This document shows positions 1-64,000 of a stretch of DNA of 64,000 nucleotides, in pieces (the stretch's first letter is position 1; the number at the start of each line of letters is the position of its first letter). A program made the translations under genes and the position numbers. This DNA comes from Candidatus Eremiobacteria bacterium (lineage in GTDB: Bacteria; Vulcanimicrobiota; Vulcanimicrobiia; Vulcanimicrobiales; Vulcanimicrobiaceae), in NCBI GenBank assembly GCA_963758295.1, contig CAVWUU010000004.1, positions 96,001-160,000 on the forward strand. The letters run 5' to 3'. A model generated the notes under the pieces. It saw only the letters and a list, made by a program, of their open reading frames with translations, had not been told where the DNA came from and ran no database searches.

Positions 1-567
1 CCCGAAACCGAGCACGTGATCGATGACCTCCGCGCCTGCGCCGATGGCAAACGCACTACCGCGCATCTCGACGTCGGAACGGGCAGCGGCGCGATCGCCG
101 TTACAATCGCCGCCGAGTTGAAAAATGCACGCGTCGACGCAGTCGATATTTCGAACGAGGCGCTCAATGTCGCGCGGCGCAATGCAAAGGCGTTGGGCAT
201 TGCGGATCGCGTGGCGTTCTTCGAGGGCGATCTCATCCAGCCGGTGCGAGACCGGCATTACGATGCGATCGTCGCCAATTTGCCGTACGTGCCGACGGCA
301 GACATTGCGCCGCACCCTGACCCGGTCAGTTTCGAACCTGCGCTAGCGCTCGACGGCGGGCCGGATGGTCTTGATCTGTACAGGCGCCTGCTCGCAACGG
401 TCCCGGCGATGCTGCTTCCGGGCGGCGTTTTGTACCTCGAAGCGGCTCCGCCGATCGTGGACGGTTTGGTGGCTTTCGCTCGCGCAGCGTTCCCGAACGG
501 CGAGGTCACGGTCGGTAAGGATTACGGCGACCGGGAGCGCTTCGTCAAGGTGCAAACACCGGGCTAG
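1..567 (+). CDS. prmC: Release-factor glutamine N5-methyltransferase (5' truncated by window edge)
   Basis: Frame is open from base 1 (PETEH). SAM motif LDVGTGSGAI, NLPY motif and ALDGGPDGL. Confidence 0.9.
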   Translation, partial: PETEHVIDDLRACADGKRTTAHLDVGTGSGAIAVTIAAELKNARVDAVDISNEALNVARRNAKALGIADRVAFFEGDLIQPVRDRHYDAIVANLPYVPTADIAPHPDPVSFEPALALDGGPDGLDLYRRLLATVPAMLLPGGVLYLEAAPPIVDGLVAFARAAFPNGEVTVGKDYGDRERFVKVQTPG

Positions 568-575
568 CGGAATAA

Positions 576-2231
<1,656 letters not shown>

Positions 2232-2250
<19 letters not shown>

Positions 2251-2982
2251 CGGCCGTCATCCTAACGCGGGATGAAGAGCGGAATCTTCCGCGTGCGATG
2301 ACGAGCCTTCCACATGGAATGCCCGTATTGGTCGTGGACGCGGAGTCGCAGGACGGCACGGTGGCATATGCCCGCGGCGCCGGTGCGCGCGTAATAGAAC
2401 GTCCGTGGGCCGGCTTCGTCGACGCGCGCCGGTTCGCGCTCGCACAAGTCCAAACGCCGTGGCTGCTGCTTATCGATGCGGATGAAGCCCTCGACGACGT
2501 TCTTTGCAGAGCCATCGTCAGTGCTCCTGAAAGTCCGGCGGGATATCATCGTCCGGCGCACGACCTACTTTCGTGGGAAACCGGTACGGATGTGGCGCAA
2601 CGAGCCGTTGCTTCGTCTGGTGCGATCCGGCACCGCTCATATCGAGGCGCGTCCCGCAACCGGCGGCGATGCGGCATTGCACGAGCGTCTGCTTTGCGAT
2701 GGCCCCGTGGGTGAGCTCAACGGCACGCTCTTGCATTATTCGTATCCGGATCGCGCATCATACCAGCGGAAATTCAAGCTCTACACGTCGATCGAAGCCG
2801 CCGGAAGCAATCGCAACCCGTTACGCGCCGTAAGGGAAACGCTGCTCGGGCCGGTTCGCTTCGCTCGGAATTTGCTGCGACGCGGTGCATTGCTCGACGG
2901 GCCGCGCGGCTGGTACGTGGCGTGGTATTCCGCGTGGTATCCCGCGGTTGTGGCGTGGAAGTCCGGAAACATACGAAAGTAA
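2232..2982 (+). CDS. Family 2 glycosyltransferase (frameshift near 2540)
   Basis: ITAVILTRDEE, VVDAES.DGT and IDADE motifs in ORF 2232; continues with LLHYSY in ORF 2476-2982. Confidence 0.8.
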
Positions 2983-2990
2983 AATCGGTA

Positions 2991-4007
2991 GTGAAACGCA
3001 TTGGGCTCGACGCGCGCTGCGGAAAGCGCATTTCCGTCGGTATGGCTACGTATATCCGCGAAGTCGCTTCGCGCCTACCGGAAGTCGCGCCGGAGTTCGA
3101 TTACAAGCTGTACACGCACGGACAGAACTTAGGTGTCGCCGAGCAAGTCTTGATGCCGCTGGAAATGTGGCGCGACCGGATCGCGCTCGCGCACTTCATG
3201 GCGCACTACGTCCCGGCGTTTGCCAAAGGCACGTTCGTCTTTACGATCCACGATCTGATTCATCTTCGCTTCAGGGAATTTTTCCGCGCCTACATCGGAC
3301 CGTACTACCTATCGGTCGTGAAACGCGCGTGTCGCAAGGCTGCGCGCATCATTACGTCCGACCGGCGCACGATCGCCGATCTGGTGCACTACTTCGAAGT
3401 CGATCCGGCGAAGGTCGTCGTCATCCCGCTCGCGCCTCGCGCGCGTTTCTTCGAACGGGCGCAGCCCTTCGCCAACGAGCGGCCGTACCTGCTCAACGTG
3501 GGCAACCACCGAAACCACAAGGATATCCCCACGTTATTGCGTGCCTGGTCTTCGTTACCCGAGCGCTACGAGGTCGACTTGTTTCTCACCGGCCCGGACG
3601 ATTTTGACGGCGAACTGCAGCGGCTGTCGACCAGCCGGCGCCGCGTCGCAGCATTGGGCGACGTCAGCGACGACGAGCTCGCACGCTACTATGCCGGCGC
3701 GCAGGCGCTCGTGCATCCGGCTTTGCTCGAAGGCTTTGGCCTGCCGTTCGTTGAGGCTATGGCTTCGGGGTGTCCAGTCATCGCAACAACCGAGTCGATC
3801 CCCGAAGTGGTGGAACCGGTGAGCCTGCATTTTGCTCCGGGGGACGACGAGCAAGCGCGGGCACAGATACAACGTTTGCTCGACGACGAGGCTTTACGTG
3901 CCGACCTCATCGAACGAGGGAATGCAGCGGTAAGGACTCTTTCTTGGGAACGAACCGCTCGTGAAACGGCTGAAGTGTACCGAGACGTGTTGAGGGAGGC
4001 ACGATGA
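2991..4007 (+). CDS. Family 4 (GT-B) glycosyltransferase
   Basis: TIHDL and EGFGLPFVEAMASGCPV motifs. Probable GTG start at 2991. Confidence 0.9.
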   Translation: MKRIGLDARCGKRISVGMATYIREVASRLPEVAPEFDYKLYTHGQNLGVAEQVLMPLEMWRDRIALAHFMAHYVPAFAKGTFVFTIHDLIHLRFREFFRAYIGPYYLSVVKRACRKAARIITSDRRTIADLVHYFEVDPAKVVVIPLAPRARFFERAQPFANERPYLLNVGNHRNHKDIPTLLRAWSSLPERYEVDLFLTGPDDFDGELQRLSTSRRRVAALGDVSDDELARYYAGAQALVHPALLEGFGLPFVEAMASGCPVIATTESIPEVVEPVSLHFAPGDDEQARAQIQRLLDDEALRADLIERGNAAVRTLSWERTARETAEVYRDVLREAR

Positions 4008-5509
4008 GGCGCGCAATCGCGACGATTGGTTTGATGGCCATGCTCTTAGGCGTTGCGCCGGCGAAGCGGCCGCCCGCGCCGATCTCCATCGTCATCAACG
4101 GCGACGTGTTGCCGCTGCAGCCTCCTGCGCGCTTTGAGAAGGGACACTTGTTCGTGCCGGTGCGGCGCACGATCGAAGCCCTCGGCTTGGATTTCGACAA
4201 GCGCGGCAAAGTGATTACGACGCAGGTGGGCTCGCGCACCGTAACGCTGACGATCGGCAGCCGTATCGCCGCGATCGACGGTAGCCAGCTGCTGCTCGAC
4301 GCGCCCCCGCTGGAAATCAAAGACGTGCTTTATGCGCCGCTGAGATTTTTTACCGACGTCCTGGGCGCAAATGCCACTTTCGATCGAAAGAACAATGCCG
4401 TGAACATCGTCGCCCAGCTGATGGGGCGTTCCGGCTCGGGCACCGTGACCGACGGCAAGAACGTGCAGCGATTCGGCACGGTCAGCGCGATCGATATCGA
4501 TTCAGATCCCCCGACGATGACGCTCACGTACAATGCGGCCGTGCGCACGATCCCGATTTCGCCCAACGCGCAGATCGAAATGCACGATGTGAACGCCAAT
4601 GTCACCGTTCCCGGCGAACTGGGCGACGTGCGTCCGGGCGACTTCGCGCGCATCTACATGCGGAAGAACGGCCGCGTGGATCGCGTCGAGGATGCGTACG
4701 GATCTTTTCTCGGAAGCATCGCCGCGGCGACATCGGATCAATTCGTGCTCGACGACGGCCACGTGATTACGCCTTCGCGCACGAGCGTCATCTCGTTGAA
4801 CGGCAAGCCCGCGGCGCTCTCGGATCTGCAGGTAAACGACCGCGTCACGGTCCGCTACAACGTCGAAACAAACGAAGTTCGTGAAGTGCTCGTGAGCCGC
4901 GACGTGGCGCAAACTTCCGGTGCGACGGCCGGTCCGGCAATCGCCGGCGTCGACCTCGACGCAAACCGCCCGCTGCGCGCCGGGGATTCGTTTAACGTCA
5001 CGTTGCGCGGAACGCCGCACGGCGCGGCGAGCTTCGACGTGGGGCCGTACGTAACGAATCAAGCGATGTCGGAACGCACGCCGGGCGTGTATGCCGGCAG
5101 CTACGCGATTCCGCACGGCGCCAATTTTTCCGACGTGCCCGTCATTGGCCATCTACGCGTTGGATCGTACAATGCACCCGACATTGAGGCAACGCACACC
5201 ATTTCGGCGTCGAGCACGCCGCCGGGCATCTCCGACTTCGCGCCCGATTCCGGCGCTACCGTGAATACTTCACATCCGGCAATCTACGCCACCTTTTCGT
5301 CCGACGCCGTACCGGTGAACCCATCTAGCATTATCCTCTGGGTCGATGGGCGCGACGTAACGGCAGATTGCGTTCGCACCCCCCAGTTCGTGCAGTACAT
5401 GCCTTCCTACGCGTACCGCAACGGCAACGTGAAGGTGGTCGTGCGCGTGTCGGATCGCGCCGGCAATACGACCACGAAATCGTGGAACTTCTCGATTCGG
5501 GCTCGTTAG
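4004..5509 (+). CDS. Secreted protein with copper-amine-oxidase N-terminal (stalk) domain, OB-like repeats and Ig-like C-terminus
   Basis: Signal peptide; LFVPVR and LYAPLRFF stalk-domain motifs. Confidence 0.75.
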   Translation: MRRAIATIGLMAMLLGVAPAKRPPAPISIVINGDVLPLQPPARFEKGHLFVPVRRTIEALGLDFDKRGKVITTQVGSRTVTLTIGSRIAAIDGSQLLLDAPPLEIKDVLYAPLRFFTDVLGANATFDRKNNAVNIVAQLMGRSGSGTVTDGKNVQRFGTVSAIDIDSDPPTMTLTYNAAVRTIPISPNAQIEMHDVNANVTVPGELGDVRPGDFARIYMRKNGRVDRVEDAYGSFLGSIAAATSDQFVLDDGHVITPSRTSVISLNGKPAALSDLQVNDRVTVRYNVETNEVREVLVSRDVAQTSGATAGPAIAGVDLDANRPLRAGDSFNVTLRGTPHGAASFDVGPYVTNQAMSERTPGVYAGSYAIPHGANFSDVPVIGHLRVGSYNAPDIEATHTISASSTPPGISDFAPDSGATVNTSHPAIYATFSSDAVPVNPSSIILWVDGRDVTADCVRTPQFVQYMPSYAYRNGNVKVVVRVSDRAGNTTTKSWNFSIRAR

Positions 5510-5521
5510 AGAGGAATCGTT

Positions 5522-5860
5522 ATGGATTGCATCTTTTGCAAAATTGCCGCCGGCGAAATTCCCGCAACGTTCGTTTCTAAAGACGATGACGTCATCGCGG
5601 TTGCCGACGTAAGCCCGCAGGCGCCGACGCACGTTCTCGTTATGCCGGTCGAGCATCATTCGAACATCGGTGAACTTACCGACGCGAAGAACGCCGCGCT
5701 CACCGCCAAACTTTTCGAGGTTGCTTCACGCATCGGTCGTGAGAACGGCCCGAACGGCTATCGCCTGGTCACGAACACCGGCCCGGAAGCCGGTCAATCC
5801 GTCGGCCATCTCCACATCCATGTCTTAGCCGGCCGCCCCATGTCTTGGCCACCCGGATAA
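5522..5860 (+). CDS. HIT (histidine triad) family nucleotide-binding protein
   Basis: DCIFCKI N-terminus and HLHIH triad. Confidence 0.93.
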   Translation: MDCIFCKIAAGEIPATFVSKDDDVIAVADVSPQAPTHVLVMPVEHHSNIGELTDAKNAALTAKLFEVASRIGRENGPNGYRLVTNTGPEAGQSVGHLHIHVLAGRPMSWPPG

Positions 5861-5868
5861 TTGCTCTC

Positions 5869-5889
5869 GTCATCGTGAGCTTGTCGAAG
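5869..5889. repeat. REP-like short intergenic repeat, copy 1
   Basis: GTCATCGTGAGCTTGTCGAAG is 20/21 identical to 19943-19963. Confidence 0.55.
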
Positions 5890-5971
5890 AGCAGGCGAAT
5901 ACTATCGACACCGTCAGGTCATTACGCCGTGTTGCTATGCGTCCGCACGTCGATAAGCCCGGTGTAATGGA

Positions 5972-6499
5972 ATGAAGCTCTACACGATCGGGCACGGCAC
6001 CGCACCGATCGACGACTTTATCGCGTGGCTGAAGAAATTCGAAATCGAAGCGCTTGTTGACGTTCGCAGGTATGCGGGCAGCCGGCGCAACCCGCAATAT
6101 GCTATCGAGGCACTAGAGCAGTCATTGCATGAAGCCGGGATCGCGTATCGCAACGACGTAGAACTCGGGGGAAGAAGAAAGCCCAGTCGGGACTCGGACA
6201 ACACCGGATTGCGCAACGAGGCATTTCGCGCATACGCCGACTATATGCAGACGCAAGAGTTTCGCGCCGCGTTCGACGGTCTTCTGAAAGAAGCGTCGGA
6301 GCGCAAGACGATCATCATGTGCTCGGAGACCGTGTGGTGGCGATGCCACCGGCGACTTATCTCGGACGCGACGGTCTTGCTCGCGGATCGTGCGGTCGAG
6401 CATATCATTGCGGGAACCGGCAAGCCGCACATCCTGACCGAAGGCGTCCGCCGCGAAGGCAGTCGTCTGCGTTATGGCGTCGGCCCCCTAAGCGTTTGA
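5972..6499 (+). CDS. DUF488 family protein
   Basis: LYTIGH, LVDVR, LGGRR and MCSE..WWRCHRRLISD motifs. Confidence 0.88.
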   Translation: MKLYTIGHGTAPIDDFIAWLKKFEIEALVDVRRYAGSRRNPQYAIEALEQSLHEAGIAYRNDVELGGRRKPSRDSDNTGLRNEAFRAYADYMQTQEFRAAFDGLLKEASERKTIIMCSETVWWRCHRRLISDATVLLADRAVEHIIAGTGKPHILTEGVRREGSRLRYGVGPLSV

Positions 6500-6524
6500 C
6501 GGGACCCTAGGCCTGTGCTAAAGT
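6496..6524 (+). promoter_or_regulatory. Sigma70-type promoter for the rpsU operon
   Basis: TTGACG-N17-TAAAGT, preceded by TG (extended -10). Confidence 0.6.
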
Positions 6525-6614
6525 ACGGCAGTCACGGTTCCAGACGGCCCGTGTCTAAATTATTATGCCGCGAGCCGGATAGGCCGCGCGCGAAAGGGGG
6601 GTCGAAAAAAACTA

Positions 6615-6785
6615 ATGGAAGTTCGCGTAGCACCTGGAGAGTCAATCGAAAGCGCGTTGCGACGTTTCAAGAAGGCCACCCAAAAGGCGGGTATCCTCGC
6701 CGAAGCGCGTAAGCACGAGCACTACGAGAAGCCGAGCGTCCGCCGCAAGAAGAAGTCGGCAGCCGCGCGTAAACGCCGGGCCTAG
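6615..6785 (+). CDS. rpsU: 30S ribosomal protein S21 (not in the ORF track)
   Basis: Manual translation [56 protein letters not shown]. Confidence 0.96.
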
Positions 6786-6793
6786 GAGTCGCC

Positions 6794-7237
6794 ATGGGGA
6801 GTCTTAAGGACCGCATCGCCTCCGATCTGAAAGAGGCGATGAAGGCGCGCGACCAGTTGCGTCTCGATACGCTGCGCTCCGCACTCTCGGGCTTCACCTA
6901 TAAGAGGACGGAAGCCGGTGCGGATCTGAGCGATCAAGACGAGCTGGCGGTCGTTCAAAAGCTCGTAAAACAGCGGAACGACTCGCTCGCCGAGTTCGAC
7001 AAAGCCGGGCGGAAAGATCTCGCCGACAAAGAGCGCGCAGAGCGCGACATCTTGGCGACGTATCTTCCGGCACAAAAGTCGCCGGACGAGGTGCGGGCGA
7101 CGATCAAAGAGATTATCGCCGGCATTCCGGCCGAGAACCGGAACCAAGGCGCGGTGATGAAAGTCGCCATGCCGCAGTTCAAGGGGATCGCCGACGGCAA
7201 CTTGGTTCGCCAAATCGTCACGGAAGAGCTTGGGTAA
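6794..7237 (+). CDS. yqeY: GatB/YqeY domain protein
   Basis: LKEAMKARD, KQRNDS..EF..AGR.DL and G.ADG motifs; directly follows rpsU. Confidence 0.92.
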   Translation: MGSLKDRIASDLKEAMKARDQLRLDTLRSALSGFTYKRTEAGADLSDQDELAVVQKLVKQRNDSLAEFDKAGRKDLADKERAERDILATYLPAQKSPDEVRATIKEIIAGIPAENRNQGAVMKVAMPQFKGIADGNLVRQIVTEELG

Positions 7238-7254
7238 AACCCGGGCTCTTTTTT
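7225..7254 (+). terminator. Rho-independent terminator
   Basis: AGAGCTTGGGT/ACCCGGGCTCT stem followed by a T-run. Confidence 0.65.
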
Positions 7255-7291
7255 CATGCAACCTTTATCGAACGTGCGGGTAGCAACCGGC

Positions 7292-8601
7292 ATGAAGCGT
7301 CTGCGCCTCGGAATCATTATCGGGCTATTGATCTGCGGATGCTTGGGTTTCGCGTCCCAGGTCTTCGCCGCGGATCCTCCCATCGTGGTCGTTCCCATTC
7401 ACGGAACGGTCGATGACGGCATGGCCCACCTGGTCGAGCGCGCGGTCGATGAGGCCAACCACAACGGCGCTCGTGCGATCGTCCTCGACGTGAACAGTCC
7501 GGGCGGCCTCGTCGAAGCAGGATTCCGCATTCGCGATGCGCTCTTCGCTTCGAAGGTCCCCGTCATTGCGTATGTGAGCGAGCGCGCGTATTCCGCCGCA
7601 GCGCTCATTACGCTTTCGGCAAACACGATCGTTATGGGCCCGGGGGCGTCGATTGGTGCGGCCGAACCGATTCCCGGAACGCCGAAGACAATTTCTGCGC
7701 TGCGCGCGGAGTTTGAATCGACGGCGCAACGCAATCATCGCGATTCCACAATCGCCGGTGCGATGGTGGATAAGAACGTCGATGCGCCGCAATTCAAGCG
7801 AACAGGTTCCATTCTGACGTTGAATACTGCCGATGCGATTCGCGCCAAAATCGCTGACGGAACCGCATCTGTCGCTCGACGGCGCGCTGCAGAGTCAGCA
7901 TTTGGCGAGTGCGCCGAAAGTTACTGAAGATTACACGTGGGGCGAAGAGCTCGCGCGCTTTGCGACGAGCCCGGAGATCAGCGGCCTGCTCCTGACGCTC
8001 GGCATGCTCGGGCTAATGATCGAAATGCAGACGCTGCACGGCATCGCCGGCACGATCGGCGTTGCGGCGCTCGCGCTGTTCTTCGGCACGCACGTTTACG
8101 CGGGATTCTCCAACGGCGTCGTCATCGCGCTCGCGGTCGTGGGCCTTCTCGGAATCCTGTGGGAGTTGCACGTCGTTCCGGGGCATGGTGCGCCGGGTAT
8201 TTTGGGCGGATTAGCGCTGCTTGCGGCCGTGCTCTTAGCGTTCGGCTTGCCGTTCTTTTTCATCGCGATCGAAACGATTTCGACGTCGCTCATCGTCACC
8301 GTCGTGCTTTTCGCTCTGGCCACCCGCGCGTTCCCCGAGAACGCCTGGATGAAGCGATTGGTCCTGGTCGCCGAGCAGGGTCCCGATTATGTCACGAGCT
8401 CCGACTTCTCGTCGTTGCTCGGCTCGACTCGGAACGGCAGGTTCGCTGTTGCGTCCGGCGGGCGTTGCGCTCATCGATGGAAAACGAGTCGACGTCCTGA
8501 CCCAGGGCGAATTTATTGCGGCCGGAACCCCGGTCCGTGTTACCCGCGTGGAAGGCGCGCGCATCTTCGTAGAGCCGGTCAATCTCCCGAGCTACAAATA
8601 G
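7292..8601 (+). CDS. NfeD/YqeZ family membrane serine-protease-like protein (frameshifts near 7865 and 8430)
   Basis: ClpP-like domain (NSPGG, AYSAAA, IGAAEP), TM block, and C-terminal OB domain (LRPAG, G.RVDV) spread across three ORFs. Confidence 0.85.
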
Positions 8602-8623
8602 CCCGGTGCTGTAAAGGAGTTGT

Positions 8624-9628
8624 ATGGTTGCAGTCGGCGTGGCGGTCATCTTTTTCGTCGCCGTCATATTGTTTTTCTCGTTCCTCTATTATTTTCCGAT
8701 CGGCCTATGGATTAGAACGGTCGCGGCGGGCGTACCGCTCGGCATCATTTCGCTCGTTCGTATGCGCCTGATAGGCATTCCGCCGGGCGTCATCGTCACG
8801 AACTACGTACGCGCTCGGAAGGCGGGTTTGAACTTCACCGTCGATCAGATGCAATCGCACTATCTCGCCGGCGGTAATGTCGAAAACGTAACGCTGGCTA
8901 TGATCGCCGCACAACGCGCACAGATTCCGCTAGAATGGCAGCGCGCCGCCGCTATCGATCTGGCGGGAAGAAACGTCGTCGAAGCGCTGCAGACCTCGGT
9001 GAATCCGAAAGTGATCGAGACGCCCACCTTTCAAGGTGTTGCGCAAAACGGCATTCAGTTGAACGTCAAAGCACGCGTGACGGTGCGCAGTAATCTCGAC
9101 CGCTACGTCGGCGGCGCCGGCGAACAGACGATTATCGCGCGCGTGGGCGAAGGCGTCGTAGCCGCGGTCGGTGCTGCGATCGACCACAAAGAAGTGCTCG
9201 AATATCCCGATCGCATTTCCAAACAAGTGCTGTCGAAGGGCCTCGATGCGGGCACGGCCTTTGAAATCGTCTCCATCGATATCGCGGACGTTGATGTCGG
9301 CAAGAACATCGGCGCCGAATTGCAGACGAGCCAGGCGGAAGCGGATCGCCGCATCGCGCAAGCAAAAGCGTCGGAGCGACAGTACGCAGCCATGGCCTCG
9401 GAACAAGAGCAAAAAGCCGAGACGCAAGCGATGCGCGCGAAAGTCGTGGAAGCCGAAGCAACGATTCCGCTGGCGATTGCGGAGGCGTTTAAGAGCGGCA
9501 ATCTCGGCGTAATGGATTACTATCGCTTGAAGAACATTCAGGCGGACACGGGCATGCGGGATGCGATCGGCGGAACCGCCGAGAGCACACCGCCCGACGC
9601 CAACCAGCCGCCGCAGCCTGGACGATAA
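8624..9628 (+). CDS. floA: Flotillin-like protein FloA (YqfA)
   Basis: [37 protein letters not shown] and MDYY motifs. Confidence 0.93.
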
Positions 9629-10159
9629 ATGCACGACGTCGGGACGCTGGTCTGGGTCGTCATCGTCGTCGCGGGCGTGATCTCGAGCATCGTCAAAAAC
9701 GCTCAAAAGGCGAGGCAAGCAACGACGAAGCTGCAGCAACGGCAAGGGGCCAAATTCGCACCTCAACCGGCACAGGCACCCGTAATGCCTGCGCCGGCGG
9801 TCTTGACGCCGTCGTCCGCTTCCGTGCCGCGGGCGGCCCGCATGCTGTTCGAGCCGCCGCCGGGACCGGTCGCTGCGGTCGCGACCCCGCTCGTCGCTCC
9901 GCCACCGCCCGTAGTCCCGCGCGTCGCACGTCGCGAGCCCTTGGCGGGAGCGGTTATGCCGCCTATTGTTGCGCCCGAACTGCCCCACGAAATTATGCCC
10001 GGCATTCGAAGGGCTCGTTCAAGTGGTTTGTTGGGTGGTATCTTCGAAGATAAGAAGAGCATCCTGAGGGCGATGGTCGCGGCCGAAGTCCTCGGGAAAC
10101 CGAAAGCCTTGCAGGAGCAATCAATCTGGAGTCCACGGCACAACGAACCGTCGATCTAA
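9629..10159 (+). CDS. Membrane-anchored Pro-rich protein (YqfB-position)
   Basis: N-terminal TM helix, Pro-rich linker, C-terminal AEVLGKPKAL motif; follows floA. Confidence 0.7.
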   Translation: MHDVGTLVWVVIVVAGVISSIVKNAQKARQATTKLQQRQGAKFAPQPAQAPVMPAPAVLTPSSASVPRAARMLFEPPPGPVAAVATPLVAPPPPVVPRVARREPLAGAVMPPIVAPELPHEIMPGIRRARSSGLLGGIFEDKKSILRAMVAAEVLGKPKALQEQSIWSPRHNEPSI

Positions 10160-11088
10160 GCGACCTCTCCGACCCCGTCCGCCTGTTCGGACAATTCGAT
10201 CAGAACCTCTCCGCACTCGAAGAACGCCTCGGCGTAAGCGTGCGCGCCGACGGCCAGCAGTTGCTGCTCGCAGGCCCCGCGTCCGACGTCGAACGCGCGG
10301 AACACGCGGTGCGGCGCATGCTTCATGCCGCAGTCGACGGCGCGCAGATTACGCCGGACGACGTTGCTCTTGCCATTCACGATACGCGCGAGGAGCCGGG
10401 CGGAAAAGCGTTGCCCGGCACGTTGATTCGCACGCATCGCGGCAAAGAAGTTCGGCCGAAAACGCCGGGACAGCGCGCGTTCGTCCGTTCGATCGAAGAG
10501 AACACGCTGACGATTGGAATCGGTCCGGCGGGCACCGGAAAAACGTTCCTCGCCGTTGTCATGGCGGTGCGCGCGTTGAAGAATCGCGAAGTTTCGCGAC
10601 TGGTTCTTTCGCGGCCGGCCGTTGAAGCGGGCGAAAAACTCGGCTTCTTACCCGGCGATCTTCGAGAAAAAGTCGATCCGTATTTGCGGCCGCTCTACGA
10701 TTCGCTCGAAGAGTTGCTCGACGCAGCCGTCGTCGCAAAGTATCTGGAACGCGGAACGATCGAAGTCGCGCCCCTGGCCTACATGCGCGGGCGCACGTTG
10801 TCCGATGCGTTCGTCATTCTCGACGAAGCGCAGAACGCGACGTCCGATCAGTTGAAGATGTTTCTCACTCGCCTTGGCAGCGGCTCCAAGATGGTCGTGA
10901 ACGGCGACATCACGCAAATCGACCTTCCCGGCGGCGCACGAAGCGGATTACTCGATGCTTCCCGTCGATTGGAAAAAGTCGACGACATCGGCGCGATTCG
11001 CCTAAACGAAACCGACGTGGTTCGCCATCCGTTGGTTTCGCAAATCATCCGGCGTAGCGAGGCTTATGCCGATACACTATCGCAATGA
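10126..11088 (+). CDS. phoH: PhoH family ATPase (probable CTG start)
   Basis: GPAGTGKT, RPAVEAGEKLGFLPG, YMRGRTL and DEAQN motifs. The N-terminal LFGQFD segment lies upstream of the ORF-track start. Confidence 0.92.
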   Translation: MESTAQRTVDLSDLSDPVRLFGQFDQNLSALEERLGVSVRADGQQLLLAGPASDVERAEHAVRRMLHAAVDGAQITPDDVALAIHDTREEPGGKALPGTLIRTHRGKEVRPKTPGQRAFVRSIEENTLTIGIGPAGTGKTFLAVVMAVRALKNREVSRLVLSRPAVEAGEKLGFLPGDLREKVDPYLRPLYDSLEELLDAAVVAKYLERGTIEVAPLAYMRGRTLSDAFVILDEAQNATSDQLKMFLTRLGSGSKMVVNGDITQIDLPGGARSGLLDASRRLEKVDDIGAIRLNETDVVRHPLVSQIIRRSEAYADTLSQ

Positions 11089-11525
11089 TGTTCGCGGCAG
11101 CGGCGTCGACGCGCGGGCGCTCAAGCGCACGATGCAATCGCTGCTCGCCGCCGTCGATGAAGACGGCTCGTCGATCTCGGTGACGCTCGTAAACGATTCC
11201 GCGATCCAACGCATAAACGGCGAGCATCGCGGCAAGGACAAGCCGACCGACGTGCTGTCTTTCCCGATGTTTGATGAATCGCTCGGCCGACCCCGAGATT
11301 GACGAACGGCTTCTCGGTGACATTGTGATTTCGATCGACACGGCCCGCCGTCAAGCCGCCGACTACGACGCGCCGCTGCAAAACGAGATCTACCGCCTAT
11401 TGATTCACGGCCTGTTGCACGTGATGGGTCACGACCATATGGAATCCGACGAGCGCGCCGAGATGGAATCCGAAGAACGGCGCCTGGCCGCCGCCATCGG
11501 CATGCCGTGGCCGTATGAAGACTAG
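11066..11525 (+). CDS. ybeY: rRNA maturation endoribonuclease YbeY (frameshift near 11290)
   Basis: PTDVLSFP in the first ORF; LGDIVIS and HGLLHVMGHDH in the second. Confidence 0.92.
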
Positions 11526-12226
11526 AGTTTGGCGCTCGTTCAACCACGCGTTCGAAGGCATCATGTATGCGGCCCGGACGCAGCCCAACATGCGATCGCA
11601 TCTGTTGATTGCACTGTTGGTGATTTTGGCGGCGTTGCTGCTCCGGCTCGACCGCTACTACGTCGTCGCTTTAATCATCATCATCGCCGTCGGTGCTGAG
11701 CTTGGAGCTGTTGAACACCGCGGTCGAAGCGATTGTCGATCTCCTCACCGTTACGCACCATCCGCTTGCCAAGACGGCGAAAGACGCTTCGGCCGGGGCA
11801 GTCCTCGTCTCGTCGATCGCCGCGGTTGTCGTAGGCTACCTGGTGTTCTACCAGGGAATCATCAACGGCGGCCAACGAGTCTTCGAGGCGGTCCAGGCCG
11901 TGCCGAGCAACGTCGCCTTCGTCGTCCTCGCGGCCGTCGCGATTCTGACCATCTTTGCGAAGGCGTGGGTCGGGCGCGGGTCCGCGCTTCAAGGCGGCGC
12001 GATTTCCGGCCACGCGGCGCTCGCCTTTGCAGCCGCGACCATGCTTTCATTCTTCTATCAGAAGCCTTTGGCGGCCATCCTCGCCTACTTCGTGGCGTTC
12101 CTGGTGGCCCAGAGCCGGGTCGAGGCCAGAATTCACTCCGTACGGGAGGTCGTCTCCGGGGGAGTCTTGGGAACGGTCGTTGCCTTGGCCATTTATCTCT
12201 TGGTCCGGCCTCACGTTGTGCTATAA
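11515..12226 (+). CDS. dgkA: Diacylglycerol/undecaprenol kinase fused to a PAP2-like domain (frameshift near 11690)
   Basis: SFNHAFEGI, ELLNTAVEAIVDL, AKDASAGAV, then SGH and SRV...IH motifs. Confidence 0.85.
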
Positions 12227-12236
12227 TGGCGCCGAT

Positions 12237-12287
12237 TTGAATACCGACCCATATCGAAGTCCCCGGCCGGGTCCGGCGGCCGAATAA
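12237..12287 (+). other. Candidate 16-aa uORF MNTDPYRSPRPGPAAE, or the frameshifted N-terminus of the next gene
   Basis: TTG start lies 9 nt after an extended -10 (TGTGCTATAAT); its TAA overlaps the next ATG (TAATG). Confidence 0.4.
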
Positions 12288-13600
12288 TGAACCACGCGAA
12301 CCCGATCGAGATCGCCAGCTTGGTGCTGTTGATCCTTTTGGCAGCCTTCTTTGCCGCCTCTGAAGCGGCCATCGTCTCTATGTCGCGGCTTCGCGCGGCA
12401 TCGATGGCCGAGCGGAACGTGCGCGGCGCCAAGGACGTCCGGCGTCTAGTGGACGACCGTAACCGGATCCTCACTTCGATTCTGGTCGCCAACACGATCG
12501 TATTGCTGGCGGCCGACTCGCTTGCCACTTACGTGGCCATCGAAATAGGAATTCCTGAAGCGGGCCTTTGGTCGACGGTCATCATGACCATCGTGTTGCT
12601 GCTGGTCGGTGAAATCATTCCGAAGACGGTCGTGACGAACGACGGCGAACGCTGGGCGCTGGTACTTGCGCGTCCCATGCGCATCATCGCGGGCATTTTG
12701 AAGCCCGTCGTGTGGGCGTTCCTGGCGATAACCAACGTGATCGTCAAACCGCTCGGCATCAAACATCCGCACCAGTTCGTGACGGAAGAAGACATTCGCG
12801 CCTTGGTCAACGTCGGCGCGGAACAGCGGGTGATCGAAGAAGAAGAACGCGAGATGATCCATTCGGTCATCGAGTTCGGCGACACGATCGTTCGGGAAGT
12901 AATGACGCCCCGCCCGGAGATGATCGCTGTTTCCATCGACGATTCGCCGCGTCGCGCACTCGACGTCGTTATCGCTGAAGGCTATTCCAAGCTGCCCGTT
13001 TACCAAGAGTCCAAAGACGATATCGTGGGCGTCGTTCACGATCGCGAGCTTTTGATCGCGCTTGCAAACGGATCGCTCGCGCACACAAGTCTGCGCTCCT
13101 TGATGCGCGCGGTAAGTCACGTTCCCGAAACGAAGAAAATCGCCGAGCTGCTGCGTGAAATGCAGCGCGACAAGTTTTCGATGGCTATCGTGGTGGACGA
13201 ATACGGCGGCACCGCCGGCCTCGTTACGATGGAAGATCTTCTGGAAGAGATCGTGGGAGAAATTCGCGACGAACACGATGTCGACGAACAAGAACCGATT
13301 TCGTTTGTCTCCGATGACGAAGCCGTTGTCGACGCAGGCGTAAACATCGAGGACGTAAACGCGAAGCTCGGGACGCGTATTCCGACTGAAGATTTCGAAA
13401 CGATCGGCGGCTACACGGTCGGACTGTTCGGGCGCCTTCCCAAAGAGGGCGAAGAGATCGAGGCCGACGAGCGTACGCGCTTGCGGGTCGATCGTACGCG
13501 CGGACGCCGCATTCTTGCGGTGCGCGTCTTCACGAGCCGTAACGGCGCTTCACACGAAGCGCACGACGAAGTCGCCGGCGAGCACGATGCCGTCTCCTGA
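12287..13600 (+). CDS. HlyC/CorC (CNNM) family transporter: DUF21 + CBS pair + CorC domain
   Basis: FFAASEAA, GEIIPK, VREVMTPR and VVDEYGGTAGLVTMEDLLEEIVGEI motifs. Confidence 0.93.
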   Translation: MNHANPIEIASLVLLILLAAFFAASEAAIVSMSRLRAASMAERNVRGAKDVRRLVDDRNRILTSILVANTIVLLAADSLATYVAIEIGIPEAGLWSTVIMTIVLLLVGEIIPKTVVTNDGERWALVLARPMRIIAGILKPVVWAFLAITNVIVKPLGIKHPHQFVTEEDIRALVNVGAEQRVIEEEEREMIHSVIEFGDTIVREVMTPRPEMIAVSIDDSPRRALDVVIAEGYSKLPVYQESKDDIVGVVHDRELLIALANGSLAHTSLRSLMRAVSHVPETKKIAELLREMQRDKFSMAIVVDEYGGTAGLVTMEDLLEEIVGEIRDEHDVDEQEPISFVSDDEAVVDAGVNIEDVNAKLGTRIPTEDFETIGGYTVGLFGRLPKEGEEIEADERTRLRVDRTRGRRILAVRVFTSRNGASHEAHDEVAGEHDAVS

Positions 13601-13985
13601 AGAATTGTTCTCGGCGGCGCGAGCGGTACGCGCTAAAGCCTACGCTCCGTATTCGAACTTCAAAGTCGGCGCTGCAGTAGAAACGGCCGATGGAACCATT
13701 GTTGCCGCGGGCAACGTGGAAAACGCCAGTTATGGCTTGTCGATCTGCGCCGAGCGCTCCGCTATCGTGTCTGCCGTCGCTCAAGGGCATCGCGAATTTC
13801 GCGCGATCGCGGTCGCGGGGCCCGAAGGCACGATGACTAGCCCATGCGGCGCCTGCCGGCAATTTCTTGCCGAGTTCAATCCGGCAATGCCGGTGTATTT
13901 TACTGCGCCCGGCGGTGAAACGCGCACGACGCTCGAGCAGTTGCTGCCGTACTCATTCGGGCCGCGAAGTCTTCAGACGAGCTAA
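13587..13985 (+). CDS. cdd: Cytidine deaminase
   Basis: AYAPYSNFKVGAA, NVENASY, CAE and PCGACRQ motifs. ATG at 13587. Confidence 0.94.
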   Translation: MPSPEELFSAARAVRAKAYAPYSNFKVGAAVETADGTIVAAGNVENASYGLSICAERSAIVSAVAQGHREFRAIAVAGPEGTMTSPCGACRQFLAEFNPAMPVYFTAPGGETRTTLEQLLPYSFGPRSLQTS

Positions 13986-13988
13986 ACG

Positions 13989-14738
13989 ATGTCGCAGGCA
14001 CGTTCGTATAAAACGCGTGCCATCGTGCTGCGCGCGCGCCCGCTCGGCGAAGCCGATCGCATCGTAACCCTCTTTACCACCGAACGCGGCAAGGTTGACG
14101 CCGTCGCAAAAGGCGTGCGGCGTGCGAAAAGCCATCTCGCCGGCCGCCTCGAATTCGGCACCGAATCCGCCCTGACGATGCACCACGGCCGATCGCTCGA
14201 CGTCATCGTTACGGCCGACATCGTGAACGCCCCGTGGGAGCGATTGGTGGATCCCGAACGGTTTTCCGTCGCGTCCCTCGTCGCGGAATTGATCGACGCG
14301 TTTTGCGAACCCGATTTGCCGCTTCCCGAGATTTACGACCTGCTGGCCGGGATGATCGGCGCCATTGCCTCGAGTGAAGCGCCGCGAGCGTTGGTCCCGC
14401 GCTTTTCATTGCGATTGCTTTCACTGCTCGGGCTCGAGCCGCCGTCGGATACGTGCGTGCGCTGCGGCGATCGCTTGGCGTCCGAACGCGCGTGGGTAGA
14501 TCCCGACGCTGCGGGACTTATCTGCGAACGCTGTCGTGAACGCTGGCGCGATCTCGTTGAACTCGATGCCGAAGACGTGCAGAATTTGGCGTCGTTAGCG
14601 GCGCCGCGTGGGCAAGGCCGCGCCTCACTCCAAGCTCGTCCGCGAGTCGCCGCCGCTATCGAAGCCATCGTCGTCCACCACTTGGGGCGGCGTCCCAAAG
14701 CGGGACTTGCGGTTGTGGACTCCGTAACGCGCGCGTAA
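13989..14738 (+). CDS. recO: DNA repair protein RecO
   Basis: GEADRIVTLFT.ERGKV.AVAKG, plus a CxxC...CxxC zinc finger. Confidence 0.93.
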   Translation: MSQARSYKTRAIVLRARPLGEADRIVTLFTTERGKVDAVAKGVRRAKSHLAGRLEFGTESALTMHHGRSLDVIVTADIVNAPWERLVDPERFSVASLVAELIDAFCEPDLPLPEIYDLLAGMIGAIASSEAPRALVPRFSLRLLSLLGLEPPSDTCVRCGDRLASERAWVDPDAAGLICERCRERWRDLVELDAEDVQNLASLAAPRGQGRASLQARPRVAAAIEAIVVHHLGRRPKAGLAVVDSVTRA

Positions 14739-14743
14739 GTCTC

Positions 14744-15166
14744 ATGTCTGTAATGGCGCTTGACGTAGGCAGCAAACGAATCGGGATTGCGGTGGCCGAC
14801 CCCACCGGATCTTTCGCGCTGCCCGTAGGAACGATCGAACGCAGCAACCTCCGCGCGGATCTTTCAAAGATCGAAGAGTATTTGGAATCGTACCTGGTGC
14901 GCGATTTGGTTGTCGGCGATCCCGTGTCGCTCTCCGGCGAACGCGGTATCGCCTCTCAAAAGATGGACGCATTCGTCGACCATCTGCGCGGTATTTTCTC
15001 CGGCACGATCCATCGGGTCGACGAGCGCATGACGACGGCACAAGTTACGAAGACGCTTATCGCGGCCGACGTCTCCCGAAAGAAGCGAAAAGGCGTCGTC
15101 GATAAGATGGCCGCTGCGCTTATCTTGGAGACCTACTTGGCTCGGCGGCGAAATCGAGCAACGTGA
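14744..15166 (+). CDS. ruvX: Holliday junction resolvase-like RuvX/YqgF
   Basis: ALDVGSKRIGIA, DERMTT and VDKMAAALIL motifs. Confidence 0.93.
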   Translation: MSVMALDVGSKRIGIAVADPTGSFALPVGTIERSNLRADLSKIEEYLESYLVRDLVVGDPVSLSGERGIASQKMDAFVDHLRGIFSGTIHRVDERMTTAQVTKTLIAADVSRKKRKGVVDKMAAALILETYLARRRNRAT

Positions 15167-16161
15167 AGAGTTTCGGGCAAATTTTCGCGACGGTAGTCGC
15201 CGTCGCGGTCGTTGTTGCGCTCTTGTGCGGCGTTTGGTTTTGGTACGGCGTTTATCGCGACCGTTCCCGGCCGGCGTCCACGACGCAAGTCATTGTGCCG
15301 CGCGGGGCAACCTTCGCCGACATCGCATCACAGCTTGCGACGAGCGGCGTCATCGGGAACGCGCTGCAGTTCCGGATCCTTGCGCGGACGCACCACGAGG
15401 ACGTAGACGTACATGCCGGTGCATACCGGTTCCCGCCGAATCAAACGGCAGCCGAAGTGCTTCAGGCTTTGCTTACAGGCGGTGCGCAGACCGCTGCATG
15501 GGTTAGCATTCCCGAGGGGTTTACCGCTCAGCAGATTGCGGAACGACTGGACGAGGCGGGCGTCGGGCAGGCCGCTGCTTTGTCGCACTACTTCTTGTCC
15601 ACGGGGCTCACCGTAGACGGCTCGCGGACCAAGAATCTCGAAGGCTATTTATTTCCCAGCACCTATCTCGTCCCACTCGATGCGACGCCGGTGCAAATCG
15701 AAAAGCAATTGACCGACGAATTCTTCAAAGAGCTGCCGCCTGACGCGCAACAACGCGCCAGGGCGCTTGGCGTTACGGTTCCGCAAGGCGTCGTGGTCGC
15801 ATCGCTCGTCGAACGCGAGGCCAAAGTCGACGCCGACCGTCCGATGATAGCGGGCGTCATCTTCAATCGATTGAAGCAAAACATGCCGCTGCAAGTCGAC
15901 GCGACGATCGAGTACGCGCTCCCGTCCCATAAAACGGACCTCTCGTTGGGTGACTTGAAGATCGACTCGCCGTACAACACCTACAAAATCACGGGCTTGC
16001 CACCGACGCCTATCGCGAATCCCGGTCGCCCGTCGCTGGAAGCGGCATTCCATCCGTCGAAGACGGATATGCTCTACTACGTGTACTGTGGAAACGGCCG
16101 GCACGTTTTCTCGAAAACTCTCGCCGAACACCGGGCCAACGTCGCTCGTTGCCTGCACTAA
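15163..16161 (+). CDS. mltG: Endolytic transglycosylase MltG
   Basis: IPEG, LEGYLFPSTY, ASLVERE, LQVDAT, SPYNTY and GLPPTPIANPG motifs. Confidence 0.94.
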   Translation: MKSFGQIFATVVAVAVVVALLCGVWFWYGVYRDRSRPASTTQVIVPRGATFADIASQLATSGVIGNALQFRILARTHHEDVDVHAGAYRFPPNQTAAEVLQALLTGGAQTAAWVSIPEGFTAQQIAERLDEAGVGQAAALSHYFLSTGLTVDGSRTKNLEGYLFPSTYLVPLDATPVQIEKQLTDEFFKELPPDAQQRARALGVTVPQGVVVASLVEREAKVDADRPMIAGVIFNRLKQNMPLQVDATIEYALPSHKTDLSLGDLKIDSPYNTYKITGLPPTPIANPGRPSLEAAFHPSKTDMLYYVYCGNGRHVFSKTLAEHRANVARCLH

Positions 16162-16185
16162 TTACCTCGAATAAGGAGCTGCTAC

Positions 16186-16488
16186 ATGTCGTCCAACAAT
16201 GGTGAAGCGAAGAGCGGACCGCTCGAACTGAGCGAAGTGCTCTACATCGAGACCAAAGACGGCGGGGAGCTGCCGTTCGAAGTGGTTGGTATTCTGGAAG
16301 ATCCCGATGACGGTACGTCTTACGCGGTGCTGATGCACGAGCCCAAAGACGACGAAGAAGCGGAGAGCGAATTCATCGTCACCGATCTCCAAGGAAACTT
16401 GCTCGAAGACGACGATCTGGCGCAGGAGATCCTCGATGAGTTCCTCGTCTTCGCAGAAGAAGCGGGCGACGAGGGAGGCGAGGCCTAA
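16186..16488 (+). CDS. DUF1292 family acidic protein
   Basis: Highly acidic 100-aa protein with F.V...E....YAVL; sits next to ruvX/mltG. Confidence 0.7.
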   Translation: MSSNNGEAKSGPLELSEVLYIETKDGGELPFEVVGILEDPDDGTSYAVLMHEPKDDEEAESEFIVTDLQGNLLEDDDLAQEILDEFLVFAEEAGDEGGEA

Positions 16489-17624
16489 TCCGCGTCCTCT
16501 TTCTCTCCGCGAGCGTCGGCGCCGGCCATCTTTCGGCCGCAAACGCCGTTTGCGCCGGTTTGCGCGAAATCGACCCCACGGTTGAAACCTTGGTGGTCGA
16601 TTCGTATAAGTATGCCGCCCTCGTCATGACGCGTGTCGTCTCCGACGGCTATCTGCGCATGGTCAAAACGATTCCTCAAATGTACCGGTACATCTACGAC
16701 CGGGCGGAGCGCGCGACCGAAGTCGGTCCGTTTCGCAATTGGGCGCATCAGTTTACCGCCGGCAATCTTCGGCCGTTGATCGAGCGCGAGCGGCCCGACG
16801 TCGTCGTCTGCACGCATGCGTTCCCGAGCGGAGCAATGGCTGAATACAAGCGCATGTACGACGATGCGCCGCCGGTCGTGGGAATCGTCACGGACTTCGC
16901 GATTCACGGCTTTTGGATTCATACGAATATCGAGGGCTATTGTGTCGCCACGCCGGCAATGCGCGACGTCCTCGTTGCGCGCGGCGTGCAACCCGACCGC
17001 ATTGAGGTCAGCGGCATTCCGGTCGATCCGCGTTTCGCGCGCTCCGGCGAATCGATCGAATCATTGCGCGAACGTTTGGGTTTGCCGCAGAATCGTCCCG
17101 TTGCTCTCATTATGGGCGGCGGCCTTGGATTCGGGCCGCTCGAGCGCATGCTGCAATCGCTCGATAACGTCGAAGCGCCGATCGCGGCCGCCGTGATTGC
17201 GGGACGAAATTCGCGCGTTGAAAAACGTGTGCTTGAAGCGGCGGAAACCGTGAAGTATCCGGTTCGTGTCTTACGCTTCGTTGGAAACGTTTTCGATTAC
17301 ATGCACGCCGCGGATGTTTTCGTTACCAAGCCCGGCGGCCTAAGTACCGCCGAAGGGCTCGCGGCAGAAGTACCGATGGTGCTTTGCAAACCGATCCCCG
17401 GACAAGAGGAGCGCAACGTGCGCGTACTCACGGAATGGGGTGCTGCACTGCGCGTGCGATCGCTCGAAGAGCTGCCGCGCGCGCTTACGACCGCACTGAC
17501 GGATTCGGGGCGTCGCAGGCGAATGATTTCAGCAGCGCGTCGCCACGGACGTCCGGACGCAGCACGCGACGCAGCGGCGCTGATCGCGCGGTTGGCCGAG
17601 GCGCGCAAGGAGGTCGTCGCATGA
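16488..17624 (+). CDS. MGDG synthase/UgtP-like glycosyltransferase (family 28); probable ATC start
   Basis: In-frame SASVGAGH upstream of the ORF-track start; CTHAF, VTDF, GIPV, TKPGG and PIPGQEERN motifs. Confidence 0.88.
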   Translation: MRVLFLSASVGAGHLSAANAVCAGLREIDPTVETLVVDSYKYAALVMTRVVSDGYLRMVKTIPQMYRYIYDRAERATEVGPFRNWAHQFTAGNLRPLIERERPDVVVCTHAFPSGAMAEYKRMYDDAPPVVGIVTDFAIHGFWIHTNIEGYCVATPAMRDVLVARGVQPDRIEVSGIPVDPRFARSGESIESLRERLGLPQNRPVALIMGGGLGFGPLERMLQSLDNVEAPIAAAVIAGRNSRVEKRVLEAAETVKYPVRVLRFVGNVFDYMHAADVFVTKPGGLSTAEGLAAEVPMVLCKPIPGQEERNVRVLTEWGAALRVRSLEELPRALTTALTDSGRRRRMISAARRHGRPDAARDAAALIARLAEARKEVVA

Positions 17625-18199
17625 AAGCTCTTCCCTCTTCCACGGCCTACGGGTTCTGGCTCGCTGTTTTGCGTCTCTACGTCGGTGCATTCTGGCTGAT
17701 GCACGGAGTGCCGAAATTCACGCAGAGCCAAACGTTTATGCCCCCCGCCGGCATGATCGTGCAATTCCTGAACAGTTCGATTCAAAACACGCACGGCGCG
17801 TATCAGACGTTTCTTACCAACGTGGTGCTGCCGAACATCAATCTTTTCGCCGAACTCGTGCGGCTTGGTGAAGTCGTTACCGGCGCATTGCTGTTCTTCG
17901 GGTTTTTCACCCGTTTCGGCGGGCTGATCGGCATGTTGCTGGCGCTGAACTACCTCACGGCTAAGGGCGATCTTTCGCACTTGAGTTCGTGGTCGGGTTT
18001 GGACGCAGCCGCGTTCGTACTTTCCGCCGTCAATGTCGTGCTGCCGACAGGACGGTTCTTCGGTGTGGACGCGCTGCTGGCGCGTTCTCGCGCCGCGCGC
18101 GCAGTGCCCGTTGTGGCCGGTGCGCCTAAGGCTGCCGGAGTTCAGGCCGAGTTCGTGGACGAACCGCCGATGACCGGACCGACTGCACCGAGTGCATAG
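17621..18199 (+). CDS. DoxX/DoxD-like membrane protein
   Basis: LRLYVG.FWL.HG..K, GE...G..L and GR.FGVD motifs; four TM segments. Confidence 0.8.
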   Translation: MKALPSSTAYGFWLAVLRLYVGAFWLMHGVPKFTQSQTFMPPAGMIVQFLNSSIQNTHGAYQTFLTNVVLPNINLFAELVRLGEVVTGALLFFGFFTRFGGLIGMLLALNYLTAKGDLSHLSSWSGLDAAAFVLSAVNVVLPTGRFFGVDALLARSRAARAVPVVAGAPKAAGVQAEFVDEPPMTGPTAPSA

Positions 18200-18276
18200 C
18201 AATCGACCGAAGTCGCTAGGGTCGCGAGCGGGTTCTGTGGTATAGTCAGCGTCGCTGTCCCGTGCAGTGACATCGG

Positions 18277-18369
18277 GGAGAGATGGCCGAGCGGCTGAAG
18301 GCGGCGGTTTGCTAAACCGTTATACGATGTAAAGTCGTATCGAGGGTTCGAATCCCTCTCTCTCCGCCA
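18277..18369 (+). tRNA. tRNA-Ser(GCT)
   Basis: GGAGAGA/TCTCTCC acceptor stem, GCT anticodon, long variable arm, encoded CCA. Confidence 0.96.
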
Positions 18370-18447
18370 CTGACGTTTGTGTAACGCAGAAGGGAATCGC
18401 GTTGCAAAGACGTATTCGGGGTGGTCGCGTCGCTCAAGGCGCTATAC

Positions 18448-18521
18448 GCGGTCGTAGCTCAATTGGATAGAGCAACAGGCTACGAACTTGTAGGTTGGGG
18501 GTTCGAGTCCCTCCGACCGCG
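18448..18521 (+). tRNA. tRNA-Arg(ACG)
   Basis: GCGGTCG/CGACCGC acceptor stem, ACG anticodon, GGTTCGAGTCC T-arm; CCA not encoded. Confidence 0.95.
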
Positions 18522-18530
18522 ATTTTAAGT

Positions 18531-18561
18531 AAAACGCCTCGCAGAAATGCGGGGCGTTTCT
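18531..18561 (+). terminator. Terminator hairpin after the tRNA pair
   Basis: AAACGCCTCGCA-GAAA-TGCGGGGCGTTT stem-loop. Confidence 0.7.
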
Positions 18562-18647
18562 GCTAAAATCGCCGATGCCTCACGCATCCTTGCGCGCGCG
18601 AGGGGGTTTTGGTAAAGTCAGGTGTCGAAACCGTTCGATGCGGTCTT

Positions 18648-18722
18648 GGCTCGGTAGCTCAGCGGTAGAGCAGGGGACTCATAAGCCCTTGGTCGGGTGT
18701 TCAAATCACCCCCGAGTCACCA
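18648..18722 (+). tRNA. tRNA-Met(CAT), probably elongator
   Basis: GGCTCGG/CCGAGTC acceptor stem with paired 1-72, CAT anticodon, encoded CCA. Confidence 0.9.
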
Positions 18723-18728
18723 ATTCAA

Positions 18729-18763
18729 GGTGACGGCCGTCAGCGTGGCGGCCGTCATCTCTT
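18729..18763 (+). terminator. Terminator-like hairpin
   Basis: GGTGACGGCCGTCA/TGGCGGCCGTCATC stem followed by pyrimidines. Confidence 0.55.
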
Positions 18764-18801
18764 GTCGGCCCTTCACGGGGTCAAGGTAATAAGGTCCTAT
18801 T

Positions 18802-19038
18802 ATGTCCACGATCCCGTGCGATTTCTGTCCGCATCCCGTCGATCGAAACCAGATGGAAGAGATCGAGATTTCGCACTACGTTCCCGACAGTTCCGGAGAC
18901 GATCTGGCTTACGCGCGTACGTATTTCTTCGGACATCCCGATTGCGTGCGCAAGTTCTATCGCGGCCTGGTCGATCACAAGCTGGATTTGTTCAAACACA
19001 TTCCCAGCACCGGGTCTGCGCCGGAGGGTCGCGAATAG
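18802..19038 (+). CDS. Small hypothetical protein with a CxxC...HxxC putative zinc site
   Basis: 78 aa; CDFC and HPDC motifs; AAGG SD upstream; fills the gap between two tRNAs. Confidence 0.65.
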   Translation: MSTIPCDFCPHPVDRNQMEEIEISHYVPDSSGDDLAYARTYFFGHPDCVRKFYRGLVDHKLDLFKHIPSTGSAPEGRE

Positions 19039-19052
19039 GACGGTACGAGCGA

Positions 19053-19126
<74 letters not shown>

Positions 19127-19134
19127 AGATTTCC

Positions 19135-19626
<492 letters not shown>

Positions 19627-19659
19627 TAACGGACGCTGTTCAAGGAACCGCGCATGCCT

Positions 19660-19750
19660 GGAGAGGTGGTCGAGTGGTTTAAGGCACCCGCCTCGAAAGC
19701 GGGCGAACCTGATGAGGGTACCGAGAGTTCGAATCTCTCCCTCTCCGCCA
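19660..19750 (+). tRNA. tRNA-Ser(CGA)
   Basis: GGAGAGG/CCTCTCC acceptor stem, CGA anticodon, long variable arm, encoded CCA. Confidence 0.95.
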
Positions 19751-19757
19751 TAAAAGA

Positions 19758-19788
19758 TGAGGGCCCGCAACGCGGGCCCTTATGTTTT
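19758..19788 (+). terminator. Rho-independent terminator
   Basis: TGAGGGCCCGC-AAC-GCGGGCCCTTA stem followed by TGTTTT. Confidence 0.7.
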
Positions 19789-19808
19789 ATGCATGCAGCG
19801 TGTGCTTG

Positions 19809-19910
19809 GAACTCTCGGTACCCTCATCGGAGGCTTTCAACGTCCCGATGGGCGCGGAGCGCACATTGGGTACCCGAGAGTTCGAATCTCTCCCTCTCCG
19901 CCATAAAAGA
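19809..19910. repeat. tRNA-Ser(CGA)-derived inverted (19809-19828) and direct (19868-19910) repeats
   Basis: 19809-19828 is the exact reverse complement of 19711-19730. 19868-19910 matches 19716-19757 with one extra C. Confidence 0.9.
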
Positions 19911-19942
19911 AAGGGGGTTATCGCCCGGCTTTTCTTATTATT

Positions 19943-19965
19943 GTCATCCTGAGCTTGTCGAAGGA
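19943..19965. repeat. REP-like short intergenic repeat, copy 2
   Basis: GTCATCCTGAGCTTGTCGAAGGA; matches 5869-5889. Confidence 0.55.
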
Positions 19966-20169
19966 CGGGCGCGCTGCGCCGTAGCTGACGGGCAAAAGAG
20001 CTCTGGCGCTCGCTTAAGGGCCCGGAGCTTGCGGCTTCATCGCAAATGGAGCCAACCGACGGCGCGATCCGAGACTTCGGACACGCTCCAGTTTCACCCA
20101 TCCCACGCTTGGATGCCCGACGGGCAAGTACGCCCGCCGTCATGCAGCGACGATAGAATTTCTAGGCCC

Positions 20170-20514
20170 ATGCTGAGTAACTGGTACAAGAAACAAAAGG
20201 CGCGTAAAGAAGCGCCGAAATTGCTGCGTTGGATCGCATTGATGCCCGCGCTAGGAGTCATCGCGATCTTTTCTGCGCGTTGGGCGCTGGAAAACATCAA
20301 CGGATTTCTCAACGCCGATCAAGCGAACTTCATGGTCGCGACGCTCGTAATGATCGCCGTGCCGTCGTTTGTGTTCGCCGGATATTGCGCCGTGAAACTC
20401 GGAAAGCTCTCGCGCCGAGTCGCAACTTCCGCTTATGGCGTTGTTGCGCTCGGACGAGGACTAGGCGAGCCTTCCAACCGCGGATCCGGCGCCGTTGCCG
20501 GAAACGTAAATTGA
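20170..20514 (+). CDS. Small hypothetical membrane protein (3' end uncertain)
   Basis: MLSNWYKKQK basic N-terminus followed by two TM helices; TAGAAT upstream. The 3' end overlaps the convergent gene. Confidence 0.55.
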   Translation: MLSNWYKKQKARKEAPKLLRWIALMPALGVIAIFSARWALENINGFLNADQANFMVATLVMIAVPSFVFAGYCAVKLGKLSRRVATSAYGVVALGRGLGEPSNRGSGAVAGNVN

Positions 20515-21178
20515 TCGTACGTAACGTCGGCGTTTATCTTAAACGTTAGCATTATGGCGTGTTGCGTTGCGCTAAACGTGCCATGCGTGAATGACCCAAT
20601 GCCCCTCGATCATCGAGTAGTCCAGCTGAATCATCTCGTCGCTTCCCGTGAGTTTCATTTCGATGCGCGACGGAAGCTGCGTTTGCGGATCTTCGATCAC
20701 TTCGCTTGGGTAAAACGCATTGTCGCCCGTGCGTGGCGTTGGATCGATGAGAAAATGCAACCGGTCCCCGGTGGAATCCGGCGCATACCGAGGTGCCCAG
20801 AACGACACATAAGGGATCATCGCATCGACGCTCGGGTCGGCCGCCGGAATCGGAAATGTGTATGGCGGGTCGCGCTGCAGCGAAATGTCGACTCGCTTCA
20901 AGTTGGCAAAGTAGCTAAACGAGAAGCGCGAGAACGGATCGAAGTACGCCACGATCGGAAACGCTTCGCCCACTCGTTCGCCTCCGTCCGGCAAATCGCG
21001 CATTACGGCAAGGTTGTCCGCGACGCGAACCGCGATCGTGCGATCGAATCTCGCGAGCCTGGCCGTTTCCCTCGACATGCGTGCGTTCGCGATAGGTCAT
21101 ATACGGCGGCGCCGTCGAGACGTACGTGTTGGCGGAACGGTTCACGAGTAGCGCCAGCGCAAGGTCCGGTGGAAGCAT
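20433..21178 (-). CDS. Hypothetical exported protein, member of the family also at 38805, 39673 and 58902 (two frameshifts)
   Basis: Stitched translation [42 protein letters not shown]. Confidence 0.6.
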
Positions 21179-21236
21179 CGCTGTGGTCGTTGCGCCCCAA
21201 AAGGGAACGCTCCTACCGCTGAAGCAGTTCGACGCA

Positions 21237-22421
21237 ATGATCGAGCAGCCGCCGGCATCCGTCACCGACCGCGTTACGGCTTTACGCCGGGCGATTCACC
21301 GCCGTCCCGAACTCGGATTTGAAGAACATGAAACGTCGGCGCTAGTCGAACGCGAGCTGGATTCGCTCGGTATCGAACACCGGCGCGTGGCAAAGACCGG
21401 CGTTGTCGGCATCATCCGCGGGCGCTGTCCAGGACACGTCGTCGGCTTGCGCGCCGATATGGACGCGCTGCCTATCACCGAACGCACGGGGCTCGCATTT
21501 GCATCCGAGATTCCCGGAAAAATGCACGCCTGCGGCCACGACGCGCACACCGCAATGCTGCTTGGCGCGGCGCACGTGCTGCAAGGCATGCGCGAGCAGT
21601 TGCGTGGCACGGTCGTGCTGTTTTTTCAGCCGGCGGAAGAAGGGCCGGGCGGCGCAGAACCCATGATCGATGAAGGCGCGCTCGACGATCCGCGCGTCGA
21701 AGCGGTCGCAATGCTGCACGTTGATCCGCGCATCGCGCCCGGGTGAAATCGGCATCACGCCAGGGCCCGTCAATGCATCGGCGGACGAACTTTATATTAC
21801 GGTTCGCGGAAAAGGCGGTCACGGGGCGTATCCGCACACGGCGGTCGATGCGATCCCGGCTGCAAGCGCGATCGTGCTCGCGCTACAGAACTATCGCCGC
21901 GCGCGAAACGGATCCCCTGAAAAGCGTCGTCGTAACGATCGGAACGATCGGCGGCGGCTATCGAAACAACGTAATCGCCGATGAAGTGCAAATGTAGCGG
22001 CACGCTGCGCGCGCACGATCCGGAAGTGCGCGACGGCACTCGAAGCGACGCGTCCGGCGGATCGTCGACGACGTTGCCGCGGCGTACGGTGCGACCGCGG
22101 ACGTGCGCATCGTTCGCGGCTATCCGCCGGTGGTCAACAATGTTGCGCTGGCGGAAGCATTTGCGCGCTACGTGCGTGATGAAAGCGACGTGCGCGTGCA
22201 CCGGCTTGCTCCGACGATGGGCGCCGAAGACTTCGCCTATTTCGCGCGAGCCGTGCCCGGCGTGCACGTGCGTCTTCGGCATCCGCAGCGAGGCGGCGCA
22301 ATCGATCTATCCGGGCATAGCGCCGAGTTTCGAATCGACGAAGCGGCGTTGCCGGTCGGGGTGCGACGCTGGTGAATTCGCGACGGGCGTCGGCGCCGGG
22401 AATATACCGATCGAGCGATAA
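21237..22421 (+). CDS. M20D family amidohydrolase (several frameshifts)
   Basis: [40 protein letters not shown] and MGAEDF motifs across frames. Confidence 0.88.
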
Positions 22422-22422
22422 A

Positions 22423-22468
22423 CCGCTACAATAGTGCCTGCGATAAAAGCAGGCACTATATATAGTGC
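22423..22468. promoter_or_regulatory. Tandem NrdR-box-like operator
   Basis: Perfect 16-bp palindrome GCACTATATATAGTGC (22453-22468) and a degenerate copy CCGCTACAATAGTGC about 30 bp upstream. Confidence 0.6.
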
Positions 22469-22484
22469 GTTGAATGGATCAATC

Positions 22485-22983
22485 ATGGCTATTGTGACCG
22501 AGGCCTCGCCGAGCCTGGGCTGCGGTCGTTCAGTGCGAGCTCGAGATCGGTCGCCCGCTGAAGACGCGTTCGCGCTGCTATGCGCCGTGGAAAAGTGGCC
22601 CGTCTGGCTATCGTTCTTACGGAGCGCCAGGCTGGTCGAACCGCGCTCGCCGCTTGCTCTAGGCTGCGAGGTCCTCATTCGATCGTCGCTGCCGGGTGAC
22701 GAAGAGCAATTGTACGAAGTCGACCAGCACATCGCAAACTACCACTTGTCGCTCGTCGGCGCGTATTCCGTGCGCCGGCGCGCTCGATTTCCGCATCGAG
22801 CGGAAAACGTCGTGCGCGCGGCTTCACGTGAAAATTGCGTATCCCGCATATCACGGACGTTCGGTGCGCATCGCTCGACCGGTGAAACACGGCCGGAAGG
22901 TCGACGGCGCGCTGGACGAGGCGTTAGTTCACTTTAAGGGCCTCGTCGAGTACCGCAAGCGACGAGGTCCTGCCGACTTTTGA
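22485..22983 (+). CDS. SRPBCC/START-like (polyketide cyclase family) protein (frameshifted)
   Basis: P.E.AFALL..VEKWPVW motif; C-terminal helix LDEALVHFKGLVE in the next frame. Confidence 0.65.
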
Positions 22984-22984
22984 T

Positions 22985-23011
22985 TTAGCGGTCGTTGACC
23001 GAGAGTGCTAA
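22985..23011. promoter_or_regulatory. CIRCE element (HrcA operator) overlapping a sigma70 promoter
   Basis: TTAGCGGTC-N9-GAGTGCTAA versus consensus TTAGCACTC-N9-GAGTGCTAA. TTGACC lies inside the spacer and TGGTATAAAT just downstream. Confidence 0.8.
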
Positions 23012-23033
23012 CCTGGTATAAATTGCTAAGCGT

Positions 23034-23260
23034 ATGCCACTGTACGATTACCGCTGCAATCATGCGGAAGACGACCGAAGTGCGCCACGGATTCGACGAC
23101 AAGTACGACGGAGCTGTGCGCTAGTGTGGCGGCACCATGAGGCCGAGTGTTCAATCCGGCGCCGATCGTATTCAAAGGGTCGGGATTTTACGTGACCGAT
23201 TCACGTTCGCCGGCCAAATCGAGCGAAAGCTCTTCGTCGTCGGGCGACTCGGCGGCATAA
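23034..23260 (+). CDS. FmdB family zinc-ribbon protein (frameshifted; not in the ORF track)
   Basis: MPLYDYRC.. start; FNPAPIVFKGSGFYVTDSR motif; Ser-rich tail. Confidence 0.85.
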
Positions 23261-23264
23261 CGGC

Positions 23265-23589
23265 ATGACGCCGCGGCGTGCTTTCTCACCGCCTGGATCT
23301 GCTCGCGATCGTTCTTGCGATTGAGGCGCTGTTCGCGTGCATCGCCTTTGCGCGTGAAGCGCCGCATGGCTGAAGTGGCGGACATCGCCGTTCACGGCAA
23401 CGCCGAAGAAGCGCGAGCGTATGCGCACCGGCTCAACGCGGATCTCAGAAACGAGGCGCCCCTTCTAGTCGCGCGCGAAGACGCGATCGACTCCATCAAC
23501 AGCGCGCTCGAAAAATTCGCATGTCGCAAGCGTTTCGCCTTGCGAACGCGATGCGGCGGTTCGTCTACTTCTTTCCGGACGCTAGCTGA
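23265..23589 (+). CDS. Hypothetical membrane-anchored protein (frameshifted)
   Basis: Hydrophobic segment LAIVLAIEALFACIAF followed by a helical region; reconstructed across frames. Confidence 0.35.
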
Positions 23590-24766
23590 AGCCCGCCCCG
23601 GGCGCTTCGTCCTCGGGCGGCTCCCAATTCCACAAGAAAGCGGCGGTCAATCCTTCAGCAGGCGGACCCGAATGCCGTGTGGTGCCGCAGGTTCCGGGAC
23701 GGCAAACGGTGCACCAAACGGGGATTGCGGTGAGGCCGAGTTCGGTTTTGGAGCGCGAGCCACGCGCGCCGTCCGGCGCAGAAATGCCAGGGGTAAACGT
23801 CCAGGCAGCGGCTCGCTCAGCGGCGTCGGGCGACCGCCGCCGGCTTAGGCGGCGGGCGGCGTGAGCCGGCGACTCGGCGGGGCGGTGGAGGCGCGGGTGG
23901 CTCAACCGGTGGCAATTCGTAGGCGACGAGGCGTGGACGGCGGCGGATGGCGCGGCCGCGGGTTCCGGAGCGGCATTGCGCGGCGCGCGGGCGCTTCGGC
24001 GTTGTCACGGCGACGGGGCGCGCGGGACGCTAAATTCGGCGCCGGGAGATCGCCCACGGCCGCACCCATGAGTACGAATCGCGGCGGCGGAAGCATCGCC
24101 GATCGGAACGCTCTGCGATCGCGCGTAACTCTTCCATGAATTCGCGCGGCGCTTGTTCCACTTCCATGGTGTCGTAGCAGCAACTGCACCGAATCTGAAA
24201 AGATACTCACGCGGCGGAACTTTCGTAAACGCAAACACGTGTTGCGTGATTTCCGCCTTCACGAACTCAGCAGTTTCTTCCAATAGTCGAGGGCTGGTAG
24301 TATTCGAATTGCCCGAGTTCGCGTTTGGCCTGCGAGTATAGCGGACGCGATGCGTTTGCCGAGCGGATCGGCCGGGGGCGCGGGCTCGACCACGGCGACG
24401 CGGCGCGCGACGCGCGCCAATTCCGATAGCACTTGCGCGTGGAAGAACGGATCGATTTCGTGCAGATAATGAAAGGAAATCGCAAGGTCGAACGTGTTGT
24501 CTTTCGCGGGAATCACCGAAGTGCTGCCGCGCAGCAACTTCGCTCCCAGATCGGCGAAGCGATGGATTTCTTCCTTGCGGTGTTCGATCACCGTGACGTT
24601 GGCGCCGGCGTCCATGCGCGCGCTTTACGTAGTTCCCGTCGGGACCATAGCCGCAGAACAGAATCTTCGTGCGCGGCTCTACGACGAGCGCTTCCCAAAC
24701 CAGCGTTTCGAGGTGCCGTGATTCGGCTTCGAACTCGTCGGCCGTGTAAACCGGCTGAACGTTCAC
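23582..24766 (-). CDS. Class I SAM-methyltransferase-like protein with a long Pro-rich C-terminal tail (many frameshifts)
   Basis: ILFCGYG, IPAKDNTFDLAISFHYLHE and LSELARVARRVAVVE motifs; tail ends WNWEPPEDEAPGAGFS. Confidence 0.6.
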
Positions 24767-26052
24767 GCGATCTGTACTCTCCTTAATGTCTCGACGAAAT
24801 CCGGAAAACTGACGTCGATGCTTGCGTCGCTATCCACGGTTAGCGGTCCGGCCGCCGCAGCGAGCACGGCTGTTGCCATGGCGATACGGTGGTCGTGATG
24901 CGTTTCCACCACGCCCGCTTCGCCCCTTGGCGTGCCGCCGTGAATCACGAGTCCGTTTGCTGCTACCTCCAATTCGATGCCCACCGCTTCCAAAAGGCGC
25001 TCGATGGCGGCGACGCGATCCGATTCTTTGGTCCGTAATTCCCGGATGCCGGTAATTTTGGTGTCGCCTTTCGCGAACGCAGCGGCGGCGGCAACGAGCG
25101 GAATCTCGTCGATCGCGCGAAGCGCCATATCGGGACCAACCGTCGTTCCTTGCAATTGCGCCGACGTAATGTGAACGTCGGCAACCGGTTCGCCGCTGAC
25201 TTCCCGCTCGTTTTGTACGTCGATATGCGCGCCCATCGCCAGCAGGATGTCGAGCAGCCCCGTTCGCGTCGGATTGACATTGAGGTCTTCAATGCGCAGG
25301 TCGCTGCCGTTCGTCAGCGTTGCGGCTGTGATAAAGAAGGCCGCCGCGGAGAAATCGCCGGGCACGTCGACCGGCGCAACGCGATTCGGACCGCTTTGCA
25401 AGTCGATGCTCTTTCCGTTCCAGGTTATCTCCGCCCCGAGATACTTGAGCAATCGTTCCGTATGATCGCGCGACCCGGTATCGGCGTTGATCTGCACGGG
25501 GCTCTTCGAGAAAACGCCGGCAAAAAGCAGCGCGGACTTGATTTGCGCAGATGGCGTAATCAAGATGAAGCGCCGCGTGTCAATATTCGGCGTGCCCTCG
25601 ATTTCGAGCGGAAGTTTGCCGTCGTTCGTTTCAATTTTCGAGCCAAATGCACGAAGCTGCGCCGCGACGGGCTCCATCGGCCGTTTGCGCAACGAGTCGT
25701 CGCCGTCGAATTGCGCTCGCACGTCCGCACCCGCGCATACGCCGAGCAGCATCCGTGCGGTGGACCCGGAATTCATGCAGTCGATCGGTCCCATTGGATC
25801 GCGCAATCGGCCGCCGCTGATATGCAAGGAGACATTATCGCCTTCGACATGCGCTCCCAGTGCAATGAGCGCTTCCAGCGTTGCGCGGACGTCCCGTCCG
25901 GGATTTAAGTTAGCGATCGGAAGTGGTTCGGTGCCCGCGGCACCTGCAATGAGCGCGCGGTGCGAAATCGATTTATCGCCGGGAATCTTGATGGAGCCGC
26001 GAAGCGCACCCGCAGTAAAGCGGCGCTGACTGGAGGTACCGGGGTCAGGCAT
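24763..26052 (-). CDS. aroA: 3-phosphoshikimate 1-carboxyvinyltransferase
   Basis: PGDKSISHR, NSGST, SAQIKSA, RDHTER, KESDR and DHRIAM motifs. Confidence 0.96.
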   Translation of the reverse strand: MPDPGTSSQRRFTAGALRGSIKIPGDKSISHRALIAGAAGTEPLPIANLNPGRDVRATLEALIALGAHVEGDNVSLHISGGRLRDPMGPIDCMNSGSTARMLLGVCAGADVRAQFDGDDSLRKRPMEPVAAQLRAFGSKIETNDGKLPLEIEGTPNIDTRRFILITPSAQIKSALLFAGVFSKSPVQINADTGSRDHTERLLKYLGAEITWNGKSIDLQSGPNRVAPVDVPGDFSAAAFFITAATLTNGSDLRIEDLNVNPTRTGLLDILLAMGAHIDVQNEREVSGEPVADVHITSAQLQGTTVGPDMALRAIDEIPLVAAAAAFAKGDTKITGIRELRTKESDRVAAIERLLEAVGIELEVAANGLVIHGGTPRGEAGVVETHHDHRIAMATAVLAAAAGPLTVDSDASIDVSFPDFVETLRRVQIA

Positions 26053-26215
26053 AACGCTCTGCAGTTGAGAGCGTGGCCCCGCCGGTCCTGCAGCGACTGG
26101 CCCGGAAAAGTGCGCGTTGGCTAAAGCTGCCGTCAGCGCGCTCTCCGAACTAATCTTGAATGTACGATACGGCCTGTGAATGACCGTGCTATTAAAAGAA
26201 CGGTGATTGGGGTCT

Positions 26216-26560
26216 TTAATCGGGCAAAACGCACGCGACGGAACGGTTGAGTTCTACGCGAAGGTGTTTTGCCGATACCGAACGGGCGCGTTGGTCGATC
26301 TCGACTCGCGAAGCTTTCGTTCCGTCTTCGGATTGAAAGCTTACGGAGATCGTCGCGTTTTCGCCGAAGGATTCCTCAGTCGCGACTCCGGCCGTTCCGG
26401 CGATCCGGCCGTGGCCTTGCGCAAACGTGATCGATCCCATCGCATCGTTGCAAGAATGCAATGCGCGCTTGAACGTGACGTTCGAATCGTGAAGCGTCAC
26501 GGTTTGTGCCATGGTGGAAGCCGCGAGCAGAAGAACAGAAGCGACGACCGCGAGATTCAT
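26216..26560 (-). CDS. Small secreted hypothetical protein
   Basis: Signal peptide MNLAVVASVLLLAASTMA; GGGAG SD; two Cys. Confidence 0.6.
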   Translation of the reverse strand: MNLAVVASVLLLAASTMAQTVTLHDSNVTFKRALHSCNDAMGSITFAQGHGRIAGTAGVATEESFGENATISVSFQSEDGTKASRVEIDQRARSVSAKHLRVELNRSVACVLPD

Positions 26561-26658
26561 AGATCACTCCCTACTTTGAGCACCGAGGTTCCGGTGGGAA
26601 GGTGGGATAGGAAAGCCATTCTCGCGGTTCTGCCGGTTTCGCCTGCCCCCTCCATATG

Positions 26659-26684
26659 AAAAAACGCTCGTAGATTACGAGCGT
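26659..26684 (-). terminator. Terminator after tRNA-Leu
   Basis: ACGCTCGTA/TACGAGCGT stem with a T-run on the minus strand. Confidence 0.7.
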
Positions 26685-26690
26685 AGTTCA

Positions 26691-26774
26691 TGGTGGGGAA
26701 AGTGGGATTTGAACCCACACGAGTTGCCCCGGCCGCTTTTGAGGCGGCTGCGTCTGCCGTTCCGCCATTTCCCC
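26691..26774 (-). tRNA. tRNA-Leu(CAA)
   Basis: Reverse complement GGGGAAATGGCGGAACGGCAGACGC..CTCAAAA..GGTTCAAATCC..TTTCCCCACCA. Confidence 0.95.
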
Positions 26775-26781
26775 ACGGCGA

Positions 26782-29205
26782 CTAGGGGCGATTCGCGGCG
26801 GTGGGCGGTGCTCCTTGCGAGAGCGTAAATCGAATGGTTTCGTCCCGGTTTGCCGGGTAGACCAGCCGTTCCAGGCGGTATTCTGCCTTGACCGTCTCTT
26901 GCGCTTGCGCTTGCGGGTCTTTCGGCCACGCAACATCAACGCCCGCCGGCGCGATTGCCGACAGCGACGCGGCGGGTTCGGATGCCCGAATCGTCACCAC
27001 GAGCGATTCGCCGTCGAGTTCGAAGTGCTTGGTGAAATGCACGGGCGCCGGGCCGAAGTCTGGTGCCTCGTACGTACAGGTGACGCTCTTGCGTTCCTGC
27101 CCATAAGCGCATTGATAGGGGCGATTGAACGTGCCTGCTTCGATCGGATGCGTGTACGCCGCGATATAATCGCGCGGAGAAGGGGGCGGCGGCGATTCTA
27201 CGTCGTCGCGCACCGCGCCGATAGACGTAAAGAGATTCTTGCCATCCGCAAGATTCTCGAAAAGGAACACGCGAGCGCCGGCATTCGCGGCAATGACTAC
27301 GCGAACCGCGCCGTCGTTCAACTCCAACGTAGGCGAGCCGTCGTCATAGGCATCGTCGGGCGTTGAAGCCGTTGCCGTCCAGGCAGCGTGGGTAACCGGG
27401 ACGCGACTCGGCGGGAGTGATGGCGGAGCGGCGGGCGCGAGCGGTTGCACGGTGATATCATGCGCGCCGTTGCGGTCGATCCAGAAGTCGCACGCAGATT
27501 GCGGCGCCATAATGTACGCCGGCAACTTTATCGCATGGTTGCCAAGCCGAACGGTTACGGAGGGAACGGCACGCGCTGACTGCGATGCATTAAATGCGTC
27601 GAAGACCGCCGCTGTACCGTGCGGATTAACCAGCAGCGCAGCGTCGGTGATCCCGTGCGTCGCAGAACTAGCACCGGCCGCAACCGCTGCATCGACCGAT
27701 GCTTCGACGGCAACGTGGGCGGCGCGAACGCCCGCTAGCCGCCGGTCGATCGACGGAAGGTATCGCATCGGGAAACCGGTTTGCGGGACGACCAAAAACC
27801 GTGTTGCTCGCAGATCGTTTAGCGAATCGTAACGCAGGTCCACTAAGCGGCACGTGCGTGCAAGAGTGCGGCACCGTTGCAATGCCGCAATCGTCAGATC
27901 GGCCATGTGTCCGATGCGATCGTTCGGAACGAGCGTCGCATCGTAGGCGCTGGGGAGCCAGGCGATCTCGATATCGGTTTGCGGCCGCATTGTCGCGAGG
28001 TCTGCGCCGTGCGTGCGAAGGAGCGAACCGAACGCATCGACGGCCGAGGCGCGCGGGCTTTCCGTACCCTGAAGCGAAAATGCCGCCCTCCACGCATAAA
28101 ACCAGTTCGTCCACGGCGCTTCCCACCCAGCCGGATTGAGGGTATCCGCCAGCGGGAAATTAACGACGCCGTGCGCGCCGTACTGAAGCATTTCGTGCAG
28201 CGCAATCGTGGTATTCTGCGGCGTGGACGCGCGAGCAGCGACTTCGTCCGCGCCTTGCAGCCAGCCGGCTTGGAATTCGCTCGCCATAACCGGTTTGCCG
28301 GGCTGCGTTTGCAACAATGCGGTAGAGAAGCCGAGTTGCGCGATGTCGTGATCGCCGATGATTTCCGCATCGGATTGGTACCAGTTTCCCCAAGCCCATG
28401 CCGGCGCGGAGGCCGTAACCTTCATTTGAAAGGTGTTGATAAAGAGCGGCACGTTCGTCCCCACCGTGGATTGAACCGTGGAGCGCAGCCAGCTCATATA
28501 TTGATGCCAATGCGGTGCGGGCCATGTGTCATTGTCGATATACGCGCCTTGATCGTCGTCAAGTGCAATTGCGAGGACGTCGTGCGACCAGGGCTCGACC
28601 TCGTGCAGAACATCGTGCAGCCAGTGGGAAGATGCTGCGAGGTGCGTTCGGTTAGCGAGCCACTCCGCGGCCGCCGCATCGGCGTGCGCATTTTGATACG
28701 TGGCAGTGGCCGGGTAGCGACCTTCCAGGACATCGTGCAGCGGCATATTGTATTCCGGTCGCTCAAGCAGCCAATCCGGATAGCCGCCGTTGCGCCACTC
28801 GTTACGAATCACGGGACCCGGCCGTACAATCGTTTTGAAGCCCAACTCGTGCACGAGAGAAAACAACGCGTGCAAATCACGCCGCGAATTCGTCGCTCCG
28901 GTGAAATCTTTGGTTTTTGAGTCGGGTTCGTGCCAATTCCAAATAAGGTAGAGGTCAATCGTATTGATGCCGGCGCGTTTATATGAAAGCAGGGCGTCAC
29001 GCCATTGCGATCGAGGCGTGCGCTCGTAAAAGAACGCTGCCCCGTACACGAAAAACGGCTTCCCGTTCACCAGAAAGACCGGCGTGCCGCCTTCGTTGGA
29101 GATTTTCGCGGTGTGCCAGGTGCTCCACGTATCGGCCGCTCGCGCGCCAAGCGGCAGCAAGAAGAAGAGCGCGGCTGCAACGGCGACTCGCCAAAACCTC
29201 ATCAT
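26782..29205 (-). CDS. Secreted GH35-like beta-galactosidase
   Basis: Signal peptide; AGINTIDLYLIWNWHEP, RPGPVI.NEW..GG.P.WL and SEFQAGW motifs. Confidence 0.82.
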   Translation of the reverse strand: MMRFWRVAVAAALFFLLPLGARAADTWSTWHTAKISNEGGTPVFLVNGKPFFVYGAAFFYERTPRSQWRDALLSYKRAGINTIDLYLIWNWHEPDSKTKDFTGATNSRRDLHALFSLVHELGFKTIVRPGPVIRNEWRNGGYPDWLLERPEYNMPLHDVLEGRYPATATYQNAHADAAAAEWLANRTHLAASSHWLHDVLHEVEPWSHDVLAIALDDDQGAYIDNDTWPAPHWHQYMSWLRSTVQSTVGTNVPLFINTFQMKVTASAPAWAWGNWYQSDAEIIGDHDIAQLGFSTALLQTQPGKPVMASEFQAGWLQGADEVAARASTPQNTTIALHEMLQYGAHGVVNFPLADTLNPAGWEAPWTNWFYAWRAAFSLQGTESPRASAVDAFGSLLRTHGADLATMRPQTDIEIAWLPSAYDATLVPNDRIGHMADLTIAALQRCRTLARTCRLVDLRYDSLNDLRATRFLVVPQTGFPMRYLPSIDRRLAGVRAAHVAVEASVDAAVAAGASSATHGITDAALLVNPHGTAAVFDAFNASQSARAVPSVTVRLGNHAIKLPAYIMAPQSACDFWIDRNGAHDITVQPLAPAAPPSLPPSRVPVTHAAWTATASTPDDAYDDGSPTLELNDGAVRVVIAANAGARVFLFENLADGKNLFTSIGAVRDDVESPPPPSPRDYIAAYTHPIEAGTFNRPYQCAYGQERKSVTCTYEAPDFGPAPVHFTKHFELDGESLVVTIRASEPAASLSAIAPAGVDVAWPKDPQAQAQETVKAEYRLERLVYPANRDETIRFTLSQGAPPTAANRP

Positions 29206-29260
29206 GCGCCCAGGTCATTCGGTGAGGTATGCGGGCTACCCCGTGGCGAACGAATAGGCG

Positions 29261-30301
29261 ATGCAAAACGGCGGATATGCACGGCTTTTGGGCCTCGAGG
29301 GCAACGTTTGGTTCGATTGGATCGATAGCGAAGCGCTTGCGGGAAATGCGCTCGGCGATTCGAGTACCAAACCGGTCGTCGTATACACGCCGCAGGATTA
29401 CGATGCGCAAGGCTCCCGGCGTTATCCGGCCATCTACATCTTACACGGCTACACCGGCGACGCAGCCAAACTCGTCTCGGCGGCTCAGTGGGAACGCAAC
29501 GTGCTGCAGTGGGCCGATTCGCTGATTCGCGAGCGCCGCATGCCGCCGGTAATTGTGGTCCTAGTCGACGGTTTCACGCGTTTAGGCGGATCGCAGTACG
29601 TCGATTCGATTCAAAACGGTAATTATGCGACGTATGTGACGCGCGATGTCGTGAATCACGTCGACGCAAATTACCGCACGATTGCGCGCGAGGGCGGCCG
29701 CGCCGTTGCCGGCAAGTCCTCAGGCGGATTCGGAGCGATGCATCTCGTGATGCAGCAACCCGGTGTTTTTGCGGCGTTTGCCTCGCACAGCGGCGATGCG
29801 TACTTCCGCTATATCTTTCCGCAATCGTTTGCGGATGCGCAGCGTACGCTCGAACGCCACGATTTTAACATTGAGGCGTTCGTGGAAAGCTTTGAAGGCA
29901 AACACAAACGCGGACACGCGGAATTCGATACGATGACGGGCCTGGCGATGGCGGCCGCCTATTCGCCGCGATCGGCGAAGCCGTTTGATATCGATTTGCC
30001 CTTCGATCTGAAGTCGGGCGAACTCCGCCAGGACGTGTTCGACCGATGGCTCGCGTTCGACCCGGCCGAACGCGTTGCAAGCTCGCTCGGGGAACTAGAG
30101 CGGCTGCGCCTGCGTTACCTGGACTGCGGGCGCCGCGACGAGTACAAGCTCGACATCGGCGCGAGAATAGTCGCAGATCGAATGCGTGAGGCCGGGTTAA
30201 CGGTCCGCCACGAGGAGTTCGACGACGACCACCGCAACGTTGCATATCGATACGCAGTCTCGCTTCCCGCCCTCGCCGGCGTCCTAGACGAAAGACCATG
30301 A
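29261..30301 (+). CDS. Putative esterase (alpha/beta hydrolase, Fes-like)
   Basis: VYTP..Y, YP.IY.LHG, GKSSGG nucleophile elbow, DCG..DE and C-terminal His. Confidence 0.85.
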   Translation: MQNGGYARLLGLEGNVWFDWIDSEALAGNALGDSSTKPVVVYTPQDYDAQGSRRYPAIYILHGYTGDAAKLVSAAQWERNVLQWADSLIRERRMPPVIVVLVDGFTRLGGSQYVDSIQNGNYATYVTRDVVNHVDANYRTIAREGGRAVAGKSSGGFGAMHLVMQQPGVFAAFASHSGDAYFRYIFPQSFADAQRTLERHDFNIEAFVESFEGKHKRGHAEFDTMTGLAMAAAYSPRSAKPFDIDLPFDLKSGELRQDVFDRWLAFDPAERVASSLGELERLRLRYLDCGRRDEYKLDIGARIVADRMREAGLTVRHEEFDDDHRNVAYRYAVSLPALAGVLDERP

Positions 30302-30897
30302 AACGTTTCGCCCTGCTTCTCATCGCGCTTTTGGCCGCCGCGCCTTTCACCGTTTCCGCTCAGACGGCTCCGTCGAACGGTGGCGCAAATCCATCGTGGA
30401 CGCCTACGCCTACGCCGATCAATCCTCATCAATATAACGACGCCGCGATGCACTTCGAGGCGCCGCCGGCGTGGCATCTCGTAGGCTACCGGGTTCTGCC
30501 GCTCTCGGCGCTCGGAGACGATCTGCAGGTGGTAGCGGGCTGGGCGAACGGCGACGGAAACCGGCCTCAAGCGATTACCATTTCGCAGGAAAGCTTCGAC
30601 GGCAACGTCTCGAGTTTCGAAACGCGCTTCGAAAACGACATGCGCCAACAGTACGACAACATTCTGGTGAAAAGTAAAGAACCGACGACGTTGCTCAACG
30701 GAATGCCGGCGTACTTCCTCGACATGTCCTACGGCGAAGGCTTCACGGCGCGCAAGCAATTCGCCCTGTTATGGGCGGACGGCTCGCGCGGCGTAGCTAT
30801 TTCGGTAATGGGCCGGGTTGGTGAAATCGACCCCGCGTCGGCAAAGAAGCTGATCTCAAACGTGAGCGCGGTCCGCTACCCGTTCGGTCGCGAGTAG
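30298..30897 (+). CDS. Secreted hypothetical protein (possibly PsbP/DcrB-like fold)
   Basis: Signal peptide, PT linker, HFEAPPAW and TLLNGMPAY motifs. Confidence 0.65.
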   Translation: MKRFALLLIALLAAAPFTVSAQTAPSNGGANPSWTPTPTPINPHQYNDAAMHFEAPPAWHLVGYRVLPLSALGDDLQVVAGWANGDGNRPQAITISQESFDGNVSSFETRFENDMRQQYDNILVKSKEPTTLLNGMPAYFLDMSYGEGFTARKQFALLWADGSRGVAISVMGRVGEIDPASAKKLISNVSAVRYPFGRE

Positions 30898-32031
30898 CGC
30901 CGAACTCAGATCTTCGAGCAGATCGTCCGCGTCTTCGATTCCAACGGAAAGCCGTAGCAGACCGTCGGTTACACCGCGGCGTTCGCGGTCTTCTTTCGGA
31001 ATGGATCCGTGCGTCATGCGCGCGGGATGACAGATCAACGACTCGACGCCGCCCAAGCTTTCCGCCAGGCTGAAGTACTTCAACCGGTTCGCGAAATCGA
31101 GCGCACGCGCTTGCGGCCCTTTTAACACGAACGAGACCATGCCGCCGAAGCCCGACATCTGCCGCTTCGCGAGTTCGTGCTGCGGGTGCGAAGCCAAGCC
31201 GGGATAGTAGACGCGATCCACTTCCGGATGCGCTTCGAGAAACTCTGCAACCGCTTGCGCGTTGGTGGCGTGTTCGCGCATGCGAAGCGCAAGCGTCTTT
31301 GCGCCACGCATCGTGAGCCATGCATCATGCGGTCCCGGCACGCCGCCGACCGCGTTCTGATGAAACTTGATGATGCCGGCCATTTCCGGATCGTTCGTAA
31401 TCGCTACGCCGCCGACGACGTCGCTGTGACCGCCGATGTACTTCGTCGTTGAATGAACGACAATGTCGGCGCCAAGCGAAAGCGGCTGCTGGAAATACGG
31501 CGATGCGAACGTGTTATCGACGACAACGGTCGCGTTCGGGCTGACTCCGCGACGCAGCGCGGACACGGCTTTGATATCGATGAGTTTGAGCAGCGGATTG
31601 GTCGGCGTCTCGATCCAAAACAGTTTCGTGTTGGGACGAATCGCCGCGCGCACGGCATCGATGTCGCTCATGTCGACGTACGTGAATTCTAGCCCGTACC
31701 GCTCTAGCACCCGTGTGAAGAGCCGGTAGGTGCCTCCGTAGAGATCGTCCGTGACGACGGCGTGATCGCCGGCAGAAAGTAGATTCAACACGGCGGCCGT
31801 CGCCGCCATGCCGCTCGCAAAGGCATAACCGTACTCGGCATTTTCAAGCGACGCGAGTTGCTTTTCCAGCGCGAGGCGCGTGGGATTAATCGTGCGGCTG
31901 TAGTCAAAGCCCTTATGTTCGCCGACGGATTCTTGGGTGTACGTCGAGGTCTGGTACACGGGGACGATCGTCGCGCCCGTCGCCGGATCGGCTTCCTGGC
32001 CGACGTGAATAGCCTTGGTCGTGAATTTCAT
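30856..32031 (-). CDS. Cystathionine gamma-lyase/synthase (PLP-dependent)
   Basis: YSRT.NPT, FASGMAA, ETPTNP, DNTF, HSTTKYIGGHSD and SLGGVESL motifs. Confidence 0.93.
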   Translation of the reverse strand: MKFTTKAIHVGQEADPATGATIVPVYQTSTYTQESVGEHKGFDYSRTINPTRLALEKQLASLENAEYGYAFASGMAATAAVLNLLSAGDHAVVTDDLYGGTYRLFTRVLERYGLEFTYVDMSDIDAVRAAIRPNTKLFWIETPTNPLLKLIDIKAVSALRRGVSPNATVVVDNTFASPYFQQPLSLGADIVVHSTTKYIGGHSDVVGGVAITNDPEMAGIIKFHQNAVGGVPGPHDAWLTMRGAKTLALRMREHATNAQAVAEFLEAHPEVDRVYYPGLASHPQHELAKRQMSGFGGMVSFVLKGPQARALDFANRLKYFSLAESLGGVESLICHPARMTHGSIPKEDRERRGVTDGLLRLSVGIEDADDLLEDLSSALLATERVADRAHV

Positions 32032-32046
32032 GAAAGACTTCGCGCC

Positions 32047-33429
32047 TTATCGGGTGGAGAGGAAGCTGATGATGTCTTGACGGGTCAACACGCCGATCGG
32101 TTCGCCGTCGTCGGTCACCACAATCGCGGGATTGGCAAGCGTGAGCAGCTTGTATGCCTTTTCGATTTCGCCGAATTGTTCGAGCGCAGGAAACGGGCGA
32201 TTCATCACGTCGCTGATCGGTTTGTGCAGAATGTCCGACTGATCGAAGACGGCCTGCATAACGCCGACGTCGTTGATGCTGCCGACGACGTCGCTTCCGC
32301 GCATTACGGGGAGCTGAGAAATTTCATACTTCCGCAGAAGATCGAGCGCCGTCTTCACGGTGTCGTCTTCTTTGACCGTAATCAAGCGCGGCAGCGGCGT
32401 CTTGCTGCGCAGCACGTCGCCGACCGTCGCTTTGCGTTTGCCTTCGGAGAGAAAACCGTTCGCAATCATCCAGTCGTCGTTGAAAATCTTTGACATGTAC
32501 CCACGGCCCGAGTCGGGAAAAATGACGACGACTACGGCGTCTTTGGGAAGGGTCTGGGCGAGCTTCGCCGCCGCGACCGCCGCGGTGCCCGACGAGCCGC
32601 CGACGAGCAAACCTTCCTCGCGCGTAATGCGGCGCGCCATGAGGAACGACTCGCGATCCGTCACGCGAACCACTTCGTCGATGACCTTCAGATCGACGGT
32701 TTCCGGCAAGTAATTCATGCCGATGCCTTCAACGGCGTACGAGCGCGGCGTGTCGCCGGAGTAGATCGAACCCTCGGGATCCGCGCCGATCACCGTAACC
32801 GCCGGATTCTTTTCTTTCAGGAATCGCGCCGTGCCCGAGATCGTCCCGCCCGTTCCGATACCGGCAACAAGGTGCGTGATTTTTCCCGACGTCTGCTCCC
32901 AAATTTCGGGACCGGTGGAATGATAGTGTGCGTCGGGATTGTGGTGATTGTGAAACTGGTTCGGCTGGAATGCGCCGGGGATCTCCGAGGCAAGACGATT
33001 GGCGACGCCATAATACGACTCGGCCGAATCGGCCGGCACGTTGCTCGGCGTGACGACGACTTCGGCGCCGTAGGCCTTGAGCAAGTCGATTTTCTCTTTC
33101 GACATCTTGTCGGGCATCACGAGGATGCAACGATAGCCCCGAATAGCCGCCGCCATAGCGAGGCCCGAGCCCGTGTTGCCGCTGGTCGGTTCGACGATCG
33201 TGCCGCCGGGCTTCAAAAGCCCCGCGCGCTCGGCCGCGTCCAGCATCGCAACTGCCGGCCGGTCTTTCACACTTCCGCCCGGATTTACGTATTCAACCTT
33301 TGCAAGCACCAGACACGATGCGCCGTCGGTGACTTTGTTGAGTTTGACGAGCGGGGTATGGCCGATGGCGGCAAGGGCGTTCTCACAGTACGTGATGCCC
33401 GTCGTGGTCTCGGATGCGGTCGTAGACAT
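32047..33429 (-). CDS. Cystathionine beta-synthase with C-terminal CBS domain pair
   Basis: NPGGSVKDR, EPTSGNTG, GTGGT and PDSGRGYMSK motifs, followed by CBS domains. Confidence 0.92.
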   Translation of the reverse strand: MSTTASETTTGITYCENALAAIGHTPLVKLNKVTDGASCLVLAKVEYVNPGGSVKDRPAVAMLDAAERAGLLKPGGTIVEPTSGNTGSGLAMAAAIRGYRCILVMPDKMSKEKIDLLKAYGAEVVVTPSNVPADSAESYYGVANRLASEIPGAFQPNQFHNHHNPDAHYHSTGPEIWEQTSGKITHLVAGIGTGGTISGTARFLKEKNPAVTVIGADPEGSIYSGDTPRSYAVEGIGMNYLPETVDLKVIDEVVRVTDRESFLMARRITREEGLLVGGSSGTAAVAAAKLAQTLPKDAVVVVIFPDSGRGYMSKIFNDDWMIANGFLSEGKRKATVGDVLRSKTPLPRLITVKEDDTVKTALDLLRKYEISQLPVMRGSDVVGSINDVGVMQAVFDQSDILHKPISDVMNRPFPALEQFGEIEKAYKLLTLANPAIVVTDDGEPIGVLTRQDIISFLSTR

Positions 33430-33491
33430 GCCGTTGCGCTTCAGCAAGCGCCGAGGCGTGGCCTCCAGGCTGGAAGAAAGGTATACTAACT

Positions 33492-33842
33492 ATGATGAAG
33501 GTCGCACGTGCCGCCGTTACTCTAATGCTGCTAGCGCTGCCGCTCTCCGGCTGCAATAATGCCGACGAACTGCCGCCTGCAGGATCCTATGCCAGCTTAC
33601 ACGTTGCCGTAGTAGATGCCGTAACGCACAATCCCATCCCGAACGCGACGGTCGTCGTCGATACGGTCCTCACGCAGAAGACCGACACGAACGGCAACGT
33701 TTCGTTCGATAAGGTGCCCAGCGGGATTCTCGACTACGTCGTGAAGGCGCCGGGCTACCCGGACGTCAGCGCAAGTACGAACGCCGATCCGGGCAAGCCG
33801 TTTGTCCTTAACGTCTCGATGTCGCGGCAGACGCCGCCTTAG
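33492..33842 (+). CDS. Lipoprotein with carboxypeptidase-regulatory-like domain
   Basis: Lipobox LSGC; PI.NATV, TDTNG and APGY motifs. Confidence 0.75.
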   Translation: MMKVARAAVTLMLLALPLSGCNNADELPPAGSYASLHVAVVDAVTHNPIPNATVVVDTVLTQKTDTNGNVSFDKVPSGILDYVVKAPGYPDVSASTNADPGKPFVLNVSMSRQTPP

Positions 33843-35172
33843 GACCTTTCGCGTAGGCCCGCGCGGGTTTCACGAACGTCGCGCGTTCCGCCACGGCGCG
33901 GTCGATTACGGAAAGAACGACGTCCGAGAGTTTCTCGGGATCGTGACGTACCGTTTGCGTTTCGCTAATCATCTCGGCGCGCACCGATCGCAAGCCCATC
34001 GCTTCGATGCGCTCGACGTCCGGATCCACGGGCAGTTGCCCCTCTTCGGCGTAGGTGCCGAGCAGCTTCGACGGCGGCTGGTCGTTCACGATGACGTAGT
34101 CACAAACCGGCGCGCCGGCGTTTGCAAAGAGCGACTCGACGTGGTCTGCGGCGCTCATGTTCTCCGTTTCGCCCGGCTGCGTCATGACGTTGCAAACGTA
34201 AATCTTTACGGCATGCGAACGCGCGACTTCGGTCGTGATGAGATCGATCAGGAAGTTCGGCAGAATGGATGTGAAGAGCGATCCCGGACCCAGCACGATA
34301 GCGTCGGCGTCGCGAATGGCGGCGAGCGCTTCGGGTAATGGGTCGACGAGATCGGGATCGAAGAACACGCGCCGGATCGGGCGCTTCGCGAGCGAGATAT
34401 TGGACTCGCCTTCGACGACCGTGCCGTCGTCGAGTTCGGCGCACAGACGTACAACGGAAAGCGTCGCGGGCAGCACGCGGCCGACGATGTTCAAGACGCG
34501 GCTCGACTCTTTGATCGCCTTATCGAAGTTTCCGGTGATGCCCGTCATTGCCGCGAGAAACAAATTGCCGAACGAATGACCGATGAGACCGCTGCCTTCC
34601 TCGAACCGGTAGCGGAAGAGATCGGTTACGAGAGCTTCGTTGTCCGCGAGCGCCACCAAACAGTTCCGAATGTCTCCCGGCGGCAACACGCCGAGTTCTT
34701 TTTGCAGGCGTCCCGACGATCCGCCGTCGTCACTTACGGTAACAATGGCGGTGAGGTTGCTCGTGCGGCGTTTCAAACCGCGCAGGAGTGTCGAAAGTCC
34801 GGTGCCGCCGCCGATGGCGACGATTTTATACCCCTGTTCGAGCCGGCGGTCGAGCAGTGTGTTGAGCAAACCTTGATCGCGGTTTTGTGAGGCGGCCCGC
34901 ACGAGCGCGCGCAGCCACATGCGAATGCCGAAGACAATGGCCAGGACACCAAAAAGTCCGAAGATCCACGTAAGGTAGGCGGGCGAGAAATAGTCGTCGA
35001 CGATGCCGTCGATGATCTCGTTGACATGGAGGCCCATGCCTTCGGCCACGAACCACCGGTCGACGGCGTTCACGAGCAGTATGACGCCCACGAGCGCGAG
35101 CAGCAGCCAGCGCTTGATGCCCAGACCGGGCAACAGCCACTGCAGGGGCGCGATTACACGACGGTTGATCAT
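33808..35172 (-). CDS. yvcK: YvcK/GlmR (UPF0052) gluconeogenesis factor with N-terminal TM segments
   Basis: IGGGTGLS, DDGGSSGRL, PPGDIRNC, GHSFGNL and GPGSLFTS motifs. Confidence 0.92.
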   Translation of the reverse strand: MINRRVIAPLQWLLPGLGIKRWLLLALVGVILLVNAVDRWFVAEGMGLHVNEIIDGIVDDYFSPAYLTWIFGLFGVLAIVFGIRMWLRALVRAASQNRDQGLLNTLLDRRLEQGYKIVAIGGGTGLSTLLRGLKRRTSNLTAIVTVSDDGGSSGRLQKELGVLPPGDIRNCLVALADNEALVTDLFRYRFEEGSGLIGHSFGNLFLAAMTGITGNFDKAIKESSRVLNIVGRVLPATLSVVRLCAELDDGTVVEGESNISLAKRPIRRVFFDPDLVDPLPEALAAIRDADAIVLGPGSLFTSILPNFLIDLITTEVARSHAVKIYVCNVMTQPGETENMSAADHVESLFANAGAPVCDYVIVNDQPPSKLLGTYAEEGQLPVDPDVERIEAMGLRSVRAEMISETQTVRHDPEKLSDVVLSVIDRAVAERATFVKPARAYAKGPKAASAATSRR

Positions 35173-36023
35173 CGAACGAGATCCCGTAATTCAACCGCCA
35201 GCGCGAGTCGCTCGTCGGCGGCAAGCATGTCGAAAATGCGCCGCGTCACGTATACGGAACGATGGCGGCCGCCCGTGCAGCCGATGCCGATGGTCAGTTG
35301 AGCTTTGCCTTCGGCGACATAGCGCGGAAGCAGAAACTGTAGCATGTCGTGCAGCTTCTCGATGAATGGTTCCAGCGACGGATCTTCGTCGATGAATGCA
35401 CGTACTTCCGGATCGTCGCCGGTTTGGCTACGCATGCTGTCGACATAATTCGGATTGCGTAAAAACCGCACGTCGAAGAGGAGATCGACATCGAGCGGTA
35501 CGCCGTTTTTGAAGCCAAAGGCAATGAGCGAAACGCCAAGCGCCGCGCGCGCTCCCGGAGCGAACGTGGCGGCGATGCGCTCCTTGAGCGCGCCGTGAGT
35601 TAGCGTCGTCGTGTCGATAATCATCGATGCTTGTTCGCGCAATGGTGCAAAGGTACGGCGCTCTTCGGCGATCGCTTCCAACAACGATCCGCGCGCCGCC
35701 AACGGATGCCGCCGGCGGGTTTCGCTGAAGCGTCGCACGAGCGATTCGTCACGCGCTTCGAGGAACAGAAGTGACACGGTACGGGTGCGCGCGGCATGCG
35801 CGATGGCAACGAGTGCGTCGCCGAAGAGCGCGCTTCCGTGACTGTCCAGGGTAACGGCAACGTCGTCGATTTTTGCCGCGTCGAGCACGCGCAATGTTTC
35901 ATCGAGTGCCGCCGGAGGTAGGTGTTCAACACAGTAGAAGCCCAAGTCTTCGAAGGTCTTCATCGCCTGACTCTTTCCGGCTCCGGAAAGGCCGGCAACG
36001 AAGACGATCCGAGCCGCGCTCAT
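35169..36023 (-). CDS. rapZ: RNase adapter RapZ/YvcJ P-loop protein
   Basis: GLSGAGKS, RRFSETRRRHP, DVRFL.NP and GCTGGRHRSV motifs. ATG at 36023. Confidence 0.94.
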   Translation of the reverse strand: MSAARIVFVAGLSGAGKSQAMKTFEDLGFYCVEHLPPAALDETLRVLDAAKIDDVAVTLDSHGSALFGDALVAIAHAARTRTVSLLFLEARDESLVRRFSETRRRHPLAARGSLLEAIAEERRTFAPLREQASMIIDTTTLTHGALKERIAATFAPGARAALGVSLIAFGFKNGVPLDVDLLFDVRFLRNPNYVDSMRSQTGDDPEVRAFIDEDPSLEPFIEKLHDMLQFLLPRYVAEGKAQLTIGIGCTGGRHRSVYVTRRIFDMLAADERLALAVELRDLVR

Positions 36024-36050
36024 CGGCGGCAGAGGGAGCGTTGCACGAGC

Positions 36051-36458
36051 ATGAAGTTCTTTTCTCCCGAGCGAGCCAACGCCCTCATTCCTAAAGTGGC
36101 TCCCCTCGTCGATGAGTTGCTGCTTAAACGTCGCGACCTCGCGATCAAGTTGTTGGAAAGTGACCCGGCTTTGCACAGCGGCAATGCACCGCGCACGAGC
36201 CGCCTCGCCGGACTGCGGTCGCCGTTCCCGCCGCCGCGTTTCGGCGAACTGAAGAGCGAGATCGTCCGGTTGATCCACCGCATCGAGTCATTTGGATGCA
36301 TTGTTAAAGATATCGACCTCGGCACCGTCGATTTCCCCTCTACCCATGAAGGCGAGCCCATGTATCTCTGCTGGAAAGCCGGCGAAGATCGCGTGACGCA
36401 CTGGCATGGAATAGAAGAAGGCTTCGCGCAACGGCGCGAGCTCGAAGTCGAAAGCTAA
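36051..36458 (+). CDS. DUF2203 family protein
   Basis: F..E.AN.L.P, VKD...G.VDFP, YLCWK.GE and WH..EEGF..RR motifs. Confidence 0.85.
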   Translation: MKFFSPERANALIPKVAPLVDELLLKRRDLAIKLLESDPALHSGNAPRTSRLAGLRSPFPPPRFGELKSEIVRLIHRIESFGCIVKDIDLGTVDFPSTHEGEPMYLCWKAGEDRVTHWHGIEEGFAQRRELEVES

Positions 36459-36460
36459 CG

Positions 36461-36491
36461 AAAAGAGCGCCCCGCCTCGCGGAGCGCTCTT
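36461..36491. terminator. Bidirectional terminator between convergent genes
   Basis: AAGAGCGC..CCGC/GCGG..GCGCTCTT hairpin. Confidence 0.65.
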
Positions 36492-36511
36492 CGCATTATC
36501 CTCCTCGGGGA

Positions 36512-36913
36512 CTAACGCGTTGCCGCGGCCTCGACCGGCACGAAATCTTCGGCCAAGCCCTGAAGACGCACTTCGCCGAACTCGGCGGTGTACGCACCGG
36601 CTTCGGCGCCCGTGATTTCGCCGATCTCCGGGACGTTCGTGAGCTGCGGAATCTTCGCGCGAATTTCATCCGGGATGCGCACCTTATCGCCGACCGAAAG
36701 CGTCCCAGAGTCGAAGAGCGCGTTCAGGCTTTCGAGCAGCATCGGCAGCGGTATTCCGTAATCTTCGCTGACCGCGCCGATGGTATGCGATTCGCTGATC
36801 GCACAGTTCGAGCAGCCGCCCAAATGGAATCGGGCAAACACGCGGCGCGCGCCGGCATGCAGCTGGAACGCCTGGTCGACGGTCATATCGGGGGTAAAAT
36901 GTTGTTCGCTCAC
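36512..36913 (-). CDS. DUF1858-like (CxxC) domain protein with an extra SH3/KOW-like C-terminal domain
   Basis: DMTV...F.LH.GA..VF..FHLGGCSNC....HTI......YGI....LL..LN, then VGDKVRI. Confidence 0.7.
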   Translation of the reverse strand: MSEQHFTPDMTVDQAFQLHAGARRVFARFHLGGCSNCAISESHTIGAVSEDYGIPLPMLLESLNALFDSGTLSVGDKVRIPDEIRAKIPQLTNVPEIGEITGAEAGAYTAEFGEVRLQGLAEDFVPVEAAATR

Positions 36914-37035
36914 GGTGGTTTTCTTCGGCTCCTTGTACCTTGATCATTGGCTAAACCCGCCTCCCGTCCCCGCGAGTTGCACTCAGCCAAGCAGGCATGG
37001 CTTCCGGCAGAGCCGGCGCCCGAAGGGAACACTCA

Positions 37036-37433
37036 GCGAAGTACGCCTGTAAGCCGGATTCTGTACGCACGTCCCAGGGCTCGCGCCCCGGTGCCGCTTG
37101 TGGCGATCATCTATCTGGGATGCGCGTCACCGCGCACCTCGATGCGACGTAGCTCGTGGGAGTGGGCCACCCCGTACAATCGAGCGGTCTTGCTTCAGGT
37201 GGGGTTTACCCGAGCGCGCGTCACCGCGACGCTCCGTGAGCTCTTACCTCACGATTTCACCCTTACTTGGCCCGGACCGAGGTCCTAGCCGAGCGGTATG
37301 TTTCTGTGGCACTTTCCTTCGAGTCGCCCCGACAGGACGTTATCCTGCACCTTGCCCGATGAAGCCCGGACTTTCCTCACCCGGCACCGGCGGAAAACCC
37401 GACGGCCCGGCGCGATCGCCCAGCGTACTTCGC
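37036..37433 (-). ncRNA. rnpB: RNase P RNA (type A)
   Basis: Reverse complement contains GAGGAAAGTCCGGGC, AGTGCCACAGAAA, GGGTGAAA, GGTAAACCCC and ACAGAATCCGGCTTA; the termini pair (GCGAAGTACGC/GCGTACTTCGC). Confidence 0.97.
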
Positions 37434-37479
37434 CCGCGTAGTATATCACGCGGGCGAAGATGGTCTGGAGCGGTGTTCC

Positions 37480-38340
37480 CTATTGCCCGTTCGCGTCGAA
37501 GATGCCGACGAAGCCGGCCATCGAGCTCGACGTCATGCCGTTGGGGTACGGTCCGGCCGCCGGTTGGGACGATGCCGCGGGACCGTCGATCAGGTAGAGG
37601 GACAAATTGCCGCTGTTACACGGATATTTGTTCGTGGCGCATCCCGTTGCGTCGATGGCGGAGGGCAGAATGGTATAGCCGCCGCTCGTCGCCGACACCG
37701 CATAGAAGCCGATCGAAGCCGATGCCGCTGCGTTTGTCGGAAGCGCTTGCGGGCCCGTTACGCCGCCAACGGGCTGCGAATTGCCGAGTTGTTGATTCGT
37801 CGTCGGCGACGTCGCGACGAACCATCCGAAATTCACGCTCGGTTGCGTGCCGGCAATTGCCGACGCCGCGTTGTGAAAGTTCACGTTGCCGTTGGTTGCC
37901 GAAGCGTAGGCCGTGTCGTTGAATTTCAGCAAATTCAAGGTGTCGCCGGAATTGACCGGATGCTGCGAACCTGAAATTACCAGCGAAGTATACGTTCCGC
38001 CGTTCGCGGCGACGCTCTGATTCGAAAAGGAGGCGACGGGCGTCGACGTTCCCGCGACGTCGATTGTCAGCGTGTGCGTTCCCGTTGCCGAAAGTGATTG
38101 ATATGCCGTTATTCCGCCGTAGGCGAGCGGCGATGTGTTGACTTTGTTGCCGTCGACGATGACGTCGACGGCGCCGGTGTCCGGCGAACCGTTTACGAAG
38201 CGAATAAAGCCGTTGTTTGTTCCAAAACCCGGAACGGAGCTGCTGCTGCCGCCGCACCCGGTTAGCGTTGCGCCGAGAATACCTGCGAGCGCAATCAAAC
38301 CGAGGCGCGCCTGAGCCCAGCGCGATGTGTAACCGTTCAT
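37480..38340 (-). CDS. DUF4397 domain lipoprotein
   Basis: Lipobox LTGC; IRFVNGSPD...VDV.VDG and V.FHNAA motifs. Confidence 0.8.
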   Translation of the reverse strand: MNGYTSRWAQARLGLIALAGILGATLTGCGGSSSSVPGFGTNNGFIRFVNGSPDTGAVDVIVDGNKVNTSPLAYGGITAYQSLSATGTHTLTIDVAGTSTPVASFSNQSVAANGGTYTSLVISGSQHPVNSGDTLNLLKFNDTAYASATNGNVNFHNAASAIAGTQPSVNFGWFVATSPTTNQQLGNSQPVGGVTGPQALPTNAAASASIGFYAVSATSGGYTILPSAIDATGCATNKYPCNSGNLSLYLIDGPAASSQPAAGPYPNGMTSSSMAGFVGIFDANGQ

Positions 38341-38511
38341 AAAACTCCCTTTGGTATGAATTGCCGTCGATGCAAATCGCTGAAGGGGTTACCACGACCG
38401 CATGCGGCCTCAAACGAATTTGCGTGCCCTTCGGCCAAGCGCGCGAAAGGAGTTGCGACGGACGGCGTGAATAGGGGCGGGTCGCCGCGGGACACCCCGG
38501 CGCATCGCCAT

Positions 38512-38587
38512 GGGGGCATAGCTCAGCTGGTAGAGCATCACGCTGGCAGCGTGAGGGTCAGGAGTTCGAGTCTCCTTGCCTCCACCA
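38512..38587 (+). tRNA. tRNA-Ala(GGC)
   Basis: GGGGGCA/TGCCTCC acceptor stem with G3:U70, GGC anticodon, encoded CCA. Confidence 0.95.
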
Positions 38588-38588
38588 T

Positions 38589-38661
38589 GGGGATGTAGCT
38601 CAGTTGGTAGAGCGCCTGCTTTGCAAGCAGGATGTCGCAGGTTCGATTCCTGTCATCTCCA
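38589..38661 (+). tRNA. tRNA-Ala(TGC)
   Basis: GGGGATG/CATCTCC acceptor stem with G3:U70, TGC anticodon. Confidence 0.95.
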
Positions 38662-38667
38662 GAAATT

Positions 38668-38703
38668 AAAAGAAGCCTTGTCCGTTTGGACGAGGCTTTC
38701 TTT
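38668..38703 (+). terminator. Terminator after the tRNA-Ala pair
   Basis: AAGCCTTGTCC/GGACGAGGCTT stem followed by TCTTT. Confidence 0.7.
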
Positions 38704-38804
38704 ATGCATTAGTAGCGCTCGCGCAACACACGTTAATCGGTCTTTAGATTTTCTGGCACGGTTCTGTCACAATTGCGCCTTGTTCGTGAACGGGCGGCCG
38801 AGCG

Positions 38805-39620
38805 ATGATCGAGTTGCGGAGAATTGCAACTATGATTTCGCAATTGATGGCCGGCATTGCGGCTGCCGCGATCGGCACGTCGAATGCACAGGCAAATAAC
38901 GGTGCTTGTTGGCAGATGATCGGAAGCGCCGTTAAACGCAGCGCGCAAGCCGTACTTCCGAAGTTCATAAGTTACTCGGAACGCACCGAATTCTCGCTCA
39001 ATGGCAAACCCGCCAACACTTACAACTCGCAAATCACCTATCGTGACGACGGAATGGCGTACATCAACGATGATCGTTGGACGTACCCCATGGTTAGCGA
39101 GTCGATCGAGCCCGGTCCACCGGCACTCGGGCCGTACGGCGATAATCGAGCGGCGTGGCTTTCTACGGAAAGCGATGGCTCCTCGAACCTTCCCGTCATC
39201 GCGCACGTGTACGCGCATCGTACGCGCTCTTGCCGCGACGCTGGGCCGGCAACGATCGACAACCGGCTCGTCGAGCATCTAATCGTCGACGCGGAGAATC
39301 CGTCGGATGCCGGGTTGCGCGAAATCTGGATCGATCCGCAACTGGACATCGCGCGTTTGATCCTCCGCGCTCCTATGACGATGCTCGTACGCAATGCGCC
39401 GGTGCAAGATTTCGCAAATTTCCAAGTCGACGTGGAATTTGTCGATGGGCATGCGGTGGTGCGTCAAGTTTCGTGGGCCTATCACCAAAAGCACGACGGC
39501 GATTACGAGGATCTTGCGGGCAATTATGAATTCATGAATTACAGCTTTAGCCAGAGCGAGCCCCCCGGAACCTTTAGCGCCGTTACGGCATCAAACGGGT
39601 CGAACCGGTCTACCCGGTAG
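38805..39620 (+). CDS. Secreted hypothetical protein, tandem paralog A (start may be further downstream)
   Basis: Signal peptide; shares CWQ.I, YRDDG.AY, EPGPP.LGPY, LPVIAHV and GLR.IWIDPQ with the next gene. Confidence 0.75.
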   Translation: MIELRRIATMISQLMAGIAAAAIGTSNAQANNGACWQMIGSAVKRSAQAVLPKFISYSERTEFSLNGKPANTYNSQITYRDDGMAYINDDRWTYPMVSESIEPGPPALGPYGDNRAAWLSTESDGSSNLPVIAHVYAHRTRSCRDAGPATIDNRLVEHLIVDAENPSDAGLREIWIDPQLDIARLILRAPMTMLVRNAPVQDFANFQVDVEFVDGHAVVRQVSWAYHQKHDGDYEDLAGNYEFMNYSFSQSEPPGTFSAVTASNGSNRSTR

Positions 39621-39672
39621 ACTATTGCAATAGTGTCGCTGCCGCGGGAGAATCAAATTCCGGAGGCAGATT

Positions 39673-40446
39673 ATGGCTCTGCGATGGTTCGGCACCCTCG
39701 TTGCTGCCGTTGTAGTTTTGGCTCCAACACCGGTTGCGCGCGCCGCAGACGATGGTTGTTGGCAACTGATCGATCGTGCGCTTCAACACAGCGCCGGGTC
39801 GCCTCATGCGCGGTTCATAACTTACGGCGAGCACTTCACCGTTTTCGCCGACGGCATCCCGTTGGAGAACATCGGCTCGACGATCGTCTATCGCGACGAC
39901 GGCCTGGCCTATGTTGCCGACGAGCGGTGGGTGCACCCTTTCCTCAGCCGGTTCCTCGAGCCGGGACCTCCGGTGCTTGGCCCGTACCGCGACTCACGGC
40001 CGGGATGGCTTGCGGCCGACACAATGGTTACGGCGTTACCGGTAATCGCGCACGTGCATGCGTATCCGAAAGAAACCTGTGCTGACGACGGGCCGGCGAC
40101 GGTCGACGGAAAACCATTCGTGCATTTGACGGTGGGCCATGAATTGAGCGAGCGTCCGGGGCTGCGTGATATTTGGATCGATCCGCAAGCGTACGACATC
40201 GGCCGTGTCGTAGTTCGTGGTCCGCTGCACTTTTACGTGCGTGACGGCTTCAAGGATGAACTGACGGATTACACCGTCGATTTGGAGCGCGTGGCCCAGT
40301 ACACCGTCGTGCGCCGTGTGACATGGCAGTATCGCGAGCGCGAATACAGTCAATGGACGGACCTCTCCGCCGAATACGATTTTCGCGACTACAATTTCAG
40401 CGACGTCCCTCCCCCGGGGACAATGCAAGCCGAACTTGCCATGTAG
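39673..40446 (+). CDS. Secreted hypothetical protein, tandem paralog B
   Basis: GGAGG SD; signal peptide ending ARA; same motifs as paralog A. Confidence 0.8.
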   Translation: MALRWFGTLVAAVVVLAPTPVARAADDGCWQLIDRALQHSAGSPHARFITYGEHFTVFADGIPLENIGSTIVYRDDGLAYVADERWVHPFLSRFLEPGPPVLGPYRDSRPGWLAADTMVTALPVIAHVHAYPKETCADDGPATVDGKPFVHLTVGHELSERPGLRDIWIDPQAYDIGRVVVRGPLHFYVRDGFKDELTDYTVDLERVAQYTVVRRVTWQYREREYSQWTDLSAEYDFRDYNFSDVPPPGTMQAELAM

Positions 40447-40496
40447 CACCCCTGGGAACAGACGGATAGGCCGGGATGTGGTATTATGAATAGCTC

Positions 40497-40835
40497 ATGG
40501 AGAACGAACGGGCGAGCGCCACGCCTTTAATCGTTACCGTTGATGGCGAGTGGGATTTGGCTCGGGCTGACGAGTTAGAGGCCCTGTTGCAGCCGACGTA
40601 CGAGCGTTCGAATGTCATTCTCGATATGACGCATTCAACGTATGCGGACTCCACGTGCCTGGGACGGCTCATCCGGATGCGCACGCATCGCGCCGAACAG
40701 GGGTTCGACCCGGCGAGAATCGTGCTTCCCTCGCCCCAGTTAAGGAAGCTCTTCGATCTGGTGGGCTTCGATCGCATGTGGCCCTTATACGATACGCTCG
40801 ACGAAGCCCTTGACTCTTTCCGCACGCATACCTGA
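40497..40835 (+). CDS. STAS domain anti-sigma-factor antagonist
   Basis: V.V.GE.DL, VILDM....Y.DST.LG and LF.LVG.D motifs. Confidence 0.85.
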   Translation: MENERASATPLIVTVDGEWDLARADELEALLQPTYERSNVILDMTHSTYADSTCLGRLIRMRTHRAEQGFDPARIVLPSPQLRKLFDLVGFDRMWPLYDTLDEALDSFRTHT

Positions 40836-40923
40836 TCTCCACTACGTCGAGCCGACGCACCGGAGCGAAACCCCGAACGTCTACGGACGGTAGCAACAAA
40901 CAAACGTAACGGGGATCTGCGCT

Positions 40924-41034
40924 ATGACTTTGCCGATGGCGATCGTTCTTGCAACCGCGATGCTCTGCGCAACGGTGCTCATCATCACGTTTGTCGGCAT
41001 ATCGTTAGCCAATCGCGAATCGCGACGGAAGTGA
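40924..41034 (+). CDS. Candidate 36-aa single-TM small protein (not in the ORF track)
   Basis: MTLPMAIVLATAMLCATVLIITFVGISLANRESRRK; GGGGA SD; stop lies 4 nt before the next ATG. Confidence 0.55.
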   Translation: MTLPMAIVLATAMLCATVLIITFVGISLANRESRRK

Positions 41035-41038
41035 AATC

Positions 41039-41734
41039 ATGAAAATTGGGCTCATCGGAGCAGGTAATATCGGCTCGGCGTTAGCGCGGCGGTTTCGCGC
41101 CGCCGGCCACGACGTTGCCATTGCAAACTCTCGGGGGCCGGAAACGCTGCGCGAGCTTGCCGATGAAACCGGCGCGAAAGCCGTTACGCTGCACGATGCT
41201 GCCCGAGGCCGGGACGTCGTCGTCGTTACCATTCCGGAAAAGCACATCTTGCAGCTCCCCAAAGATTTGTTCGACGGCGTTTCTCAAGACGTCGTCGTCG
41301 TCGATACAGGCAATTACTATCCCCGTCAGCGTGACGGACGCATCGAAGAGATCGAGAACGGCACCGTAGAGAGCGTGTGGGTTTCGCAGCAGATCGGACG
41401 CCCCGTGATCAAGGCGTTCAACAACATCTATGCTGAACACTTACAAAATCTCGGGAAGCCGAAAGGCGCCGATGGACGTATCGCACTTCCGGTTGCCGGT
41501 GACGATCCAAAGGCGAAAGCCCTCGTTATGGGCCTCATCGACGAAATCGGTTTCGATCCGATCGACGCCGGAATGCTTGCGGATTCCTGGCGCCAACAAC
41601 CGGGGTCTCCGGTATACACGCACGACTACAATGCCGACGGAGTTCGCCGCGCGCTTTCTCAGGCAACACCCGAGCGCACGCCGGAGTTCACCGGTTCAAC
41701 AAACAGTCCGGGCACTTTCGAATCGCCGGCATAG
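41039..41734 (+). CDS. NADPH-dependent F420-reductase-like oxidoreductase
   Basis: IGAGNIG, NSRGPETL, D.GNYYP.RDG, KAFNNI and SWRQQPG.PVY motifs. Confidence 0.88.
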   Translation: MKIGLIGAGNIGSALARRFRAAGHDVAIANSRGPETLRELADETGAKAVTLHDAARGRDVVVVTIPEKHILQLPKDLFDGVSQDVVVVDTGNYYPRQRDGRIEEIENGTVESVWVSQQIGRPVIKAFNNIYAEHLQNLGKPKGADGRIALPVAGDDPKAKALVMGLIDEIGFDPIDAGMLADSWRQQPGSPVYTHDYNADGVRRALSQATPERTPEFTGSTNSPGTFESPA

Positions 41735-41765
41735 CATCGCTGCGTTCGAGCATTGTAGCGCCAAA

Positions 41766-41799
41766 ATAAACAGCCCCGCAGTTAACGCAGGGCTGTTTT
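41766..41799. terminator. Bidirectional terminator
   Basis: AAACAGCCCCGC/GCAGGGCTGTTT hairpin between convergent units. Confidence 0.7.
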
Positions 41800-41803
41800 G
41801 AAT

Positions 41804-41880
41804 TGGTGGGCCATCCTGGGATCGAACCAGGGACCTCATGCTTATCAAGCATGCGCTCTAACCAGCTGAGCTAATGGCCC
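41804..41880 (-). tRNA. tRNA-Ile(GAT)
   Basis: Reverse complement GGGCCATTAGCTCAGCTGGTTAGAGC..TTGATAA..GGTTCGATCCC..TGGCCCACCA. Confidence 0.96.
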
Positions 41881-41945
41881 GGACAAATCAGAAGTATAGC
41901 ATAGAGCGCAAGACCCCTTTTTTGTCGCAGCTATTGCCGAAACGG

Positions 41946-42197
41946 TTAGATGAGCTCGATGAATTTCTTGCAGATTTCATCCTCGTCTTTTAGGCGCGCA
42001 AGCATAAGCTGTTCCAGTGCCTGGCGCTCGCGCTCGAGTTCGGCTTGCTGTTCCATCTCCAGATCGAAGACTTGCCGTTGGGCGGCCAGTGCCGCTTCTT
42101 GAGTTTGCGTTCCGGCGTCGTGGTCGGGGACCGGCGCGGCAGGCTTTCCCTGGGGCGCACGCGGTGGGCGAGCGGCGGGTGAAGGGGCGGCGATCAT
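41946..42197 (-). CDS. Small helical protein, paralog of 42194-42520 (putative secretion rod/pilin-like subunit)
   Basis: Pro-rich N-terminus; C-terminal 50 aa are 23/50 identical, without gaps, to the upstream gene; ATGA overlap. Confidence 0.7.
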   Translation of the reverse strand: MIAAPSPAARPPRAPQGKPAAPVPDHDAGTQTQEAALAAQRQVFDLEMEQQAELERERQALEQLMLARLKDEDEICKKFIELI

Positions 42198-42520
42198 TCA
42201 CCGATGCTTTCGATAAATTTCTTGGTGATGCCGTCGTCTGCTTTGCGTTGCGCCATCTGCGCATCGCGCAGCGTATTGATCTCGCGCATGTTCTCGGCTT
42301 GTTGATTCATCGCTTCGTCGAAGACGGTCGACTGAAGATCGAGCTGCTGCTGACTCATCATTTCTTGCGCCATCAGGCCGGTTTGAAAGGCGTTGTTCTC
42401 GCCGAGCATGCCGGTGAGTGCGCCGTTACTGCCGCCGAGGATCGCGTTGGCGCCGCCGCTAACCAGGCCGCCGATGACGGCGGGTGCCGCCGCTTCTAGG
42501 ATCGGGGCGAGAAAAGCCAT
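42194..42520 (-). CDS. Small Gly/Ala/Gln/Met-rich helical protein (putative type III pilin/needle-like subunit)
   Basis: Strong AAGGAG SD; no Sec signal; amphipathic C-terminal helix ending KKFIESIGE. Confidence 0.72.
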   Translation of the reverse strand: MAFLAPILEAAAPAVIGGLVSGGANAILGGSNGALTGMLGENNAFQTGLMAQEMMSQQQLDLQSTVFDEAMNQQAENMREINTLRDAQMAQRKADDGITKKFIESIGE

Positions 42521-42581
42521 GACGTGGTTCTCCTTAGAAAAATGAAACGTGCGAGTCGATCACGCGCTTAGGTGCGCGCGG

Positions 42582-43238
42582 CTAGGGCTGGTCGCCGTCG
42601 ATATAGGCGCCGATGTCGTTTTGGGATTGCGAGTGGCCGGTTGAGTCGATGCCATTAGGGGGATGCCACGAGCAAGCGCCCGCGGCCGGCATCGATGGCA
42701 GTCCGGCACCGCTCTGAAGCAGCTGCGCGAGGGAAGTGAGGCCGTTTACGTTGCCCGCGGTTTCGGCTTGATCGGCACGGGCGTCTTCGGTGTGGCCGGT
42801 GATTTGCGCGTAGTGACGGAGGACCGAGTCAGCGTAACCTAGCGTCTGTCCGTCGCCCCAGGTCGTCCGAGTACCCGTTGCCCCCGGGCTGCCGGCATTA
42901 TAAGCGGAAAGCGCTCTACGGGCATCGCCGCCGTAGCGACTCAGAAGTCCCGAGAGCATCCCCGCGGCATAATCCGCGTTCTTGGCCGGGTCCATGGCAG
43001 CGGGCGAGCGAGCGAAATCGTGCCAACGGTCGTCAATTTGGAACAGCCCGCGGCCGTGCCCGCCGTCACCAACGATATTTGCGCCGCCGTTGCGGCCCGG
43101 GCCGCCGGTTTCCTGAGCGGCTACGGCGGCCAAGAGCGACGGGTCGAGCCCATGGCGCTGCGCGGCCGAAACGATCTGCGGCGCATAGTTTACACCTGAA
43201 CCCGTCAGGCGTTCGGTAAGGGAGCTTCCGACGTTCAT
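42582..43238 (-). CDS. Lytic transglycosylase (SLT domain), no signal peptide
   Basis: AAQRHGLDP.LLAAVAAQET, GRGLFQI, DP..N...AA.ML and ALSAYNAG motifs. ATG at 43238. Confidence 0.88.
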   Translation of the reverse strand: MNVGSSLTERLTGSGVNYAPQIVSAAQRHGLDPSLLAAVAAQETGGPGRNGGANIVGDGGHGRGLFQIDDRWHDFARSPAAMDPAKNADYAAGMLSGLLSRYGGDARRALSAYNAGSPGATGTRTTWGDGQTLGYADSVLRHYAQITGHTEDARADQAETAGNVNGLTSLAQLLQSGAGLPSMPAAGACSWHPPNGIDSTGHSQSQNDIGAYIDGDQP

Positions 43239-43266
43239 CGCTTCGGCAATCCCACCGCCTAGGCGT

Positions 43267-43295
43267 TTGACAAGGGACGGTCCTGGCTCTACAAT
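43267..43295 (+). promoter_or_regulatory. Sigma70 promoter of the yceD-rpmF-fab operon
   Basis: TTGACA-N17-TACAAT. Confidence 0.75.
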
Positions 43296-43362
43296 TCCAC
43301 AAGTCGTTTTGTGGGGGCTCCGCCGCCTAGGTGGGGCCCTCATCCTGCGATAAAGCACCGTC

Positions 43363-43869
43363 ATGACGCGTTCGCACAAGGTCGATATCAGTGGGTTGAT
43401 CGCCGGCGGCAGGCAAGTACTGCTGGTCGACGACCAGGTGCCCATCGAAAACTTCGAAGGCCTCGAGTTCCCGAAGCCGGCCAAAGTGCATCTCGAAATG
43501 CGGTACGTCGATCGACTGCTTCATATAGAAGGTGAGATCGACGCATCGCTGCGTGGCGAGTGCGATACGTGCTTGGAGACTTTCGATCGCGACGCGCACG
43601 TAGACGTCGACGAGCGACTGGATCCAAACGCCGATAAGGATGAAGATCCCTTCGGCGAAGGCAACGTGCTGACGGGCGACCGTCTCGACGTCGCCGATCT
43701 TGCACAGCAATTACTGCTGAGCGAACTTCCGATGGGGTTCCGCTGCAGCGAAGACTGTAAGGGCCTTTGCGGCGCTTGCGGAACGAATTTGAACGCGGGC
43801 ACATGCTCGTGCTCGCGTAATAACGGAGAGTCTAGTGGCAAACCTGAAGTGGAAGACGCCGCGCAGTAA
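43363..43869 (+). CDS. yceD: DUF177/YceD family protein
   Basis: ECDTCL and C.EDCKGLC..CG.NLN..C.C motifs; upstream of rpmF. Confidence 0.9.
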   Translation: MTRSHKVDISGLIAGGRQVLLVDDQVPIENFEGLEFPKPAKVHLEMRYVDRLLHIEGEIDASLRGECDTCLETFDRDAHVDVDERLDPNADKDEDPFGEGNVLTGDRLDVADLAQQLLLSELPMGFRCSEDCKGLCGACGTNLNAGTCSCSRNNGESSGKPEVEDAAQ

Positions 43870-44041
43870 AACGCGCAGCCGTCGTGCGGCAAACTGGAAG
43901 TTGAACCCGGTCACGACCGTGGAGTGCAACCAGTGTCATCAGCCGAAGCGCCCGCATTTTGCGTGCGGTTTCTGCGGAACCTATGACGGCCGTCAGGTCG
44001 TCGAGATCCGCGACGAACACGCCGGTCACGATCACGATTAA
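43835..44041 (+). CDS. rpmF: 50S ribosomal protein L32 (zinc-binding form)
   Basis: K.K..RS....RRA, CNQC, PH..C..CG.Y.GRQV. Confidence 0.94.
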   Translation: MANLKWKTPRSKTRSRRAANWKLNPVTTVECNQCHQPKRPHFACGFCGTYDGRQVVEIRDEHAGHDHD

Positions 44042-44044
44042 ACG

Positions 44045-45022
44045 TTGACCGGAGTCAGGGTCGCCGGCGCCGGGCACTTTGCGCCCGAGCGGGTTGTTAC
44101 CAACCACGATTTCGAGCAGTGGCTCGATACGTCCGACGAATGGATAACGAGTCGAACCGGGATGCAACGCCGTCACTGGTCTTCCGATGCGGAAGCAACC
44201 AGTGATTTGGCATTGGCGGCCGCACGCATGGCGCTCGATCATGCGCAGCTCTCGCCACAAGACATCGACGCGTTCATCGTCTGTACCGTCACCCCCGACT
44301 TTCCATTCCCCGCTACGGCATGCATCGTTGCAGCCGCGCTGAATGCTAAAGATAAGGCCGCCTTCGATCTCGAGATCGCTTGTAGCGGCTTTATTTATGG
44401 CCTTACCGTCGCATCCGCGCTCGTGCGCTCGGGCGTCTATCGCCGCATCATGCTGATCGGCGCAGAGACGCTCTCGAAGATCGTCAATCGAGAAGACCGC
44501 AGCACCGCGGTGCTCTTCGGCGACGGCGCAGGCGCGGTGATCCTCGAAGCCTCAGCGGAAGATTCGTTCTTGGCATCCGAGCTGGGCGCCGACGGCAGCC
44601 GTCCGGAACTCTTGCTCGTCGAAGCCGGCGGATCGCGCCGCCCTGTGGATGCGCATGCAATCGACACAAAAGCGAATCTCATTCACATGGAAGGCCGCGA
44701 GGTCTTCAAGTTCGCCGTTACCAAAATGATCGACGCAACGGATCGGGCGCTGGCGAAAGCCGGCATGACGAAAGCTGACGCCGATGTGTTGATTCCGCAC
44801 CAGGCGAACAAACGCATCATCGACGCGGCCATGAAGTATCTGGAGATGCCGCACGAAAAGTGCATCGTGAACATTCAGGAGTACGGCAACACGTCGGCGG
44901 CATCGATTCCGATTGCGTTGTCCGAAGCCGTGCACGATGGGCGCGTGAAACGCGGCGACACCATTGTTTTCGTAGGCTTTGGCGGCGGCCTTTCGTGGGG
45001 CGCCGTGGTTTGGAAGTGGTAA
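44045..45022 (+). CDS. fabH: Beta-ketoacyl-ACP synthase III
   Basis: DTSDEWI..RTG, ACSGF, LFGDGAGA, PHQAN and GNTSAAS motifs. Confidence 0.96.
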   Translation: MTGVRVAGAGHFAPERVVTNHDFEQWLDTSDEWITSRTGMQRRHWSSDAEATSDLALAAARMALDHAQLSPQDIDAFIVCTVTPDFPFPATACIVAAALNAKDKAAFDLEIACSGFIYGLTVASALVRSGVYRRIMLIGAETLSKIVNREDRSTAVLFGDGAGAVILEASAEDSFLASELGADGSRPELLLVEAGGSRRPVDAHAIDTKANLIHMEGREVFKFAVTKMIDATDRALAKAGMTKADADVLIPHQANKRIIDAAMKYLEMPHEKCIVNIQEYGNTSAASIPIALSEAVHDGRVKRGDTIVFVGFGGGLSWGAVVWKW

Positions 45023-45023
45023 C

Positions 45024-45959
45024 ATGCGTGCTGGCGTAGTTTTTCCCGGACAGGGATCGCAAACGGTTGGAATGGGCGTAGACGTCGCGGCGAACTCGCC
45101 CGAGGCGCGCGCGCTGTTCGAAAAGGCGGAAGCGATTCTCGGTTACGATCTGCTCGCATTGCAGCAGAACGGCCCCGAAGAGAGACTTCGTGAAACGCAG
45201 TACAGCCAGCCCGCAATCTTCGTTACGAACGTCGCGCTGTACGCAGCGGCGGCCGATTTCGCCACGCAAGTCGTGGCGAGCGCAGGCCATTCGTTTGCGG
45301 AGTTTTGCAGCTTGTATGCCGCCGGTTCGCTTTCGTTCGAAGATGCGCTCGAAGTTGTGAACGAGCGCGGAAAGGCGATGCAGTACGCGGCCGAAATGGG
45401 CCCCGGCGGCATGTCTGCGGTGCTGGGCCTTGATGCGCAGAAGATTCGCGACGTCGTCGAATTGACGCGTCAAACGACCGGCAAACGCGTGCAGCTCGCA
45501 AACTTCAACTCGCCGACGCAAATCGTCATTAGCGGCGATCTCGACGCGGTAGCAACCGCGGGCGATGCAATGCTTGCCGCCGGTGCCAAGCGCGTCGTGC
45601 CGTTGAATGTTTCGGGCGCCTGGCACAGCGCTTTGATGGAACCGGCGCTCGAGCGTTTCGCGGCAGCGGTCGCGAAGGCGACGTTCACGATGCCGAAGTT
45701 CGACGTGATTTCCAATGTCGATGCGCAGCCGTATCGCGACGTGGAAACTATCAAGAAAAACCTCATCGCTTCGATTACCGACGAAGTTCGCTGGCACGAA
45801 ACCGCCGAGCGTTTGTTGCAATACGAACTGGATCTCGTCGTGGAATTCGGCGCAAGCGGCGTGCTTGGACCTTTGATGAAGCGCATGCCCAATGCCCCCG
45901 ACGCCAAAGTCGTCTCCGACTTCGCGGGCGTGCAAAAGCTGGCGGGAGTCAAAGCATGA
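45024..45959 (+). CDS. fabD: Malonyl-CoA-ACP transacylase
   Basis: FPGQGSQ, QPAI, GHS, AN.NSP.Q.VISG and L.VSGA.HS motifs. Confidence 0.95.
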
Positions 45960-46702
45960 ATTTCGGCGGAAAAGTAGCGCTGATTACGGGCGCGAGCCGC
46001 GGAATCGGCCGCGCGATCGCGGTCGACATGTGCAAAGGCGGCGCCGACGTTGTACTGGTCGGCCGCGACCGCGCTTCGCTCGATGACACCGCTGAGGCAT
46101 GTGCGGGGGCGCGTCCGGGCGCAGTGGCGCACGTCATCACTGCAGACGTAAGCGATCAAGCCGCGATGGAAGCTACCGTCAACGAGACGCTCGAGCGGTT
46201 CGGACGTGTGGACTTCGCGATCGCGAACGCGGGACAGTCCATCGATTCGCTGCTGATGCGTTTGAAGCCCGACGTCCTAGAGCAGATGCTCAACGTGAAC
46301 TTAAAGTCGGCGTTTTATCTTTGTGGTGCGGTCACGAAGCCGATGATGAAACAGCGGGCCGGGGCGATCGTCCTCGTCAGCAGCATCGTCGGGCTCACCG
46401 GCAATGCCGGTCAGGCCGCATACGCCGCCTCAAAAGCCGGCCTCCTTGCACTCGCTAAGTCGGTTGCAAAGGAGTTGGGTTCGAGGAATATAAGAGTCAA
46501 CGCCGTCGCGCCGGGTCTAATCGAAACGGCGATGACCGAAAAAATGCCCGACGCCGCCAAGGAAGCCCTCATGAAGCAAGCCGCGCTCGGCCGAGCCGGC
46601 CGGCCGGAGGACGTTAGCGGAGTCGTTGCATTCCTCTGTTCAGAAGCAGCTGCCTATGTGACCGGACAAACAATCGTGGTCGACGGCGGCGTGTTAATGT
46701 GA
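45956..46702 (+). CDS. fabG: 3-oxoacyl-ACP reductase
   Basis: [20 protein letters not shown] and NAVAPG motifs; fab operon context. Confidence 0.94.
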
Positions 46703-46745
46703 TCCGTAAGTATCCCGCCATAACTATTCATTATAAGGAGCTGTA

Positions 46746-46985
46746 ATGTCCACGTTCGACAAAGTCAAGAAGATCATCGTCGAGCAGCTCGGCGTTGACG
46801 AATCCGAAGTCACGCCTGAAGCTTCCATCACCGATGATCTCGGTGCCGATTCGCTCGATCAGGTCGAGTTGGTCATGGCATTCGAGACGGAGTTCAACAT
46901 CGACATTCCGGATGAAGAGGCGGAAAAAATCAAGACCGTCGGCGATGCGGTGAACCGCATAGATTCCGCTACCGCAGGAGCATAA
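46746..46985 (+). CDS. acpP: Acyl carrier protein
   Basis: [15 protein letters not shown] motif. Confidence 0.97.
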
Positions 46986-46997
46986 ACCCGCCACCTC

Positions 46998-48332
46998 ATG
47001 TTCGATCAACTCAGCGACCGGTTAGGCGCGATATTCTCGCGTCTGACCGGACGCGGGAAACTCACCGAAAGCGATATTAACGAAGCGTTGCGCGAAGTGC
47101 GCATCGCTTTGCTTGAGGCTGACGTTTCGCTCTCCGCCGCGAAGGCGTTCGTAGCACGGGTCAAGGAAAAAGCACTCGGAGCGGACGTACTCGAGTCGCT
47201 GACGCCGGCACAAACGATCGTCAAGATCGTTCACGACGAGTTGGTCGAAATGCTGGGCGGTGCGCAAGCGCGCCTGCAGTTCTCCGATGCGCCGCCGTCG
47301 ATCATCATGCTGGTCGGCTTGCAGGGCTCGGGTAAAACGACGCAAGCCGGGAAACTGGCCCTGCGTCTAAAAGAACAGGGACGCCGCACGCTGCTCGTCG
47401 CGGCCGACGTCTATCGTCCGGCCGCTATCGCGCAGCTGCAAACGCTCGGAAAACAGATCGATCTGCCGGTCTTCGAACAAGGCCAAGGCGATCCGGTGAA
47501 GATAGCACGCGACGGCGTTGCGGAGGCCAAACGGCTGGGACTCTCCACCGTTATCATCGATACGGCAGGCCGGCTGCAAATCGACGATGCATTGATGGCG
47601 GAACTCGAGCGCATCAAGGCCACCGTCAATCCGAAAGAAATCATTTTCGTTGCCGACGCGATGACGGGTCAAGAAGCCACGAACGTCGCCAAGGGCTTCA
47701 ACGATCGCCTGGGTATCACGGGCGTCATTCTTACGAAGATGGATGGCGATACGCGCGGCGGCGCGGCGCTTTCGATCTTCGATGTCACCGGCGCGCCGAT
47801 CAAGTTCATCGGCGTCGGTGAAAAGCTCTCAGCGCTCGAACCGTTTTATCCCGACCGGTTGGCATCGCGTATCCTCGGCATGGGCGACGTGCTCACGCTT
47901 ATCGAGAAGACGCAGACGCTCTACTCGGAAGATCAAGCGAAGAAGCTCGAGCAAAAGCTGCGGAAGAACAGCTTCACGCTGGACGATTTTCTCGAGCAAA
48001 TGCGCCAGATGAAGAAGCTTGGCTCGATGACCGACATTCTCAAGATGATTCCGGGCGTGTCGCGAGCGCTTCCTAAAGACTTTGAGATTCCCGAAGCGGA
48101 TCTCAAGCGTGTCGAAGCAATCATTTGCTCGATGACGCGAAACGAACGCCGGAATCCCACGATTCTCAACGGCTCGCGCCGCAAACGAATCGCGATCGGA
48201 TCCGGCACGCAAGTTTCCGACGTCAACAAGCTGATCAAAAACTTCGAAGGCGCGCAGAAAATGATGAAACAGCTCGGCGGCAGCATGAAAGGCGGAAAAC
48301 GCCCTCGCTTACCCGCCGGAATGTTCAAATAG
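46998..48332 (+). CDS. ffh: Signal recognition particle protein
   Basis: ALLEADV, GLQGSGKTT, DTAGR, TKMDG, RILGMGD and SR.KRIA.GSG motifs. Confidence 0.97.
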   Translation: MFDQLSDRLGAIFSRLTGRGKLTESDINEALREVRIALLEADVSLSAAKAFVARVKEKALGADVLESLTPAQTIVKIVHDELVEMLGGAQARLQFSDAPPSIIMLVGLQGSGKTTQAGKLALRLKEQGRRTLLVAADVYRPAAIAQLQTLGKQIDLPVFEQGQGDPVKIARDGVAEAKRLGLSTVIIDTAGRLQIDDALMAELERIKATVNPKEIIFVADAMTGQEATNVAKGFNDRLGITGVILTKMDGDTRGGAALSIFDVTGAPIKFIGVGEKLSALEPFYPDRLASRILGMGDVLTLIEKTQTLYSEDQAKKLEQKLRKNSFTLDDFLEQMRQMKKLGSMTDILKMIPGVSRALPKDFEIPEADLKRVEAIICSMTRNERRNPTILNGSRRKRIAIGSGTQVSDVNKLIKNFEGAQKMMKQLGGSMKGGKRPRLPAGMFK

Positions 48333-48462
48333 CCGTCATGATGACAAAAATAAAGAATTCGGTTTGGTGGAAAGCGGAAACCGCCATAAACCGTAGCTCT
48401 CTAGCCAGTCGCGTGCTTTAATCGCGTCTTTTCGCAAAGAACGGAAGACAAGTAAGAACACC

Positions 48463-48756
48463 ATGGTCAAGATCAGACTGCGCCGCATGGGCGCTAAGAA
48501 ACAACCGACGTATCGTTTCGTAGTTGCGGACTCGCGTTCGCCGCGCGACGGACGCTTCATCGAAATCCTGGGCCACTACAACCCGCGTACGGAACCGAAA
48601 ACGCTGGAAGTGGACGCCGAGAAAGCCAAAGAATGGCTGGCCAAAGGCGCGCAGCCCACGTCCACCGTGCAACGTCTCTTCGCCGAGAAGGGCATCATGG
48701 ACCGCGGTCCCATTCCGACGCATAAGCGGAAGCCCAAAAACGAAGGCGCCGCATAA
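48463..48756 (+). CDS. rpsP: 30S ribosomal protein S16
   Basis: [36 protein letters not shown]. Confidence 0.97.
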
Positions 48757-49292
48757 TGAGTTCGTTCGATGACGAATTCGGTCTCTTCGGCGAAGACGTC
48801 GATGAGGCCGAGCGTCGTTCGACGCTCGGAAAGCGAGTAATCGCTTCCAATGAAACGATCATCAACGACATCGAGCCCGAAGAAGAGCGGCCCGCTCGCA
48901 CGCAGCGCCCGCCTCGCAGCGGCGGTTACGACCGCGGCGGCAAAGCCGGAGGACGCCGTGAGTACGGCAACCGCGACCGCGACCGCAAGCCGGCCGATCC
49001 GTGGGCGTCGATGCGCCGTGCTACCGATTTGCTCGGTTTTCTCGCGAAGAAACTCGTGCAGAAGCCCGATGATGCATCGGTAGAACTTTTCACGGACGAA
49101 GAGGGCAAGCCGGTTATCGAGCTCGTCGTCGATCATGAAGATCTCGGCAAAGTCATCGGACGGAACGGCCGCGTCGCGCAAGCGTTGCGGACCATTGTTC
49201 GCGCCGCTGCCGAGGGACGCGTTTCGGTCGACATTCTCGATAAAGAAGAAGCCGAATCGACCGACGAGGAACAAGAAGACGCAGAAGAGTGA
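48756..49292 (+). CDS. khpA: KH-domain RNA-binding protein KhpA with a long N-terminal extension
   Basis: LV..PD and D.GKVIGRNGR.A.ALRTIV motifs; lies between rpsP and rimM. Confidence 0.88.
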   Translation: MSSFDDEFGLFGEDVDEAERRSTLGKRVIASNETIINDIEPEEERPARTQRPPRSGGYDRGGKAGGRREYGNRDRDRKPADPWASMRRATDLLGFLAKKLVQKPDDASVELFTDEEGKPVIELVVDHEDLGKVIGRNGRVAQALRTIVRAAAEGRVSVDILDKEEAESTDEEQEDAEE

Positions 49293-49293
49293 G

Positions 49294-49791
49294 TTGCCCG
49301 TAGGCCGGATATCCGGCATCTTCGGCATTCGCGGTGAACTGAAGTGCGACCCGACCGGTGCGGGTCGCGCCGTCTTTTCCGTTGGCGCGGACCTGCGCTG
49401 CGAACTCGACGGCAGTTCGCAGACGGTGTGCATTCGCACGTTGCGCGAACACAAAGGCCGCTTCCTGATTACACTCGACGGCGTGAACGATGCAACCGCC
49501 GCAGAGGCGTATGCCGGATCGACGCTTTATGCCGAACGGGACCGCATCGAACTCGAGCCGGGCGAATACTTCGACGTCGATCTCGTCGGCTGCATCGTTC
49601 GTAGCGTCGACGGGCGCGAATACGGCCCCGTGCAACGCGTCGACCACTATCCGGCAAGCGACATGCTCGTTGTCGGCGGCCGCATGCTGCCGATGGTGCA
49701 GGCGTTCATTCGCTCCATCGACATGGACGCCAAATCCATCACCGTCGAGCTCCCTCGCGGCTTACTGGACGACGACTCCGAGACCGCTTGA
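49294..49791 (+). CDS. rimM: Ribosome maturation factor RimM (start uncertain)
   Basis: VG.I...FGIRGE.K, GEY...DL.GC.V and LP.V..F motifs. Confidence 0.9.
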   Translation: MPVGRISGIFGIRGELKCDPTGAGRAVFSVGADLRCELDGSSQTVCIRTLREHKGRFLITLDGVNDATAAEAYAGSTLYAERDRIELEPGEYFDVDLVGCIVRSVDGREYGPVQRVDHYPASDMLVVGGRMLPMVQAFIRSIDMDAKSITVELPRGLLDDDSETA

Positions 49792-50019
49792 ACGACGACG
49801 TAACGAGCTTGGGTCGACGAAACGTTCATTCGTGGTGGACCAGCCATGTTGGTTTTCACGCGCTCCGCGATAGCGTCTCTCGAAAAAGAGACTCGCTAGG
49901 ATAACAACGCCCCACAAAGCGATACATATCGACGCCGGCCAAGCCGAAGTGTTTGCAACGGCGTTCCAAAGCGCAGCAACCAAAGCCACGGCAAAAAGAA
50001 CAACCGCGATTCGAATCAT
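49762..50019 (-). CDS. Small membrane protein
   Basis: Two TM helices, then FERRY and GW..T.ERFVDP; the C-terminus may be frameshifted. Confidence 0.6.
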   Translation of the reverse strand: MIRIAVVLFAVALVAALWNAVANTSAWPASICIALWGVVILASLFFERRYRGARENQHGWSTTNERFVDPSSLRRRSSGLGVVVQ

Positions 50020-50339
50020 GACGTTGGCTCAACCACAGCAGCTGTGCCGTAAGCGACGATCTCACTCATGGTTCGTCCGAGTTCCGATGAGTCAAAGCGC
50101 ATCATGATCACAGCGTTAGCCCCCATGGCAGTCGCGTTCTCCACCATCCGGTCTGTCGCGTGACGGCGCGCTTCCTCGAGCATTTGGGTGTATTCGGTGA
50201 TTTCGCCGCCGCCCAACGAACGTAGGCCCGCCATGATGTTTCCACCGAGCCCCCGGCTTCGAACAACGAGGCCGAAGACTTGTCCCAGCGTTTTAACGGT
50301 GCGGTGGCCAGCTACGTTCTCCGTCGTGGTAAGGATCAT
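50016..50339 (-). CDS. YbjQ/UPF0145 family protein
   Basis: MILTTT, LG.V.G, GGE...Y, GANAV...RFD and AYGTA motifs; GGAGGAG SD. Confidence 0.9.
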   Translation of the reverse strand: MILTTTENVAGHRTVKTLGQVFGLVVRSRGLGGNIMAGLRSLGGGEITEYTQMLEEARRHATDRMVENATAMGANAVIMMRFDSSELGRTMSEIVAYGTAAVVEPTS

Positions 50340-50406
50340 TTGCACTCCTCCATAATCGCCTACATTGGATACTGGACGACATCCTAAAACGTAACGCGAT
50401 ACCGCT

Positions 50407-51492
50407 CTAGCCGTTGTCCGGGTGGTCTTTTTGATACGCTGCGACGGCGTCGTCAATGGCTTTGGAGATGTTGCGATCGGTGGTCGACGTCGTGTAGAGT
50501 TCGGCGCCAAAACACGTGTAAACGTGGAGCGTGAAATCGTACACGTTGTGCGCGCCGAAGCCGCCGCCTTCGCGGTGCACGTTTAGCGTTCCCGAGGAAA
50601 CCGTGTTATTGCGCTGCGAGCCGCATACGGCATCTGTAGATTTAGCCACGTTCGCTGGAGCAACGCTTGCGGCGTGCGCGTTATAGCGCGCATTGAACGA
50701 TGTGACGAGATCGTTGGTGCCATTCGTCAGATCGCCGCCCGGCGCGTTGCCGTTGATACGCGCCACAATAACGCCGCGCGCCGGCTTCACGATCTTCGGC
50801 GTAGGAGTCGCTTCCGGGGCTTTGCCCTTCCCTTTGAAGATCGATGAAACGGCGCCCGGAATGCCGTTGAGCTTCATGTTCGCGCCGTTGCTCGCTTGCG
50901 GTGCAGGCGTCGCGCTCGATTGATTTTCAATGTTGACTTGATCGCGGTGTTCGAGCTGCTGGATGACCGAATCGAACGTGAGCGCCTGCGATGCTACGTC
51001 TTGAACCGACGAAATCTGCGCCGTTTGCGAATACGTGCTCGTGCCCGAATTCACGCTGACGAGCTGCGCCACGACGGCGGCTTGCTGGCCGATCGGCTGG
51101 ACGTAGCCGGCAATATAGTAGTCCGCATGTTTCTGGCGCGCGTTGGTTTGATAGTCCGCGCGCTTCACGCCTTGGCCAACCGCGAGAACCGTGAGATTGT
51201 TCGAATTGACGAAGACCTGCGAAAAAATTTGCGCAATACCCAGCCCAACTTTCGAATTGACGTCGGTAGGTGTTTCGAACGGATACACGATGACCGAGGG
51301 TGCGCCCGAGTTAAAGGGCGTTGCGGACGGAGACGGCGCGACGGTAGCCTTGCCCGCGGCGGGACGCGGGGACGACGTCGCGGAGGCCGCGCGCGGTGTC
51401 GCCGAAGGCGAGGGCAATGGGGACGGGGCGGGCGTTGCCGCTAATAGCGCGAGGCTGGAACACACGAGAAAAACACCAAAGGAACGGCGCAC
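50407..51492 (-). CDS. Secreted hypothetical protein
   Basis: Signal peptide, Pro/Ser/Thr linkers and two alpha/beta domains (VYPFE..ADYYI.G). Confidence 0.7.
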   Translation of the reverse strand: MRRSFGVFLVCSSLALLAATPAPSPLPSPSATPRAASATSSPRPAAGKATVAPSPSATPFNSGAPSVIVYPFETPTDVNSKVGLGIAQIFSQVFVNSNNLTVLAVGQGVKRADYQTNARQKHADYYIAGYVQPIGQQAAVVAQLVSVNSGTSTYSQTAQISSVQDVASQALTFDSVIQQLEHRDQVNIENQSSATPAPQASNGANMKLNGIPGAVSSIFKGKGKAPEATPTPKIVKPARGVIVARINGNAPGGDLTNGTNDLVTSFNARYNAHAASVAPANVAKSTDAVCGSQRNNTVSSGTLNVHREGGGFGAHNVYDFTLHVYTCFGAELYTTSTTDRNISKAIDDAVAAYQKDHPDNG

Positions 51493-51518
51493 GGCTCTCC
51501 TTATCCGGGCAGGTACGA

Positions 51519-52211
51519 CTAGGTTTCGATTTGAGAAACGAACGAGCGAAGAGCTTCGTTCGTGTCGGCCGGGCGTTCCACCATAGCGAGGTGCCCGGCG
51601 CCGGGAAGTATTCGCGCCGTGGCGCCCGGTACCCGGTCCGCCACGAACGCTCCGAACTTCGGGGGCGTCATGACGTCTCGCTCGCCCGTAATTGCGAGCA
51701 AGGGGACGTCGATCCGCTCCAGCCGCGACGAGGCGTCGAAGGCGTCGCAGGCTCGGAAGTCCCGGATCGTCTGCTTCTTGCCGACGGCCAGCATCTGCGC
51801 GGCGGACGCTTCTATCCGCTCGGGGGCCGGCTCAGCGAAGAAGTACCCGGCGAGCATTCGCGCCGCGGCCTCGAAATCGCGGTCGATGGCTTCGAAGATC
51901 GCCGGCGCAACGCGAAGCTTCGCCCCCGAACCAAGCAACACGACGCCGGTGATGCGAGGATCGCGTCGCATGGCGAGTTCCAGTGCGATTGCGCCGCCCA
52001 TCGAACTGCCCGTAACGACGACGTTGCGCACATCGCGTTCTTCGCAATACGCGGAAACGAAATCGGCGAACTCCTCGATGCTCTCCGCGCTGCCCGGAAC
52101 GGTGTGTCCCGGGAGCGTCAAGGCGACGGAGCTTGGAAATGCGCGCGTTTGACTTGCAAAGACGTCGCCGGTGCAGCCGGCACCGTGGATGAATAACAAC
52201 GTTGACTTCAA
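51519..52211 (-). CDS. Alpha/beta hydrolase
   Basis: FIHGAG, LPGH, GSSMGG, GE.D.MTP and GAGH motifs. Confidence 0.9.
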   Translation of the reverse strand: MKSTLLFIHGAGCTGDVFASQTRAFPSSVALTLPGHTVPGSAESIEEFADFVSAYCEERDVRNVVVTGSSMGGAIALELAMRRDPRITGVVLLGSGAKLRVAPAIFEAIDRDFEAAARMLAGYFFAEPAPERIEASAAQMLAVGKKQTIRDFRACDAFDASSRLERIDVPLLAITGERDVMTPPKFGAFVADRVPGATARILPGAGHLAMVERPADTNEALRSFVSQIET

Positions 52212-53068
52212 TTCTCGATAACCGTCGGTTCGGCGATGGGTTCCAGCACGTCAACGAGCGTTGGAACTCGTTCGCGTCCGTGATGGGCCGCCCACGCTGC
52301 GCTGAATTCAGCGCCGTAAAAGAAGGTCGATCCGATCACGTAAAACCAGAAAAGCAGCACGAGCGGCACGGAAAGCGCGCCGTAGATCTGCGTGAAATTG
52401 ATGTGCAGTGTGTATTGCGTAAACGCAAACTGGACGATGGGCCACAACACGGCGACGATCACCGCGCCGGGAAAGGCAAATCCCCACGACATGTGGCGGT
52501 TCGGTAGAAACTTGTAGAGTACGAACGTCGACACGAACACGAGCGCGATGGAAATGACGTACGCGGCTACGTGCGTCAGATTTTGGCGATCGGGAAGGTT
52601 GGCGACCGCCATCGCGATGGACATGATCACCGGCAGGCCCATTGCGACGATCAGGGCGAGCGCCATAATCGGCAGCATAATGAGCGAGAGCGCGATGTTG
52701 TGAATCAACGGACGGCCTTTCGGCACGCCCAGCGCGCGATCCAAGGCGTATGCAAGACCCATGAAGAGATTCTTGCCGGACCACGCCAAAAAGCCGATAG
52801 CGATGATACTCGAGATGCCGCGGCCGTAGATATACGACTGAAGATTCGCGGCTACGAATTGGTGGAGCGTGGGGCTAAACTCGTCAAAGAAGCCCAGCAC
52901 GCGCTCTTGCGCCATCGGATAAACGTATGACGCGGCGGTTAGAACCAAAACCACCAGCGGAAACAGCGCAAAGAGCGCGTTGAAAGCGATGGCTTGCGCT
53001 AGGAAGGCGCAGCCGTCTCTCGAGAAGCGGAGGCCGGCCTCACGTAGGGCCGAAATGAGTCGCTCCAT
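52208..53068 (-). CDS. YihY/BrkB family membrane protein
   Basis: A.AIAF..LFALFP, LY..LP, YGAL and F.GAE motifs; multiple TM segments. Confidence 0.9.
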   Translation of the reverse strand: MERLISALREAGLRFSRDGCAFLAQAIAFNALFALFPLVVLVLTAASYVYPMAQERVLGFFDEFSPTLHQFVAANLQSYIYGRGISSIIAIGFLAWSGKNLFMGLAYALDRALGVPKGRPLIHNIALSLIMLPIMALALIVAMGLPVIMSIAMAVANLPDRQNLTHVAAYVISIALVFVSTFVLYKFLPNRHMSWGFAFPGAVIVAVLWPIVQFAFTQYTLHINFTQIYGALSVPLVLLFWFYVIGSTFFYGAEFSAAWAAHHGRERVPTLVDVLEPIAEPTVIEN

Positions 53069-53090
53069 CGGATGCGAATATCGCCGTTCC

Positions 53091-53600
53091 GTGACGTTAT
53101 TCCCACTGGCGGCAGCCGTAACGATTCTGCTCGACGGCCAACCTGTGCAGGGCTATACCGCACTATTTGAGGCGGGCGGTCACATCTTCGCGCCCGTGCG
53201 TCCGTTCGTCACGCGCATCGCCGACCGCATTTGGTACAGCGGCGATCGATTGGCGGTGCAGCGCGACGGCAAAACGGTATTCATTCGCCTGCAAAGACGT
53301 GAGCCCGACGCGCTCGACGGTGAATTCATTCCACTGCGTGCCGTGATGAACGCGCTTGGCGCCGACGTGCAGTACGACGAAGTGATGCACGAAGTGAACA
53401 TTCGCATGCCGATGCATCCGACGGTGGAGTCGCCGGCGCCATTCGATGCATCGGTACCTCAAGTGGCACCCACCATGGTTTTTACGCCGACGCCGGAAGC
53501 CACACCGCGGCCTGTCTGGAGCGGCTCGCCGCTACCGCGCCGCACGCCGCTCCCATACTCGAGTTCTCCACCGGCTCCGCACGAGAGCGCCCTATTTTAG
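53091..53600 (+). CDS. Copper-amine-oxidase N-terminal (stalk) domain protein with Pro-rich tail
   Basis: FAPVR and FIPLR.V..ALGA.V.YD motifs. Probable GTG start at 53091. Confidence 0.65.
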   Translation: MTLFPLAAAVTILLDGQPVQGYTALFEAGGHIFAPVRPFVTRIADRIWYSGDRLAVQRDGKTVFIRLQRREPDALDGEFIPLRAVMNALGADVQYDEVMHEVNIRMPMHPTVESPAPFDASVPQVAPTMVFTPTPEATPRPVWSGSPLPRRTPLPYSSSPPAPHESALF

Positions 53601-54436
53601 CGCGCGGCTACCGCGCCGAGATCATCGGAACCGGCGCCCCGCGTTTGGGCGGCTCGCAACTCTGCTTCGACCGCATCTATCACGGGAAGCGCGGAACCAT
53701 TGGCTGCGCCTTGCATAAGCATTGCGTCTTTACGAGCCATATCGACTGTCCATGCCGGCGAGTAATCGGCTTCGGCCATGCGTCTTCCGCGACCGTCGAT
53801 CTGCCCTTGCACGTTGTAGAACGAAAACAGCTCGTAGGCTTGTTCCCGTGAAAGGCCCTGTTGCTCGGCGATCCGGTAAACGTCGTTCAACCCGCCGATT
53901 ACGGCCAAAATCATCGCATTGCCCATGAGTTTGTAAACGGCGGCCAGGTCAGGCCGTTCGCCGAAATACTTCACCGTGCCGGTCATTTGCGCGAGCTGGT
54001 CTTTCATCGCTTCAAAAGTGGCAGCCGATCCGGAGACAAGCATGGTTCCGGTTCCGTTGAGGCTGTTCGGCGGTCCCATAAAAACCGGCGCATCCAAGAA
54101 TCTATGTCCGCTGCTCGCAAGCCGGTTGGAACGTTCCACGACGTTTTGCGGAAGCACGGTGGTGTGATCGACGATCGTTACACCGCGATCGAGCGCCGGC
54201 AAAATCGCTTTGAGGATTAGATCGACCGCGGTGTCATCGCTCACGCAAATATGCACGCGCGCAACGCCCCGCGCAGCTTCCGCCGGATCTTCGAAAGCAA
54301 CGATGCCGTTTTCTTCGAGGTCTTTTGCTCGTTTGAAAGTACGGTTCCAAACGTTCACCGCATAACCGTGCCGGCGTAAATTTTTGATGAATCCGGAACC
54401 GAGCATCCCGGCTCCGTAAAAAGCCACCTTTTCCAT
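53597..54436 (-). CDS. NAD(P)-dependent oxidoreductase, 3-hydroxyisobutyrate/6-phosphogluconate dehydrogenase family
   Basis: GAG.LG, VWNRT, DAPV.M, KL..N and KD..L motifs. Confidence 0.87.
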   Translation of the reverse strand: MEKVAFYGAGMLGSGFIKNLRRHGYAVNVWNRTFKRAKDLEENGIVAFEDPAEAARGVARVHICVSDDTAVDLILKAILPALDRGVTIVDHTTVLPQNVVERSNRLASSGHRFLDAPVFMGPPNSLNGTGTMLVSGSAATFEAMKDQLAQMTGTVKYFGERPDLAAVYKLMGNAMILAVIGGLNDVYRIAEQQGLSREQAYELFSFYNVQGQIDGRGRRMAEADYSPAWTVDMARKDAMLMQGAANGSALPVIDAVEAELRAAQTRGAGSDDLGAVAAR

Positions 54437-54454
54437 TCGTAAAGCCTTTCCCCG

Positions 54455-54491
54455 AAAAAGAAAAAAGCCGCCGTAGCGATACGGCGGCTTT
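54455..54491 (-). terminator. Rho-independent terminator after the DoxX gene
   Basis: AAAGCCGCCGTA/TACGGCGGCTTT stem with a long T-run on the minus strand. Confidence 0.75.
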
Positions 54492-54506
54492 CGGTATTGC
54501 GATTCG

Positions 54507-55010
54507 TTATTGCGCGGGAGCGCTTACCTGACGTCGCGCCAGGAGATTCAGCAGACCGAGAACGATCCCCGCAGTAACGGCGAGTGCCGCTTGCGCCGGG
54601 GTTGCGAAAACTTGGAGACCGGCCAGACGATCGATCGAGTATGCGCCGTTGCCCGCGAATGCGATGGCTAGCGCGGCAAGAATGTAGAAGACATTGAGCT
54701 CGACGCCGTTGTTCGTAGAGAACAGGCCACCTTTCGCGTGCACCGAGAAGGCTGCCACAACCATCACCATGATAATGATGGCCGGACCAAGCGCGCCGCC
54801 CAGGCCGAGTACGGTCAGAACGCCGCCCGTCAGTTCACCGGCACCCGCTGCGAACGCAAAGATGCGTCCCGGACGGAAGCCGAGCGATTCGAAGAAGCCG
54901 CCGGTACCCGCCAGACCATATCCGCCGAACCAGCCGAAAAGTTTTTGCGCCCCGTGGGCCGCAATATATAGTCCCAGTACGAGACGAATAAGAAGAAACG
55001 CGAGATCCAT
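54507..55010 (-). CDS. DoxX family membrane protein
   Basis: R..LG....AHGAQKLFGWFGG.G, G.E and G.GAYSID motifs. Confidence 0.92.
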   Translation of the reverse strand: MDLAFLLIRLVLGLYIAAHGAQKLFGWFGGYGLAGTGGFFESLGFRPGRIFAFAAGAGELTGGVLTVLGLGGALGPAIIIMVMVVAAFSVHAKGGLFSTNNGVELNVFYILAALAIAFAGNGAYSIDRLAGLQVFATPAQAALAVTAGIVLGLLNLLARRQVSAPAQ

Positions 55011-55035
55011 TGTGATCCTTGACTCCAGTAAACCT

Positions 55036-55082
55036 TATCTTGTGTTGGTAGCCTACTTATGATAAGCTACGAACACAAGGTA
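55036..55082. promoter_or_regulatory. Long inverted repeat, candidate operator between divergent DoxX and HxlR genes
   Basis: TATCTTGTGTTGGTAGC (55036-55052) versus GCTACGAACACAAGGTA (55066-55082): 15/17 complementary. Confidence 0.6.
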
Positions 55083-55098
55083 TCACGGGAAGTCGGCT

Positions 55099-55476
55099 AT
55101 GTCAAGTAATCAACCTACGGAAAATAAGTTAGAAGAAGCGGTGCTTTGCCCGCGGTTCCATCACGCGGTGGAACTGATCGGCCGGCGCTGGACCGGCGCG
55201 GTCGTCCGGGTGTTGCTGCCTGGGCCACGCCGGTTCAACGAGTTACTCGCGGCGATTCCCGGAATTTCCGACCGGCTGCTCACCGAGCGGTTGCGCGAAT
55301 TGGAAGGCGCCGGCTTGCTAGAGCGGCGCGTTGAATCCGGCTCGCCCGTCAAGGTCGTGTACGAGCTGACGTGTCCCGGGCACGAGCTTCAGGAGCCGCT
55401 CGACGCGCTCGGCCATTGGGCGGAGAAGTGGCTGCCGCAGCTGGCTAAACATGAAGCAGACGACGGCGCAGCTTAG
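55099..55476 (+). CDS. HxlR/DUF24 family winged-helix regulator
   Basis: CP......LIG.RW, RRF.EL...IPGIS...LT.RLRELE and V.Y.LT motifs. Confidence 0.93.
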   Translation: MSSNQPTENKLEEAVLCPRFHHAVELIGRRWTGAVVRVLLPGPRRFNELLAAIPGISDRLLTERLRELEGAGLLERRVESGSPVKVVYELTCPGHELQEPLDALGHWAEKWLPQLAKHEADDGAA

Positions 55477-56441
55477 TGCGTAAGCGTTTGCGCTAACACG
55501 AACGTAATGCCGTCCGCCTGCAGCTCCGGGATGAGGGCGCGAACGGCCTCAAGCGTCGAGGGACGCGGGTGTCCGATCGCTATCGCGCTGCCGGATCGTT
55601 TCGCGATAGCGGCCGCTTCGCGCAGCTGCGCTTCTGAATAGGCGACGTCGGCTTTATTATCGAGGAACACGTCGCGTGCTGCGGTCGGCACGCCCTCGGC
55701 GGTCGCGGTGGATTCGCCGACGGACGCGCTGCTCGTCTTCGAATCCACGAAGAACAAGTTTCCGTGCTTCGAAAGCACGCCGATCACGTCGTGCATGACG
55801 CGAGAATCGGCACTGGCTTTACTACCCTCGTGATTGTTCACGCCTTGCGCGAGCGGTATTTGCGCGAGATCGGCTTCGACTTGCGCGTCGATCTCCGCGT
55901 CGGTCATCTCCGTTGTCACCTTGCCGGGGCCCGGATTCATTCCCGAAAGCGTTTCCATAGGCAGATGGAGCATGACGCCTTTGCCGGCATCGCTCGCTTC
56001 GCGCGCGATCGTCGCGTTGTAATGAACGTCCGGAAGAACGGACAACGTGAGCGGAATCGGTAAGGCCACGAAACCGCGCTCCGTCGTGATCCACTGTCCG
56101 CAGTCGTCAATGATCAGCGCGAGCTTGGGACCGTTGGCCGCGGCGGGCGAAGGCGCCGAAGGCGTGGCGGCCGGCGAGCGTTCCGGAGAGGCGCTCGGAG
56201 TGGCGGATGCTTCGGAGCTTGGCGTTTCGGTCGTCTCCGGCAGCGCGCTTTGCGTTTCGGGCACCGCCGTCTCCGTAGCGACGGCGACCGGCGGTTGTTC
56301 AACCGCGCGATGCTTGTGCGTGGCGAGCACCGGATGGAAGAGCCACCAAGCGACAACGACGAGGATGGCCAGGAGCAGGGCAGGCGTGAGCCACCCGTTG
56401 TTGGACGGGCGCTTACGGCGCGAAGATGGACGTTTCGGCAC
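55473..56441 (-). CDS. Divergent polysaccharide deacetylase family protein
   Basis: IIDD.G, HLPME, NNHEGS, FVDS, RDVFLD and AIAIGH motifs; N-terminal TM anchor. Confidence 0.9.
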   Translation of the reverse strand: MPKRPSSRRKRPSNNGWLTPALLLAILVVVAWWLFHPVLATHKHRAVEQPPVAVATETAVPETQSALPETTETPSSEASATPSASPERSPAATPSAPSPAAANGPKLALIIDDCGQWITTERGFVALPIPLTLSVLPDVHYNATIAREASDAGKGVMLHLPMETLSGMNPGPGKVTTEMTDAEIDAQVEADLAQIPLAQGVNNHEGSKASADSRVMHDVIGVLSKHGNLFFVDSKTSSASVGESTATAEGVPTAARDVFLDNKADVAYSEAQLREAAAIAKRSGSAIAIGHPRPSTLEAVRALIPELQADGITFVLAQTLTH

Positions 56442-56536
56442 GACGAACGGCTTGTTCGCGATTTGACCGGCCGCACGCCTGCGTCAACCCGCCGCGATCG
56501 CAGCGAGCGTACGGGCCGGCGTCGAAAAACGGAGGA

Positions 56537-57382
56537 ATGCACGACGCTTTACGCGATGCGCTCGACGGCATTACCGTCGTAGCGCTGGCAACCAACATTC
56601 CGGGACCGCTCGCCGCCGCGCACCTGCGTTCGCTCGGCGCTCGCGTCGTAAAAATTGAACCGTCTAACGGCGACAGTTTGGAAAAAGCATCACCCGCTTG
56701 GTATGCCGCGATAACGACGGGGCTTGAAGTGCTTCGTCTGGATTTGCGCGATGCGGCCGGTCTGCGTGCGCTCGAAGCGCATCTGAGCGGCGCTGACATC
56801 TTGCTCACCGCAATGCGCGCGAGTTCATTGTTGCGTCTCGGATTGAACTGGCCGTCCTTACATGCCAAGCATCCGCGTTTATGTCATGTCGCGATCTCGG
56901 GAGAAGTTCCGCCGCACGACGATCGTCCCGGACACGATCTCACCTATCAAGCGCGAGCAGGAACCTTAACGCCGCCCACCATGCCGCGCGTCCTTGCGGG
57001 CGACATGGCGGCGGCCGAACGTGCCGTAGCGGCGGTGCTTGCAGCGCTCTTCGCGCGAGAGCGCCGCGGTACGGTCATGCGCGTCGACGTCGGCATCGTA
57101 GATGCAGCCGTCGATTTTGCGGCACCGGTGCGTTTCGGTCTGACCGCCGCAAGCGGCCCGCTCGGCGGCGCCGTCTCCACGTACCGCATGTACTCGGCGA
57201 AGGACGGTTACGTGGCGCTCGCGGCCATTGAGGCACATTTCGTCGAACGATTGACGACGATGCTGGATGGCGCGACGAGCGACGCGGAAACGCTCTCCCA
57301 AATCTTCGCGCAGCGAACCGCTGAAGAGTGGGAGCGATTGGCGGAGCAACACGATGTGCCGCTATGCGCGGTTCGCGCGTGA
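56537..57382 (+). CDS. CaiB/BaiF family III CoA-transferase
   Basis: PGP.A...L..LGA.V.KIEP..GD, GHDL.YQ and Y.A.DG motifs; GGAGG SD. Confidence 0.88.
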
Positions 57383-57425
57383 ACCGCGAATCGTAAGATC
57401 TTTGAAGAGGAACGAGAGGACGCGA

Positions 57426-58190
57426 ATGAATTTAAACGGGAAGACTTTCGTAATTACCGGCGGAGCGTCAGGGCTCGGCGCTGCGTGCGCGCGCGAATTC
57501 ACGAGCGCCGGCGCAAACGTCGTGATTATCGACATCGGTGAACGCGGCGCGGAAGTCGCAACGGAGCTTGGATCGGCCGCGCGATTTGCAAAAACCGACG
57601 TGACGGACGAGAAACAAGTTCAGGCGGCGATAGACTTAGCGAAACGAGAGTTCGGCGGCGTGCACGGGGCAATCAATTGCGCGGGCATCGCCACGGCGGA
57701 ACGCGCGCTTGCACGCGAAGGCCCGCAACCGCTCGAGCACTTTGCGCGGGTCATTTCGGTGAATCTCATCGGCACGTTCAACGTCGTCCGCTTGGCGGCC
57801 GCCGCGATCGTGGAAAATGCAACCGAGCCGAATCAGGACCGCGGCGTAATCGTGTGTACTGCATCCGTTGCAGCCTTCGACGGGCAGATCGGCCAAGTTG
57901 CGTATAGCGCGTCGAAGGGCGGCGTGGTGGCCATGGTGTTGCCGCTCGCGCGTGAGTTCGCGCAACACCAGATCCGGGTGATGGGCATTGCGCCCGGGAT
58001 TTTCAATACGCCGATGATGGCCGGTTTGCCTGAAGCCGCGCGTGAGTCGCTTGGGAAACAAACGCCATTTCCCGCGCGGCTTGGAGAACCGGCGGAGTAC
58101 GCCGCGCTGGCGCGCCACATCGCCGAGAACCAAATGCTCAACGGCGAAGTGATTCGTCTCGACGGCGCTATCCGGCTAGCTCCGCGTTAG
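57426..58190 (+). CDS. SDR family 3-hydroxyacyl-CoA dehydrogenase (HSD10-like)
   Basis: [34 protein letters not shown] and IRLDGAIR motifs. Confidence 0.92.
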
Positions 58191-58816
58191 AGCGGCCTTG
58201 ACCGGCGCAGCATTTAAGTTCACAAGCGTTGGGAACTTCGACTGCAGCGCGCGCAGTTTCGGAATGTCGTTGTACACGATATAGCCGCTCTGTGGGTTGT
58301 GCACGAGATAGTCTTGGTGGTAGGCTTCCGCGGGGAAGAACGTCGAGTACGCCTCGAGCTTCGTAACGATCGGCGCCGGGAAGACGCGTTTGCGCTGCAG
58401 TTGAGCGATATAGGCCGCGGCTTCTTGACGTTGCGCTTCGCTCGTGTAGAAAATCTCCGAACGGTACTGGGACCCTTCATCGGGCCCTTGGCGGTTCAGT
58501 TCGGTCGGATCGTGCGCGACCAAGAAATAGACGTCGAGAAGCCGGCGGAACGAGATGATGCTCGGGTCGTACGTAATCTCAACGGACTCTGCGTGCCCCG
58601 TTGCGCCGGTACTTACGATTTCGTAGTGTGCTGTCAAGGCGGAGCCGCCGGCATAACCGGCAACCACGTGGCGCACGCCGCGCACCGACTCGAAGACGGC
58701 CTGCATGCCCCAAAGCAGCCGCCGGCGAAAACGGCGCGATCGGCGGCGGCCCGGGCGGTCGCCGGGGACAGCAAGGTAAGCGCTAAGAGCGCGAAAACCG
58801 CAAGTGATTTTAGCAT
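58176..58816 (-). CDS. msrA: Exported peptide methionine sulfoxide reductase A (frameshift in the GCFWG motif)
   Basis: Signal peptide; AVFAGGCF|(W)GM, TGHAE.V, HDPT..NRQG.D.G.QYRS and AE.YHQ motifs. Confidence 0.9.
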
Positions 58817-58901
58817 TTCACTCAATTGAACGATGTCCGGGCGCGCCTGGATGAGGAGCCGGTAACATTTCGTCATCAGGATTCGTTCAGACTAACGCGG
58901 T

Positions 58902-59816
58902 ATGAATACGCTAATGAAGCGCGTCTATTCGTTTGCGGCGGTAATGGCGCTTTCGCTGCTGGCTCTAACGGCAGCGGCGCTTGCTTTAACGCCCGCACCT
59001 TCCCATGCGAGTCCCGCTCGTGTAGCGGCCGCCGGCCCGGCGCCATTTCCGTCCCCGGACGATCTCCTTATCGCGATCCGGAACAGGTTCCGCTCGCACC
59101 GGCCGCCGCCGCCCTTCGAGATCTACACGCTGGAACGGTCGCAACAGACCAGCTACGGCTACCCCGACTATAACGACACGTATACCTATCACATCTGGTA
59201 TCGTTCCTACGATCACGCCGCGATGGAACGCAAGCATTTCCACCTCGGCGCAATCGGCAACTTGGAATTCAAACGGCCGATGTTCAACGTTGCGGACGAT
59301 CCCGGTCCGCCGACGGCCGACGTTTTCGAGCCGGCGCCGCTTCATACGCTTGCCCCGGATTTCGTTCCGACTCCCGAGGCGAGCATGCCGCCGATCATTG
59401 CGACGGTGCGCGTTCGCGCAAACTTCGACTACCGAGTCACGGCGGTGCAGCGTGAGGGCTCGCTCATTCACGTCTCGATCATGCCGAAGCGCGATCCCGA
59501 CCGTAACCGCCTGCGCGAGCTGTGGGTCGATGCCAAAACGCTTGATTTAAAGAAGATCATTGCGACGGACAAACTTTTCATCCAAGGCGGCCCGGTGTAT
59601 CCGATTCTCTTCACGATCGACTTCGATATGCTTGCGGGCGTGCCGATCATTACGCACATCCACGGCGAAGTTGCGGACCCGTCCTACGACGGCGACGGAA
59701 AAACCGTCGAGTACGTCTTCAAAGACATCGTCTTTCCGAAGGCGCTACCCGACTGGTATTTCAATGCTCGCGATTACGCCCAGCACACGAACGACGCGCC
59801 GGACAACGACGGGTAG
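58902..59816 (+). CDS. Secreted hypothetical protein (same family as 38805/39673)
   Basis: Signal peptide; PPF..YT, PGPP, PIIATV, LRELWVD and F..I.FP..LP motifs. Confidence 0.78.
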   Translation: MNTLMKRVYSFAAVMALSLLALTAAALALTPAPSHASPARVAAAGPAPFPSPDDLLIAIRNRFRSHRPPPPFEIYTLERSQQTSYGYPDYNDTYTYHIWYRSYDHAAMERKHFHLGAIGNLEFKRPMFNVADDPGPPTADVFEPAPLHTLAPDFVPTPEASMPPIIATVRVRANFDYRVTAVQREGSLIHVSIMPKRDPDRNRLRELWVDAKTLDLKKIIATDKLFIQGGPVYPILFTIDFDMLAGVPIITHIHGEVADPSYDGDGKTVEYVFKDIVFPKALPDWYFNARDYAQHTNDAPDNDG

Positions 59817-59974
59817 CTACTCGTCCCGCACGTAGAGCGTCCACGGACGTTCGGGGTGATGGTCCGCGGGAAACGTCTCGCCCTTGTTAAGGTGAATGCG
59901 GTGCCCGCATTCAGCGCATTCATACTGTCCCGATTCGGGATCGTCTGTCCTTGGTGACCGAAAACCTCTGCCAT
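59817..59974 (-). CDS. Small zinc-ribbon/YjzC-like protein (one frameshift)
   Basis: Adding one base near 59937 gives MAEVFGHQGQTIPESGQYECAECGHRIHLNKGETFPADHHPERPWTLYVRDE. Confidence 0.6.
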
Positions 59975-60053
59975 AGCAGCGGCTTACCCGAAGCACCCGG
60001 GAGTGAAAACGCGGAAGCGAACAACCTCGCGGCCGCCGTTCCGCGCGGCTTGG

Positions 60054-60887
60054 CTAACAGAGCGTGCGCAACGCTTCGCGGGCGTCTCGGTCCTCGGGCA
60101 GATCGGCGGGACGCACGTAGGTTGCGCGATAGACGGTTTTGCCGAAGACAAAAAGCGCTTCTTCGTATCGCATCGGCGGATCGTCGTAGAGCTTTTCATA
60201 CGAAATGAACCAACCGGGTCGCGTGCCGTTACACGCGGCTTCCGCTCGGCTTGCGTACACCTTATCGCCTTCGCGCTGTAGTGTGTCCAACACGTCGCCG
60301 ACCGCACCGTCCAAAGACGGGTCGGGCGCGTCTAGTTCGACTCGCCGTTGCCACAAAAGCAAACGCGGAACGAATCGCGCGGTTTGATGGTGCCAATCCA
60401 ACCACAGCGTCACGCCGTTTTCGGCGATGTTTCCGTAGTCTTGCTTCGCCCAACCGCGCGGCGCGCTAAGTGAAGGAGATGCGGGAATGGGAATCGGTCG
60501 CATTCGTATCCGCGAGTGCGGCGAACTTCGCTTGGCGATAAGCGCCTTTTGAACTCTCTGCTTGATTTTTGGCGTAGAGCGCTTGCGAGGCTCAATGCTC
60601 TTTGGTGTAACGCTCGCTACGGCCGCAACGATCTTCGGTGAAGGCACAATGCGCGGCACGGCGGGTTTCGCCGTCGACGACGCGTGCGATGGGGCGCGGC
60701 GTTCGATCCGAAGAACGGATCTCGATACGGTGAGGACTTCGTTGCGACCGCCGCTTTCCACGTGCACCGGGAGAAGCAGCGGAGCAAGCACGACGGCACC
60801 GCACACATTGATTGATGCAGAGAGAACGAGCGACCATAGCAGTCGATTGCGTCCCGAGCGTCGATGTGCCGGTTCTCGCGTGAGCAT
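60054..60887 (-). CDS. Membrane-anchored protein with basic/Pro-rich linker and C-terminal globular domain
   Basis: TonB-like anchor (S..IN), K/P-rich linker, then APRGW..C.G..GW..Y and a C-terminal LC. Confidence 0.65.
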   Translation of the reverse strand: MLTREPAHRRSGRNRLLWSLVLSASINVCGAVVLAPLLLPVHVESGGRNEVLTVSRSVLRIERRAPSHASSTAKPAVPRIVPSPKIVAAVASVTPKSIEPRKRSTPKIKQRVQKALIAKRSSPHSRIRMRPIPIPASPSLSAPRGWAKQDYGNIAENGVTLWLDWHHQTARFVPRLLLWQRRVELDAPDPSLDGAVGDVLDTLQREGDKVYASRAEAACNGTRPGWFISYEKLYDDPPMRYEEALFVFGKTVYRATYVRPADLPEDRDAREALRTLC

Positions 60888-61129
60888 CGTCCCGTCCTTG
60901 TTCCGGCTTTTTCGCTACGATGCGGTAAGCGATTATTCAAACGTTTCGCCGCCCAGTACCTATAGGTGCGCGAGCGCGTGTTCGGCGGATGTGCGGTCGT
61001 AAAACACCTGGCCTTCAAACCCGCCGCCCGGTTGCTGGTTTTGCTTCATTCATTCGAGTCTGTAACGCTGCTTACTAAAACGCATCAGCGATGTACCGAG
61101 TCGACGTCAATTGGCAACAAGTACCTGCA

Positions 61130-62443
61130 ATGATGAATGCAGTAGCGGAGTATGCCGCAACGCTCGAGACGCACTACCGGGTCGCGATCGGCGCCATGGT
61201 TGCTAGGGCCGATACCGTATTGATCGGCGACGCGTCACATGGCACGTCGGAATTCTATCGGGAGCGCGCCCGCTTGACGCGGCGGCTGATCGAAGATTTC
61301 GGTTTCAACGCAGTCGTCGTCGAGGCCGATTGGCCCGACGCGCAGCGCGTCGATCGTTACGCTTCGGGCATGGGCCAGGATTCGACCGCAGAAGAGGCGC
61401 TGCGATCTTTTCATCGATTTCCGCTTTGGATGTGGCGCAACGCCGAGACGGCGGAATTCGTGGAATGGCTCCGCTCGTACAATGGTGAGAATCCCGGCCG
61501 GATGTGCGGATTCTACGGCATGGATTTGTACAGCCTGCACTCGTCTATGCGCGCTGTCATTGCGTATTTGGATACCGTCGATCCCGAAGCCGCGAAACGC
61601 GCTCGCGAGCGCTATTCATGCTTCGACCGCTACGGCCCCGATCCACAGCGTTACGGCTATCTCGCGATGCTTGGCAACGAAGATGGCTGCGTTAAGGCAG
61701 TTCGCGACCAGCTCTCTGAGATGCAGCAATTGGCTAAGGAGTGGCTAGGCGAAGACCGTAGCCGGTCATCCGCAGCGTTTTTCGTTGCCGAGCAAAACGC
61801 GCGTCTGGTTGAAAATGCCGAAGAGTACTACCGTACGATGTTCACCGGACGCGTGAATGGCTGGAACTTGCGTGATTCGCATATGGTCCAGACCATCGAC
61901 GCGCTGGAAGAGTATTTGGGATCGAACGGCATTCAGCCGCGCATCGTGGTCTGGGCGCACAACTCGCACCTTGGCAACGCGGCCGCGACAGAGATGTCGA
62001 GCTACGGCGAGTTCAACGTCGGTGAGCTCGTACGCAAACGAAAAGGCGCACACGCCGTGGCGATCGGCATGACCACTTACGATGGAACCGTAATGGCGGC
62101 AAGTGATTGGGACGCGCCGCATAGCGAACATTTGGTGCAGCCGGCGATCGAAGGCAGCTTCGAAGAGTTGTTTCATACCACCGGTCTGGGTTCCGATTTT
62201 GCGCTCATTTTACGGAATGCGCCGGCCGAATTACGGTCTCAACTGGGACAGCGTCTCGAGCGCGCAATCGGCGTAGTCTATCGTCCGCAGACCGAACGTC
62301 AAAGCCATTACTTCGAGGCTGATATCGCGAGCCAATTCGACGTCGTAATGCATGTGGACCGCACGCATGCGGTAGAACCGTTGGATGGCTTCGAGCGCGA
62401 CGCGGTCGAGGAATTTTCGGAAACATACCCGACCGGCGAATGA
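61130..62443 (+). CDS. Erythromycin esterase family protein
   Basis: IG.ASHGT.EFY..RA, EADWPDA, FP.WMWRN, WNLRD.HM, WAHNSHLG and RAIGVVYRP motifs. Confidence 0.9.
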   Translation: MMNAVAEYAATLETHYRVAIGAMVARADTVLIGDASHGTSEFYRERARLTRRLIEDFGFNAVVVEADWPDAQRVDRYASGMGQDSTAEEALRSFHRFPLWMWRNAETAEFVEWLRSYNGENPGRMCGFYGMDLYSLHSSMRAVIAYLDTVDPEAAKRARERYSCFDRYGPDPQRYGYLAMLGNEDGCVKAVRDQLSEMQQLAKEWLGEDRSRSSAAFFVAEQNARLVENAEEYYRTMFTGRVNGWNLRDSHMVQTIDALEEYLGSNGIQPRIVVWAHNSHLGNAAATEMSSYGEFNVGELVRKRKGAHAVAIGMTTYDGTVMAASDWDAPHSEHLVQPAIEGSFEELFHTTGLGSDFALILRNAPAELRSQLGQRLERAIGVVYRPQTERQSHYFEADIASQFDVVMHVDRTHAVEPLDGFERDAVEEFSETYPTGE

Positions 62444-62665
62444 TAAGTAGTACCAGCCTGTTAAGTCCTCGTAGACGAGCGCGTTAGCACCGGTAAGACG
62501 CTCGCGTTGCACGGCTCGAGCCGCGCAGATGCCGTTGAGGCATACTATCGCGACGCGTGCTTTCGATAAGCCAACTGCCCGATTGCGGCATGGACCTCGT
62601 TCGCATGCTCGGGGTCAAGTGACCCCTCGCTGAAACACCGTCAAATTTGCGCAGTAGGAAGTGGC

Positions 62666-62932
62666 ATGCGTCTCTTCCGCCTTTTCAACGCTGCCCGTAA
62701 GTCGTTGCCGCGCGTACTACCCCTTATGCGCGACGCACGCGTTCCGGTTTCGCTAAAAGCCCTCGCCGGCGTAGCGGCCGTGCTTATCGTTTCTCCGCTA
62801 GACGTATTCGGTGATATTCCCGTGCTCGGCACGCTTGATGATGCGGCGCTTTTGACGCTGGCCGCGGTTTGGTTCGTGCGAATCGCAGCGCCGCACGTGG
62901 AACCCAAACCCCTACGCGTTAGCGCACGGTAA
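62666..62932 (+). CDS. YkvA/DUF1232 family membrane protein
   Basis: D.RVP...K and SPLD...D.IPVLG.LDD motifs. Confidence 0.85.
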   Translation: MRLFRLFNAARKSLPRVLPLMRDARVPVSLKALAGVAAVLIVSPLDVFGDIPVLGTLDDAALLTLAAVWFVRIAAPHVEPKPLRVSAR

Positions 62933-62995
62933 ACCGCTCGCGTTCATTGTTCTCCTCCAGCTCGATTACGCCGTCGCGCCGAAAAGTCGGTGGCT

Positions 62996-64000
62996 CTACC
63001 GGTTGTAATCTCCCACCGCGCCGCGCAGAACCGTGATGGAGCGTCCCTGCAACGCGAATTGCGTTGCGCGCGACGCGCGCAGCCACGTCACTTTCGGCGG
63101 ATCGTTCGGTGAGGGAATTGAGAGAGCTCCTTGGCGGTGCCAAACGTACTGTTGCGGCCCGAACGTTATCGCTTCGACGGCGCCGGAGAATTGTGAAGCG
63201 CCGCCATTGTTGATGAAGCGCACGGTGACCGTGCGAGGCTTCGGATCTTTATTCACGAGCAGAAGCGACCACGTACGATCGAGGCCTTGCATTGGATACG
63301 CAGTGACGGACGGCCGCCCCATTAGGGTCGCGGTTGACGTCGCCCGGTAAAGCGTAGCGGTGGAATTTCCCGGTGAAAACCAGCGGTTCATCAGCATGCG
63401 CGCGGCCCAGAACTGCGCGGCGCGCGCGTGGATTCGTGCTCGCGCGTCGGCTACGAACATGGCAAGGCTGCCCCAGTCTTGGGGGCAAGCGGCATTCTGT
63501 GAAAGTGGCACGGGCTCGTATTGGTAATAAGCCACCTTTCGAACGCCGTTCTCGAGTGCACTCGCGATAAAGTCCGCCTGCCATAGCGCGCCTTCGATAG
63601 TCATCGGAGTTGCCGTATATGGATTCGTGGAGAAGTTCGCTTCGGTAATGTACATTGGAACTGCCGCCGGCAACCCGTCGTTACGAACCGCACGGACGAC
63701 GCGCGCCATAACCGCCGGTTCATCCAGTAGGTCCGCCGTGAGCCGCTCGCCGCTATCGCAGCCGTTAAACGGATAATGTTCGAACGACATGAACGAAAGA
63801 TCGCGCATGGCGCCGTGCGACCGGAGATACTTAAAAAAGCGGCTCAGCCAGGAATGATTGCCGGCAGCGTCACTCCAAACCGCTACATCGCCGTTGGCGC
63901 CGGCGAGGACCGGACCCCCAAGCTTCAGCGATGGATCGACACCGCGCAACGCTTTTGCCCACTGCACGTAAAGCGCAGCATAGTCTTCGGGCATGGCATA
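62996..64000 (-). CDS. Clan GH-A glycoside hydrolase (GH39/GH44-like); 5' part lies outside the window
   Basis: P..Y, DP..KLGGP, SF.HYP, YITE.N nucleophile region and LLVNK beta-sandwich. Confidence 0.72.
   Translation of the reverse strand, partial: YAMPEDYAALYVQWAKALRGVDPSLKLGGPVLAGANGDVAVWSDAAGNHSWLSRFFKYLRSHGAMRDLSFMSFEHYPFNGCDSGERLTADLLDEPAVMARVVRAVRNDGLPAAVPMYITEANFSTNPYTATPMTIEGALWQADFIASALENGVRKVAYYQYEPVPLSQNAACPQDWGSLAMFVADARARIHARAAQFWAARMLMNRWFSPGNSTATLYRATSTATLMGRPSVTAYPMQGLDRTWSLLLVNKDPKPRTVTVRFINNGGASQFSGAVEAITFGPQQYVWHRQGALSIPSPNDPPKVTWLRASRATQFALQGRSITVLRGAVGDYNR

Follow-up and report, generated by a model that had tools for sequence, protein, structure and literature searches.

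A conserved cassette of a signal-less lytic transglycosylase and two paralogous small proteins as a candidate wall-opening module in Eremiobacterota/Vulcanimicrobiota

A three-gene cassette comprising a lytic transglycosylase gene (SLT) and two genes for small helical proteins, p108 and p83, is a core locus, passed on vertically, in a single Eremiobacterota/Vulcanimicrobiota family (f1; probably Baltobacteraceae, judging by the names that sources attach to the homologues). The explanation favoured here, which is offered tentatively, is that the cassette is a wall-opening module exported independently of Sec, with a type III gate as the candidate route. The anatomy of the cassette, its conservation, paralogy and modularity, the fusion, the lack of signals and the presence of type III gates are observed; that its proteins are exported, by which route, how they bind one another and where they act is inferred. 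The locus lies in a 64,000-nucleotide stretch of a Candidatus Eremiobacteria genome (GCA_963758295.1, contig CAVWUU010000004.1, positions 96,001 to 160,000), referred to below as the window, whose own numbering is used for all coordinates.

In the window the cassette is flanked by the yceD promoter on one side and by tRNA-Ile on the other, and the three co-oriented minus-strand genes of the original prediction are all in place: SLT (42582..43238; 218 aa), p108 (42194..42520; 108 aa) and p83 (41946..42197; 83 aa). The tRNA-Ile(GAT) gene (41804..41880, minus strand) is co-oriented with them and lies 66 nt 3′ of p83, and the yceD-like open reading frame occupies 43363-43869 on the plus strand. 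The AAGGAG ribosome-binding site reported for p108 is present 9 nt 5′ of the ATG (42530-42535, minus strand), and AGGAG-type sites are kept 5′ of p108 in the upstream alignment of relatives. Also present is the ATGA overlap of the p108 stop and p83 start codons (42194-42197, minus strand), through which the two genes are predicted to be translationally coupled.

The region between SLT and yceD (43245..43295) carries back-to-back promoter elements on both strands. The yceD promoter reads TTGACA-17-TACAAT (43267-43295, plus strand), while the putative minus-strand SLT promoter would comprise TTGTCA (43268-43273), a 17-nt spacer and a weak -10 hexamer (43245-43250); conservation points to the latter, the pattern TTGTCA-17-(T/G)AT(A/G)G(A/G) being kept in 25 of 27 aligned upstream regions of relatives. 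SLT has no Shine-Dalgarno sequence, its ATG lies 6 nt after the candidate -10 hexamer, and the gene looks leaderless. The putative cassette promoter is sigma-70-like and stands back to back with that of yceD-rpmF; no sigma-28 site (TAAA-N15-GCCGATAA-like) was seen when two intergenic regions were read by eye. Sequencing runs contained no more than small shares (0.12 or less) of the stretch. In one RNA run, contigs of relatives covered the tRNA, yceD-rpmF and one bin inside p108 at a depth of ~1, but no other part of the cassette; because these contigs come from relatives, no inference is drawn on expression or habitat of the cassette.

Family-1 lytic transglycosylases are characterized by a catalytic Glu in an E-S/T motif and a downstream AYNxG motif. 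The SLT product matches PF01464 over residues 24-117 (E 3.5e-10; 39.9 bits, gathering score 21.3), and among 32 orthologues E43 is invariant within AAQETGG, E43-T44 is invariant within LLAAVAAQETGGP, and the AYNxG motif is conserved, with A112, Y113, N114 and G116 likewise invariant. The enzyme is accordingly predicted to belong to family 1 (PF01464, GH23). The catalytic domain (residues 1-150; 42789..43238, minus strand) shows ~60 invariant columns in alignment A2, and the SLT-domain HMM spans residues 1-148 in at least 60 loci. The enzyme had been described as lacking a signal peptide and carrying a low-complexity tail, and both points hold: there is no hydrophobic stretch at the N-terminus (highest 19-residue Kyte-Doolittle, KD, window 0.79), nor is there a hydrophobic N-terminus in the 32 orthologues (median of the highest window 0.88). 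The tail (residues 151-218; 42585..42788, minus strand; A2 columns 150-286) is of low complexity and variable length and has a terminal aromatic/acidic motif. In genus g4 a standalone paralogue of the tail, pX (41% identity over 64 aa, E 1e-13), is encoded between SLT and p108, adjoining the latter, and in one lineage (five cluster members, seven contigs) SLT and p108 are naturally fused into a protein of 274 aa that lacks the SLT tail. The tail appears to behave as a separable, duplicable module, and the fusion, together with the tail paralogue, ties the enzyme to the small proteins.

The paralogy of p108 and p83, proposed from 23 identities in 50 C-terminal residues, is beyond chance (46% identity in an ungapped alignment of 50 aa; E 8.5e-5 in a search of the whole genome), and each family profile finds the other gene, the p83 HMM matching the p108 ORF at 8.1e-11 and the p108 HMM the p83 ORF at 1.4e-7. 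The homologous region comprises the last 56 residues of p108 (42197..42364, minus strand), with 16 invariant columns among 46 sequences (alignment A1), and the corresponding part of p83 (41949..42116, minus strand; alignment A4, HMM match 1.6e-23). It is a near-invariant, charged, amphipathic helix of ~50 aa, with the p108 motif F-DE-M---E-MRE-N-LRD--MAQRKADD-ITKKFI--I, and is preceded by a variable N-terminus. In p108, which has no cysteine, the N-terminus consists of an MxFLxPxLE motif and a Gly/Ala-rich stretch that varies in length and carries many indels in A1; that of p83 is Pro/Arg-rich. AlphaFold2 (AF2) models p83 as a disordered segment (residues 1-28) and a single 54-residue helix (29-82; pLDDT 76.8), and p108 as helices 5-28 and 32-107 with low confidence (pLDDT 61.6, pTM 0.22). 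The highest KD window of the window's own p108 reaches 1.84 at residues 2-20, whereas the median for the p108 family is 1.41, with 11 of 46 members at 1.6 or above; in the p83 family the median is 0.27 and none of 28 members reaches 1.6. Judged from sequences and hydrophobicity windows, none of the three proteins has a Sec-type signal.

None of the 128 homologues of p108 bears a family name. The small-protein family has no match in Pfam, PHROG, NCBIfam or PDB, a PDB profile search with A1 returning chance-level matches (E 0.36 or worse), and the C-terminal domain profile A4 detects just 231 cluster representatives among 1.84 billion proteins. From these searches p108 and p83 appear to constitute a new protein family confined to one class of Eremiobacterota/Vulcanimicrobiota. 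Matches in family f11 (G008, G015) are not counted as relatives: the proteins concerned are Gly/Gln-rich and encoded in tandem, and since the conserved C-terminal motif is absent from them the match is compositional.

The cassette had been regarded as an orphan, a view that does not survive comparison across f1, where the divergent order yceD<>SLT-p108-p83 is found in every locus with enough flank (29 loci; 66 loci scored). Its three-gene composition stands for f1, but some genera add a fourth small ORF between SLT and p108. The neighbours of the cassette are yceD, rpmF, fabH and tRNA-Ile, the last lying 3′ of p83 in 20 of 26 f1 loci and also in the f2 locus. A mobile island at the tRNA is ruled out by the family-wide conserved order, of which the tRNA-Ile is itself a part. 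In f2 the gene for the small protein adjoins yceD-rpmF, while the f3 gene is solitary, points away from rpmE-prfA and encodes a protein with just ~15 hydrophobic residues; SLT is absent from both loci, so that the expected synteny of SLT with the small genes is found in f1 and fails in these two families, and the core role of the small protein is taken to be independent of this enzyme. p108 is under strong purifying selection (dN/dS 0.02-0.12), and the cassette is lost or split in about one in six genomes. Damage among FlhA-positive genomes takes the form of a p108 split by a prophage remnant in seven g4 genomes, truncated genes in G154 and G163, and a split SLT in G196 and G136. The proposal that the enzyme and its two small neighbours belong to a single module is upheld by synteny in f1, the ATGA coupling, the natural fusion and the shared lack of Sec-type signals.

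An export core had been expected elsewhere in the genome, and a classical full flagellar export cluster is indeed found in the window's own genome, ~560 kb from the cassette. Relatives in the same genus have a second, reduced flagellar-type cluster (FliF/G, a rod-like protein, FliP, FliR, FlhB and FlhA) with no motor or filament genes nearby, which is widespread in the family and holds the only FHIPEP gene in three of five genomes probed. The cassette-bearing family includes genomes without classical flagellar genes. In the loci inspected the cassette never adjoins type III genes, no HMM link was found from the cassette to any type III component, and a family HMM search of the type III loci detected no further p108/p83 paralogues. 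Replacement of FliE or FlgJ by the cassette was ruled out, the window's own genome having both. The FlgJ homologue there has an open frame of 186 aa and matches the rod-binding domain alone; this frame is too short for a hydrolase domain, and a rod-associated hydrolase must therefore be encoded separately. A type VII pair was also considered, but no type VII ATPase, a multi-domain protein of FtsK/SpoIIIE type, is present: of six genomes in the genus, five have a single FtsK_SpoIIIE stretch each and one has none. Neither p108/p83 nor the 46 family members gave a WXG100 match.

Losses of the gate (FHIPEP) have been recent and repeated. Cassette-bearing genomes without FlhA number 11 of 219 in the phylum sample, and FliP was likewise absent from all five FlhA-less genomes tested. 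Family-wide, 15 high-quality genomes lack FHIPEP; of 14 FlhA-less high-quality genomes inspected, the cassette is intact, with all three genes, in seven and damaged in seven, the latter including G238, an unpublished genome. Between two FlhA-less genomes p108 has evolved with dN/dS 0.02-0.08 (dS ~0.85-1.3). The absence of an export apparatus from genomes that carry the cassette, which had been named as an argument against dependence on type III export, is consequently found in part. An initial lesion count (damaged in 5 of 12 gate-less versus 2 of 54 gated genomes) was discarded as biased because the 54 gated genomes had been drawn from the best matches, and the difference shrank once suspicious gate-positive genomes were inspected and a family-wide proxy was used. 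On this proxy, which is unbiased, genomes without FlhA have lost the whole C-terminal domain no more often (1 of 15) than genomes with it (9 of 171).

In the favoured explanation, SLT would be a family-1 lytic transglycosylase with a separable docking tail, accompanied by two coupled paralogous small proteins and, in some genera, by the tail paralogue pX; the charged helix conserved at their C-terminus would be the working part of the small proteins. Sec and Tat signals are lacking from all components, and the substrate of the enzyme lies outside the cytoplasmic membrane, from which we infer Sec-independent export. The best candidate route would be a flagellar-type type III export gate, of which the family has two versions, that of the classical flagellar cluster and the reduced, motor-less one. 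SLT would then make local cuts in the peptidoglycan at the point where a machine spanning the envelope passes through it, accompanied by the small helical proteins in the role of adaptors, caps or short scaffolds, an arrangement that would be closer to split FlgJ/SltF or EtgA-EscI than to a long needle or pilus. Counted in favour of this explanation were the seven FlhA-less high-quality genomes with a damaged cassette, the full and the reduced export clusters, the short FlgJ frame, the missing type VII ATPase and the nearness of both paralogues to Hrp pilins in language-model features. The seven genomes with an intact cassette were counted against it, together with the low dN/dS between FlhA-less genomes, the damage in FlhA-positive genomes, the outcome of the unbiased proxy, the sigma-70-like promoter, the lack of type III neighbours and of HMM links to type III components, and the SLT-less small protein of f2 and f3.

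The original prediction had gone further, to a module of filament, rod and wall opener; in its specific form p108 would be a polymerising pilin or needle, p83 an inner-rod-like protein and SLT the dedicated wall opener of a new type III-dependent appendage, perhaps one built on the reduced, flagellin-less cluster. The layout of a variable N-terminus and a conserved C-terminal helix fits such subunits, the strong Shine-Dalgarno site of p108 suggests abundance, and the reduced cluster of relatives has no motor or filament genes nearby; the cultured relative, the non-pathogenic Vulcanimicrobium alpinus, is also reported to have neither flagella nor a flagellin gene (PMC9758169). In ESM-Atlas both paralogues have Hrp pilins as their nearest named clusters, with scores of 0.88 and 0.90 and 183 of 256 features shared in either case, and with an overall likeness in language-model features of 0.84-0.90, and the needle likeness of 0.77-0.83 concerns clusters in which 13-17% of members carry the PF09392 family; these values are a lead, not a test. 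No needle, rod or Hrp-pilin HMM finds any of the 46 family members, PF09392 (SctF), PF09589 (HrpA) and PF28047 (HrpE) giving no match even with E allowed to reach 10, and PF09392 gives none to p108 or p83 at E up to 1. The helical hairpin anticipated for both proteins is contradicted by p83, modelled as one continuous helix, whereas p108 is helical in a model of low confidence; moreover, in the natural fusion the N-terminus of p108 is hidden behind the enzyme, type III loci hold no further paralogues, and FlhA-less genomes keep an intact, constrained cassette in seven cases. Two of the three findings that the original prediction had listed as telling against it, namely a missing export apparatus, folds other than hairpins and broken synteny, were made at least in part. 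The needle and rod identities are not borne out by these results, and the appendage is considered improbable, as is the related proposal that the reduced cluster secretes p108 and p83, with pX where it occurs, as subunits of its axis or filament and has SLT as its wall opener.

Two further explanations dispense with type III export altogether. The cassette could be an autonomous, Sec-independent release module resembling holin-endolysin (type 10) systems or T7-like ejection, and may derive from internal ejection proteins of a T7-like phage; the semi-hydrophobic, glycine-zipper-like N-terminus of p108 would enter the membrane, p83 would be its soluble paralogous partner or regulator, and the pair would let the signal-less enzyme through. 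Some antiholins likewise lack the hydrophobic N-terminus of their partner, as p83 does while retaining the C-terminal domain of p108, and the hydrophobic window of p108 and the persistence of the cassette without a type III gate fit this account. So do the best PHROG matches of SLT, namely lytic tail proteins and those internal virion proteins that carry an endolysin domain, and the weak matches, recurring among family members, to PHROGs of pilot, ejection and internal virion proteins and, in 2 of 46 p108-family members, to T7 gp14 (PF24072; best E 1.1e-3). All these phage matches fall below curated cut-offs, however, that of p83 to PF24072 (E 0.8, 10 bits) being well short of the 27 bits called for, and may reflect Gly/Gln-rich composition; the p108 N-terminus is indel-rich and in most of the family less hydrophobic than in the window, the f3 homologue has its short hydrophobic stretch alone, and the locus is a housekeeping one, inherited vertically and with no other phage genes beside it. 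This account is regarded as rather unlikely. Alternatively, p108 and p83 would be cytoplasmic coiled-coil proteins that have a housekeeping role and no part in export, such as a regulator or scaffold connected with the adjacent translation and lipid operons, and whose operon SLT joined in f1 alone. The gene arrangements in f2 and f3 suggest that the small protein predates the linkage to SLT, the sigma-70-type promoter is common to yceD-rpmF, tRNA-Ile follows directly downstream, and the extreme conservation of charged residues would suit a conserved intracellular partner. Against this, the SLT-p108 fusion and pX argue for a compartment and function in common with the wall enzyme, the losses in about one in six genomes would be unusual for a core translation-linked factor, and a ribosomal-gene neighbourhood is weak evidence; this alternative, too, is judged unlikely.

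Large envelope machines pass the wall by means of specialised lytic transglycosylases, and to our knowledge every known enzyme of this kind is steered by a partner protein. The favoured wall-opening module resembles EtgA-EscI (and IagB, IpgF), where the inner rod of an injectisome recruits the transglycosylase, in pairing a small SLT-type enzyme with a small helical localising partner. EtgA-type enzymes carry a Sec signal, which the cassette proteins lack; the cassette also survives without the gate and lies outside any type III cluster, p108 and p83 have no sequence in common with EscI/SctI, and SLT scores 20.2 bits against the IagB equivalog NF011856 (cut-off 208) in a weak match that spans the whole domain. 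EtgA is described as being localised to the assembling system and opening the wall (PMC10880428). A likeness to split FlgJ systems, in which a rod-cap FlgJ is joined by a hydrolase encoded separately (SltF of Rhodobacter, BB0259 of Borrelia), is seen in the short FlgJ of the window's own genome, for which a separate wall enzyme is expected, and the natural fusion of SLT to p108 parallels the two-domain design of FlgJ; PMC8517470 sets out both the dual- versus split-FlgJ pattern and the two-protein split arrangement. Unlike a split FlgJ, the cassette is separated by ~125 kb from the FlgJ/FliE region and by ~560 kb from flhA, and also occurs where the rod-binding gene is absent and the reduced cluster stands alone (G045, G036). 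SltF, furthermore, is Sec-exported.

Hrp pilins (HrpA, HrpE) and harpin-like type III substrates of plant pathogens are likewise small, Gly/Ala/Gln-rich and devoid of a signal peptide, with a variable N-terminus and a conserved helical C-terminus, and p108 is also cysteine-free; the cassette differs in having no HMM similarity and no hrp cluster, in occurring in another phylum and habitat, and in that its dependence on a type III gate is putative. In VirB1/VirB1* of type IV secretion, the region C-terminal to the SLT domain is separable and cooperates with components of the pilus, and the SLT tail is similarly separable and duplicable, although VirB1 has a signal peptide and a virB operon and no type IV genes lie near the cassette. 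T7 gp14-gp16 and holin-endolysin systems, too, combine a signal-less SLT with small Gly-rich helical or membrane-active proteins, unlike which the cassette has only sub-threshold matches, no consistent transmembrane helix and no phage context, and is inherited vertically across a bacterial family.

Should the small proteins turn out to be cytoplasmic, what is left is a new family of conserved proteins with no assigned role; were they filament subunits, a previously unseen type III-dependent surface structure would have been found in soil bacteria of a phylum remote from that of the proteobacterial injectisomes. As a wall-opening module, the cassette would add a lineage-wide example from a barely studied, globally abundant soil phylum, its novelty lying in a wall enzyme that has no export signal and in a partner family with no known relatives. 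The availability of one cultured relative makes it testable how a signal-less wall enzyme exits the cytoplasm and what the reduced flagellar-type cluster exports.

The three minus-strand genes of the original prediction are all present in the window, where a lytic transglycosylase gene (SLT, 42582-43238, minus strand; 218 aa; PF01464 score 39.9 bits, cut-off 21.3) is followed by genes for a 108-aa protein (p108, 42194-42520, minus strand; AAGGAG 9 nt 5′ of the ATG) and its 83-aa paralogue (p83, 41946-42197, minus strand); the p83 start codon and the p108 stop overlap in the sequence ATGA. The paralogy of the two small proteins is real: an ungapped 50-residue alignment shows 46% identity (whole-genome search, E 8.5e-5) and their family HMMs cross-hit at E 8.1e-11 and 1.4e-7, while a family HMM search detected no third copy in the same genome. 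A gap of 66 nt separates p83 from the downstream tRNA-Ile(GAT), and upstream of SLT is a divergent yceD-like gene, followed by rpmF, fabH, fabD and fabG (names read from translations). The yceD-like gene has a sigma-70 promoter on the plus strand (11/12 match). The sequence TTGTCA-17-(T/G)AT(A/G)G(A/G) is conserved upstream of SLT, and the −35 region of the SLT −10-like hexamer is common to the yceD promoter (window 43236-43273, minus strand). The SLT ATG follows after only 6-9 nt and lacks an SD site, suggesting that the message is probably leaderless and transcribed from a promoter positioned back to back with that of yceD. Also in the window are two adjacent paralogous ORFs (38805-39620 and 39673-40446, plus strand; 271 and 257 aa), both with signal-peptide-like N-termini and with common motifs such as GACWQ/DGCWQ and IWIDPQ.

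The order yceD<>SLT-p108-p83 is kept in all loci of the window's own family (f1) that have enough flank, a count that includes L010 from the unpublished genome G213, and tRNA-Ile follows p83 in 20 of 26 f1 loci. The cassette is thus an old locus passed on vertically, rather than an island. In family f2 (G055), p108 and a paralogue adjoin yceD-rpmF-fabH with no SLT at the locus, and the SLT query used found no orthologue elsewhere in that genome. Family f3 (G071, G134) has a lone 97-aa homologue, divergent from an L31-like and then an RF1-like gene (both read from translations), and its SLT-like genes are sited elsewhere in the genome. The small protein therefore predates both its own duplication and its link to SLT. 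In genus g8 and family f2, tRNA-Ile is followed by a co-oriented tRNA-Ala(GGC)/tRNA-Ala(TGC) pair (L045, L046, L067, L068, L033); in the window the pair (38512-38662, plus strand) lies 3 kb from tRNA-Ile on the opposite strand, indicating a local inversion or rearrangement in this lineage.

Homologues of p108 were found in 219 of the 301 genomes of a phylum sample, including 191/206 from f1, 3/3 from f2, 22/22 from f3 and none from 17 other families; matches in two of three f11 genomes are compositional and were rejected as relatives. Source-given names of the homologues point to the Eremiobacterota (Baltobacteraceae, Aquilonibacter), the phylum name in the Atlas being Vulcanimicrobiota. Searching 1.84 billion proteins with a profile of the C-terminal domain common to p108 and p83 gave 231 cluster representatives; among the 150 listed, lengths range from 34 to 274 aa and the domain almost always lies at the C-terminus. 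The domain is present in 305 of 348 f1 genomes (176 of the 186 high-quality ones), mostly in two copies, tallies that take in the unpublished genomes G213, G264, G246, G233, G128, G248, G238, G383, G373, G388, G385, G423, G386 and G400. One low-GC genome in the phylum sample carries three tandem Gly/Gln-rich ORFs of 101-123 aa (G015:C34, L042 9887-11287) that resemble p108 in composition only and follow genes that, by eye from translations, look like ExbB/ExbD/TonB.

The SLT catalytic domain (residues 1-150) has ∼60 invariant columns, including E43 in AAQETGG and the AYNxG motif, and a hydrophobic N-terminus is absent from all 32 orthologues. The tail that follows varies in length, ends in a conserved aromatic/acidic motif and looks like a separable module. 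In genus g21 it contains His-rich runs (e.g., HAHHHHH; columns 225-240 of the orthologue alignment, L015-L024), which may represent metal binding or plain low complexity; one p83-like protein (P0190) also has a His-rich run, in an N-terminal extension. Genera g4 and g21 encode an extra ORF of 93-95 aa, pX, between SLT and p108 (L069 2572-2849 and L015 1876-2159, both minus strand). In g4, pX is paralogous to the SLT tail (64 aa aligned at 41% identity, E 1e-13) and starts MSFLTPI, resembling the MAFLxPI of p108; its g21 counterpart is Gly-rich at the N-terminus and acidic at its end. p108 itself consists of an N-terminal motif, a Gly/Ala/Ser/Asn-rich stretch with many indels, a Gln-rich helix and a near-invariant charged segment (16 invariant columns in 46 sequences), and is modelled by AF2 with helices at 5-28 and 32-107 (pLDDT 61.6). 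p83 carries the same C-terminal domain behind a Pro/Arg-rich N-terminus. Neither protein has an above-threshold family in Pfam, PHROGs, NCBIfam or PDB. In one metagenomic lineage, an SLT domain without its tail runs directly into p108-like sequence, forming a natural 274-aa fusion (P0205, P0268-P0271; five members, 99-100% alike, on 7 contigs). The fusion is the best evidence for, and supports, joint action of the enzyme and the small protein; with the conserved gene order it upholds the predicted module of an enzyme and dedicated small partners, all signal-less.

In genus g4, the cassette has been interrupted by phage DNA. In G153, p108 is broken at about codon 97 by a prophage remnant of 13.4 kb (L110, G153:C2:161000-176500, junctions near L110 530 and 13918; also L047, L101-L107). 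The remnant encodes part of a terminase, the zinc ribbon of a serine recombinase and a DnaD-like HTH protein, with the displaced p108 3′ end and an intact p83 on its far side. In seven g4 genomes the C-terminus of p108 has been replaced. The junction sequence of G153 also takes the place of the p83 end in G173, and metagenome protein P0259 is a hybrid of recombinase and p108 remnant. The conserved stretch that encodes the C-terminal motif therefore appears to serve as an integration or attachment site, and we infer that the serine recombinase mediates integration into p108.

Export genes were predicted to lie elsewhere in the genome, and a classical flagellar cluster was indeed found (FliK, FlgD, FlgE, MotAB, FliM, FliP, FliR, FlhB and FlhA, with CheY- and CheA/CheW-type genes, all named from Pfam domains), as were FliE and a short FlgJ homologue matching the rod-binding domain only. 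Relatives encode a second, reduced cluster comprising FliF with a FliG segment, a 260-aa FlgE/F/G-like protein, FliP, FliR, FlhB and FlhA (∼637 bits), with an MTHFR gene in its midst and no motor or filament genes nearby (L058 6951-18803 and L059 21-839, G136:C1, ∼1.714-1.728 Mb; also L053-L057). It is present in the window's own genus (G172) and provides the sole FHIPEP (FlhA family) gene in three of five genomes probed. No type VII ATPase was detected in this genus. PMC9758169 describes the cultured relative as a diderm, piliated organism that lacks both flagella and a flagellin gene. Literature searches on Eremiobacterota type III secretion and Baltobacterales flagella found no publication that deals with type III systems of this phylum.

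FHIPEP, taken as the marker of the export gate, is found in 288/301 genomes of the phylum sample and is so nearly universal that its presence says little. It is absent from 15 high-quality f1 genomes (G043, G081 and G407 being assigned to this set by comparing domain-presence and FHIPEP lists), and FliP was not found in any of five FHIPEP-less genomes tested. Among the 14 of these inspected (all except G407), the three genes are intact in seven (G043, G081, G182, G184, G194, G124, G267) and damaged in seven: the C-terminus of p83 is replaced in G173, SLT has an in-frame stop in G195, p108 is frameshifted and the SLT tail in pieces in G107, p108 is in pieces and p83 has two stops in G192, p108 has a 24-aa deletion in G210, only a remnant with stops and no SLT persists in G089, and only an SLT fragment in the unpublished G238. 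The single stop in G195, which lacks FlhA, falls at the conserved Trp of DDRWH (G195:C21, L072 ∼3230) in an otherwise well-conserved gene. Damage also occurs in gate-positive genomes, with p108 split in seven g4 genomes, truncated genes in G154 and G163 and a split SLT in G196 and G136. By the sole unbiased proxy, the domain is wholly absent from 1/15 gate-less versus 9/171 gate-positive high-quality genomes. We read these data as a trend toward co-decay of gate and cassette, which neither proves nor refutes a link. The dN/dS of p108 is 0.02-0.12 with or without the gate; gate losses in g8 are recent and repeated in the locus tree, so this whole-branch constraint is not decisive.

The original prediction cast p108 and p83 as filament and rod of a non-canonical secretion or pilus system. 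Hrp pilins are the nearest named ESM-Atlas clusters of both (p108, HrpA-like 0.88 and HrpE-like 0.84; p83, HrpE 0.90 and HrpA-like 0.86), which, the queries being paralogues, constitutes one lead rather than two. Against this, p83 is modelled by AF2 as a single helix (29-82, residues 1-28 disordered; pLDDT 76.8), and an HMM scan of all 46 small-protein family members matched no type III family, giving weak, sub-threshold matches to T7 gp14, phage pilot and internal virion families. The needle/rod identity is consequently not supported and the filament version, ranked last, is very improbable. An autonomous release module, ranked second, is rather unlikely, and a cytoplasmic role for p108 and p83, ranked third, is doubtful. 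Of the broader type III link, the flagellar and reduced clusters and the Hrp-pilin lead speak in favour, and the seven intact gate-less cassettes speak against. The top-ranked reading, held tentatively, is that the cassette may constitute a type III-linked wall-opening module, in which p108 and p83 would act as adaptor- or cap-like partners of the enzyme.
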